Positions 1 through 64,000 of a stretch of 64,000 nt of DNA are shown here, piece by piece. The translations under genes and the position numbers were made by a program. The notes below the pieces were generated by a model that had not been told where the DNA came from, ran no database searches, and worked only from the letters and a program-made list of their open reading frames with translations. The stretch spans positions 434,001 through 498,000 of the forward strand of contig LSRY02000051.1 of NCBI GenBank assembly GCA_001643675.2, given 5' to 3'. The stretch is from Monocercomonoides exilis PA203. Its lineage: Eukaryota; Protista; Preaxostyla. Position 1 is the stretch's first letter, and each line of letters begins with the position of its first letter.

Positions 1-3
1 AGA

Positions 4-2798
4 TTACGAATTGGAAGTTGGAGCAAATGTGCGTAAAGATGAAGGCACAGATAATGTTGAAGAAAGAGGGTTTTGCTGACTAGCTAAAAGACGACTTGGT
101 GTTCCAGCTGGAGATGATGCGGAAGCAGCAATAGAAATCAGTTGAGTTGTTTGCTGAGATGTTGTTTGTGACGAACTCGAAGAAGAAACAACTCCATCAT
201 TAAGGGGTGCGCTTGCAGTAGCTGCGACAGGCGCAGTCGGGAAACATTGAAACGTTGGCACTGCGCTAACTGGTGAAGTGGATGGAGGAGAAGGAGAAGG
301 AGAAGAAGGGGCGTAATTCAACGGGGATACTGATGGAGAAAACAATGAAATTGAAGGAAGCAGAGATGGCGAGTGCGATTGAGACTGATACTCATTTGAA
401 GAAGAATTCACATAATTTGAAGGATAACCGCTTGTCCTTTGAACGGCAGGAATAAATGGAACAGCACCCGGCGAGAAATAAGTTTCCTCTGAGCCAATAG
501 CAGTCGATGGCGAATGAATAGTAGACATTCCAGTCATCATGCTTGTCGAACTTCCATACTCAGCCCTATCTGTCAATGAAAAAGAATTATCATTGCTGTT
601 GCTGCCGGGCTCCAGATAATCAGGCCCGTTCATCATTACTGAGGAAAACCGTTGATTGTACCCACCCTCATTTCCCTGTACATCATCATCTTCTTCTGTA
701 CCATCATCCGCATTAAACGCGCCTATGTTAGACGGAAGCTGCGTTCGAGTCAAATAACGTCTCCGATAATTCGAGTGATATCCCAGATGATCTTGCTGGC
801 GTTGGTCCCGTTGCTGCTGCTGCTGTGGAGCAACAATGCGAGATTGGAAGCGATGTCGCCGATCCTGCTGTGAAAGCTGATATCCTGCTGATCGAAATGC
901 TCCAATTCCGTCGATGCCTACTCTCTGATCGTTCCCGTTCCCAATTGCGCGTCCAGCTCCTCCATCTCTGGGCATAAGCTCCTTTTCTAAATCAGGATCA
1001 TTCATTTCGTATTCGCCCAGGTTGCCTTCGTCGAACACTCTCCCGCTTCCCAATTGCATGTTTCCAACTCCTCCTTCTCCTCTTAAGCTCCTTTCCATTC
1101 CTTGTTCATCGCCAATCACAACCCCAAGATCTCCTTCTCCTTCTCCAAACCTATCCACATTTGCTGCCATTCCGCGACGACGAAGCCTCATCTTCCAATT
1201 CAAATCATCTGTTGAACTCATCGCTGGCTTGTCTATCGGGTTCATCTCCATCTCTCTATACAGATGTCCTCTGTTTCTCATGTTTTCCAGCAGATCTTGC
1301 TGAATAGATTCCAAATGGCTTGCTTCCGTGTTGTGAATGTTAGAAATTTCTCTTCTCTCGCTAGCAGATCCAATGCCCTCATCAACGCCAATCTCAACAG
1401 ATCTGATTGGCCTACCAAGCCTATCATACGTGACTTGTGTTCCAAATATTGAATCAACACCTCCGTAAGGTATGTTTCTTGAAGCTCCAATTAAAGATGA
1501 TGATACAACGGATTGTTGCATTGATGTCATCATTTGTTGTGCTTGAGATGTGGATGAGCCAGTAAGTGAAAAAGATGGTGAGTGAGACTGAGAAGAGTTC
1601 AATGTAGTTGGTGATGGAGAAGTGGAGTAAGTGGACGAAGATGTTATTCCAGCCGAAGCTGCTGATCCTACGTTCATTGAAGAAGAATCAGTGCTGGGAC
1701 GCATCCGCATCCCAAATCCCATCGGCATCCCCATTTGCATGCTCATCATACGCACAAAGCTGGGCTCGTTTGCATCTTCCCTCTCTTCTCTCGGAGGAGC
1801 AGGAAATTCCTCAAATCCTGGCTGTCGAAGCAGCTTTTCTCCACCTAGTCCAGCAATTTGATGGTTATACAGCTTCTCGTCCACCTGATTGTTGTACCAC
1901 TTTCTGACAATTTTGAAGAATAGCTCGCACGTCAGAAGTGAGTCGCTACCAGCCTGATGAGTGATCCCAACTCTCTCCACACTGTAATCGTTCGCCAGTG
2001 CACTTAGCCCTCTGCTTGTGCGTGATAAGATTTTCAAATCGTAAATGCGAGGAAAGTATGCATCAAGAAGTGCCATAAAGTCACAGTGATACATCGGAAG
2101 AGGACGGCATGTCAATAGCTTCATTAAATACCCAAAATCGTAACTTGAATGAAATGTCACCCATGTTACGTCTGGGTTCATAACAAGACCCGACGTTGTC
2201 AAAGCTTGAGCAAATTCATGTTGATCAATTCCCTCTGTACTGAAACGATTCCATTCAATCCCTGCATTCGTGAGTAAGTTGATTGATGTAATTGCTGATT
2301 TGTCCGTATTAACATCAAAACGGAAATTGAATTGCCATGTTGTTGTTTCTGGCGGAAGTTCTCCGTTATCCTTTGAAAAAGTTAGCCCAAGCTGTATGAG
2401 TTTCAACTGATCAACGTTTGACTTGATTTTATCGTACTGATAATCTGCATGGGACGAACTTTGTGGGAATACGACTTCTCCTGGAAATTCTGTATCCTAT
2501 TGTACAAATTCATCATCAGCAAAAGAACAATAATATTGTGACAGAAAAAATGAAATTGCAAAAAGCATGAAGATTTTAAAAAGATTCGAGAATCAAATAC
2601 AAAACGCCAATTAAAAAATCATTAGCATTCATTAAAATTTGTCTTGTGTTGTGAATATTATGTAAAGCAGCTCATATATCAAACCATTGAAACATATGGA
2701 TACTCTGGAAGAATCTCAGAAATTCGTTCCATCTCCTCTTGCATATTATTTGCCCAAACTTCCACAAACATTCTATCTTGTCTATTCACCTGATCCAT
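4..2798 (-). CDS. CAF1: CCR4-NOT deadenylase subunit CAF1/POP2 (DEDDh nuclease), about 868 aa, with long low-complexity C-terminal extension; exons 2798-2685 and 2496-4
   Basis: Splicing out a GT-AG intron (2684-2497) gives MDQVNRQDRMFVEVWANN...YPYVSM/DTEFPG...NVDQLKLIQLGLTF...WVTFHSSYDFGY...HQAGSDSLLT, the CAF1 motifs with all catalytic residues. Confidence 0.95.
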
Positions 2799-3173
2799 GG
2801 GACTTTAAAAGGCTATTTTTGCTTTCCTGATCTGGAGATCAAATTGTGGTTTTAATTGATCTTTTCATTTGTGAATGTTAAAAAATTAGATAATTGATTA
2901 TAAATAATAATAATGTTAATGTTATATGATTGTAAGTTTATGATAAGTTGAAGATAAAAGCGAATTCACTTTGAATTATTTTTTCAAATTTTTTATCCTT
3001 GAATGAAGATGGTGTTAAAAGATCAAATTTTTTTTTGACTCAAATAGCCAATCAGTTGCAATGTTTTGAAGATTCAAAATTATTAATATGTGGCACAATG
3101 GAATTCGTGTTTTATATTGTTGAAATTCAAAATCACAATTTTCTGCTCATTTTTCACAATAAATATATATCAA

Positions 3174-4930
3174 CTAACCTTCTGTTCGCTTTGATTTCCA
3201 TTCAAACCTATTTTTTGTGCCAGCATTCGCTTTATAATTTCCAGTTTTTCTTCTGTCATTTCTTGAACTGTTATCTTTTTCCTCTTTCCCATCATCTCCT
3301 TCTTTATCCTTTCTTTTCCACTCCTGCATGGCTGATATCTCCTTCTGCCATTTCTCTCTGTTCGGGTTCAGATAGCTCTGCTCCTCTGCTTCTTTCCTTT
3401 CTTTTTCTCTCACTCTCTTATTATACGCAAACACATCCTCATTCTCATCTTCTTCTTCTTCATCATCTTCATCATCATCTTCGACTTCTCCTGTTTTCAC
3501 CTTCTTTTTGCCTGATGATTTCTTCATTGCTCCTTCTTCGTCTTTCACTTTCATCCAGCTGTATTGCTTTCTCGGCTGTTTCAACTCTGCTAATCTTATT
3601 TCTTCTCTTTCTCTTTCTCTTTCTCTTTCTCTTTCTCTTTCTCTTTCTCTTTCTCTTTCTCTTTCTCTTTCTCTTTCTCTTTCTCTTTCTCTTTCTCTTT
3701 CTCTTTCTTTCTCCTTCTCCTTATTTCCTTCTTTTTCCTGTTGTGCGTTTTGCTTCTTTTTCAGCTTCTGGTCAGATGCTGTTTGAGAAGAGTATTTAAA
3801 TTGGCTGTTGTTCTGAGGAGGAGAAGAAGAAGGAGAAGAAGATGAATGATATTCAAATGGATTGCTTTCATTTGAAGAAGAAGAAGAAGAAGAAGAAGAA
3901 GATGGTGATGATGATGATGAGTCAGATGTACTGGACGAAGGGCGATACTGAAATGAAGAAGGAGGAGGAGAAGTCGATTTTGATGGTTTGTAAGAGAAAG
4001 AAGAAGATGAGAAGGAGGAAGAAGAGGAAGATGAAGGAGGAGGAGAAGAAGAAGAAGAAGAAGAAGGTTTCTGTTTTGCAATTATCTTCTTCGTTCCCAC
4101 TGCCCCATCTCCAGCCTCTTCCTCTCCGCTCTCTCTGCTTCTGCTCCACTTCTCAGCCCACTTCGCCTTCCAATCTGAATAAACATCGCCAGCAAGCTGC
4201 TGCTTTCCTGCTTCCTTCAACCCACTTGATGAACTAGATGCAGTTGATGAATACACTCCATTCGTTCTGCTTGCCATCTGCCCCTTTCCAGGCAAGCTGA
4301 GCTGGCTCACTCTTCTTTCTGCCTCGTCTTCGTCTTCGGCGTCATACCCTTCTTCTTCCACTGCCTCTTTCAGCAGCCCGTCGTTGATCTCATCCAGCTG
4401 ATCGTCATAGTCATCGTCTTCTTCAGTCGACTCGATGATGGGAAGAGAAAAGGAGAAGGAAGAAGAAGAAGAAGAAGAAGAAGAAGAGGTAGATGAAGAT
4501 GATGATGATGCAAGAGAATAACCATATGGAGTGAATCCTCTGTATCCATCAGTCTCTTCATCCTCATAATCACCAAACAAATGCGAATAAGAAGATGAAG
4601 AAGAAGAGGAAGAATTCTCCTTCCCACCACCTCCTCCTCCTCCCATCATCATCATTGCTGCTCCAACCAGATGCGATCCAAAGTGTGCCTCGTCAGACAC
4701 AACCAGCTCGTCTTCTTTGTCCCAGTCGACATCATACGAAACAACTGAACTCTCAGCCAGCTTCAGAACAGACAGCTTTTGCGCCTTCTTCCGCGCCTCT
4801 TCGTCGGCTTTCGCCTGCAACTTCGCTCTTTCTGCCTCTTCCGCCTCTTTCTTTGCCTGCTCGGCTGCTTGCTCTTTTTCCTTCCAGTTCTTGCCTTTCA
4901 GTTTGAGTTGGAGTTTGGGTTTGGCTTTGG

Positions 4931-4989
<59 letters not shown>

Positions 4990-7900
4990 GAGAGAGAGAG
5001 TAAAAAGAAGAAGATAATAAAATTGAAAAGATTGATTCAAAGAAAGAAAGAGAAAGAAATAAAGAAGAAAAAGAAGATAATCAAAATATTCTCGTTTGAA
5101 TAGAACAATAATGACAAAATACGCACCTGAGTATCATCTGCTTTGTCTGTTGTTGAAGCAGAAGATGAAGAAGAAGACGATGAAGACGAAGAAGATGAAG
5201 ATGATGAAGAAGATTGATTAAGCACAACGGGTTTAGCCTTCTTCAGAGCAGGAAGAGGGAAGCATACTTCTAACCATTCATCATCTTCTTCACTTTGAGA
5301 AGAAGAAATGCCAAAGAAAGATGGAGAAGAAGAAGAGGAGGAGGAAGAGGAGGAGGAAGAGGAAGAAGATGAAGAAGAAGAGGATGATGATGATGATGAT
5401 TGAGGAGAAGAGAGGAGAGAGAAAGGCGAATTAGAGCTCAAAGAAAAGACAGGTGGCGACAGAGCATTTGGAGGAGGAGAGGAAGAAGAAGAAGGAGACG
5501 AAGAAGAAGAGGAAGAGGAAGAGGAAGAAGAGGAGGAAGAAGAGGAGGAGGAGGAAGAGGAGGAAGGAGAAAGAAGAGAGAAAGGCGAAGAAGGTGTTAC
5601 ACTCAACTTGGGGGGAGAAGGTTTGATTGAAAGAGGAGCCTGAGAAGAAGAAGAAGAAGAAGAAGAAGAAGAAGAAGAAATAGATTTCTCTTTGCTCTTC
5701 ACAGGAGAAGATGACATTCCAAGTTTCTGTTTCACAATCTCTCTGAACTCATTCCTTTGTGTTGCATATGCCAAAAGCTGTGTTCCTCTTCGGCTTTTGG
5801 CCTCTGCTATGACAACTGACAAGCGATCCTCAAATTCTTGCTGGTTGCGTCTGTGAAAAATGGGAAGAAAAAAAAAAAAGAAGAAGAAGAAATATAAAAA
5901 TATATGTGGAAAATTAGAAATGACAGAAAAATAGATATCAAAATAGAAGGAGGAAAGAAACGTTGTTATCGAATAAGGTGATTCAAAAATAAAAATAAAT
6001 ATGTTCTTCCACAATAACAACATATTCATCCATCTCTATTAATCACAATCACACACATTGAAGGATGTTTGAATGCCATTCTTATCTGAGGCACCATCCC
6101 CAGCAGCGTAAGCTCACCAAATGCATAGAAGATAAACTGCTCTTCCTCCTCTTTTTCCTTCTTCTTCATCGCCTGTTGCATCCCTTTCATCTCCTTCGCT
6201 GTGTACTTCTCCTTCTCTCCAAACACCCCAAACGCCCCAAACGGCGGCGGAGAGCGAGAAAGAGGAGGAGGTGATGGGCTTCTCTGCACAGACGACGCGC
6301 CAGCTGCTCCGCCTTCTTCGTTCTCCAGCCCCAAAAACAGCACAACAACCAGCTCGTCCAACCTCCCGCTCTGCAGCTCCTTCGCCACATCCTCCAGAAA
6401 CACCCGCATGTTCACCCCTTCGTCACACAGCTCATCAAACACTGTCATTTTCTCTCCACTTTCAGAAGAAGAAGAAGAAGAAGCACTCCCAAATGAAGAT
6501 GACGCAGATGCTGTTGTCTGCCTTGCTGCTGCAAGAATCGCATTCGCCTTCTCCATCTCCTTCTCTTCTGGCGTCTGCCTCTTCTTCGTCTCCTTCAGCG
6601 CCTTCCTCCCTTTCCTCTTCCACGATGTGGAGAAGATGGGAATTCCTTCGTCTCCGCCACAAGCAGCAGCAGTTGGCGCAGAAGGGAGGAATGGCTGGAC
6701 AAGACCAACACACACCGCACAGCAGCTGAAGTAGAAACAGGAGAGCATCGCCCGCTGGATGATGTGACTGGGACACCGCGCCTCGGAGCTGAAGGGAAGG
6801 ATCGAGGAAGAGGAAGAGGAGGAAGAGGAAGAGGAAGAGGAAGAGGAAGAAGAAGATGATGCTGATGAATATGAAGATAGCCCCGTCTGCTCCTTCATTC
6901 TTCGCACTCTCAGTATTCTCGTCAGAACAGAAGCTGCTCGCAAAAACAAAGTGACTCCGCCGGATGCAAGAAATGGAGCCATAAGCGCAGTCGGTCGGGC
7001 GTTTGGATAAAACAGCGTTGAAGTCGTTGCCGGCGCATCCTTCATCTCGTTCATCATCTCCTTCGCAACCCCATCGCCACTATTCTTCTGAAACCCTGGG
7101 ATGGTACTTGTGAACCTGCCCATGCTCCCTCCTTTCTCGCTTCCCCTCCCGTCTTCGTCAAAGGAATATGTAATAATAAGAGAAGTTAGAGTCTTAATTA
7201 CATCAGATAAAAGCTGCAACGATTCCTCAAAACTGAAAGCTTCTTCCTCTTTGAATTTATCTGAAGTATTGTTTTTTGACTTTGCTTTATCGTCTAAAAG
7301 CGTGGTGCTTTCTTTTCCAAGTTCTTTTTCTGCAATCACAATAATACTTTCGACACATCCTGTTGTGATCCCAAAGCAATTCACGATGTCATCACGAATC
7401 GTTGGAAATTTGCAAAGAAATCGATTTAAAACGCCTTGCGCAAGTGGCGTTATCGGTGAAAATAATGCAGAAAAATCAAAAAGCTTTGGAGCATCAATGA
7501 TATCATAATGAAGTATGAAATCATTCATAAACTGTGGTGTTATAAACGAATCAATTAGACTTGTTGAGATTTTTTTTGTTCCGCATTCGGATAAACGTAA
7601 ATACACGCAAAATACCCTTGAAAGTAATGACCTAAAATAGTGTAGTTAACAAAATAAAACGAAAAAAAAAATTACGTTCAAAAGATGAAAATTTACCTGT
7701 GTGTTGAATGAATTGAAGAGTTCCTCGAAGGTCTCTGACTATATCTCAAAAACGAGTCCAAAAACACCAACAGAGATGGTTGAAATGCAAAGGTCGCAAG
7801 AAAGCTTGGAATGGTCGATCTCAATAAAAGAGAAAGCTGTTCGTTCCATTCAGCAAATAACGAAAGTGTCTCTGCTGTCGGCAAGGTGTTTGGATCGTTT

Positions 7901-7998
7901 ATAGCATTGTCACATGGAAGATAAGGGCTCAAATTCATTTGAATTGCTGCCTTTGCTTCTATGACTCCTGGAAGTTTATATTGTTTTTTAGTTGACAT
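3174..7998 (-). CDS. ASCC2: ASCC2-like protein (activating signal cointegrator 1 complex subunit 2); exons 7998-7697, 7631-6057, 5850-5127, 4931-3174
   Basis: Three phase-compatible GT-AG introns join four ORFs. Recognised ASCC2-type segments: SLLVFLDSFLRYSQRP, VFCVYLRLSE, IIDAPKLFDFSALF, acidic DDDYDDQLDE and basic C-terminal YKANAGTKNRFEWK. Recognition is from memory of the family, with no search run. Confidence 0.75.
3604..3706. repeat. (TCTCTT)n hexanucleotide microsatellite encoding a poly-(Glu-Arg) tract in the ASCC2-like gene
   Basis: About 17 perfect units; translates as REREREREREREE on the minus strand. Confidence 0.95.
4934..4999. repeat. (GA)n microsatellite forming the polypyrimidine tract of ASCC2-like intron 3
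   Basis: GAGAGA/GATAGA run lying directly 5' of the CAG acceptor (4934-4932) on the minus strand. Confidence 0.9.
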
Positions 7999-8115
7999 TA
8001 TGATTTTTTTTATGGTACGGTCATATTATATTTTTTCATTTTTTCATTTTTTCATGCTTTTTTTGACAATTTCATTTTCCTATTCATGCTGTAGTTTCTT
8101 TCCAATTAACCTCTC

Positions 8116-8153
<38 letters not shown>

Positions 8154-9099
8154 AAAGAATAAGTTTCATATTTAAATAATAAAGTTTCATTTGTCAAAAT
8201 AATGTTGAAACAAAATGCTCACTTCATAATTTCATTCAACATCATTCTTTTTGTGAAATCTCAAACGTCGATTTTTCAGTTACAATAAAACCAAATGTAT
8301 TTTTATGAATTTAACAAAATGTATTATCATTGCATCGACATTATTTTTTTGAAAATGGGTGAAAATTTTTGAAAAATCACTTTTTTTTTGCCTGATCTGT
8401 CCCACAAAAAATCAGAAAAATTAAATTGTTAACCGTAATTTTTTCAATAATAATTTATTAACTCTTTTTTGCTCAATGGAAGAATTTGACGTTTTATTAT
8501 TTACAATATTCTTTGTTAACATTAGGTGAAGAACACAATAATTGAAGTTTTTTATTGCATTTTTTCTTATTTGACTGAATCACGAAAATTATGAGTTTTT
8601 CCATTTATCTTTTTCAATACGATGATTTCTGCTTATCTTTTATTTGAATAACAACAATGATTATCAATTGAACTTCATTGGACAAATGAATAGAATAATT
8701 GTTGGCTTCAAATCCGTTTGTTTAGAAACAGTTATTTTTTTTTCAACTTTGATTCATTCAATGAAACAAAAAGTGCGCAAAAACAATTTGACAAAATCTT
8801 ATTTGTATTATTTCTTTTTAACAATTTGATAGTCGTATATTCATGCAAAAAACAATACAATTAATGATCTGCATGTTGAGTTCTTATTTATCTTTGAAAG
8901 CACGATATCATAAGAATGTTTATAAAAACTAAGTGTATTCAAAACTGTTATCACACAAAAACTGCAATTTGTTTATTTTGTTTTAACTTTTATTATTTTC
9001 TTCAATTGGAACAGCACGTGGTTAATTTTTTCATACTTCCTTTTTCGATGTACTAAGAAAGGAAGAAGAAAGGGATTAGTATTCATCACGACAGGTACC

Positions 9100-11210
9100 T
9101 GTCAATTATTCGTCTTATACATCGGCAGTGGCTGCACAAAACATGTGGAAGTCAGCAATGGATTATATGGAGAAAAGGCCGGGGTATTAGAGCAGAACGT
9201 CCAGCAGTCGTTGCTTCTGCAGAAGTAGCTAATGTTGATTCTGTCTCCTCTATTGCTTTTTTTGCTTTATATGTTTTTCTGTTGTGCAGAGGACGGCTCT
9301 GTATTTGGGCATTGCATGTGCGAACGATGTGGCGCTTTCGGAGATGTTTTCGGTTTCGCTTGTGATGCTATTTCCTTCGCATTAAGCGTTGGTGCGAACC
9401 AAGTCAACGATCAATTTGATTATTGCAGCTGCAGATGTGAATAGCATTCCCGTTAATCTGTGATCTGTTTGACATGTAGCTACTTCCATCGGTTACAGCT
9501 CGGCTGTTTTTGCGATCTTCAAGGTTAAGGCGATAGGCAGTGAAGCTGTTAGATGAAGTGATTGGGTGAGCAGCCCCAGAGCGTGAAGTTGGGGAGATTG
9601 TGGAGAAGGGTCCGGAGGCGGTGGGGCTAAGGCTAGAGGGTGTGATTCTGTCGCCAGTAGCCATTGTGCCACATTTGCTAGAGGAGCTAGAAGAAACAGT
9701 GGACGGAAGATAAAAAGCAGAGGGAAGTGAAACGTGAGATTTTGAAGAGGTATTCGTATTTCAATATGCTGAAGAAAATGATCCGGGAAGGCATTCGCCT
9801 ATCGAAGCGGATCAGCGCACTGGCGGAGCAGCTGCGACAGAAGGTTAATATCATCCGGATGAATCAGAGGAAGATTCTGGAGCTGAGCAAAAAGTTCAAC
9901 GAAGAGGTGAAGGAGGTGAAGGAGCAGCTGGCGGCGATGAAGAAGAAGGTGGAGCTGATTGATGAGGGGGTTGAGAAGGAGAAGAAGATAAAGTTTGAGG
10001 GACAGCAGTCGGATAAGATGAAATCTAAATCATCCGTATTTCTGGTGTTTTTGCTGAATAACTTCAAGGCAGAAGCAGCGATGTGAAAAAGGCGAAGAAG
10101 ATTCCGTTTGATCCCATAAGTTCTGCGGATGGTTCAACTTCTTCATCTTTGTCGGAAACAGCTTGTGGAGGATTCGCATAAGATGAAATGGAGCCTCTTC
10201 TGTTTGTTTCATCGGCAGACATTGCCAGAGCTGACGCTTCTGATCATTCTAGCAGCATTCCGGTTGTTTAGGTGCTGTTTACAATCATTTGTATCAGTTC
10301 TTGAGTAGTGCCAGCGCAACGACTTCTTCGTGCTGTGCCTGCAGATACCAAATTTGTGCTGCGCTGATGAACGGTGAGCGCCTCAAACGCCATCTGAGAA
10401 AAGAGCTGTTGTAAAAAAAGGCTAGTCATCGCTTCATGCTGTTGAACTGGAGCTGGACGACAGTGTGCTGGTGCTTTCGTGGGTGTAGGCGGGTGCAAGG
10501 GTTGAGATCTGGTGAAATGTTTGGGGGAGGCTGCGTCGTAAGTTGTGGCAAAGAATTGAGAGTGGTTAGAGTTTCTCCAAATGGTGCGGAAGCTGGTGGA
10601 GCTTACAGCGCTGAAAGTGAAAGAAGAGGCAGAGGAAAAAGGAGGAATAGTTTGCGATTCCTTCATATTTTTCCCCTCAGCAGAAGGCAAATTTTTCATC
10701 TGAAAGAGAAAAATCAAATGGAAACCAATGCGATCCGGGAAGAGGTTCGTGAGAAGAAAACATGGAGCGAATATGAATGAGAATATGGAAAGGATGTTTG
10801 AAGTCAGATGGGGAATTTATGCATTTTGGATCAGGCATGGAGGCAGATGTGATATTAGATTATTCAGAAATTGAGCAGGTTACGCAACCGGAAAAAAACG
10901 ATTGGAACATTTTCAGTTTCGCATTGTGCGTATGTGAACAAGTGGGGTTCTCCGAGGATGCGTGAAGCGTAATTTTGTGTTTCTTCTCTGGAATCTTTGC
11001 TAACGTTCCAATGAGTGTCATATTTTCTGTTTCAGGAATTGAGATTTCTATTGTAACTATTTCCTTCTGCGCTGAGTTGGAACTGCCGCTTCACATTCTT
11101 TAACTCCGTCTGCTAACCTTGTGCATTTGGTTCTTCAAAACTCCTGACTTCGAGAGGAAAACACCAATCAGCCTTGATATGCCAACCAATAATTACAATG
11201 ATAGAGCATC
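9100..11210 (-). pseudogene. Probable degenerate Ser/Pro-rich gene of unknown family (approximate bounds)
   Basis: GC-richer island within AT-rich DNA. Minus-strand Ser/Pro-rich ORF pieces (10268-10717, 10030-10212, 9404-9664) are broken by stops or frameshifts, with an intron-like acceptor TTTCTCTTTCAG near 10700. Confidence 0.3.
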
Positions 11211-11329
11211 TTCTCATTAATCATCTGATTTTACTAACGATTCTGTGCATTTATATTTTTTTTTCTATTCCAACAGTTATCAAATGATTCAAAATTGTTC
11301 TTTCTATCCCCTCAAAGGAACAGCCGGAA

Positions 11330-13180
11330 ATCGTCGATGAAATTTCATTTGTCGAAGAAAGTTAAATCAACGAAGCAGTTGAGTTTGTTTGGACCCAGTT
11401 CACGCTTTCCATTTGAAATATTCCAACCTGAACATTTATCGGTTCTATAGAAAATGCAGTTTCTATTGATTGTCCACTTCCTTTTGAAATGTTCAGTCTG
11501 CCAATGTTCAGCTCTCCTGCTCCAGAAATCTCAAACTGCCTTGAACCACGATTGCTCGGATGTGCCGAGTCATGCACAGGTGCAAGGTATCTGACAGTCT
11601 ATGCGCCTGTTGAAACTGAAAATAGAGACAATCTCTATTCTTCGAATTCTATTTTGATTGTTGTTCTTAAATCACTTTTCCATAAATTGTGTTTGAATGC
11701 ACACCACCATCTACGCTCTTAGCATGAACAATTATACCCAAAAGCATTTCGATTTCCTCTCCAAACCCAAATATCAGTTGAGTGAGGCAACGGCTGATCG
11801 TGCTGCATGGATAAGATTCATATAGCCCGCATGCATATGTATCGTTGCCTTTTGTTTGTGTTTCGTTCGAAGAAACAAATCTCACATTTCCAAAATCATT
11901 ACAAAGCCATTCATTGTGATTAACGTTTGAATAATAGTAAGAACAAACTCTGTCGTTTGGCTGGTTGAATAGCAGGTTGAATAAATATTATTTGACGTTG
12001 GGCCTTGTAGAACAATATCCTGTACCAATTTTCCACATGTGTTTTTTTGAAAAAAGCAGTCATAAAGCAAAACTACTTAATTATATGCATTTAGTTCTAT
12101 GCAAACAGCTCCTTCTCCACACTTTGAATAGCAATGACAAAATTAACTATCTGAGAAAACAATATGAATTGCTCCATCCCAATTCAAAATCGAGCCTCTG
12201 CAAGAAGTTGAAGAATTTGACGCTCGGCAATATTTGAAGAATGAATTTATGACACATTTTTCCTGTCTTTGGGTTTTTATTTGATTGAGTTCAATTGCCC
12301 TTCCGTCATTGCCCGATGAGCAATTGAAAAATGAACAATTATCGACCATTGACTGCACAATAACATTTTCAAATTGAATTCCTCCACCTTCAAATTCTAT
12401 TTTTTTTTTGTAGCACATGAGCATTGTGCAAACGTCGAATGGAGAACAATACATTCAGCGATTTTCAGTGCATATATTGCGCCCCCTCTTGTGGATGAAG
12501 CATTGCATCTCGTGAATGAAGAATTCTCCACAGATAGAATAGTATTTTCATTGTTATGCACATAAAGGGCACCTCCTTGTGGTGCTGTGCAATCAGTCCA
12601 TTCACACAATGAAAATGATTGGCTTTCTGTTGTATTCATTTGCCCTTTTTTCTGAAGAGCATTCATTTCTCTTTTCCCATAGCGTGTAGTTGTGTTTTTT
12701 CAGATAAATTTCTCTGAAGAATAGGATCCACTCGAAATCCCTCCTTCAAATACATTCACACATGAATAAATTGTGCAGCTCTCCATTGAACTCAACAAGC
12801 ATGAATATTCCATCTGGTAATTACTGTTCTTGTCATATTTCACTGTCATGTTCCTGAAGGCTGAATCATGAATCTGCTCTCTTTTGCTCTTTCCTGACAA
12901 CAGGAAATAGTCTGTTGATGAAGCTGTCAGATCGGCAATGATGAATTCTTTCTAAACGTTAAAATTTGAATTATTAGTTGAAAATATAAGATCAAAATAG
13001 CAAACATTCTTTTTGAGGATTAAGCATGTGTTTGTGTGTAGATTGACATACTTTGAAAATGAATTGGAGATGTGGTTTTGTTGTGGAAAAAACAAGAATT
13101 CTTCGTTAGCATTGATTTGTTTGTAGTTATCATCAAAAGTGAAGACAAATATTTATTCAACATATAAAATAATTCATCTG
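11330..13180 (-). pseudogene. Frameshifted Pmp-like (GGA/FxxC beta-helix) surface protein pseudogene (approximate bounds)
   Basis: Consecutive fragments in different frames: CVNVFEGGIS, LCEWTDCTAPQGGALYV, STRGGAIYAL, EGGGIQF, CGLYESYPCSTISRCL. These are the same motifs as in the intact family members at 32954 and 45088. Confidence 0.8.
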
Positions 13181-15447
13181 AAACATACAAAATGCAATGA
13201 ATAAGTAATTTCGATTAATTGAAACAAACTTTAATTTCCGGTCTTTGGTAAAGCACACTGTCTTTTGTAAATTCTGTGAAGATGTTTTCTTCTGAAATTC
13301 ACGTCTTCTTGCATTCCTTTATTTCAATAAAATCTTAATTTATTTTGATCAAAATATGCAATAAAAATTCAATTTTAATAAATATCTTCAAATACAATCA
13401 TGGTGAGTTCGAATGAAATTTTCTTCATCGAAAAAATGAACACAAAGCATTTTTGAATGAAAGAAAATGAAAAAATAATATTATTATGGTATTTATTTTT
13501 GATCTGTGGTGATTTTTCAAAAATTTTCTCCCAAATATTCATCAACAAAATTTCAAATAAAGGAATTATTCTTTAAATTTTAAAAATAGAATACTCCAAT
13601 TTCGAAAGAAGAATTTTTTTCTAAGGAATTTTCCGATAATTGCAGAAAATGGATTTCAGATAAATACAAGTTGTGTGACTTATTTTGAAAAGGTTGGATC
13701 GTTAAAATTTGAAGTTCAGTGAAGTTTGACACATAAAAAAAAATACTTGCAATCTATCAATTGAGCTTCACATTCAAAAAAAATCAAAACAAAAAAAACT
13801 TCCGATATCCTTTAATCTGCAAAACAATATTATTTGATAGAATCAATTTATTGAATTTACGAAATAACACCAAATTTCATTGAACTAAAAAATAAAACAT
13901 TTGCGACTTTTCAAAAATAATGACACATCTGTGAGAGAAGAAAACATATCTTCGTTAATTTTAAAAACATGCCTGCATTGAAGGAACAATAAAGAAATTT
14001 GAAGATAAAAAAATATATAAATTTCATTGAGATAGTTCCGCTTTCAGCAGTGATTGAAAATGTCAGTTATTATAAACATAAATAGTTATCGAATAATCTT
14101 AAACGAAATTATGAGATTGGGGGAAAAAAGAAAAGAATAGAAAAGAAATCTGAAAATTTTTAAATAATTTTTATATCATCTATATTCTTTCTTTTTTCTG
14201 TTCTTTTTTAAAAAAATGTGAGATAAAATATCATTTTTCATTCATTCTCATTGAGAAAATAGACACTGTTGATAAACTTTCATTTGTCAAAAAATGAGAA
14301 TAAAATGTGTTTATTTATTGACATCGTGGAATGTCACTAAATATTATTCTGTGAAATGAATAATGTCCATTTGCAGATATGAAAATACAATTTATCTTTA
14401 TATCTGAGAAAGATTAATAAAGTGATGAGTGAAATAAATCTATTTTGCCTAAAGCAAAAAAAGTTTGTGCATTCGTATTTTCTCCCATGTTATTGTGCAA
14501 ATACGTGATTTCAATTTTCAAAAAATGTTGCAAAAAATTATTTCAAATTGAATTTCACTTCAAATCTTTTTGGAAAATCTCCAGAAATTCATTGAATTAA
14601 ATCTTTTTCTGTTTTATTAATTATTCGCAGTTTTTTTTTTTTTTTTTTTTTTTTTTGGTTTTGTAGAAAAACGAATGTGATTTAAATTTCAATGACATGT
14701 GAATCCATCATCAATATTTGAAATAGAATTTTTTCAGAAAAAAAAATGTTCGACTGTGTGATAATTTTAATTATCATATTTTATCTGTCAGTATTTTCAA
14801 TAAGATAATTTGTTTGAATTTTTGAAAGTGAACATCGAAAAGTTATTGCACCGTCAGCAAAAAATTTTTCATGAATGCACTTCAAACATTTGATTAAGTA
14901 ACAATTGCAATTCAAAAAGTGTGAAAATAAAAATTTTCTAGCCATGATCAAAAGAAAATTTTGAATTCAACACCCCGTAAATTGTTTTGAATTTTTTAAA
15001 AAATATCACCCAACTATTGAAGAAAATATTTATCAAAACGTTGAACGGAATAAAGCGTTATGAGGGAAAGTTAAAAAAAAGATTATAAGAAATATTTTAT
15101 AATTTTTGAAATAAAAATAATTGAAAAATCAAATGTTTTTTCCTCATTGCTCAAAGTATGGATGGTTTTTATGTTGACGAGAAAAATCGATCGTTTAGAG
15201 TCATTCGTTTTTTGAATAATATTAATGCCAAAATATAAACGAAAATCATTTCATTTTCAAGGTCAAAAATAAAATATAAAATGAAAATTAAATATGTTGA
15301 ACATTAAAATATAAAAGATGAAATGTAATATTCACATGAAATATGAAAATATATCAATTGAAACTCATTTTTTAATTGAGATTTATAAAAAACAAGAAAA
15401 TATTTTACATTATCACTTTTCTTGCTTGTCTAACAATACCAATTTGA

Positions 15448-16326
15448 TTAAAAAACATACAGTTTCCATAAAAGTCTTTTCCAAAAGGACTTTTCATTAT
15501 TCATCCATTCTGGAGGTTTTGATCTAACATAAAGTCTCCAATAATCTGCCATTATCCCTCCTTTCTTATCAGTTACTGAAATGTCATGCCTCATCCATAA
15601 TGGTGGTTCTGTTTGAACAAATTGAATCCAAAACATGGCCATTGTTGTTCCATCATTATCGCCAAGCTTAATATCATGTCTCATCCACTCTGGGGGTTCT
15701 GCTTTGACATTAACAATCCATATCATAGCCATTGTCAATCCTTTGTTATTAGAAAATGTATTACAATGTCTCATCCATTTTGGGGGGGCTGTTTTAACTT
15801 CAAGAATCCAAAGCATCGCCATTGTCCATCCATTATTGTTGCCAAGAGCAATATGATGCCTCAAAGATATTGGAGGTTCTATTTTCACATGTACAATCCA
15901 GTACATGGCCATTGTCAATCCATTTTTATCACCAAGTGTTAAATCATGCATCATCCATTCAGGTGGTTCTGTTTTGACATACATTATCCAATACATTGCC
16001 ATTGTTCTTCCATGCCTGTCTTTTTGTGCAATGCAGTACCTCATCCATTGCGGTGGCTCTGTTTGAACAAATTGAATCCACAGCATGGCCAGCGTTCTAC
16101 CATTATTGTTGCATAAAGTTATGTCATGTCTCATCCATTCAGGTGGTTCTGTTTTGACATAAATTATCCAGTACATGGCCATTGTTCTTCCGTCTTTATC
16201 AGATAGTGTGCTGCTGTGCCTCATCCATTCAGGCGGTTCAGCTTCATTCTCCATGATAAAATGCATGGCCTCTGTCATTCCATTTTCCACATCAAATGGA
16301 TTTATAGCATTAACTGTATTTCCCAT
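15448..16326 (-). CDS. 292-aa intronless tandem-repeat protein: 8 full plus 2 partial 30-aa repeats (EPPEWMRHxxxLxD/NxxGxTMAMxWIxxVK), distantly ankyrin-like
   Basis: Clear 90-nt periodicity, ATG start MGNTVN, TAA stop. The DxxGxT.AM segment recalls the ankyrin hairpin/helix start. Confidence 0.85.
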   Translation of the reverse strand: MGNTVNAINPFDVENGMTEAMHFIMENEAEPPEWMRHSSTLSDKDGRTMAMYWIIYVKTEPPEWMRHDITLCNNNGRTLAMLWIQFVQTEPPQWMRYCIAQKDRHGRTMAMYWIMYVKTEPPEWMMHDLTLGDKNGLTMAMYWIVHVKIEPPISLRHHIALGNNNGWTMAMLWILEVKTAPPKWMRHCNTFSNNKGLTMAMIWIVNVKAEPPEWMRHDIKLGDNDGTTMAMFWIQFVQTEPPLWMRHDISVTDKKGGIMADYWRLYVRSKPPEWMNNEKSFWKRLLWKLYVF

Positions 16327-16971
16327 ATATTTAACCTTTGAATAAATTCAAGAGTTTTTATTTTGCAAACAAATAATGGAGAAATATCAATAATCTTTAT
16401 TGATCTAAACTTTATTATGGCTCGTAACTTGTTCAAAAAAAAAAAAAAAAGCTTATCGAACAGTATTTCTTCAAAAGAATTTTAAAAACGAAAAAAAAAT
16501 AGCTTTATTTCCCCACCACTCCATCAAAAAAAATTCATTTCCCACAATAAATCTGATTGGAATATTCAGGGACAATTTTAAACGAAAATCAATCCATATT
16601 ATCCAACATAATTATCTTCTTCTCCTCATTTATTGGAACGATTTTTAAAATTCAAACAAATAAATAAAGATATCATTATGGAAATGGAGTGAATGATTTC
16701 TATTTTTTTCATGAGACTGCGGATTCTACTGAAGAAATTCATATCGAAGAGTCAAAGCATTTGGCCAAACTATTATGGGAGTTGTCTTTTCTTGTTGAAG
16801 AAATCAAGCGAAATGAGAAAATTACAAAGAAATTGATAAAATTGAGCTAATGAATGACTCAGAAAATAAATGACATATATTCTGGATAGACTCTTTGAAT
16901 ACACTCGAATTATTCAACAATTTGAAAAATAATCCTTATTGATTATTCAATCAATTTAGGAAATGAATAAA

Positions 16972-18920
16972 TCATCGAGAAATTCCACTGGAGGTGATAG
17001 TGGGGGAGTTTGTTCCATTTCCAGTGAAAACGGTGTCAACCGCGTTGAAAGGGGGTGTTTGAGTGGGAACAAATGTTGAGGTAAGGAGAGAGGGAGGCAT
17101 CTTGGAGGAGGGAAATGAAGTCGTTGAGGGCATACTCGATGGTGGCGCATGGGGTCTGTTGGGGTCTGCCACAGGCATCAGCATCAGTTCCATTGTTGGC
17201 AACGATTTTGTTCTGGGCGATGAGGGGGAGCCAGCCATTATACACAGGGTTATCATCTTGTCCATAATTATACACTCTTTTTGTTGGAGTTGTTGATCCA
17301 CAATTTTCAAATGGGGATTGAGTGATATCACTTCCGTAAAAGAACACATCGTTTCCTCTTCCATTAGAAGCGGTGTTTCCATCGAAGAAGCAGAAAGTGA
17401 TGAATTTCATTCCATTCATCCAGGAATATGGTGGAAGGAAACACATTGCACCACCTCCATAATTTGCGGATTCAGTCAATTTATTGTTTATAAATTGGCA
17501 ATCAACAATCAAAAACTGAGTTTGTTTGCTTTGTGGAGGCCAATTGAATGTGAGAGAACCAGCAGCATCACCACCTGAGTTTGAAATGCACTTGCATTTC
17601 GAAATCAAGAATTGAGCATTTGATGGCATTCCACCAATTCCAAAATACCAACCAGTTCCACACCAATCTGTTATTGAGCAATTTTCCACTCTGTTATCTT
17701 GGAATCCCCAAACAGAATTTGATTGTGGATAAGCTATGCAAGTGGCTCCTCCATGAGCAGCTGAGCAGCTTGTGAAATTGGATTTAGCTATGTTAACATT
17801 TAGTAGATATAAGCAACCTAACGCTCCGCCGTGATCACCACTTGAACAATTGTTGAATGAACACGATGTCATGGTGAGTTTTGCGTTTGTGCAGTTAATA
17901 TGAAGTGCACCTCCATGACTGCTTCCACTGTTTGAATTATTCCATTCGCACCATTCAAAGCGATGGCTGTTTTCATCAAATGAAGTCAGTCTACCTGGTG
18001 TATCTCGTTGAGATTCAGTTCCAACATGCACAACAGCAGCATTTAAAGAAGATCGTGTTTGGTGAAGAAAGGAAGTGTTAAAGGCGAGAGAAAAGTGGAT
18101 GGGCTGTTGAGTTTGGGGAGAATTGCACAATCAATGTGGTTGAGAGTGCGGAGGAAGACGGATGAGAAGATGGAGAGGGCTAAGAGAAGAGATAAAGAGG
18201 GGATTGAATTGATGTTGGTGTTGGTGGAAGAGAGAGAAGAGGAAGAGGTGGTTGAGATGAAAGGATTGAGTGAGTGTGACGGAATGGATGAAAGAGATGG
18301 AGGGGATTGAGGAGAGGAGATGTTGGAGAAGAGGGTGTTTGAGAGATGGAGGTTGAGGTGGATTTGGAGGTGGGGATGGGATCGTTGATGGATATGGAGA
18401 AGGGAAGGGGAAGAGGAAATCGAAAGGGAAGGGGTAGGGGAAGGAGAAGAAAAAGAAGAAGATGAGGATGAGGATGAGAAAGATGAAGGAGAAGGTGAAA
18501 GGGAAGGAGATGGAGAAGGGGAAGGGGAAGAAAAGGAAGAAGGAGAAAAAAGGAAAGGCTGGATGAGGGAGATGAAGGAGGAGAAAGAGGAGTGGGAGAT
18601 GGAGAAGGAGGCTGGGATTGGGGAGTGGGCATCTGAGAGGAGATTGTTTGGGGTGGAGAAGAGGGGGAAGGAGAGGATGGCTGGTTGGTGGGTGATGAGG
18701 GAGAAGTTTGTGAGGGCGAGGGAGGCATGGGCAGAGAGGAAGAGGTGGCAGTGGTTGTGGTGGTGGTTGTTGGCGAGGGAATGTGGGTGGATAATGCAAG
18801 TGGAGGAGCAGGTGGTGACAGCTGAGTGGCGTTGGGCAGCGAGGAATGCACAGCCACTGAGAGGTTCTTTTGTGAGATGGCTCACACACAACGAGGTGTT
18901 GATGATAGAAATACTTGTTT
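16972..18920 (-). pseudogene. Pmp-like surface protein, frameshifted (near 18087 and near 17088) and 3'-truncated
   Basis: ORFs 18043-18891, 17036-18130 and 16972-17090 join by single frameshifts. Motifs FEWCEW, HGGALHI, DHGGALG, YGGGAM, FDGNTA, CGRPQQTPCATIEYAL. No TM anchor or clean start. Confidence 0.8.
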
Positions 18921-19313
18921 GAATATTACAAAAATAACTATTAACTCTTTGTCAAACTCTTTTTAAGTAATTTTGAACAAATCATATGCATATCATTTCC
19001 ATGCACTGTGTTGAAACATTCTTTCCATATCTCATTATTATTCTCCGGTGGAATATTCCTTTGTTCAATCCAAAAATAATTTCCATTGCAATAACCACGT
19101 TTCATAAATATAATTGTTTCACTCATCTTTTATGTTGGATAAAGTGCAGTCATGGAAGAGTATTATGGTACATAATAAAAGCAAACGAATTCACTATGAT
19201 TCAATTGAAATTCTTCAATTAAACAAGAGTTTAAGTAAATATGGAAAAAGAAAGAAACATTAATTTTCAAAAAAGAAAAGATTCAGAAATTAATTTCACG
19301 AAAAGAGTTGTCT

Positions 19314-22300
19314 ATGCAACAACAGAAGTTTTCATTGGAAAAAACGAGTGAAAATCTTTTTTCTGTAGCCCAAAATAAAATAATTAAAAATTGAAATAGC
19401 TTATTTGTTGGCTAACTTTTTGTATATTGCAGCAAATGATTTGGGAATCAAGTATGTCAATAAACTTAGTATTTTCAATACATGAATTTATGAAAAATTT
19501 GAAATTTATGCATTTTCTTCACAAACAATAAAAATATTAATTTTTTGAATTTTAATAGTCCCAGAGAGTCCATCTTCCGTGAGATCATCATACACATTTA
19601 ATGAACAAGGATTTGCGCATGTTGCATTGTTGCCCCATGAACTTGAAACCATTATGATGCAACAGGAAGATAAATTAGCAGCAAATGTTCGTCTTGTTGA
19701 AATTGATCAAGAAAACAAATCTGTATGTTTTCTTTATTCTTTTTTTGACTTTTCATATTAAGTTTTGTGACATTTTTAATTGAAATATAAATGAAGCAAA
19801 TTACACAACTAATATTCGAAGCATCTCAACTTATTGATGAGCAAAAGACTAGACATCATCGCCATCAGATGATTGTCGAGGATCATAAAGGAATTCTCTT
19901 GAGATCAGAAGAAGAAAAAAACGGATTGCGCAATGAGCTTGAAAAAACCAAAAAAACCATTAAAGAAACAGAAGTGCATTTCATTTCAAGCGTCAGATCA
20001 ATGAAAGCTGACTTCTTTCGTCTGAAAGAAACAATTGAAAACAAAAACAAGAGAATATGTGAGCAAGAAGAAGTTATTAACAAACTAAAGGAAGAATCTC
20101 AAAAACAGCTTCAAACAAAAGAAGAACTTTTTCAAAATCACAAAAATCAACTTCAGCAATCATTTGAATCAGTTGCAGATCAGTTGCAAATTGCTCAACG
20201 AAGAATATCAGAAGGGGAAGAGATCAGGGTAGCAATGACAAAGAATCTTGAAAAGGAAAAAGAAGACAAACAAGAGTTAAAAAAATCAAACGAAGAATTA
20301 TCAGAAATAATTCGAAAGCAAAATGATGAAATTGCCATCTTAATTGAGCAAAAGGAAACAAATCAAGCAATTTTCAGCAAAGAAATTGAAGAAAAGAAGC
20401 AACTGAAGAAGGAAATACTGAATTCTCGGCTGAAAGAGGCAGAAGGGAAAGTGATGTGTGTCCGCTTGTACTCACTTGTCCAACGCTGGGTGCTGTTTCA
20501 CTTGGCTTTTGTGGAGGAAAAGGAAAAAGAGACAGCAGAGCACGCAGCAGAGGCGATGCTGAGGGAAGAAGCGCTTCTTGCGAAGGCGGTGCAGATCGTC
20601 CGCAGAGCAGAGGAGCAGATGAAAAAAGACGAAAATGGAAACGACGAAGAAGTTGGAAGAGTAAACGGAAAAGCTGATACAAAAACAAAAGAGAAAGGGA
20701 AAATGGCAAGACATTCAAAAAAGGAAAAAGAAGGAGGGAGAGAACAACAAGAGCACAACAACAACAACAACAATAATAATTATGTGAAGAATGGGAATAA
20801 TGTGAAGACGAATTGCAGCACTTCGTGGGGGGAGAAGATGTTGGAGGAGCTGATTTTCGACAAAGACGTGGAGGAGATCTTAATTTGCGAGAGAGAAGAG
20901 AAAAAGAAGAGAGAAAGGGGTTTGCTGAAAGAGCTGCAGTTGGCGTTTTGCGACGATGATGAAGAAGATAATGGAAACAATAAAGAAAATGAAGAAAATG
21001 AAGAGGAAGAAGAAGAAGAGGAGGAAGAAGCGAATGATGAAGAAGAACAAAATGACGGCTCTGAAAGTGCGAAAAGAGGAGGAAGCTCGCCTTGTCTTTC
21101 ATTTGAGCCAAAACAATTAAATGGCGAAATGCCTTTTTTCATCGATTTTATTAAAAAAAGCAGAATGCCAAGTTCATCTTTGTCACTTCTTTCGCAAAAA
21201 GACAGAGAAAACCTGGAAGATGAAGAACAAGCGGACAACAACCAAACAAAAAAGAAAGGCTTTTATGAGAACGAACAAAATAGCGATCAAAACACAGATC
21301 CAGCAATTGTCACAGACGAAGATTTCACTCAGGCCGAGAAGGAGATGATAGAAGAGAAATACAAACAAATTGTGGAGAAAATCGAGTTGGACGAAGGAAG
21401 CTCGCTTCTTTCTTTGCTTTCGCTCCGAATGAACGGCTTGGCGAAGGAAAGAGAGAAAATTGGAGAGATTGATTCAAATAGAGGAATGGCAGAGAACGAA
21501 GATGCTCATGAAACAACAACAACAACAGCAAGTGAGGTGGACAGTCAGAACATGTTTGGAAAATCAACAAAAGAGAAGAAAGCGAAGCAAAGAAAAGAGC
21601 GAAAACAAAGAATTGACTCAGAGATGGATGAATCCAAAGAGAACAACGATGGCATTTCACGATATGAAAGAAGCGAATACGAAGAGGAAGAGCAAGAGGA
21701 AGGTGATGATGAAGACAGCGAAGAGGCAGAAGAAGCAGAAGAAAGCAGAAATGACAACAAGAAAGCAGCCAAAGAAGAAAAAGACAAAATCGTTGAGGAT
21801 GTGGCAGTTGTCTGCAAATGGAGTGGAATTAATGTCAGCAAAAAACAGGCAGAGCGAATGCTTTTGGATGCGCTGAGTAAATCCAACTCTGAATATCCAG
21901 AAGAAGAGAATGATGGCAAACACATCAGAGCAAACAAGAGAAGAAATACAAACAAAAAAACGAAAGAAGACGGGGCTTATGAAACAGAAAGTGATTTTGA
22001 TGAAGAACTTGAGCCATTCGATGAAGAGGGATCGGAAGAGGATGAAGACAATGATGATGATGAAAAAGAAAGGAAAGGAAACACATTGATAATAAAAGCG
22101 AAAAAACTAAGACAAAAATCTAATTCAACACACTCAAGTTCAAAGGGCAACGACGAAGTCACTGCCAAAATCAGTCGGAGCACATTTGAAGCAGCAAAAG
22201 CGTCGATCATTTTGATGGGCCGTTCAACAGAGGCGCTTGCTGCATCCAGCAGAAAGCACTACAACTTCAATGGAAGGCGCTCTTCTTCTTCTCTTCCGCC

Positions 22301-24348
22301 CTTTTTGAGGCGGATGGCACATGCGCTGCATTCTGTGACGAATCTGCTGATAGACGATGCACTGCGTATCAGAAGAGACACAGAGGAGCAGATAAAAAGG
22401 ATAATTGGACTGTCTCAGGAGCTTCTGGCAGACAAAAAAATGATTGAGAATCCGCTGTTTTTTGTGGAGGAGCAATTCAAAAGCGAAGAAATGGCTGACA
22501 AACAGGAGAAAAACAGTGAAGAAAACAGCGGAGAGAATGGAGACAGGAAAAAAGAAGGAGAAATGCAAGCAGAAAAAGCAGCCAATGAAAGTGCACCGTC
22601 TTCTTCTCTTTCCGCTGGCCTGATGAATTCGTACCAGCCGCTCTTCAGCAAGCTCTATCACACATTTGAGCTTATCCGGTCAGCCTTTGGAGACACGCTG
22701 CTTCCACTTGTTGACTCTTCAGTGAGTGAAAGCGAGCTTGTGATAGGCAGCCGGCTGGAGGAGATGGGAAGAGAAAGAGAAGATGTCGTCTTTGAGGAGA
22801 AAGAGCTGCACGACAAGAGCGAGGTTAAAGAAATGCAACATCTAAACCAAACACAAGAAGTTAGAAATGAGTCTGGGAGGATGCTGAATGCGAAGGAAGG
22901 AGAAGGAGAGCGGAACAAGTTCGCGACCATCTCCCGCTCCTTCTCAAATGCGTCGTCGCTGCTGGAGGTGCTCAGGCAGCACCGCGAAGAGGAAGAGGAA
23001 AGCGAAAGGAAGCAGCAGCAGCTGGTGGAAAACATCATAAAAATGAGAGAGAGAGTGAGGGAGACATACTACGGGCACATTGCAGAAATCGAGAAGTTCG
23101 CAAGCGATTTGGACGAAGAAGGGGTTTTGCTTCAGCAGTGCTTGGATTATGTCGAGAAGGTTTGCGCATTCAACTTTATTTTTTTTTTTATTTTTTTTTT
23201 ATTTTTTAAAAACATACAATTTCCAAAAAAAAATATCACCCTCTCCTTTTCATCCATTTCTTTCTTTCTTTTTCCCTTTTTCTTTTGTGTCTTCACACAC
23301 ATATTTTATTCCACCTCATTCACAGATTAATCGAACCATCAGCAACTGGCACAGTGTGTTATCTGCCTTGAATGAAAGACGCACTTCGTATGAGAAGTCT
23401 CTTCAGTCCAGTGCAGCTGTGTTAGAAAGAGAACTCACCACAAACCCTTCCCTTGCCTCCCTCTCGTCTCTGCAGCATCTCCAAGCCAAAGCCCTCTCCC
23501 GCTCATTTTCTCGCTCGCTTTCTGTCTCATTCGCCAGCATCAATCCATTTGCTGCCTCTTCAAACACTTCACTCACTGCTCCTTCCTCTTCTGCTTCCTC
23601 TTCTGCTTCTTCCTCTGTCTCTTCATTTTTATTGCCTTCATCATCATCATCATCAACATCAACAACAACATCATCATCATCACCCCGCCCATCCTTTTCA
23701 CAGCCAGCCACCCAAATCATAACCTCCACTCCCACCCAGTTCCCTCCTTCTCCCCTTTCCCGCCCAAGCTCTTTCTACTCTCCTCCCAGCAGCACCACAC
23801 AGCAGCCAAAGACTCTCACCCAATCTGTCGCCTTCCACTCTCCAAAGACTCCTTCCCTCACCATCACCACTCCTGTGCGCAGTCCAACCCCTCCTCTCTT
23901 CCCGTCTTCTTCTCCTTCGTCGCTAAGCACTCATCAAGCAGACTTCCCCCAGTTTGCTTCCACTTTCACTTCTTCTTCTTCTTCTTCTTCCTCCTCCTCC
24001 TCTTCCACTTCTTCCACTTCACCTGCATTGTCTTCTTCTCTCCCTGCTGCTGACTCGTCCACTTTGAAAGGAATAACTTCGTTGGCTGCTCCTTACCAGC
24101 CAGCCAGCTTTTCGCAGCTGCATTCATTTCAAAGTGCAGACGATGTGGCTGAGAGCAGCGAAAACGGAGAAAGAGCAGAAAATAAAATGACAAAAGAAAA
24201 TGAATTTGAAGACAAGAAGCTTGTTTATGCAAAAAACGAATCTTCAAAGGATAATAATGCTGAATCGCAAAAATGGTTGTTCACTTCAATTCTTCCTTTG
24301 TCTGTGACCCTTTCTCCATCCAGAATTCAGATGCATTCGCACGCATAA
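19314..24348 (+). CDS. Large coiled-coil, acidic and Ser-rich protein of unknown function; predicted exons 19314-19364, 19433-19451, 19559-19722, 19797-23159, 23326-24348
   Basis: 1179-aa E/K/Q-rich ORF joined to flanking ORFs by phase-compatible GT-AG introns (first intron has a GCTAAC branch site). The 5' exons are less certain. Confidence 0.75.
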
Positions 24349-24689
24349 TTGCTGATTTTTAAATTTTCAGTTAATATTCTTTTAATATTTTTAATTTAAG
24401 ATTAAAAAATAAAACAATAATTCAATCAAAAATGATTTTTATTCATCTTAAGCAAATATTTTAAAGCCCTTTTTTTATTTGTGACATAATAATTACTCAT
24501 TCTCAAAATAGATTCTATCTTGAAATCAAGAAATTAATCAGAAATTTTTTCTGTTTCAAGAAAAACAATTTTACAATTAATGGGGGTTGTTTGATCAATC
24601 CCTTTGTTTGTTAATTGAACAACATAGAAGTTTGAATGAGTTATTAGATTTTTATTAAAGAAATTATATTTGTTTTCGCTACAGTTACA

Positions 24690-25267
24690 ATGACTCGCGT
24701 TTATATGGACATCTCAATTGGTGGAGCCCCAGCAGGAAGAATGGTTTTCCAACTGTTTTCTGACAGATTGCCAAAAACTTGCGAAAACTGTTTGAATCTT
24801 TATTTATTTATTTTTTTATTGTGCCATTAACAAATTTTTTGTATTCATTTTATTATAACTTATTTAAATAAACAGTCCGTGCTTTATGCACAGGTGAGAA
24901 AGGATTCGGATTTGCGAACTCAATATTCCATCGTGTGATCCGTGGATTTATGGCACAGGGAGGTGACTTCACCCGTGGAGATGGACGTGGAGGAAAATCA
25001 ATTTATGGAGATCGTTTTGCAGATGAAGGATTCATTTTCAAGCACACAAAGCGTGGACAACTATCAATGGCCAATTGCGGTCCAGACACAAACGGATCCC
25101 AATTCTTCATCACCTTTGTTGCCACTCCTCATTTGGATGGACACCATGTTGTGTTTGGAGAAATTGTTGAAGGAATGTCAGTTCTTGATGCTATTGAGAA
25201 AAATCCATGCGATAGAAGTGATCGCCCAACAAGAGAAGTCAAGATTACCGCATGCGGTCAACTTTAA
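24690..25267 (+). CDS. Cyclophilin-type peptidyl-prolyl cis-trans isomerase, 163 aa; exons 24690-24789 and 24876-25267
   Basis: [17 protein letters not shown]...[18 protein letters not shown]...[16 protein letters not shown]...[18 protein letters not shown]...[10 protein letters not shown]. Confidence 0.97.
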
Positions 25268-26084
25268 ACAATATAATATTTGTTGTACAAATTGATGTTT
25301 ATCGTTTTTAATCCATTCGCTTTTTAAAACTTGGTCTTGAAAAATTCAACTTTAAGATTCTTTTTGAAAAAAAAAGTTAATGTTAAATAAATATGAAGAA
25401 TTTTTTTGATTTTTTTGGGTTGTCATTTGAAGATAAATAATTTTAAATTTGAAGTTGTTTTGAACCCAATATGTTGTAAGAATGATTACATTTATACAAA
25501 TTTAGGAAAAATTAGTTAAAGCATCTCCAAAAAATTAGAAATTTCTGGATAAAGTCCACTCAATCAATACCTTCTTTTGACGCTTCTAATGCAAAAGTAT
25601 TTGACAAGTTGTTTTTAATTAACAAAACTTTGGCAATATCAAACTTTTTGCGTTATATTTGGATTCAATTAATTTTTCATCATTTAAACAATTTTGAAAA
25701 CTATAATAAAAATAAAAATACATAGCACAAGTTGTGTAATACAATAACAATTTCATTAATTGGATTTTCTTTTTGCGAAATGCTTTTTCTACGAAAAGAT
25801 TTTTGTTGATTAGATGAAATTTGAATAGACTTGTTCAATTCAAATAAATCCATTTTATACAAATAAAGTCAGTTTATTTTAAATGAAGATTGTTTATACA
25901 AATTAACGCTGAAATCCATCTTGTAAAGGTATTTAAAAAATTATATTTTATCTTTCAAAATTGCTAAATGGTACATTTGGTGTTGTTTTTTAAAGAATAA
26001 ATAATATAATTTTTTACTACGTTTTTGATCTTTTAGTTTTTAATTGGAAATATGACCAAATTCCAACAAAATGAGCTTCAAAGA

Positions 26085-26135
<51 letters not shown>

Positions 26136-26321
26136 AAAAATCCGAGAGTTAAAGTTTATTTCGTTAATATTTGTATGTTTATTTTGGAAAAAACACAGAT
26201 GATACGATTTTCATTAGGATAAAAATGTTGAGAGGAAAAGTGAAATGCTCCGAACAGTTTCATTTCATGAAATACAAAAAACTGCAAAAGTGTACGAAAT
26301 GAAGCGTGGAAGTTGACAAAC

Positions 26322-27680
26322 ATGATTTTCTTTTTTCTTCTTCCTCTCCTTCCCCCTCTTCCTCATCCCATATTATCTCCTCCCAGATGCAAACCCCCAA
26401 ATCCCTGCCTCCTTCTCCATCTCTAATTCTTCTTTTTCCCCTTCCCTTTCTACTTCTATTTCCTCTTTCTCTTCCCCTTCCCTTCTCCACATCCATCACC
26501 AATCCCATCCCCACCTCCAAATCCATCTCAATCTCCATCTCTCAGACATTATATTCTCCAACATCTCCTCTCCTCAATCCCCTCCATCTCTTCCATCCCT
26601 TCCTTCACACTCACTCAATTCATTCATCTCAACAACCTCAACCTCTTCTCTCTCTTCCACAAACATCAACACAAACTCCAATACAACCCCCTCCTTCTCT
26701 CTTCATTCATCTCTCTCTATCCACTCAACCATCTTCAAACACACCCACAACCCCATCGATGGCGCCATCCTCCCCAACCTCAACAACTCATCCACTTCTC
26801 TCTCTGCCTTCAATGCCTCTTTCCTCCACAAAACACGCTCTTCACCAAATGCTGCTGTTGAGTATATTGGAAATGAAACTAATAGAAAGAAACCTGGAAG
26901 ATTGGATTCTTTTGATGCTAACAGCCATAAATTTGAATGGTGTGAATGGGAAAATTCAAGTGGTGGAAGAAGTCATGGAGGAGCTCTTTATGTTAATTAT
27001 GTGAATGCAAATATCACAATCACTTCTTGTTTATTCAACAAATGTTCGTGTAGTGATCATGGAGGAGCAATATTTTGTAGATTTTTACAAAATGTCAACA
27101 TTTCAAAATCCAATTTCACAAGTTGCTGGGCTTTGCATGGAGGGGCAGCTGCGATATGGATTCTTCAATCAAATTCTATCCGTACGTTCATGCAAAACAA
27201 TGTTGAAGGTTGTGCAATAACAACCACATTTGGGACAGCTTGGTATTTTGTACTCGATGATATGACCTCTGCTTGTCAATTCTTGTTCACCAAATGCAAG
27301 TGTATAGCAAATTCTGGTGGTGATTCTGCTGGCTCTCTCACTTTTCAAAATCCACCAAGCAATAAGCCAAGTCAGTTTTTTGCAAATGATTGCCAATTCA
27401 TAAACAACAAATTGACAAGTTCATCATCTTCATGGGGAGGAGCTGCTCTATGTTGCACAAATACCTTCACTTGGATGAGTGGAGTAAAATTCATCACTTT
27501 CTGTTTCTTCGATGGCAACACAGCAGAAAATGGAAAAGGAAACGATGTGTTCTTCAGTGGCAATGCCATAACCCAATCTCCATTCCAGCAATGTGGTTCA
27601 ACAACTCCAACTAAAAGAGTGTGGAATGAAGGAGAAGCAGACAACACCGAAAACAATTGTTTGCTTCCAATCATCTTATC
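26322..27680 (+). pseudogene. Truncated paralog of the 16972-18920 Pmp-like gene
   Basis: The frame of ORF 26902-27801 is open from about 26326 (LSFPLFL...LLHIHHQSHPHLQIHLNLHLS...NPIDGAILP...FEWCEW...HGGALYV...FDGNTA) and aligns closely with the 17-18.9 kb copy. The ATG at 26322 is out of frame, and homology ends at LLPII (about 27675). Confidence 0.75.
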
Positions 27681-27814
27681 TCCTTTTTTTCAAATGAAAA
27701 TACATGAGAAATTTCATCTCTTCATCTTCTTTTTTCTCTTCTTCACCCTCTCTTCCTATTCCTTCCGCTTCGACTGTGTTTGTGAAAATATACCTTTTTA
27801 ATGTGAAGCTGAAG

Positions 27815-29200
27815 CTACAGTTTCCGTGTCCACTTCTCCAAAACCTCATGTATTATTTCCTCTTTCTGCTTTTGTTCTTTATATTTCTTAAAAATTAAGT
27901 TCATGTCTCCATCAACTTTCTCTTCCTCCTCCTCCTCCTCTTCCTTCTCAATATCAATCGAACTTCTATCTATCTCTGACTCCTCAAACATCGCCAAATC
28001 ATTCTTCGATATTTGCATTTGTTCCTCATCTTTCTTTTCTCCATCTGAACTTCCATCTAAAGTTATGTCCAAAGACACATCTGCTGCTTCTTCTTCTGCT
28101 CTCCTGTTCTCCTGTTGGATGTTATCGGATGGAGAAGAACTGCATCCTTCACTTTCTGTAAATTACTGTTTGTCTGTCTCTTCATGTGTCTCCACCTTCA
28201 CAAGCCTTAGCCGACACAGCCCAAGTGCTTCCCAACCAACAGTACCATTGCACTTTCCAACTTCCCCTGCTTCTCTTTGATTCTCTCCACAAACTTTCAG
28301 TGCACTGTCGGATAGCCTCCATTCGTCTCATTCATTTCACCTCCCTCTGTCTCTTCTCGCTCCCCCAGCACCGCCAGCTCAATCGCTTCTAGCAACAGAA
28401 CCACATCCTCCATCCTTAGCACCACCGCCGACAGCCCCTTCTCCACAATCTCCCCCACTTCACACACTGCAACCCCTCGCCCCATCACTTCGTCGTCCAG
28501 CTTCACCTCCACACGCCTCGACTATTGCGATCACCATATCTGCAGCGACGGTTCAAACAGATCGTTGATCGGTGGGAACGCATTCACATCTGCCGCTGCA
28601 AAGATCCGCTTTCTCCCTGACTTCGCGTCCACCGACGCTGCAAGCGACGGAAGCTGCGTCACCAGCGGAACCGAAAGCATCGCCGAAAGCGCTAAATCAT
28701 AGGCACATACAACGCCTCCATGCAGCACCGCCAGACGCGCCACAACATATCACCACCACGTCTACAGCACATACACCTCAGCCGCCTCAGGCTCCACAAT
28801 CAGCAGCCGCCTCTTGATGTCTTCCATCACTGCTACTGACGTGTATGACTCCTCCACCGCAGAGGCATCCGAAGGGTCAATCACAGGCGCTGATGGTAAT
28901 TGATCATCTTCTGCCGCCTTCTTCTCTTTGATTATCTGCCTCCAAAATGGTGAATCAGATCAGCATTCTGCTCCAAATCGGATTGATGAAACAGATGAAG
29001 AAAGTTGAACTTGATCTGGAAGAAGAAAAAGAGGAAGAAGAAGAATGATGAGAAGATGAAAATAAGCCATTTCTTTCTACGGCACATGAGAAGCAGTATT
29101 TCGTAGAAGGTGAAAGAATGTGTTTTCGAGTGTTTCTGCGCTGAATTCCCGCCAGCGATAAGTGAGGAAGAGAAGGCGGGAACAGATCATTGCATTTCGA
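27815..29200 (-). pseudogene. Degenerate gene fragment of unknown family with in-frame stops (approximate bounds)
   Basis: GC-richer minus-strand ORF pieces 28531-28743 and 28297-28512 lie in one frame separated by stops, followed by acidic 27815-28078. Confidence 0.4.
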
Positions 29201-31044
29201 AGGATACGAAGAAGAAAAAGAAGATGTTATTGATGAAATTATTTGATATTTGGAATAATGAAGGTTAACGATAACAAATACAAAGACTCTCGTTGAAATC
29301 TATCTTTATCTGATTTAAACTTCTTTGGCCGCATATTCTTCTGGCAAGTAGTAATTCCTGGATTTTTCAAGCATTCAACTTGCACCTTCACATCTTTACA
29401 ACAAAAAAGGAAACATTTGCATTCCTATTTTCTGTTTTTTCCTTTCCTCATTTTCCTCTTTAAATTCCTTTTATTAGATAAAAAATATCTTTCAACAAAA
29501 ACATTCCTTCAACAGAAATAAACGTTTGGAGTTTTGCGAATCACGAACACTCTCAATTTTCGTATTTCCACTTTTTCTCACCAGTCTTTCTTTCTTTCTT
29601 CGATACACCCTTTCTTCACTATTCTTCATCTTGCTGAAAACTGATTTCTTCTTCTTCAAAACAATTCGATTTATTTCAGTTCTGTTGTTCGTTGTTTTTG
29701 TCCGCATTTTCATTTCATCACCATGTGCTAATTTTTGAATATTCATATGATAAAATAACAATCCATCCATCACAGTTCAACAAAAATAAACATTCATTAC
29801 AAACCAAAATCATTTTTACTCATTCGTACATGCATATTTGAAGATCAACACCGCAGCAATGCACCAAGAAGACACAATCAAACTATTGAACATTGTTTCT
29901 CCTTCCATCAACTATTTGCGTGCAAAAATTGTAATGATCTTCCTCTCTAAAAGAATTTACATGCTCCTAGAATTTCTCTATCACAAGATCTGTTGTCTTG
30001 AAAACCAAATATCGAGCATCTGAAATTCAACATTTCCATATTTTTTTTAAAAAAAATCTTCACTCAACAAACTCAATCAGAGAAACATTGAAAATTGTTT
30101 TTGATTAATGTTTTTATAATGTTTGCATATTTGGAATTTCCTTTTAATGCATTAAAACCAATTTGTTCATATTTTAGAATTTCAGAAAAAAGAAATCATT
30201 TTTTCACTTTTTCACAAAAGTGAAAAACACAAAAAAATAATTTTTATCGAACATTTTAATTATAATGTTCGTTATTCTGTTTTTTTTGAAATCATAACAA
30301 AACAGAAACTCAAATGAAGGTGGGAATTTCTAAATGAAGTGAGCTTATTTGAATAAAGAAAGTTTTATTCAAATAAAGTTATGTTTTATTCGAATAAAAT
30401 GAAGTTATTAAAATAGCAAATTTTTATTCAAATTTCATCTATTCTTATTAATAACTTTCATTTTGCACAAAAATCATCCATTTGTAATTTATGAGGAAGG
30501 CATGAAACAAAATAAAAAAGAGGGAACATCAAATTGGATAGTTTTGTTACGCTTGTGATTCGAAAAAAAAATCGTCAAAATAGAAAGGATATAATTATCA
30601 AAAGAGCTTTTTTTGGTTATAAAAACAAAATATTCACTTCTCTTTAAGTTTGCCTTTGGAAACGATAACTAATTCAATTGTTTGCGTATACAAATCTTTA
30701 AAAAACAGAAAATCACAAGACAGTTCATTTTTCAATGTTGATATTAACACATTTGAAAATTATTAATAATTTAAAAAATGATTTTCATTTCTTTTCTTTT
30801 GAACTCGATATCATCACAGATGCGATGGGCACAATTGCCATAAACATAATACAAACAAAGTTGTTGCTAAAAGAATATCTCAATAAGAACATAAACAAAT
30901 CTAACATATTCTTCGTTAAAAAACGAAAAGTTCGAATCGTAACATCTCAAAACACAATAACAATAAAAATTCTATATTCTTCACTAATTAAATACAAAAC
31001 AAATGCATTCATCTCAAGATATGATGACCAGCACATATTTTATT

Positions 31045-32425
31045 TTACCCAAGAAGTCCAAGTGATTTTATTCGCTTGTACCTGAGAAAAACACAATTAA
31101 CATGTGTCATTTCAGAATAGGAAAAGAAGCAGTTTGATAATCATATTAACAAAATCCAATATCAATAATATTTATAAAAAAGAATACTCAAAATATGCAA
31201 ACTGTTCAGGTATCTCCATCAAGCAATTCATCGCAAACGCAGGCTGAAAATTATTTGATTTCATTTTCTTAATTTTGTTGAACTCGACAAATTGAAACTT
31301 AAAACATGATATATATATTCAAAAAAAGAGAAAAAAAATATTAAAAAGCATTTAAAATTAAGAAAAAATTATTCTTGAAATAACAAACATTGTCAAATTG
31401 CCTCTGAGGTATTCTATCGTCAAATTTTTTCATCGTATCCCTATCAAATATTTCATGTTATATAATTTTCAAAGTTAAAAGAATTACATTTATTTATTTA
31501 TATTATTTTTTAAAAAAATAATTGCAATTATCAATAAATTCAGCATACCAAGGACCATCACCAACACCAATGCAGACAATGGAAATAGGATAATATGATG
31601 CTTCTACGATCGCATCCACTGTATCGCGAACACTTGTGCATTCACCATCGGTAACAAGAAATAGAATGTGATACTAAAGGGGAAAAAATGTATTTAAATT
31701 TATAACAAAAATTTTCAGAAACGGAATTTTTTTCAATAAAATTCAAACTGCTTTTGCCTTTTTAACAATTTCAATTGTTTCTCTGATTACAGGTGCAAAA
31801 TTTGTTGGGCCAGAAAGATTAATACCTGAAGTAATCTGTTTATATCTTTCAAGAACATCCTTGAAGCCATAAGCAACTCTATCAGGGTAAAATGGAAAGC
31901 AAGATTTGTCTCTGCGATGTAAAAAACAAAATCATTTCAAAAAATAAAATTTATGTGGCTTTCATACGTTGTGAATGAATCTCCAAATCCAAATGCAGGA
32001 ATCAAATGATCGTCTTTATTTTTAGATATAGGACAAATGAAGAAGAAAAATATTTTTTGAAATAAAACAGAATGAAGAAAAAACCATCAAAAACTTCCAT
32101 TGTCTCGCCAAGAATTTCAATTACTTCCACATATGGATTTTTTACTGTCATATCGTGAAGACTTCGATTTTGAAAAGATTTTTCTCCCTAAAATAACATA
32201 AATTAATTATTATAACAAGTTTCACCATACCGTATACAAATTTGATTTCGTATAATCTATTCCAAAAACAATATTTGAAGATTCAAGTCCAGCCTTTCTA
32301 ATTGCCATTTGGACCTTTAAAAGACAAATTTACATAATAAAAATTGATAAAACATCAATACATACTTCCTTTATTGTTTTATACTTATCTTCAATTGGAT
32401 CAGAAGCCGAAGCACCACAGCCCAT
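31045..32425 (-). CDS. RGLG-type copine/vWA-domain protein, 9 exons, N-terminal MGCG acylation motif, no RING and no C2 domains
   Basis: Manual splicing of 8 phase-correct GT-AG introns: MGCGAS...KTIKE/VQMAIRKAGLESSNIVFGIDYTKSNLYT/GEKSFQNRSLH...NPY...VFD/DDHLIPAFGFGD.../...LSGPTNFAPVI.../YHILFLVTDG...SIVCIGVGDGPW/DTMKKFDDRIPQRQFDN/FQFVEF...LMEIPEQ/YKRIKSLGLLG*. Confidence 0.93.
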
Positions 32426-32953
32426 CTTAAGATCGTATTAACCATATCAATTTTGAAGATATAGATAATTTTCTGTTTCGTATTTCAATGATAATATTCA
32501 GATCTCGCGTTTATAGAATTTCAGTTGTTCGCATAGAAAATGAGAAATCCAGATTGATGACACAGATATTAAAATAAGTAGCTTTTATTTTTTTTTTCAA
32601 AATGAAAAAATGGTAACGGATGTGATGAACATTTTTCTAAACTTCATCCAGGGTTATATAATCCATTCCACATTATGAAGATTTATTTGAATTTGGAAAC
32701 TAATTTTTGATGAAATGATTCAATTTTTTGATAATCTTGAAAAATTAATGAGAATACTATTTTGAAGAAATTGGAAAAGAGAAAAATGCGAAAAAATCTT
32801 CTACAATTTCCCAGTGAAATTTCCATTTCAGGTATCATTCAAAATAGAAAAAAGAGTGTTAAATAGAATCATAAGAAAGATATTGAAAGCAAGTTGATCA
32901 TTTCCATATTTCAAAAACTGTTATTATAAAATCAGCTTTTAACACTATTTCTG

Positions 32954-34678
32954 ATGATCCATTTCATTGCATTCGTATTTGTATTGAGGCTGAATGCGGT
33001 TGAAGTACAAGCAGAAAGTGTGGAGATGACCACTCTTTGGGCTTCAGACAGAGAGGATGGAATTGGCTGTTTGACAAAGGCAGTGAATTCATCGATGAGA
33101 GTTGTGCATGCCAAGCTGATTGGTGTGCAAAAAGGTTCGATCGGAGAGTTTGTGGAGGGATCTGAAGTGATCCTACAGGACTGCGTGATTGAAGCTACGA
33201 ACAATGAAAAGTCACCATTTTTGCTTGCTGGATCTTCTTTGAATGCAAATGGCATTGAACTCATTGCACAGAAGCATGGCTCTGTTGCGTGCTTTTGCGA
33301 GAATAAAGGTGGGAATGAGGAACTATTCCTGAGGAATTCGAGGTTCGATAATCTCGTGTGTATGGGGAAAAGTTCATTCCTTCCTATTCAGGGGAAGGGA
33401 ATGTCTGTTGTGAATTGCGAATTCAATAATGCTACTAAGCAAAATGGATTTAAAGGATTTGTTCAGGCTCCTGGATGTTTGGAAACTCAGTTAAGTGGAT
33501 CAAAATTTTTTAATTGCTGGAACCTGTTTTATGGTGGAATCATGGGAGGAATGAATGTGCATGAATTTGCTTCTAGAAATTGCAGTTTTTGTCAATGCAA
33601 GCACAACGTGCAATTAAGGTCAGGAGAAAATCCTTTCCCACCCACATACGATGGAGAGTCGTTTGATAGCCAAACATTCTCATATACTAAGACAATCGAT
33701 CGATGGGCTTCAGCTAATTTTACACATTGTGCGTTTGTTTCGTGCAGAGGACAAGTAGGAGGGGGTTTAAATATTTTTATGAGCAATGCAGAGGTTATTT
33801 CTTGCACTTTTGAAAGCTGTTCAGCTGAATCTGGTGCTGGTGCACTGTGTTCAATTACGGAAGGTCACAAAGTGACTTTGAAGAATAGCAAATTCGTTAA
33901 GTGCTCAACTACAGGCATTGAAGGCGATAGTGATTCGGCTGGATATACTTCTGGTGGTGCTATTTCTATTTATGGTAGTTGTTATTTATCTGGACTGACC
34001 GGAGAGGAGTGTATTGCTGGTGATGGAGGATTTATTGAGGCGTCATTATCTTCGGATGTGACGTGGGAAGGACTTACAGTTAAGGGGTGCAAGACTTTTG
34101 TTGGAAATGGTTGGAACATGGGTGGTGCCATGTACTTTTCTCGTATAAGTTCGTTGACAATCAAGGAGTCATTGTTCCAGAATTGCGAGGCTGGATTTAG
34201 TGGAGGTGCGTTGGCTTTTTATGAAGTGAAAAAAGCATCTGATCTTCACGTCCTGAACTGCAAGTTTATAGAAAATAAGGCTATTAAAAACCTTGAATAT
34301 TTTGATAAAATGAACTCAGAATTAAAAGAGGAAGATCAATTAAAAATAACGAAGGAAATGTGTGTGAGCGATATATTTATTTTCGAGAACGAAACCGAAG
34401 GAAAATTTACGAAAGACAATTTTGCTGGAACGACTTCATCGAGCAGGAAGCCACGAACATACAGCCGTTCACAAGGGAAATTTGACAATTTGATGAAAGG
34501 AATCCTATCAACAGGCGCAATTGTTGGTATTGTAGTTGGAAGCGTGGCCGGTGTGATTATTATCGTTGTTGCGATAATAATCATTGTGTGTGTTGTGAGA
34601 AAAAAGAAAGCAAAGAAGGAGGGTAGCAACAAAGAAATGGTATCTGTTGATGTATCAACACAAGAGGAAACTTCATAA
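32954..34678 (+). CDS. 574-aa Pmp-like beta-helix type I membrane (surface) protein
   Basis: Hydrophobic N-terminus; repeated GGA(I/L/M) plus FxxC/FxxN motifs (GGAISIY, GGAMYF, GGALAF, FIEN); C-terminal TM GAIVGIVVGSVAGVIIIVVAIIIIVCVV followed by RKKKAKK. Intronless. Confidence 0.85.
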   Translation: MIHFIAFVFVLRLNAVEVQAESVEMTTLWASDREDGIGCLTKAVNSSMRVVHAKLIGVQKGSIGEFVEGSEVILQDCVIEATNNEKSPFLLAGSSLNANGIELIAQKHGSVACFCENKGGNEELFLRNSRFDNLVCMGKSSFLPIQGKGMSVVNCEFNNATKQNGFKGFVQAPGCLETQLSGSKFFNCWNLFYGGIMGGMNVHEFASRNCSFCQCKHNVQLRSGENPFPPTYDGESFDSQTFSYTKTIDRWASANFTHCAFVSCRGQVGGGLNIFMSNAEVISCTFESCSAESGAGALCSITEGHKVTLKNSKFVKCSTTGIEGDSDSAGYTSGGAISIYGSCYLSGLTGEECIAGDGGFIEASLSSDVTWEGLTVKGCKTFVGNGWNMGGAMYFSRISSLTIKESLFQNCEAGFSGGALAFYEVKKASDLHVLNCKFIENKAIKNLEYFDKMNSELKEEDQLKITKEMCVSDIFIFENETEGKFTKDNFAGTTSSSRKPRTYSRSQGKFDNLMKGILSTGAIVGIVVGSVAGVIIIVVAIIIIVCVVRKKKAKKEGSNKEMVSVDVSTQEETS

Positions 34679-35339
34679 TAACTACCAGCAGAGTAGTCCG
34701 ACCGGGCTTATCTGTTGTTTTTATTTTATTATTATTTTTATAATTATTTTCAGAGTCATTATTTAGTTTATAAAAAATTGTCTTTTAAATGTCATTTGCT
34801 ATTCAATTTGTTCTTCACATAATCAAGCTGCTGTTTTCATATTTGTGTAAACCCTCATTGAAAAACCAATTTTCTTTTATTTGTCGTTTTTGACAGTCTT
34901 CTAAAGTCTCATTTATTATCTTCAAATTGACTGATTTTTTTGCTATTTTATTTCTTGAGACCGATGGAATTGATGATTTAGTGACTCGACTCAAATCAAA
35001 TAATATCTATTACGCTTTAGCCAAATGCGTAGTATTTATTATTGTCTTTTTTTGCAACATTTATTTCTTTGTTTTCCTACTTGGATTTTCGGTTTTTTTT
35101 TCAATTTTTGATGCTCAACCAAAAAAAAGTTAGTGCATTCAAATCACAATGTTTGTTGACAAAGTCCAAAATGAAGCATATAAGATTAAAAGTCCAAAAT
35201 AATGAAAGAAGAAGAAGTCATTGTCCATAATTAGCAAAGGTTTTTATACAAACGTAGTATTTTCAGTAAGTGGCAACTTATGTTCTTTTTCAACTATAAA
35301 TTTAAACATTTCTGAATACACAAGTTTTCAGAAATCAGC

Positions 35340-37903
35340 ATGACTTTATTTGAGTTCGATCCATTAAAAGCAAATAGCAACATATTCAGGAATTATAAAC
35401 CATCAAAACGTTTTTTTTATCTGAAGAACATATTCCATAATAATTTATTTGATTTGTATTTTCGTATTTTAATTCTGTTAAAGGCAGGCATTTAATGAAA
35501 ATAAGTGAAATGTTCTTGTTGGCATGATGACTTTAATTCAAATTTTCAGTTTATTGAAATGAAAAATTTTGATTTTATTTTTTTATTAAGACAAAAAAAA
35601 CAATAACAATTCCACCAGAATATATTGGGAAATGCATATTGGTAAAAGGTCAACAACTGTGGCTTTTGAAAGGATGCAATCTTGTTATATTTAATATATC
35701 TACGAATCAGATCATATTTCGAACAACTCATTTAAACGAATTAATTTCTATGACTTTTTCTCCCACAAACGAAACTGTGTGGATATCTGATGATAATGGC
35801 TGGATACTTATTTATACTGCAAGTGTTTGTGATTTCTTAGATTAGTTTTAATTGTCTTTAAAATATGTTTTTAACAATATTTTTTGAAAATATTCATTTT
35901 CAGAGCAGGATTACCAAAAAAATACAGAAATTGTTTGTCTTTCAAATTAAAATAATTTATTTTATGATTGCTTTATGATTTTAACGTTTTTTTTGACATT
36001 TTTTTTTTGTTCATTACCAAACCCTAACAAAAAAATTTTTTATACCAAAAATGCCAAGTGTTACATTTCCCACAACCGTGATTCGATCTATGTGCAGCTC
36101 AGATTCTAACAAAACTATATGGGGGTGTGGGGATCAGGGTAGGGTGTTTCAGTGGGATGTGGAAAATTGCTCAACTTTGCGTTCGTTTCAATTGGGCAAT
36201 GAGACTCTTTCTGTTCTTAATTACTCAAAATTACATATCTGGATTGGAGGCATTCAAGGAAACGTATGGTGTGTGAGAGAAAATAATGCTTCTACATTTC
36301 CTTCAAGATGCTATCAGCACAAATCAAACGATTCAAAGGAAATATATAAAAACAAAATTGAGGAAGAATATAGAGGGAAATCTGCTAATTTTGGAACTGA
36401 AGCAAGTTTTTACAAGGTTTTCTCTGCAGAAGGAGGCGATGAGATAAGAGCGCTTGTTTCTGATGGAGAAATTGCATTGATTGGAATCAGGAGAGGATTT
36501 ATCATGCAAATAAAATACACAAAGACGCAAGACTCTTCTTCATCGTCTGCTCCTTCAGATTCTGATTCATCTGCTAATTCAACTTTGCTTTCCGAGCTGA
36601 ACATTCACATGCCAATCGCTTCAATGAGTCGCTGCGAAGACGATGTGGTTGTTCTGACTGAGCAAAATGCTGCAAATGTATGTTCTCCCTCTTTTCCCCT
36701 TCCATCTTCTTCATCCATTTCCAGTTCGGGGCACAACAGTGCTTTTCCCTCTGGCCCTCTCACATCTCGTTCTTCGACGCTTTCAACTGCCTCTTCTTCC
36801 AGCGGCTCGTCCACATCTCGCTCATTTTCCTCTGCTCCGCTGTCAACTCGCTCCTCCTCGTCCACTTTGCCTCACTCTTCCATCTATTTTCTCCCAAAGC
36901 CTTTCAGTTCCGACTCGCCACTCGCGAAGCATGCGCTACCGTTGCCGATATCGTCCAGCTTTCCTTGCTGCCTTGCTGTTGGAATAGCCTCACAAAAAAG
37001 GAGCCAAAAAGAAGGAGGCGGAAAAGGAATGGAGCAGACTGTTGAAGCAGGCAAAGCAAACAAAACGGATTATCTGTATTCAATGCGTTCTCTTAGAAAC
37101 AAGCAAAAGTCTGAGGAACAACAAAGCACAAAACCTCTAACAGAAATATTGGTTGCAATGAGCTCTGGCTTGTGTGTGAAATATGAAAAACAAGGCGAAT
37201 TTGACGGATCTGGTACGAAAGGGAAGGAAGAAAGAAAAGCCAATGATAAAAGGCAACAAAAAAAGGACGACGAAACAACATGTGCAAGTTATCAACATGG
37301 AAAGACGCTTGAGACAAACAAGGAACAAATACCTAAATTCCCTCAGAACTTCGCAACAAAAGAAAGCAGGCAAAAGGTTGAAAACGATGTACAAGCTGGA
37401 AGCGAAAGCAGAATGAGTTGCAAATCAATGGATGAAAAGAAAAGAGTGTGGCAATGCAACGAAGAAGAGGAACGTGCTGCTTTTGGGGAAGAGAATGAGG
37501 AAGAAGAGGGAACAGAAAGGAAAATGAGGAAAAGCGAATGTTTTGGAGAAGAGAGCGAAAAGGCAGAAGAAGAAAACGAAAGGCGAATGCAGCGCTTGAG
37601 GTACTCGACACAGTCAGAGTCAGATTTGGAGATTGATTCAAAACAACAAATTTATTTGGATGCGAAAGAAAATTGCGAAAGCAACAAAAATATGGAGTCG
37701 TCTGAGATTGGAAGGCAAACGCAAAACGACAGCGATTTCAAAGAGAACATCGAAAATGGCTGTTCTTTGGACAACAGAAGCGATGCAAATTCTGCTTCCT
37801 CTTCTCACAACGAAGAAATGAGCGAAGCAGAGAAATCATTGAATCTCTCTCATTCATTTGATCTTTCGCCTTCTCCTCTTCCGACGCGCTCTGCTGCTTC
37901 ACA

Positions 37904-37939
<36 letters not shown>

Positions 37940-40715
37940 TTCTTCTTCTATTTCTTTGCAAAGCAGCATCAATGCAACAAAAGAAACAGCCTGCGATGAA
38001 GAGCAACCATCAGCACACGATGCAACTCATTCAAAGACATCTGCATGTTATTCGTCATATTCTTTTCCTGCTTCTCCTCCTTCTCAAGACAGCCTCCTCA
38101 CTCCTTCAACGCGAGCTGAACAGTTTTATGCCTCGTCTAATGCTCTTCCAACGTCTTCAATTGCATCCAGCGAATCGACAAGCTCTTTGGAAGCACCCCA
38201 ACCGTCCTATTCGCCCAACCAGGCGCCGATTCTTGAGACAGACCGGCTGCTGTGTGTTATCAGAGAGCAGAGCGATAAGCAGAAGGAGATTGAAAAGATG
38301 CTGGCGGTTCTGAAGGAGAAGTTTGTGAAGGCGAACGAGAATTGGGAAAGGGAGTGTGAGTGGATGAGGAAGAAGTATGTTGAGTTGGAGAGGGAAAAGA
38401 ATGAAGTGGAAAGAGAAAGAAAGGAGAGAAGCGAAAAAGTGAAGGCAGAAGAAGAGCAGAAGAGGAAAGAAGAAGAGGAGCGAGAAGAGGAAATAAAGAA
38501 TTTGAGTCAAGAGAATGAAGAACTGAAGAAGATATTGGAAGATTTAACGAAAGATAAAGAGCAAATAAACGAAGAGAGCAACAGAATGAAATCAGAATTG
38601 AACAAGAAACTTGAAGAAGAAAGAAGGAAATATGACGAAATGATGGAAGAGAACGAAGGTTTGATGGAGAAGAGAAGAGAAGAAGAAGAGAGACGGACAG
38701 AAGAAGAGAGGAAAAGAATAGAGATGGAAGAAGAAATCAGCAAGATGAGAGAGGAAATGACAACATTATATAAAGAAAGAGATCGAGAAAAGCATGAAAT
38801 GCTATCGAAAATCGAAGAATACGAAAAACTTGATCAAATGAAGAATGAAAAGAAGACAGAGGCTGAAAGAGAAATTGAAAGCATCAAAAAAGAAAAAGAA
38901 GAGCTGAAAGAAAGAATCACACAAATTGAGAAAGAAAACAACGAAAAAGAGCAAAAAGCGAAAGAAGAGAAAGTTTCAATGGAGAAGAAAATGGATGCTA
39001 TGGAGAAGCAACAGAAGGAGGCAAATGAAAATATGAACAGATTACTAAAAGAAATTGCTGAACTTGAAAACGAGAAAAAGAAAATGCAGACAGAAAACGA
39101 AGTGTTTAAAGAAGAAAAAGAGAAAATGGAGAAAGAAAGCAAAGATTTGAAGATTCAGTTGGAAGAGCAAATGGAAAAGGAACAACAGGACAAAAGCCAA
39201 GAAATATCAGAAGAGAACGCGAAATTGAAGGAGGAAGCTGCAAAATGCTCAGAAGACATCAAAAAAATGATTGAGGAGGTTCAGCTGCAGCAGGTGCAGA
39301 ACGAGAAACTGAGAGAAGAAGCAATGAGAATGAGCTTATTGAAAGAAGAACTGGCTTGTAAAGAGAATGAATTGGAAAAGCAAAAGAAAGAAATCGAAGA
39401 AGAGAGAAGATTGAGAGAGAAAGAAGAGAAAGAAAGAGAAGAAGAGATTGAGCATTTGAAAGAGATGAATGAGCAAGCTAAACAAAGCAACGATGTTTTG
39501 CAAAAGCAGAATGAAGATTGGAAGTTGAAGTGGGAAGAGTTGAAGGAAAAATTGTATGAAGCAGAAAACGAAGTTAAGCGCAAAGAAGAGATCATCAGTC
39601 AAATGGAAGCGAATGATGAGGGAAGAAAAGACAAAGATTCCACTGAAGATGGACAAGCGAAGGATGAAGAGAAGACAGATGCACAGACACAAGAAGGGTG
39701 TGGTGCAGCTGAGTCTGATTCACACACACCTTCCAAGTCTCGCTCTTCTCAGACATCAACAGCATTGAATTCAACAGCGCTTCAAACAACACCTCACCAG
39801 TCTGCAACAGAAACTTCATCTGCTTTTTCAACAAATCCTTTAAGTTCAGTTTCTCCACGCATCCACAATTCAGACAAGGACTCCTCACTTATGCACACAA
39901 ATGTCCTTTCGACTCCTCAGAAACAAGCACAGCTGGCAGACACTGCATCGACTGAAGCGACTCCAACAGCTGCTATTTTGGCTGCTGAATTTGCAGCATC
40001 AGCTTCTCCTTTTGCCTCTTTCTCACCAACTTCGTTGTCTTTGGCTAAATCGTCTTCTCTCTTTCCTTTTTCATCTGACCTCCTTTCACAGCCACATCAC
40101 TTCCATTCTCTTTCCACGTCATTTTCTCGTCGTTCTGCTGAGGCCTCTCCTTCTGTCCCTTCTTCTCTTGTCTCGTCGCTTTCTTCGCCTTCGCCTTCTC
40201 CTTCTTCCTCTTCTTCCACAAGCTCTTCTTTCTCTCTGTTTTCGCTTCTTTCTTCTCTTTCACTGCTTTCCTACCAAAACGCGTCACTTCAATTGGAAAG
40301 CGACCGAATGCTCATTCAATTTCTTGCTGCGCTGAAAGCAGCAGAAAATCAGGAAGAGTGTCTGAAGCAGCTGTCTGAAGCAGTTGCCGAGCTCATATTG
40401 AGAAGCGATGTTGAGCTGGTGACTTTATCAAAGGAGTATGCAAGCGGAAAAGAGAGTTCAAAAATTGATGCCAAAGAAGAGAGAAAAGAAGGAAAAGAGG
40501 GTGCAGCAAAAGAAGAGAAAGAAAGAAAAGAATTAAAGCAAAACGAAAAAGAGACACACAAACCAAAAGCAGAAAGCAAAAGTGGAAAAGAAATTAAGAA
40601 AGAAGCAAGACCCGGAATTGGAAAAATGAACGAAAAATCAAAAAACAAAGTTGTGAAACCAAAGGAAGTTTCCAACATAAAAAGAAAATCGGGAACAAAA
40701 TCTGTGCAGAATTAA
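35340..40715 (+). CDS. Large protein with WD40/beta-propeller-like N-terminus, Ser-rich linker and long coiled coil (5' exon structure approximate)
   Basis: 1554-aa ORF 36051-40715 with IWGCGDQGRVFQWD and IWIGGIQGNVW. Upstream exon near 35619-35824 has VWISDDNGWILIY. E/K-rich heptads run about 38250-39620. Confidence 0.7.
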
Positions 40716-41150
40716 TTGAAAAACTCAAAAAATCAAAATTTCTTGCTTTAGAATCATATTTCTTCATAATTTGCAAACCTTCAAACAACTTACTGTATTT
40801 ATTTTATTCTATTAACCTTTTTGTGAAGCAAAGACCAGTTAAAAGTTGAATTCCAATATATGTTATGTGGTTTTTTTTATTTTAAGAAAATTTTAACAAT
40901 TCATTTCGGTTTTCATTTCAATAGAATATCTTCAGTGAGAATAAAAAACACAATAGACATATCATCACACATTGATTCATTGCATTGAAAACAAAAAAAT
41001 AAGTTTATCGAAAATCTGCGAATATTTTAATTTAATGATATATATAATTATTTTTTGTAATCAGAAAAACACTTTGAAACGCGCTTTAGTATTTACCATT
41101 GAAAATCTAGATACTTTAAAAATCTTTAAAATTGCACTTACACAATTTTC

Positions 41151-43775
41151 ATGGTAAATATTAATGCGAACAACAAAAGCATTTGTTGTAATCATGTGAG
41201 GCGCAATTGCTGTAATCCTGCGTCAATTTTCATTTATATACTTATAACGTGTGCATTTTTAGCAGAAGCATTATTTATTACATCTTTTTTAAATGCATAT
41301 TAAATGCTTAAAAATCATTGAAAGTGCTTTTCAAGGATGTGTAATCGTTCATTATTTTGCTTTGCAGCTTTTAGTGTACTGGGACATAAATTGCATTTTG
41401 TGCATTTTTCATACGTTGTTATTTGTGGTGATTATGATATTTGAAATTGCATCTTATAACGCAGTGTTGTATGTTTTCAATCTTTTTTAATATTTCTGTG
41501 AAATGGAGTCGATAACGATTTTGTTTTTATTCATTATAATTTGCTCCTATGAGTTGGACAGATCCAGGAGCAATACCTAATTGGTGGATCGATTTAATTC
41601 AACAAGAAATCGATCACAAAGATAATTCAACTTCCTTCAGGAGAAATGTTGATGAAAATAATTGCCAAAATGAAAATCAGATAAAAATGAAAGCTGACAC
41701 ACAAGCGAAAGATATTATCATCGATGAAAGTGAATACGAAATGAGCTCAAATGAAGAGGATAATAATCCTTTTGCAAGTATACCACCATCAATTGAAAGT
41801 ATTTCTTTATCAAAGCAGCTTGCAGGGAGTTGCGATCAAAAATTCAAGACCAGTGAAATATTTTCGTTAAGAACTGAAACACCTTTCGACATTTCAAATC
41901 AAGATGGAAACATTTTTAATTCAAAACCTGTTTATTTAGAAAAGCATAACTCAAAAACATCATTGCTTGAGCAACATGCAAATTTGAATCAAATAAAACA
42001 GTCAATTTCCAATCATTTGTCACATTCCTCTGAAAGCGTAGTACAGTTTTTGAGTAATATGCCTTTGTCATTTCGCTTTATTTCCCCTTCTTCGAGCTCT
42101 CCTCAATCAAGATCAAATACGATTTCAACATCTTCGCCATTTAAATATTTATCTTCTTCAAGTTGTGAATGCAACAGTGCAGAAGATCCGATATTCTCTC
42201 TTTTTGATACAGCCACTTTTTGTTTTAAATGCCAACAATTTCGTCCAGCACGAGCCCATCATTGCTCAGTCTGCAAGCGTTGTATTCTCAGAATGGACCA
42301 TCATTGTGTGCTTTGAAAACGAAGGAAAAAAAATGTTAAACGATTTGGAAGAAAGAAAATAATTGAAAAAGATACAAAAAAAAAATTGAAAAAAAAGAAG
42401 TTTTTACATTAAAATGAATAAACTTTGAATTTAATTTAATAATTTTGAAAATTTAACATTTTTTATTTCATTTTGTTTTTTCATTTTGTTTTTGTTTTGT
42501 CTGTCTATCTATCTCTTTTTAGGTCCTTGGGTTGGAAATTGCATAGGGGCATTCAACCACAAATTTTTCATTCTATTTCTGTTATATACAATTATTGCTG
42601 GAATTGACATTTGCGCAAGCTCAATTATTGTTATTGGCAAAGTTTGAAAAGACAAAATTTGGCCTATTCTATTTGATATTATGAAATTATTCATATAAAA
42701 GAAATAAATATTTTTTTAAAAATTTATTCTTTATTTTTAATCGAAAATTTTGATTTTCAATCATTCATGATTTTGTCAACTTCATTAATTTCTTTCTTCC
42801 TTTATTATTATTATTATTAAAATTATTAGTCACTCAAAAGTCTAACTTTTGAAGCATCTTCAATGACGAAATTTTGCTTGCTTCTTGCTGTGCCAATATT
42901 AACATTTGCATTTTCAATAAGTGCACTTATGATGCTTTCTTCTCACATACCACTTGCTCTGAAAAATCAAACAACACTCGAAAAGTTTGAAGAAGAAGAC
43001 GCAAAGATCGAATTAGAGAGAATGAAAAGAAGAAGAAGAAGAAGGGAGGAGAGAGAAAGGACTGATAAACATAAAGAAATTGAAGAGAACAGAGACATTT
43101 CTGATGAAAGAGAATCTAAAGAAAAGAATGAAATCGAGACTCTTGAAATTATTTTCAAGAAAAAATGGAAGTATTATTTAGGTTCAAAAAAGAACAATTT
43201 GAAGGTTGTGATGGGAAGAAATGTGAAAAGGTTTGCAATATTAGAATTTTTGAAAAAAATGTTATAATGTGAATGAACTTATATGGAATTCATTTTCTTT
43301 TGTGAACGTCAATGATCTTTTGAAAAAATTATAAAAATGTGTAAATAATGTTATCTGTTAATCTTTCTTGAAATTTCTTTGTTTTCCCAGCTGGTGGAAC
43401 CCTTTTGTGCTTCCATCAATTCCGTTTAATGGATGTATTCATCCAATTTATTATTCTGAAACACCATCGTTTCTTTCTTCTTCTTCTCCAATCTCATCTT
43501 CAGCTTCGCATTCTTCATCTGACAATCATTCTTCAAATGCTTCAATAAATCAAGAAATGACCGATACAAAAGCAATTAAGCAAAAATCAAGGCAAAAAAG
43601 TATTCGAATATTTGATCCTTCACGGGACACATCTCAATCACGTTCACTTCTTGCAACTGAAATTGCTCCGTTATCATACAATTCAACAGACGCATATTTG
43701 GCATCTCCCACTTCAATTGATCTCCTCACTTCAGCTGATTATCCATATCCATTATTTGATCTAAATTCTCCTTGA
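41151..43775 (+). CDS. DHHC palmitoyl-acyltransferase (ZDHHC family), 6 predicted exons
   Basis: Two N-terminal TM segments, [54 protein letters not shown] after splicing, TM4 and NQTTLE (TTxE) motif. Confidence 0.95.
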
Positions 43776-44041
43776 AAAAAACGTCTCCAACATTTTATAA
43801 GGAAAAAATTTCTGATTAAGTCAATTTTTTCCAATAATTTGAGTTTGATTCATTTTTTATCAAAGTTTGAAGCACCAAAATTAAAATATTTTTACATTTG
43901 TTTATTTTTTTGTTGAAATGAGAGATTTTTAGTGAAATGAAACTTTTGTAAGTCTTAAAATGTTTTTGAAAATTCTTTTTTGATAATAGTAAAAAGAATT
44001 CATAACAGTTTTTACAAGTGACAAATAATTACCAATTCACG

Positions 44042-44085
<44 letters not shown>

Positions 44086-45087
44086 ACAGATAAAAACATA
44101 ACTAAAAAAATTCGTGATGACAAAAGCAAGCAAAAAATGAGAGATAAAGAATGATCGAAAGCAGATTGATAAAAAATAGTGAAAAACATGAATAAATAAA
44201 CTGGTTAAGATTTCATGGTAAAGTTTTAGTGGAATGGAAAACACTCAAAAAGTCAGATAAGATATAAATAAAATTTCAAAAAATAGAATGTTCAAGCGGC
44301 ATTCGAAAGAAAATGCAAATAGCATAGGCCAGACACAACGAACCCCCTTTCCATTATCGCACAAAAAAGAGTTGTACTTATGTTTTTTCATTTATTTTCA
44401 ACTCCAACGCTGATAAAAATTCTCAAAGAAATACATCAAATAACTGGGCAAAACCTATAAGAATATTCAACACAAAACCAATTAATAGAATAAAATCCAA
44501 ATAAGTTGATTTAAGTGCTAATTCTAACATTAAAACAACCAATAACGCTAAAGAAAAGTGGTAATAAGAACACTGAAAAATAACAAGATGATTAAATCAT
44601 AAAGCAACAGAATAGTGAAATAACAAAGATTTCATGATTATAAAATCTGAAGAATAATTTAATTAGAAAAAGATGCTTGTTCAAAGCATAAAGGAAAATT
44701 AGGAAGCATTGCATTTTTTTGAATTTTAAATGCTGCATATCATTTGTATCAAAAGGGACTTGAATCGATTCAAGAGAAAATTTTCTGATAAAAGCAACCA
44801 CAATCGCAATATGGATTCTTTTCGAATTCGCTATCCCATGTGAGAATTATGGAGAAAATCGTTTCTGAAATTATCTAATTTCTTCATTATATGAATCATC
44901 CTGTTATGAATCAAATCCACGTGTACTAGTATTTAATGATAAATGCTTCAATTCTTGTAATATGGAATTATTTATCTTTTCCTTCAACCCAAGAAAGTGA
45001 ATTGGGGTTTATCCAAGGGTAAGATGGAATTTGGAGTAATTGCAAGCATTTTCTGTTGCAATATCTTTGATGTTGTTTCTTTAAAAT

Positions 45088-48000
45088 TTACTGTGGTCCA
45101 TTTGTTTCTTCTGAAAAGCAATTATCATCTTCAACTGATTCTATGTCTTCAACCTTTTTCTGTAAAGATTTTGCTTTCTTTCCTTTTCTAAGTTTTCCTT
45201 TTTCCCTCTTTTTCCCTCTTTTTTTTCCTCTTTTTTTTTGAGAAGGCGATGGGCTGCTATCAATTACTAGATGCATGATTTCATCAGATATGACAGGGAA
45301 CGGGGAATCGATGATTGAGATAACTGAGTCTGCAGGCATGCTCTTGTCAAAACCATCGACCTGTTGGATAGTCTCAATACAAAAATTTTCTGGCTCGATA
45401 GGTATGGAAATATCATTGATTCCAATTCTTTGTGGACCTTGGCTCTGCTTCTTTTCCAGTAATGTTGATGAAATATCATTCGTCTCTTTTGTTATTTTGC
45501 TATCTTCTCTTTTCATTTCTTCCGCTTCCTCTAATTTCACTTTCTCTGAATCTATTTCTATAAATGGCATTTTTGATATGCTCTGTTTCTTTCTATAAAG
45601 AACAGCTAATATAATAAACGCAATTATCATGATTACGATAATTACAACACAAGCAATAAATGCAATTATGCTCCATTCAAGTTTCCCTTTTTTTGGTGAT
45701 TCGGTTTCATTGTTGGATATTTCGCTGTTTGCTTCTGTGCTATTCTGCAAAATGAAAGATATTGTTTCCGAAGGAGATTCCGCATTCCCAAATAAAACGC
45801 AAACGCTTGCCTCAGTCGTCTTCTCGTCCCAACCCAGACTTGAGAGTTGTACTGTCAATCGAATATTCTTTTCGTCAATCGAATATTCTTTTTCAAGAAT
45901 TTCTTTAACAATGTGATGGCCATCACTCCTGTTTAACGTGAACTGTAACGATAAATTGCATGGAATAAGAAGCTTCCCTTTCAGCTCAATTTGCGCATCT
46001 TGCCCCTGACTTGAGGCCGTAACAGATTCAAGATGTGGTGTAAATAAGGGAGAAGCTCTCTTTCCAGCTATTCCGCCAAGTGTGCATCCCTCATTCAATA
46101 TCCATAGCGATGAATCGTCTTTTAATCCATCACCATCTTTTAAGCTGACCAACTCTAGCTCCGCTGCATTTTTGCATATTATATTTCTTCGTAGAGATTC
46201 ATACTTCTCAATCTTAGGATTATTGTCCGAATAAATTCCCATTTCGATTCTCACTTTTCCTCCCACGACTGATAATCCTCCATTCTTTCCATTTATAAAT
46301 GCAGTTTCCTTCATAAAAACTTCGCTTTTCTTCAATTCCATCATTGATCCATTCCATCCACAAATATCTTCAATTGAAGAAAATTGTTCAGGATTATTAT
46401 TGATGGATGCATTTGATTGGAGTTCTGAAAAAGAATTCAATTCGTTCAAAGACTTATCGCAAAGCAAGCGAGAATTAGAATTAGAAAAAAGACCTGCATT
46501 AAAAGTGCTAAAAGAAATTGATGTCACAGATTTGCTTATTCCAATAAATGGAGCGTTGCAATTATCCTCAAAGCAATTAAATGAGCAGTTGCCAATGTCA
46601 ATAGTGGGACATTTTTCAAATATATCAGCTTGTGGATTGCCAATCAATGGAAGATCATCAAATTGTGAATAAATAAGCGGAAAACATTGACTTACGCTTT
46701 TTAATTTTGCTAATGATTCGACAGAAAGTCCACGAGATAAATTTGAAAATGACGAATGAGATAAAGAGAAGTTTATTTTTTCATCAGAATTGTATCTTTC
46801 ATTTGGATCCGCTATTGAATAAAAAGAGCTTTCAATATCATTTATGATTGTGTCATCCACAGTCATTGAGGAAATTGATATATTCCCACAATTTTGATTC
46901 AAAACAATTGGGCTAACTGCAAAAGCCAATCCATTCATTCGAAATTCGCTTATCGTTAAATCACCTCCTTCAATTAGTAATATGTTCATAGCAATTTGGA
47001 AAGGATCATTCGTGGATCTTTTCAAAAGTGCATTAGCAGTTTGATCCGCTTCTTCATATGTTAATTCAATTGACGTGAGATGCGCGTGTCCTTCTGTAGA
47101 TTTGATAACTGCACCACAAGCCAATTCTCTCGTAATGTGCAGAGAAGCATTTTGCAATGCAAAGAATTTTGAATTACACAGCAATCCTGTGGTAATTTCT
47201 ATACTTTCATTTCCTTTTAAAACCAAAGTTATTTGCTTAGTTCCAGGAGATTGAGAAGAATCTTCATTATGAGGTTGAATAGTTGTTCCAGATACGTCAT
47301 TAGAGCTGGTGATATAGCATTTCCCATCGATTTGAATATATTTGTCATCACCTTCAAGACGACTTAAAGCGTCAGAAAAGCTTTTACAAGGGATGCTTGT
47401 AGTACCGCAAAGTTTTGAGTCAATTCCATCATCTGCAATAACCACAACTGACGATTTTTGCTCCCACAAATCAAATAGGTTGACATCTTTTGAATCCAAA
47501 GCATCAGCCCCGTAAAGAGCATTCTTCTGATCATATCCATCAAAAAACGAGAAGTCGAACCAGCTCATTACAGCGCCTGTGCTCAGTCGTGTTGCATACA
47601 CAAAAACATCTCTTCCACATTTCGCACTATTGAATTTAAACGTTGGTGAGGACAATAAATAACTTCCAACAAACGGAGGCAGAAGATTCAACAGCAAAGC
47701 TCCTCCTCGTCCATTTGACAAGTTTGCGCTTGAAGATGAGAAAGCTGAATTGTTTATCAGCAACTTCATTTTGTTGTCCAATGCCAAATACATGGAGCCT
47801 CCTTGGCTTTCTGAACCATCAACATTAACGTTGCTGAATCTAACTTGGCTAAAGTTTAATGACTGATCTTGTTGGTTATCATTTAGCTTTTTCATTGCGA
47901 TGCAACCTCCATGAGTCCCACTGCTTTTAATTTGCGTAAAATTCGAATAAGATACAGAACCTGCTGAAATGTAATTCATTGCAATCAATGGGCAACTCAA

Positions 48001-51000
48001 ATTCACATTGTTGAAGTTACATCTATTCACAGTAAAGCTTCTGATATTAACAACTTGAAGAAAACCATCACAACCATTTGCATTTGACTTTGAAATGTTT
48101 GAATAACTCAATGAAATGCGAATAGTTTCATATTTTTGCTGATTTTCGTACCCAGCAATCATAAAGCTTGCATCCTGATAATTCAAATCGCTTAATGAAA
48201 CATAACTAAATGAAACATTTCCATTTATCATATTCAGAAATGGATAATTCAACGATTCTCTTGTCGCATTGTTTGATATTGAACAACTACCATATTCCAA
48301 ATTTCCTCCATTAACTGTTGTGAAACTATTTATCGAACCGTGTCTCTTTAACAAAATCCTTAATGTTTTAAATGATATCTTTGTAATAATCTCAAATGCC
48401 GAATTTCCTTGGAAAGCTGTACCATCTTTTGTAGTCAATGTGCTTTTTGATTTATCTGTTCCTTCAATAGAAATTTGGTAATCTTGACAATTAAGTGATA
48501 TTCTCTTTTCCACACTTGACTTGTTGAGAATTTTACAAATTCTTTTTGAATAGCTTGTTTTAGCTCTCTCAATTGCTTGACTTATTGTAGCGCATGGATA
48601 TTTTTGATATCCACAAATATAATTATCTATTCCATTATCATCTATACTGCTGTTACTAAATGTTCCCAACGTAAATGCAAATAATGGAACAGCATCCACA
48701 TCTGGATCATTTATTAATTCACTTCCAAGAAATTCATCAATGTTTGCTCCGCTAGCAAGAAAGTTAAACGTTGTTGATTTCACAATCTCACTTAAATCTT
48801 TTGCATATAGAAACATCACTGATCCGAATATGGCTTTGTTATCAATGCAATTATTCATATCGCTAACTCTCATATCCATTTTCATCGGAAGATTTTCCAA
48901 ATTATGAACATACATTCCACCGCCTTTACTTCCATCTTTCAAAAGTCGGCATTTCTTAAAGATCAAATTGCTAAATAATAACTTATAATTATCAGCATTT
49001 CCAAATGAATTATAACAACTTTCCTCTTCGGAAATGCGACAAAAAAATCCACCTCCCACTAATACTATATTCCCTTCATCAAAATCGATAGCTTCACAAT
49101 TTTCAAACAGGCAGTCTTCGATTATTAATTGTTCGAATTCTTCTTTCATATTGATAACATTATTGTTAATATTTACAAATTTTTTCATTAATTTCATATT
49201 TGTTTTTCTAGTATTTAAAATAAACTTTAAACCTCCTCCTCCTGCTTCCTCATAACTGCCGCCACTAAATCCCGTGCATTTAACCACAAGCCCCGTAAAC
49301 TTGCTGTTCGTTACACTTCCTCTGACACATCCCTCAATCTCCACCCCTCGCCCACTCACAAAACTAGAATCACCATCTTCCGTAGCTCCACTAATCGCTG
49401 CTCCCGAAATAATGAAACTATCCGCCTTCGCCACACGCACAAGACTCCCGCAACCTTCCTCAGAAACACTCTTCGTAATAGTAACCTCCTCCATATTTAC
49501 ACTTACACCTTCTCCCGCTTCCACTTTCACCAGATACGCCTTCCCTCCATTCCCTCCATTCACTTTGCAATCGTTCATCCACACATCCACCAAATTAACT
49601 TTATTTGCAACTTCTCCTCCTCCTTCTCCTCCGCCCTCGGCAACTTGCGAGCTCACCCCATACTCATATTCAATCATGCTCTTCGAAAGCTTCATTGCCT
49701 TAACCGTCACATCACTCATGCTCAGATTACTTCCCCCTTCATAGTGGATCACTCTCCATCCAATCGTCTCTTCGCTAATTTCTGCCCCATCAAACTCAAC
49801 ATGCTCCACACTCAGGCTCACTCCTGCCCCCTCACTCCACACAACACTGCTGCTCTTATTCCCTGCTTTATTCAATGAAAAATAGACATTCTGTATAACC
49901 AAATTAACATGGCTCGTAATCGCCCCCTTCGCATCGCCTTCCTCTCCTTCATTCCTTCCGCTGACTCCTGGTTTGCTCTCAATATCAATCATCACTTTCA
50001 TTTTTTCTGCACTCCCATCTTCACTTCCTGCTGCCCCATCAATAATAACTTTCCCAGGCAGAGCACCATTCGCTCCATTTCCTGCCAAAAGCTCAATCGG
50101 CGCCTTAATAGCATAATTCGCCCCAGAAAGAACAATCTTCGCCTCATCACTGCTTACATCCCACCCAGCATTCTCATATGCATAATCAATCTTCACACAC
50201 GGCAGATACTTCCTCCCGCATCCCAGAACATCTTCCCCGCCCACCTCAATCTCCTTTTCCTTTTTCCCCATCATCACATATGCCCCCTCGCTTTCATCCC
50301 AATCAACCAAATATCTCAGCAGGCTCTCAGTCTCCTCTCTTATTGTTTTCTCACCTTCCCCTTCTGTATCTTCTCTAAAATACCCTCCTTCCATCTCGTG
50401 CCGCCCTTTCGCACTTTCCGTATCATATTCAAAATCAAATCTGATTTTTTCCACAATCTCCGAAGCATTAGCGACAGGATATCTAACAAACAAATTCCTG
50501 CCGTGCAACGCATAACACTCATCTCTTTCACCGACGCCAAACAGATTCTTCTTTCCTGCCATCGGACCTTCCGTGTCTCCTTCCTCGTTCTCTTTTGTAA
50601 CACCCCCCAAATAAAATTTCATATTTGTATTCTGTACATCCAAGAAGATCCCTCCTCCTCGACCCTCAGTGTTATTGGCATCCTCTGCCATTCCCGTCTC
50701 ATCCTTCTTTTCCCCCGCCCAGCACGACTTAAACATGCACCCCTTAATCTCAATCCTGCCTCCTTCACCCGCACCATCATCTTTTTTCCCAAGCACACAC
50801 CACACCCCTCCTCCCACTAAAAGCGCTTTTTCCTTCCCTGCTCCAATAACTTTGCATCTTTCAAACTGGCATCCTTCTATAGCCAGCTGTGCTTCTTCCT
50901 CTTCCGTTCTAATATCGCTTGCATCCCCATTTCCGCTTTTCTCCATCGACCGCCCCGTCACTCCCGTCGCCTTCACAGTCGCCTTCAGCCCCCCGCCTCC

Positions 51001-53277
51001 CGCTTCCTCATAACTGCCGCCACTAAATCCCGTGCATTTAACCACAAGCCCCGTAAACTTGCTGTTCGTTACACTTCCTCTGACACATCCCTCAATCTCC
51101 ACCCCTCGCCCACTCACAAAACTAGAATCACCATCTTCCGTAGCTCCACTAATCGCTGCTCCCGAAATAATGAAACTATCCGCCTTCGCCACACGCACAA
51201 GGCTGCTGTCAGTTTCTGTGCAATAACAATTTGCTATATGAATATGTGATATATCAATTTCCATCCTTTCGCTTCCAATATTATTTTCGATATTTATGAG
51301 ATATTTCTTATATGTGCAATTTATTAATGATAATGAAAATGCTATCTCTTCATTTTCATTGATGTTTGTTATTAATAAAGAAGATGGGCTTTCAGATAAA
51401 AATGTTAAAGTTCCTGATATCATGAATAAGAATGATTTTATGAAGCAATTTTGGACATTCACTTGATGGAAGAAAAGCTTTCCAGCTTTGAGTGTTATTA
51501 TCGTTAAGTGTGAGGCATCTGTGTCTGTTTCTTGAGTAAACAAGCACTGAGAAAATGATAAGGTGTAATTATTTGAGTTGTTCACCTCGGATGTTATAAA
51601 AGAAATATCACCTGTTTGATTAGATATAAAGGATATTTCAAGCCTTGTAAAGGAGCACTGCGTAGTGACTTCAATTAGAGCTTGTTCAGTCGATGTAATT
51701 CTTATATTCATTTTCGAATTGGCATTATCGTTGGGGTTTCCACATACATTAAAAGGTAGATCTGTCAAAATTAAGAGTTCATTGAGTACAAATTCATTCA
51801 TGAGTATAAGTTCTCGCTCGCATATTCCTAAAAAAGTGTTGCTTAATGCATACATAATTGATCCACAAGGGTTGTATTGCGTCCCACAATTTGGATTATC
51901 GTTTGTAATATTTGAATTGAAATAAAAAACATTGCCTTCTGGTGTAAGGTAATCAATTATTGAGATGATTGTATTATCATCGGGTGAAGCCTGATATCTG
52001 GTTTTGTTGTCGTTTTCTGACATGTCAAAAGCGAAATATTCTGTGGTGGCTACCAAATTATACAAAGAAGATTTTAAAAATATATTCATTCCATTTGTCG
52101 CACTGCAGGAATTTTCTCCTATTCCAAATGTGAGATTCTTAAATACAAAATCCAATGATCTTAGTTGAAGATTCAAGTATATTGCTCCACCTTTTGTGCT
52201 CTGTTCAGATGAGTTTGCATTGCATGATTCGAAAGTTGAAGAATTTAACTCAAGGCGGACTCCACGCATTAAATCAATATATAATGCGCCTCCTTTTAAC
52301 CCATTCTCTACCAAGGTGCAATTACGAAAAGTGCTATTTGAAATGCTTAGAAAAGGATCAGTCGGTTTCCCTCCCGTGAATTTGATGCAACTTCCACAAT
52401 TTCCAGTATTTCCAAGAGTTTCCTCTTTAAAATTCAAAATAACAGAAGAAAAATTGGATTTAGAAATAGTGAACTGATTAGCCATTTCTATGCTGAAAAG
52501 CGATGAATGAATGTTTAAAAATTCGAAGTTTGATTCTGTTATAGTGGCTATTGAAGAAGATTTCACATTAATAATCCCTTTCGAACTTGTTAAAATAGAT
52601 GAACAAGGAGTGTTCGAGCCAAATTCAGAGCAATTATCATTTGGTCTTATGGACAAATTTTCGAATTTGCAATTCGCATTCTCCCCTGAAATATCTAAAA
52701 GAGAATTTCCAAATGTCTCTGGCAAAATAATTTCAACCCCAATCATTTCCAGTGAAGCATTTTCCATTTTAATAAATGCTGTTTCTTCGTTGCTAAATGT
52801 TTGAAGGAAAATTTCCAAATAACTCATCATTGTTTCAGAATGGAACTCAAGTGAAGGAAAAGTTGAATCAGAGCCGGTGACATCAATGCTCGCATTGCTT
52901 TCTTCAGATAAAGTGATTGCGCAATTGAAATTTTTTGATTCTGTTATTGTTGTTTTTCCGTTGATTTTGACAAAAAATGGTCCGGTTTTATTGAAAATAG
53001 TTGTCAAGCTGCAACATGGAGAATTCTCTCTACAGTCGTTCGTATCTTCTCCGTCATTTTCGTTAACATAATAGAGTTCATCAGCGTTCTTAGACGTGTG
53101 ACTTTTTAAGGTGAAACAGAAAAAACATCACAATAAAAAAAATCACAATTTATGCAATGAAGAAAGAAAAATTGCAAAATTAATTTCAAACATTTTTGGC
53201 TCAAAACTGTATGTTTCTCCAATTTGCGATAAAATAAAGAAATAACAGAAGCAAACACACAGCAGGCAAAAACCCAT
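45088..53277 (-). CDS. Giant (about 2699 aa) Pmp-like modular beta-helix type I membrane protein; exons 53277-53192 and 53101-45088
   Basis: Signal-peptide exon MGFCLLCVCFCYFFILSQIGETYS is joined in phase via a 90-nt intron. Recurrent GGA(I/L)Y and CGxxxxPCxxI motifs; TM WSIIAFIACVVIIVIMIIAFIILAVLY followed by RKK. Confidence 0.9.
49244..51201. repeat. Identical 200-bp direct repeats (49244-49443 and 51002-51201), 1758 bp apart, inside the giant surface gene
   Basis: Base-by-base identical by eye from GCTTCCTCATAACTG to CACACGCACAAG; both encode LVRVAKADSFIISG...GGSYEEA. Confidence 0.95.
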
Positions 53278-54163
53278 TCGTAAAAATAAAAAACTTCTTA
53301 TGGGGAAGCTATGAAATTGTGATAATTTTTCTGAAAAGCTAATTAATTTGTTATTAATGAGAAAAGTTAATCTCAAAGTTCATGCCTTTTCTTCCTCTTT
53401 TTCATTTTGAAAATGAATTGATTCTGTATTACAATTTTTCGGTGAAGATGTTTCTTTTTGAAGGTTTTCCACGATAAAGAAAGATCAGATAAAGAAAGTT
53501 GGTAAATTTTTGTTTGAAATTTGCAAAGATAGAAAAATATTCATTTTATGAAAACAATCAATCAATCAAACAAACAAACAAAGAGAAAAAAAAGAAAAAA
53601 AAAGAAAAAAAGATAAAAAAGAAAAAAAAACTCTTTGGAAGTTTCCTGTCATTTATTTTTTCTTCCCCCCAAAATGCTCTTAAAAGTCAAATAAAATTTT
53701 GTTTTCATAAAGAAAAGGAACAAGGAATGTGTGTGTATGTGAATGAGGATTTGACAAATAATTCACACAAAATGAACATAATGATGCTCGTTTAAGTGCC
53801 GTTCGATCACAAAATGGAGAAAGATATGAAAACCATTCATTCTCCAGATTTCAATTTATAATTGTTATTTGTACAATAACAACCAGAAAGAAATTAGAAT
53901 TTTCAACAAAGTTTGAGATTATTATGTTTTTCAATAAACAGTTGATAATAAGAAAATTTTGAAAGCTTTGAACAAATTAGCTGTTGCCTTATTTTTTAAT
54001 ATGATTACAACAAAAAGGAAATTCTAAAAAACATAAAAAAAAAAACCGTAGACAAAATTAAACAACATAAAATAACAAAATATCAATCTGATAAACTCTA
54101 AATAAGTTTTTGTAGGATATAGCATTAAACATTTTTATTACACATAAACAATATCAAACTCTT

Positions 54164-57100
54164 CTAAGAAGCAGAAATCATAATTGAAGAAGGAAGAGCA
54201 TTTGATGTCTGGGAGAAAGGAACTTGCTTTAATTCAATTAATTCGCATTCAGTCCATGGATGGCTCATCGTCACCTAAAAACAATCGATTGATCAATATA
54301 AAAATCATAATTGTTAAAAATGTTATTAAAAAAATTAAATGAATATTGCAAACAGCAAAATAGAATCGTTCAGGAATTTTTGTGATAACAATTGGCAATT
54401 GTGATTCGTTCATGAAAATGTAGAGGCATCTCGAAGCACAATTAACTTCAACAGAAATGGCATCGTTGAACGAGAAAGAAAAAGGCAAGCAACTGTCTGG
54501 CTTGATGATTTGAACGCGGTGAGCCAAAGGCAACGAGGAATCAGAAGCTGTATGTTGAATAGAGGAAGGACCCGAAGAAACCGCAGAGACTGGAGGTGGA
54601 TATGAAGAAAGCAAGGGGTGTGAATGAGAGAAGGAGCGAGGCAGAGACACAGACGAATAATTTCCAGTTCCAGTTGAAGATGAGTCTGGTGGATTATTCG
54701 GCGTGCGATGAGAAAGCAACGAAGAACTGAGAAAAAAGCCTGATGAAAGAATTGATACTCCAGAAACATCAGATCCCAGTACACCAGAACACAAAGACGA
54801 AGATGAAACACGAAGAAGGCCAATACCAAAAACAGGTTCAGTATTTGAAGAAGATGTGTTTAATGAGTTGTGAAATGCAGGTGTGCTTGAGGCTGATGGC
54901 ATTGCAGATAGAGATGGAGGAGGATGGGGAGCAAGAGAGGTTGATGGCACAGATGGAGAAGAGGCCGAGATGAGGAAAGATGGAGGAGGACGAGGCGGAA
55001 GGGGCGGCGGTGGAGTCGAAGGAAAAGCTCCAGGAATGCGGATGGACAAATGAGAAGACGGCATCAAGGAACTTGGAGAGGCGGAATGGGACAAAGAAGA
55101 TAGCGAAGAAGAAGGTGTGTATGCTGAGAACGAAGCAGAGCGGGAGCGCTGATGCACATTCTGCCCTTGCTGCTGGATCGATGGAAGTGGAGGTGGTGAA
55201 GTGGGGAAGGTAAATGGTGTTTGTGGCTGAAATGAATGAAGAGAAGATTCATGTGCAACAGATTTTTCTTCTTTTCTTTCTTTTTCCTTTTCGTTCTCGT
55301 TTTGTCTTCCTCCAATAAATCGAACTGTGAAGCGCCAGACGCCTACAGCCATCATTTTCTTGATAGGAACTGTAATTGGTGTGCTTGATACGCAAAGAAG
55401 ATGACGTCCGAATGCAATTGCTGGAGGAAGAGGAGGTGAATGGAATGGAAATGAGAAAAATGAAAGAACTGCAGAATGAGAAACGGAAGAAGAAGAAGAA
55501 GAAGAAGAAGAGTGCCGATCTAGCAAGTCTGGTGTATTTCTTTCAATCATTACGTCTGCTTTTGAATCTGCTCCTTCATTTCCCTTCATTTTTCTCATTC
55601 TGATTCTCATCCTCTGCTGAATGTTCAAAGCTTCTTTCCAGTTTGGTTTGCTTGCTTCCCAACACAATCCATCTTTGCTTTCATCCACTGACACAAACAT
55701 CAAGCAGAGCTGTGCTTTTTCACGTGCACTTTTAGGAAGAGCAACAGGCAACGAATTTGAAACAGAATCAGAAATTGCAGAAATGATACAATCAGTCTTC
55801 TCTTCCTTCTTCTCTTTCTTTCTTTCTCTATATTTATCCTTTTTTCCTGCCGCATCAAAGTTGCCTCCTTCTTCTCTGGAACAGCACAGTCCTTCAATTA
55901 GAAAACGAAGCATCTGTTTCGCCTTCTCATTCAAATTCTTCCCTTTCAACAGATAAATCACACTTGATGCACAACTCTGTTTCATGTGTAGAGAAGCCAC
56001 TGCATCAAACTCGGAAAATAGTTTGTAAAACAATCCAGACTCAATAAAGTGCTCATAAAAGAAGTTAATGTCAGAATATTGGTACTTCATTTTCTCGATT
56101 CCTTTTGATTTTCCTTCTTCATTTTTGGGCTCTTCTTTTTCTTCTGTTGGACTTTGTTTTTCTTTCAGTCTTTTCATTCCAACTCCAGCACCTTTTGCAG
56201 CAATGATCTCTATTGCTCCCAAAACATCACCAATTGCTTTTTTCTTTTCCTTTTTGTGGAAATAAGAAAGAAGATGCGACAGAACAAGCAACAGATTCAA
56301 CTCGATCATGTGATATATTTGTTCGACTGTTGACGAAGAGCACAAAATACATAGAAGACGGAGAAGAGAAGAGAAAAGCGGAGATTGATGAAAAGAAGAG
56401 TTAGAAAACGAGGTTAAAGGTGGCTCGGATGATGTTTTATCATCCTTAATTTGACTATCTTCACAGTTGTTTTCTGTTTTTTTGCTTTCATCGTCATGGA
56501 CAACAACAATCCAATCTTCTCCTTCGAATTCTTCTCCCTTTTCTTCTTTGACTTTTCTTTTTGTCGTTTTCTCTCCATCTGCACTTCCCAACGATACTTC
56601 TCCACATTCCTCAAATTCAGGATCTAATGCCTTGAATATTGTTGTCACAAAGTTTGATTCAAGTATCTTAGCAATGGCAGCTGGCTTGTCTGTCACCAGA
56701 TGCCCCAAAATCCAAAGACACACTTCTGACAATGTGACTTTGTCAACAAATGAAAAAGAGGGCTGCACAATATTGGAAGATGCCATTGGTTTGCTCTTTG
56801 ATTCTTCTTCCTTGTGTGATTTATTTTGACCATTTTGCAATGTATTGTCCGCCACACAGTTTTTACTGTCGTTGTGTTCATTTTGCTCAGACAGAACGTT
56901 TTCAACAAGTTTTATTGTGAGTTCAATCATACCGTTTCGGATGAGCTCATCACGAAATACGTCTTTGGATTTTCTGTGATGGTTGATTGTGCCATATGAT
57001 GAAGGCATCGAAGGAGGAGGAGAAGAGGAAGAGGAAGAAGAAAAAGATGAGAGTGAAGAAATCGAATGGCTTGCTGCTGAATCAGTGCTTTTCTTTTCAT

Positions 57101-60100
57101 TTTCTTTGAGATCGAAGCAACTTTTGTGGAATCCTTCGTGTTCTTCAAAACATTCTCCGTCTTCATCATCTTCCACTTTGTTCTTGGCGATATCCATCAG
57201 AACTAAAGCAGCAGAAAGTGAAGCTGAAAACACAGGAGATGATTCAACCACACGAACAAGAACCGAAATGAAATGCTGGCTGAGGAAGACTGGATGGTTT
57301 GCTGAAAAATATGATATAATTTGAAGAATGTAATAATTAAATAGAGAAAGAGGGTGAAAGAGAAATAAAATAACAGGGAATATATTTCAAAAAATCCGAA
57401 AAAATAGTACGAACACAAAACAGATACAAAGATGACCAATTAAAGAATATTCAATTTTATAAATAATCATTCAATATATCCGCATTCATTCAAAACAAAG
57501 CAAAACAAAAACAAATACAAAAACAAATTGTTATTAAATCTCTCTGTTTTTCTCTCTCTTCCATACATTTCCCATCAGCCAGGGACAGTATTGCACCGCA
57601 AGCTCTGTTCGCTGTCTCCTCGTTCTGCGACATCAGCATGAACTTCAGCACAGACAAGACATACCTCGACCTCTCGTTCAGCATCATCGCCTTGTGCAAT
57701 GAGCACAAAATGCACACGACTGTTTCCGTGTGCAGCGGCGAGCGGTTCAGCTGAAAGACGTTCAGCATCAGCTCAAAGGGGAATGTGCACATCGAACACG
57801 GACAGCCAGACACAGTCAGAGATGGATGCAGCGAGCAATAGCGGCAGGTGCATGCAGATGCTGCTCCATTCAATGATCCATTCAATGATCCATTTATTGT
57901 CCCATTTGAGCTGTCTGGTCCAAACAGTCCTGGTTTGCACACCTGGCAGCTGCAAGTCTCCATAAACGTGCTCAGCACCTCGTTCCACTTTCCTCTCTCC
58001 GCCCGCTTTGCCCCCATTTCTGTGAGAATCTCGAGAATTTGCAGGACGAAGAGGGGAATATCGGACACATCGCGATACAGCAGGACAGACAATGTGGATG
58101 TGATGAGCTCTTTTTCGAATGGGAATTGAACTACAACAGAAGAAGAAGAAGAAGAAGAAGAGGAGGAGGAGGAGGAGGAGGAGGGAGTTGATGAAATGTC
58201 TGTTTGAAATGAAGAGGAGGATGAATGTGAAACGAAGGAAGAGGAAGATGAAGCGGAAGAAGGAGATGGAGGAGAAGATGAAGAAGACGAAGAAATGAAA
58301 GATCTCAGCAGATTCAGCAGAAAACAAAGGAGAATATCGACACAATCTCTGTGTGTGTGAAATGGAAGATTCTGATAAAGTGGAGAAGAAGAAGAAGAAA
58401 GATTTGAAGAATCAGAAGAAAGTGAAGAAGAAGAAGAAGAAGATGATGATGATGATGATTGCTTTTCAGATCCAAGAGATTCCAAGTTGAATGAGCAGTT
58501 TCTAACCAAAGGGAACTGCTGAAAGGAAAGAACGGGGTGAAGACTGCGAAGTTGAGGAGTGACAATACAAAAGGGAGAGTTAATCATTGAATTGCGCTGC
58601 TTGGACTTGGCAAAGTCTCTTGAATTGGGAGGAAGAGGAGAAAGAGAGGAAGAAGAGGAGGAGGAAAAAGAGGAGGAAGAAGAGGAGGAAGAAGGAGAAA
58701 ATGATGATGATTGAGACGAGCCAAAGGGAAAGGAGGGAGAAGGAGAAGAAGAGCTTGAAGTGAGTGAAGTGGAGAAGCGATATGAAGGAGAAGAGGAAGA
58801 CGGTGTGGTTGCAGATGGCTGTGATGAAGTGACCGAAGAAGGGAAATGCGAAGAGGATGAACCGACTGAGGCACGTGAAGAAGGATGAGAAGAGGAAATT
58901 GAATTGACTGGGAGAGAAAAACGAGATGGGCGTGAAGAAGAAGAAGAAGAAATGGAAGAAGAAGAGGAAGAGGAGGAAGATGATGATGAAAGAGAAGAAG
59001 CTGAAGAAGCAAAAGCAGAAGGAGAAGAAGAAGGAAACGTGCTGAATGAGCTCTCATCTTGTTCGTCGAAGCATTTTGAGAGGAGATGCACAGCTGAAAT
59101 GACAAGTTTGATGAGTTTTGGGTGTGACATGACAGAATCCAACACATTTGACAGCTGAAGAGGAAGGTTGGCGAGGGTGATGCAGGCTTCGGTGAGGAGA
59201 GGGACGGAAAGGGGGTTGATTGATGATATGTGTGAAGAAGAGGAGGAAGGAAATGCGAAAGATGAAGTGTTTGATTGTGTTGGTGATTGTGGGGGAGAAG
59301 AAGAAGAAGAAGACGACGAAGATAGCAACGAAGGTGAAGAATGTGTTGGGGAAAGAGGAGTTGGATGAGATGACTGAAGTGATGAAGAAAAGAGAGAATG
59401 AGAAGGCGAAGTTGCAGAAGAAGAGGAAGAAGATGAAGATGAAGACAAGGATAAGGGAGATGGGACAAGAGGAGAGCCATGAAGAGATAACTTGGACTTT
59501 TGTTTTGAGGAGCCTGCTAAAGGAAGAGGGGAAGAAGAGGAAGAAGAAGATGATGATAACGATTGAGCTGTTAATGATTCATCCATTGGCACACTGTCTG
59601 TCTCAAACAATGCCATCAAGTGTGATGAAATGATGCTGCAGAGTCTGTCCAGCAAGCCCAGTGAAATCAGATGAGTGATAGCAAAATTGAGAGAAGAGAG
59701 AGAAAAAGAAGAGGAAAGCAGAAAATCCTGAATGCCCCGCAAGGCAGCGATGTATGCCTCGAAGGACGAGAGAGAGGAGGAAAGAGGATTTGGGCTGAGG
59801 TTGGAAGAAAGCGATGGGTTGGGTTGTTATTCAAAAGAGTGAAGAAAAATAGCAGGTGTGGAGGGGAAAATGCATAAGTTAAATATGATAGTTGGAAGGG
59901 GAAAAGAAGATAAGGCAAGTTAGAAAATATTAAAAATTAATAAATAAAGTGAAATTGTTGGCATACTCATTTTCTCTCAATTTGCCGAACCAGTTGTTAA
60001 CGTCGATGTTTTCCTTTTGTGAGCTTTCTTTCTTTTCTGCTTCTTCGCGTGCTTCATCACTTTTTGAGGGGATTTTTGAGAGTTGAATGGAAGAAGGTCT

Positions 60101-62145
60101 TATTAGAGCATCAGTTGAAACAGTTGAAGAAGAAGAAGAGGAAGACGAAATAGAAGAAGAAGAGGAAGAAGAAGAAGATGAAGACATTTGCGATGTTTGT
60201 GAATGAGAAGATGATTTGATTGAGATGGCAGTGTCTGTGAGTGGAGAAGGTGATATGCTTGAAAGATGCTGTGAATATGTTTGGTGGATAAAATGGTATT
60301 GCCGGCGAAGATTGGCTCTGAAAAGGAAATTTAAACATAACACGAAAAACACACAAAATATAACGTTTTTTTGTTTACATTTTAATAAAAAATGAAAGAT
60401 TCAGTTGAGAATAAACAAAAAATGATCAATAAACAAGAACAAGCAAACAGATACTCCTGCTGCTTCTGCTTTGTCATATCGAGCACTGATGATGATGTTG
60501 AAGGCATAATAGAATCTGAAGAAGAAGAAGAAGAAGATGATGATGATGATGAGGATGAAGACTTCACAGTGAATGAAGTGTAAGTTGCACAATCTGAGTG
60601 TTCATCCAGCCACTCACGCATTCTCCGCAGAAGAAGCGGCTTTTGAAGGATTTCAGAGGCAGTTGGACGCTTTGAGGGCTCCTGTTGTGTGGGAGATGAT
60701 TGTAAAAAGGTAACAGAGAGAAGGAAGATGGAAAAAGAAAGGAAAAAGGAAGGGGGAAAAAGGTTTAAAAAGAATTGATATGTGCAGTGAAACAAAGAAG
60801 AGCATTTAAATTCAAAAGATGAAATTGAATAAAGAAATAAAATAAAATAAAATAAAATAAAATAAAATGGAAAATATAGAAAAATGAAATGTTGTATCTG
60901 CTAATGAACATCACACACACCGTCTGTAACAAGCACATAATCAGATCAATCACCTCTTCCGACACATCTTCTCTTTGCACAAATGTTCCCGCGCTCTTCA
61001 TCTTCATTCGCTCCACACTCGTTTCTTTTCCTTCACTTTTACCTTTCTCTTCATTGCTTCTTCCACCTCCACCGCCTCCACCGCCAAAATCAATCTTTCC
61101 TGTCTCAATCACCATCAGAAGCTCAATGATGCTTGAGGCTGCAAACGGGACTCGCAAATAGCACAGCTCAAACAGCAGGCACCCCAATGACCAGATATCT
61201 GATGCATAATTATAGCTGAATCATTTATAATAGCAGATAATCAGTTTATCCAATAATATTTGAGACAAATTTTAAACGCAATCAGAGAAAGCAAATAAAA
61301 TTGTTTCAAGTCAAAAACACAATAAAAATAATAAGTTGCATTTGAGGATTAAAGAAAATAAAAAGATGATAAACTTTTCTCCTTTTAGCATTTCTGGGCT
61401 CATATAGAATGGCGTTCCAATCAAGGTACTAGCCATATTAATTGTGCTTCTCAAATTCCTTGATACTCCAAAATCGCCTAAATGAATGTTTGATAAGTAA
61501 CATAATACAGTTTCATAATGCAAACCTATTTTAGCAACGTTTCCCACAGATAACAGAATGTTCTCAGCTTTTATATCTCTATGAAGTATATGTTGTTTAT
61601 GAATCGTATCAATAGCAAACGTAACGTGCGTAAAGAGATCCAGTACTTCCTAAAAAAAAGTTAAACAAGTTAAGTGCATTTAAATGTTTTGTATTAAATG
61701 TAAATAGAACAATTTATTATCAGCAAACTGATTGAGGAAGAGCTTTTCCCATAGACTTTTGTCTGTTCAAGTAGTGCCCAAGGTCTCCGTTTTCACAATG
61801 CTCCATTACTATGAAAATGGTGTCTCCATCAACAAAACTCTTGATAAATTGTACTATAAACGGAGAATGAAAGAGACAAAGAATAGATATTTCTTTTTCA
61901 ACGTCTTCAGCTTCCTCATCGCACATGCATTGTATTGTTTTTAGCACAACTTTTTGTCCAGAATTTTTGTGTTCTGCAAGATAAACTTTGCCATAGGCTC
62001 CTTGCCCAATAAGTTTGATAACAGTATCTGAGAATAAATCAAAAAATCAACATATTAAAACAATTGGTTAAAATTATTATTTACAAAAATTAATTAAACA
62101 ATCGTTCTTTCCATGGGTGTCTTCAGGGTCCTCCCAATTGTCCAT
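54164..62145 (-). CDS. NEK-like Ser/Thr kinase fused to Ser-rich/armadillo-like repeats and a C-terminal SPRY/B30.2-like domain (about 10 exons)
   Basis: Spliced kinase: IGQGAYGKV, VVLK, EKEISIL, HRDIKAENIL, KI/GDFGVSR, IGTPFYMSPE, SDIWSLGC, KRPTASEIL. ARM-like helices (EACITLANL, CLWILGHL, NRACGAILSL). SPRY-like GVWRFTVRF...FGIGL...DAISVEVN...LYIFMN...IPERFYFA. Confidence 0.88.
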
Positions 62146-62404
62146 AAAAAGAAAATAAAAAAGAGCCAATCAAAAAAACTAATTAAGGCTAGATGATCAA
62201 AAAAGAAAAAAAAATGTGAAATCCAAAATTTGCAAAACATGAAAAAAGAAAATAACCTACTAATTGGAAGTGTCATCCAATATTTTATTGGCACATAATT
62301 TAAACAGATAAAACATAAATATGAATTGAAATAAATGTGAATTGGGGGATATGAACAAAATGCTTGAAATGAATGATTTATGAAATGAAGTGATAGGTTT
62401 CTTT

Positions 62405-64000
62405 TTAAATATCATCTGCATCCTCTTCGTCTGATTGTGCAGATCCACTTGTGTCTTCATCTTCATCTTCAGCATTGTTTTCGCTTTGATCTCCAGTCTG
62501 GTTATTATCAAGTTGTTGTTCGTTTTGAGAAGGTGAAAGAGGTATGTTTGACTCGTTGTCGCATGCAGGACACGACAAAAGAGGAAGATTAGTCAATGAA
62601 AAATCTGTTATTTCTGGCGGAATGCAAAAGCGGAATGGAAGAAGAGTTTCAACTGATATCGAAACTGTTGAAACCAGTTCATCCTAAAATTCATGAAAAA
62701 GCATGAGCAATTATTGAGGATAAGAAAATAAAAGGAAAGAATAAAATTTTGATATTCCATTACTCTATAAAATCACAAATAAAATGCAAACATTTGCATA
62801 ATTTTCAATTAATAAAAAAACAAAAAATATTTTATTTAATTTCTTTTTCTCTTTTTAGTAGTCCAACTCATTTCCATACTGGGTCATCTACAGACATCAT
62901 TTTCATGTCATATGCGTATGTTGAGTAATGCTGAATCAAATCAGAAAAATTCAGTCTGCCTTCAGCAATGCATTTCGCTTTCAGATCGACTGTGTACAGC
63001 TCAAAGCGGACGAAGTGAGCATCAAGATAATGAAAGAAATACGGTGTGCAGTCACAAGTGTATCTGTGAATAAACAAGAAATTGAGCAGAAGAAGAAAGA
63101 TATTGAAGAGGAATAATTGAGAAATTTGGAGGGAAAAAATTATTTTAATGTAAAAAGATACAAAAATTATCAATAAAAAATAAAGAATGCCATTAATTTG
63201 CAGAATAAGATTTTAATTCGTTGTTTAAAAGTTAGAAGTCAATCATCTTTCTATTTCTCCAAATTTCTTGTTGAAGAATGCGTACTTTGCAACAAATTTA
63301 TATTCAGGATTCATCCCTTCCACAATAGGTGTTTTTTGTGAATCAAACATAAAAAAGTCCACAGAAAGAAATGTTTTGATGCCAGTTGAATTAAACGACG
63401 AAGCAGAGGAGGAAGAGGCAGAAGATGGTGAAATGGCTGATGTGGTTGAATCGTTAGCTCCTGTTCCTTCTTTCTCATTTTCAAGTCCTTCTTCGCCTGC
63501 TCTTCCGCCTCTCTTCATGCGCTTTCTCATCTTTTCGAAGAATTCCTCGTTCATCTCAGCTGTGTCCATGCAGATTATCAGCATGTTCTGTCCGTCTACG
63601 ACTGAGTGGTCATCACAATCAGGATCAGAAAGATAAAACGGATGCGATGAAAGACGCTTCGACATTGCTTCTATCTCATTGGAGAGCTTGTTCTGACGCA
63701 TTGTTCAAGAAAAAAAATAATTGAAATAAAAAATATTGTTCGCAAAATCGAAAAGAAAAGAAAAGAAAAAGAAAGAAAGAAAGCATAGAAAATAAGATTC
63801 AAAATGCAAGAATATATCAACATTGACGCATTAATGAAATATCCTTTCACAAACATAATTCTCGACTGACTGTTCATGCTGTTGCTTCAGTTGAATGCAT
63901 TCCTCTTCTTTTTCTTTTAACGCTGAGTAAGAATTTCATGTTTGACGCAAACAATAGAGAATTTCAAAAATTATGATAAAAACAAAAAAAATGTGCTAAA
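62405..64000 (-). CDS. 3' part of an RPGRIP1L/MKS5-like coiled-coil plus C2-domain ciliary transition-zone protein (5' end outside window)
   Basis: Spliced segment GQNMLIICMDTAEM...TFLSVDFFMFDSQKTPIVEGMNPEYKFVAK/YTCDCTPYFFHYLDAHFVRFELY resembles the first C2 domain of RPGRIP1L. Last exon 62683-62405 ends in TAA. Confidence 0.6.

Follow-up and report, generated by a model that had tools for sequence, protein, structure and literature searches.

Domain-sized repeats that are identical in DNA are known from several bacterial surface proteins, including streptococcal alpha C/Rib, staphylococcal SasG/Aap and the Marinomonas ice-binding adhesin RII, and in these proteins the number of copies determines how far the protein extends from the surface and differs among strains. 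In human apolipoprotein(a), a whole folded domain, kringle IV-2, is repeated as near-identical DNA, and its copy number sets protein size; to our knowledge, no compositional step has been reported for that array. Work on length variation in FLO1 reportedly found that recombination between repeats alters the length of the protein. The fungal adhesins (FLO, ALS and EPA) carry in-frame coding repeats, and their paralogues swap segments by ectopic recombination, giving rise to mosaic genes (PMC3512402). Chlamydial Pmp proteins are beta-helical, with GGA(I,L,V) and FxxN motifs (PMC10715098, PMC11166332), and Pmp-like proteins have been described in Trichomonas vaginalis (bioRxiv 10.1101/454884). 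In Monocercomonoides exilis, the well-known 'mitochondrion-less' eukaryote, tyrosine-kinase-like genes (TKLs) are the largest family of the genome and overlap the 'unclassified repeats' (PMC6759080, PMC8767320); TKL ectodomains and tandem modules are not described in either of these papers.

We analyzed a 64,000-nucleotide stretch of contig C49 from the Nanopore assembly of M. exilis PA203 (the window), which had been predicted to contain a giant surface-protein gene. The window contains a 2639-codon open reading frame with a predicted transmembrane helix, and its product belongs to a giant receptor-like family, in agreement with that prediction. The gene is MONOS_9739 (protein 100% identical); the NCBI model spans only 51264-45091, with pieces spliced out, among them the AT-rich stretch that follows the repeat structure, and is truncated. 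The gene sits on the minus strand, which corrects an earlier description. The features of the locus are as follows.

45088..53007, minus strand: uninterrupted open reading frame of the predicted giant surface protein, 2639 codons (from the reading frame and its translation).
53143..53277, minus strand: candidate upstream exon with a signal-peptide-like start (MGFCLLCVCFCYFFILS...), kept in the related gene on contig C47 and treated separately from the main reading frame.
51205..53007, minus strand: AT-rich N-terminal ectodomain flank of 601 codons (from comparison with the C47 gene).
49225..51204, minus strand: the whole repeat structure, a G-rich block of 1.13 units and 660 codons (from a composition scan).
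49447..51204, minus strand: one full repeat unit of 1758 nt, or 586 codons (compared with the C47 units).
50983..51204, minus strand: R1, the first 222 nt (74 codons) of the unit, with an identical core at 51002-51201 (from alignment).
49225..49446, minus strand: R2, a terminal partial unit of 74 codons whose protein is the same as that of R1, with its core at 49244-49443 (from alignment).
47425..49224, minus strand: AT-rich ectodomain segment directly after the array, with ~370 C-terminal residues predicted to form a right-handed parallel beta-helix.
45589..45681, minus strand: single transmembrane helix (residues 2443-2473 of the reading frame), followed by a ~165-residue Lys-rich tail.

A repeat search identified two 222-nt copies with 97% identity, whose starts are 1758 nt apart, and alignment of these copies revealed 200 consecutive identical bases. 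The spacing equals 586 x 3, and both copies are in the frame of the minus-strand reading frame, bearing out the predicted pair of identical 200-nt direct repeats separated by a multiple of three. The other 19 nt of the 222-nt repeat contain six differences, and GGGGLK is encoded by both copies. Across these 19 nt, the downstream copy (R2, 49225-49243) has A/T-ending codons and the upstream copy (R1) has G/C-ending codons; 49225-49243 reads as the putative end of a homogenized tract. Tandem Repeats Finder is blind to 1.8-kb periods. Whole-protein self-BLAST masks internal repeats, so self-comparison was done on segments.

When the genome (101 contigs, 82,301,135 bases) was searched at the protein level, the module was found at only two loci: the window gene and C47:1079310-1097548, within MONOS_10584. 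A BLASTN-type DNA search with the module matched only the module itself; since the C47 array surfaced only by protein search, a conclusion of 'no donor by BLASTN' would be a false negative. The expectation of related modules elsewhere in the genome was thus borne out by the C47 array, at 82-85% identity, but not by any donor copy or third locus. The array of MONOS_10584 consists of ten units of 1798-1804 bp and a 233-bp partial end unit, arranged head to tail and in frame as near-identical coding units. The count of ten may be inexact, as the array is longer than the read N50 of the ONT/Canu assembly (8.9 kb; PMC8767320). Among units 2-10, the only differences are indels of 1-2 nt, almost all of them located in runs of G, and identity between C47 units is 99.3-100%; unit 1 has 98.4% identity. 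As in the window, the partial copy at the end of the array is identical to the interior copy. This ten-unit array identifies the module as a tandemly amplifiable unit that is uniform within each gene. An older model of MONOS_10584 (P0002, EukProt) has a single unit, indicating that the C47 array was collapsed before long reads; the public model holds one unit instead of about ten.

The array junctions are homologous in the two genes, which share the same layout and differ in copy number, with one unit in the window and about ten in C47. Their open frames encode 2.6 and about 8.3 thousand residues, respectively, and are otherwise 88-99% identical. The N-terminal flank (51205..53007) has 93% nucleotide identity to the C47 gene overall, with blocks of 97-99%; the identity profile is patchy, and the tails are unrelated. 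For the half-kinase-like tail of the C47 protein, the sole match in the window protein is a stretch of 64 residues (38% identity) that precedes the membrane helix in each of the two; no match to it was found in the cytoplasmic tail of the window protein. By contrast with the high identity within the C47 array, the window unit has 85% nucleotide identity and 74% amino acid identity to the C47 units. The R segment of the window differs from the interior R copies of C47 at 18 of 200 sites and from that of unit 1 at 26 of 200. R1 and R2 are identical at all 200 sites, and all 18 differences from the C47 interior copies are common to both, indicating at least one homogenizing event after separation of the genes. 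Copies are more alike within a gene than between genes, the pattern of concerted evolution, and the proposal of a tandem array that has the module as its repeat unit and is homogenized in this way agrees with both this pattern and the ten units of its only close paralogue. In the window, which has one full unit only, within-gene uniformity rests on 200 nt, and the 100% identity of R1 and R2 is an upper bound because Pilon short-read polishing can equalize near-identical repeats; the same applies to the C47 array.

We consider it likely that the module represents the repeat unit of a tandem, in-frame array in a giant single-pass beta-helix-type receptor gene that changes in length by recombination. 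The ancestral layout would have been an N flank, n units, the first ~230 nt of a further unit, and a C flank, with the two surviving gene copies differing in n. Unequal homologous recombination and gene conversion between units would shift copy number by whole modules of 586-600 residues, and the same exchange would maintain the similarity among copies within a gene even as the two genes diverge. The two 200-nt pieces in the window would then be the start of the sole full unit and a homogenized terminal partial unit, and their identity suggests either recent conversion or recent contraction from a longer uniform array. The original prediction that recombination between the repeats could excise or amplify the module fits the geometry, in that an exchange would delete or insert exactly 586 codons without disturbing the frame. 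The outcome is likely to be variation in ectodomain length, or in the number of binding modules, and the largest M. exilis family would thereby generate ectodomain lengths by one ~600-residue module at a time.

The proposed mechanism of length variation is ordinary for adhesin-type genes. As in the fungal adhesins, the repeats are in-frame tandem coding repeats in a presumed surface protein; however, the fungal repeats are short (tens to ~135 nt), form Ser/Thr-rich linkers and belong to GPI- or wall-anchored proteins, whereas the unit described here is a 586-600-residue module with its own codon style in a single-pass membrane protein. The bacterial repeats are 79-128 residues long with Ig-like folds, whereas the M. 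exilis units are about five times longer and lie in a eukaryotic gene. Unlike the units described here, those of apolipoprotein(a) contain introns (5.5 kb genomic) and belong to a secreted protein.

The array is set apart from its flanks by base composition. GC content is 0.45-0.54 within the block and 0.27-0.34 in the adjoining flanks, and GC3 is 0.45 compared with 0.28-0.29. The predicted 'GC-richer module' is therefore correct with respect to the step in GC and GC3; however, on the coding strand only G is enriched. The G fraction is 0.39-0.42 in the block and 0.13-0.20 in the flanks, with a GC skew of about -0.6 on the plus strand, and in the coding strand G3 rises to 0.36 from 0.11-0.15 while C3 falls to 0.09 from 0.13-0.18. 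G-ending codons replace A-ending codons in every codon family, and C-ending codons are rarer in the block than in the flanks (Asp, 3% vs 20%; Tyr, 0% vs 19%; Phe, 16% vs 28%; Ile, 9% vs 16%). Maximum likelihood placed the change points in G content at 51199 (support 51195-51223) and 49232 (support 49222-49236), such that the limits of the block are within about 20 nt of the repeat ends; G change points match the array ends in both genes. The differences between the two arrays comprise 119 A/G and 38 C/T, with the C47 array being the G-richer. The array DNA itself has the G-rich codon style, which is older than the gene split and travels with the array. G-quadruplex motifs showed no enrichment over shuffles, and a G4-specific account was dropped for this reason.

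One possibility, which we consider unlikely, is that the G-rich module was acquired by recombination from a G-styled family member and then amplified, its composition having been inherited. Sharp boundaries, a mosaic family with patchy identity and unrelated tails, and an edge of C47 unit 1 that is not homogenized and is already G-rich are all consistent with such an origin, as are G-rich patches in other giant family genes on the same contig. We identified 26 G-skewed blocks in 240 kb of C49; the majority consist of low-complexity coding sequence rich in Glu, Lys and Arg, a few fall within further giant genes of the family, and none is another long-period array. However, the genome contains no donor, the best match outside the two genes in the protein search being just 28-34% identical. 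A phmmer search with the module against 1.84 billion representatives likewise returned nothing else, and sequence searches of Pfam and PDB returned nothing.

A rather unlikely alternative is a strand-asymmetric, array-linked process that pushes tandem-array DNA in the M. exilis giant receptor genes towards a coding strand rich in G. This process would change A to G and C to T on the non-template strand, with possible sources being single-strand exposure in R-loops or biased repair in intra-array recombination. The step in G at the array ends of two genes and the ratio of A/G to C/T differences fit such a process; G-rich patches outside repeats and the absence of any G-quadruplex enrichment do not. 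If correct, codon style would mark amplifying modules, and the G-rich style might itself promote module recombination, as in the G-rich immunoglobulin switch regions. The array-confined, strand-asymmetric G style offers a concrete starting point for studying biased mutation or repair of repetitive DNA in a little-studied lineage.

We also considered that the locus is an old, fixed partial duplication with no continuing dynamics, the 200-nt identity being a one-off conversion or a polishing artefact. A single full unit offers little substrate for unequal exchange, the layout is common to the paralogue and is therefore old, and Pilon polishing can homogenize repeats. Nonetheless, we judge a fixed duplication to be quite improbable: R1 and R2 share all of their differences from the C47 interior copies, and the paralogue shows that the unit amplifies.

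It is very improbable that the window gene truly contains many identical units that the assembler reduced to 1.13, as in the original prediction of a collapsed array and a much longer protein. Collapse classically affects identical repeats, the earlier model based on short reads (P0002) has a single unit for the paralogous array, and the many homopolymer indels in the C47 array point to a poor consensus in such DNA. By contrast, the same assembly spread the C47 array over about 18 kb, and the window structure, which is less than 2 kb long and lies between unique AT-rich sequences, can easily be covered by single reads of ordinary length. Moreover, an overlap assembler would retain several units, not one, from reads entering on both sides, and the frame of the window unit is intact.

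We give very little credence to the idea, also put forward in the original prediction, that the compositional step is due to GC-biased gene conversion in a recombining array. In its favour, the step coincides with homogenized DNA in two genes and GC3 is higher in the array; however, GC-biased conversion is a strand-symmetric process, whereas the silent shift here is from A to G, with C3 and the C-ending Asp, Tyr, Phe and Ile codons falling, and is thus strand-asymmetric rather than the signature of a GC-biased conversion tract. Furthermore, the flank blocks with 97-99% identity between the two genes, which are therefore recently converted, are not G-rich. Finally, although identical direct repeats flank an in-frame surface-protein segment, the proposed antigenic-variation cassette (with excision and silent-donor swapping) or mobile element bounded by direct repeats can be practically discounted: no silent donor copies or third locus were found in the genome, no terminal inverted repeats were found at the module, its antisense reading frames had no family match, and the 'direct repeats' are coding sequence with which each following unit simply begins, as is also seen in the paralogue with ten units.

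The module is best regarded as an amplifiable unit of a receptor-like ectodomain. From its sequence, the MONOS_9739 protein is a predicted membrane-anchored member of a very large giant receptor-like family, and its presumed surface location is backed by the single transmembrane helix and by giant kinase-tailed family members, with the signal-peptide exon as a candidate. Every relative detected for the ectodomain is an M. exilis protein of 1800-4070 residues in which Pfam recognizes kinase domains and no others, and the ectodomain is homologous to that of kinase-bearing members of the TKL family; unlike those members, the window protein has no kinase domain in its Lys-rich tail, as judged by the absence of a Pkinase match in the Pfam search. 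Searches of Pfam with the whole protein at E <= 0.1 and with its four parts at a maximum E-value of 10 gave no match, with most matches above about 0.1 being filtered in the latter. A profile comparison of the module with the family alignment was not used because it is circular, the alignment including the module-bearing MONOS_10584. In the segment comparison, the module has 22-24% identity to sister ectodomain domains (E 1e-8 to 1e-11), and through this similarity and the N-flank domain it may be linked to the beta-helix sister domain. The original prediction that the flanks are diverged homologues of the module ends applies to the ~84 residues that directly follow the end repeat (33% identity) and to this weak ectodomain similarity, but not beyond these.

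The AF2 model of the module itself had a pLDDT of 28 (two-row alignment). The predicted model of the 47425-49224 domain, which has a pLDDT of 74-91 for residues 390-580 only, matched solved beta-helices with Z of 15-19 over 250-300 aligned residues (rmsd 3.5-4.8 A); the matches were tailspikes, PL6 lyases and the adhesins PfbA, Fap2 and Vag8. Unlike Pmp proteins, the window protein has no autotransporter barrel, being anchored by one transmembrane helix with a cytoplasmic tail, and the whole protein has no match to Chlam_PMP (PF02415) at E <= 0.1. It may resemble Pmp proteins in combining the beta-helix model of the sister domain with seven GG[AGS][ILVM] motifs, compared with 0.37 in shuffles, and this motif is shared by the module; F..[CN] motifs number 22 in the protein, compared with 14.6 in shuffles.

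We found that the repeat-bounded module of MONOS_9739 is one full copy of a unit that forms a long tandem array in a paralogous gene. A repeat search of the window returned two 222-nt copies with 97% identity, 1758 nt apart. Alignment of the two copies showed 200 consecutive identical bases (49244-49443 and 51002-51201), and the spacing corresponds to exactly 586 codons, in frame, bearing out the original prediction of identical 200-bp direct repeats separated by a multiple of three; overall, the observation of a repeat-bounded module stands. The final 19 nt of the 222-nt repeat differ at six positions and leave the protein unchanged (GGGGLK in both copies), with A/T-ending codons in the downstream copy and G/C-ending codons in the upstream copy. 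The assembly (M. exilis PA203; 101 contigs, ~82.3 Mbp) was built with Canu from Nanopore reads with an N50 of 8.9 kb, and was polished with Nanopolish and ten rounds of Pilon (PMC8767320). The 100% identity of the repeats is an upper bound, because short-read polishing could erase a few true differences.

Genes and frames carrying the module.
45088-53007, minus strand: giant surface-protein ORF from an ORF scan, 2639 codons without a stop (main ORF alone, with the candidate upstream ORF left unjoined), containing the repeat feature
53277-53143, minus strand: candidate upstream ORF, signal-peptide-like, conserved in the C47 paralogue
G000:C47:1077387-1102358 (loci L018-L021): sister gene MONOS_10584, about ten ~1800-bp modules

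In a word-index protein search, the window protein matched MONOS_9739 of Monocercomonoides exilis, annotated as an uncharacterized protein, at 100%. The public gene model (P0001, 1728 aa) spans 51264-45091. It takes an internal Met (51264) as its start and leaves out the 580 codons of the N-terminal ectodomain flank; just after the repeat, it removes in-frame, AT-rich coding pieces as introns. This shape is probably a gene-predictor artefact, and we relied on the open frame in preference to the model.

A DNA search of the genome with the module returned the query alone, with no other copy; a protein search located the module at C47:1079310-1097741. BLASTN and MAFFT resolved this array into ten units of 1798-1804 bp (1079310-1097315), a count that may be inexact, followed by a 233-bp partial unit. 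Units 2-10 differ from one another only by 1-2-nt indels, nearly all in G runs, and by the resulting alignment shifts, and unit 1 is 98.4% identical to the remaining units. These indels disrupt the frame about a dozen times and are probably errors of the Nanopore consensus at homopolymers; with the frame read through them, the product of MONOS_10584 would be about 8,300 residues long. EukProt models MONOS_10584 (P0002, 2150 aa) with one unit only, indicating that the C47 array had already been collapsed in earlier short-read-based data. The flank-to-unit, unit-to-unit and partial-unit-to-flank junctions are homologous between the two genes, indicating that a layout of n units plus the first ~230 nt of another is ancestral.

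The original prediction had proposed a collapsed array of stalk units under concerted evolution. It is unlikely that the assembler reduced many units to about one in the window gene: 18 kb of array was resolved on C47 in the very same assembly; the window structure is shorter than 2 kb, has unique AT-rich sequence on either side and is spanned by reads of ordinary length; and reads running into a long array from either end would lead an overlap assembler to retain several units. The proposal of a tandem array under concerted evolution is right for the gene pair, but the window gene most likely has a single full unit. The window unit shares 85% DNA identity and 74% protein identity with the C47 units, which are 99.3-100% alike among themselves. 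The window's own two 200-nt copies are identical despite differing from C47 at 18 sites (interior copies) or 26 sites (unit 1). Since the two genes have both positions in common, the window gene must have undergone one or more homogenising events since their separation. The C47 terminal partial copy is identical to C47 interior copies. The G-style tract at the terminal partial copy is ~12 nt longer in C47 than in the window, indicating that identity in the window stops, on the 3' side, where a conversion or crossover tract ended, and not at the original duplication joint. Identity between the two genes is patchy along their length.

Identity of the window gene to the C47 gene.
52740-51841, 48852-48673, 48129-47590: 97-99%
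47589-47230: 96%
Rest of flanks: 87-95%
Adjoining the array, either side: 73-79%
Within the module: 72-94%
Last ~550 codons: essentially unrelated

The tail of the C47 gene ends in a half-kinase-like segment; that of the window gene is rich in Lys and has no kinase. In the simplest reading, inter-locus conversion would refresh the flanks, and each array would be homogenised only inside its own gene. By recombining with each other, the 200-nt pieces would cause the loss or gain of 586 codons; the proposal of an excisable or amplifiable cassette holds to this extent and no further. Nothing at the window gene or the paralogue pair suggests a programmed switching system, and antigen variation by switching is not supported.

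The module was also described as richer in G and C. GC is 0.45-0.54 inside the repeat structure versus 0.27-0.34 outside (plus-strand GC skew about -0.6), and change-point analysis placed sharp G steps at the repeat-structure ends, 51199 (51195-51223) and 49232 (49222-49236). The C47 array is similar (GC ~0.5, skew +0.6), and its G content likewise changes abruptly at both ends (1079298 and 1097541). However, only G rises: by codon position 1/2/3, G is 0.50/0.29/0.36 in the module versus 0.22-0.28/0.12-0.16/0.11-0.15 in the flanks, and C falls. Within synonymous families, A-ending codons give way to G-ending ones, C-ending codons are rarer in several families, and the protein is shifted towards Gly, Glu, Val and Ala.

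Codon shares within synonymous families, module versus flanks.
Glu GAG: 50%, 20%
Lys AAG: 56%, 26%
Thr ACG: 69%, 14%
Ala GCG: 43%, 15%
Val GTG: 50%, 22%
Gln CAG: 80%, 29%
Asp GAC: 3%, 20%
Tyr TAC: 0%, 19%
Phe TTC: 16%, 28%
Ile ATC: 9%, 16%

The G-rich style may come from a bias acting on array DNA, or from a G-styled block inherited via a mosaic junction and then amplified. The flank blocks that are near-identical between the two genes are not G-rich, indicating that recently copied DNA in general lacks the style. Of 245 coding-strand differences between the window and C47 arrays, 119 are A/G and 38 C/T, with a weak trend for C47 to be the G-richer array at A/G differences (70 versus 49). Other window ORFs have G3 of 0.09-0.32 and C3 of 0.10-0.27, placing the module at the G-rich extreme, and its flanks at the low end, of a genome-wide spread. 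G-quadruplex motifs were not enriched over shuffles. GC-biased conversion, the cause originally proposed, is not supported, since the shift is strand-asymmetric, with G up while C is down.

The window protein has one TM helix (residues 2443-2473) and an ectodomain whose diverged segments match one another at 22-24% identity (E 1e-8 to 1e-11) and all carry a pair of GG[AGS][ILVM] motifs (7 observed versus 0.37 expected). Pfam and PDB sequence searches with this protein gave no match; as a lead only, a language-model atlas leans to DUF1565, Chlam_PMP and Beta_helix clusters and a Preaxostyla cluster. AlphaFold gave no usable fold for the module. For the segment after the array, a ten-row family alignment gave pLDDT 74-91 for residues 390-580, and residues ~225-595 matched right-handed parallel beta-helices (Z 15-19, 250-300 residues, rmsd 3.5-4.8 A), including tailspikes, PL6 lyases and the adhesins PfbA, Fap2 and Vag8; Foldseek alone found no significant match for this model. 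The module is linked to the post-array segment only through the N-flank domain, so that a beta-helix is its putative fold. A neighbouring 574-codon ORF (32954-34678) matches Pfam Beta_helix (PF13229, E 9e-7), the only window ORF with a Pfam-detected beta-helix.

The family is very large: a genome search gave candidates in the thousands at first look and at least 70 matches that were scored, at no more than 31% identity and in open frames of 2,000-16,665 codons. Members at G000:C36:155657-186214 and C14:2333882 have open frames of 16,665 and 8,137 codons, and may contain more module arrays. Every named relative is an M. exilis protein labelled 'uncharacterized', with kinase domains as its only Pfam domains; the largest family in this genome is that of the TKL kinases (PMC6759080). 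Neither M. exilis genome paper describes the ectodomains or their arrays (PMC8767320, PMC6759080).

In 240 kb of contig C49, we observed 26 G-skewed blocks, mostly charged low-complexity coding sequence with a few in other giant family genes, and no further long-period array among them. Purine-rich (G- and A-skewed), Glu/Lys-rich low-complexity coding stretches at 18000-22000, 38000-40000 and 58000-60000 of the window are distinct in kind from the module, whose sequence is complex. At 15448-16326, a minus-strand ORF repeats a 30-aa (90-nt) unit about 8 times in tandem, at 66-72% identity. Contig C49 also has two family genes of ~3,020 codons (504822-513698 and 604589-613449), 100 kb from each other and 93% identical over 8.9 kb; both have a G-rich patch of 600 bp in the same position and no tandem repeat. 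The same contig carries a 13-kb inverted duplication (537405-550421 and 553891-566904; loci L031-L034; 99.1% identity), whose ~3.5-kb spacer includes a G-skewed block of coding sequence, 1.8 kb long, with a motif of the GGGMMIDAL type.
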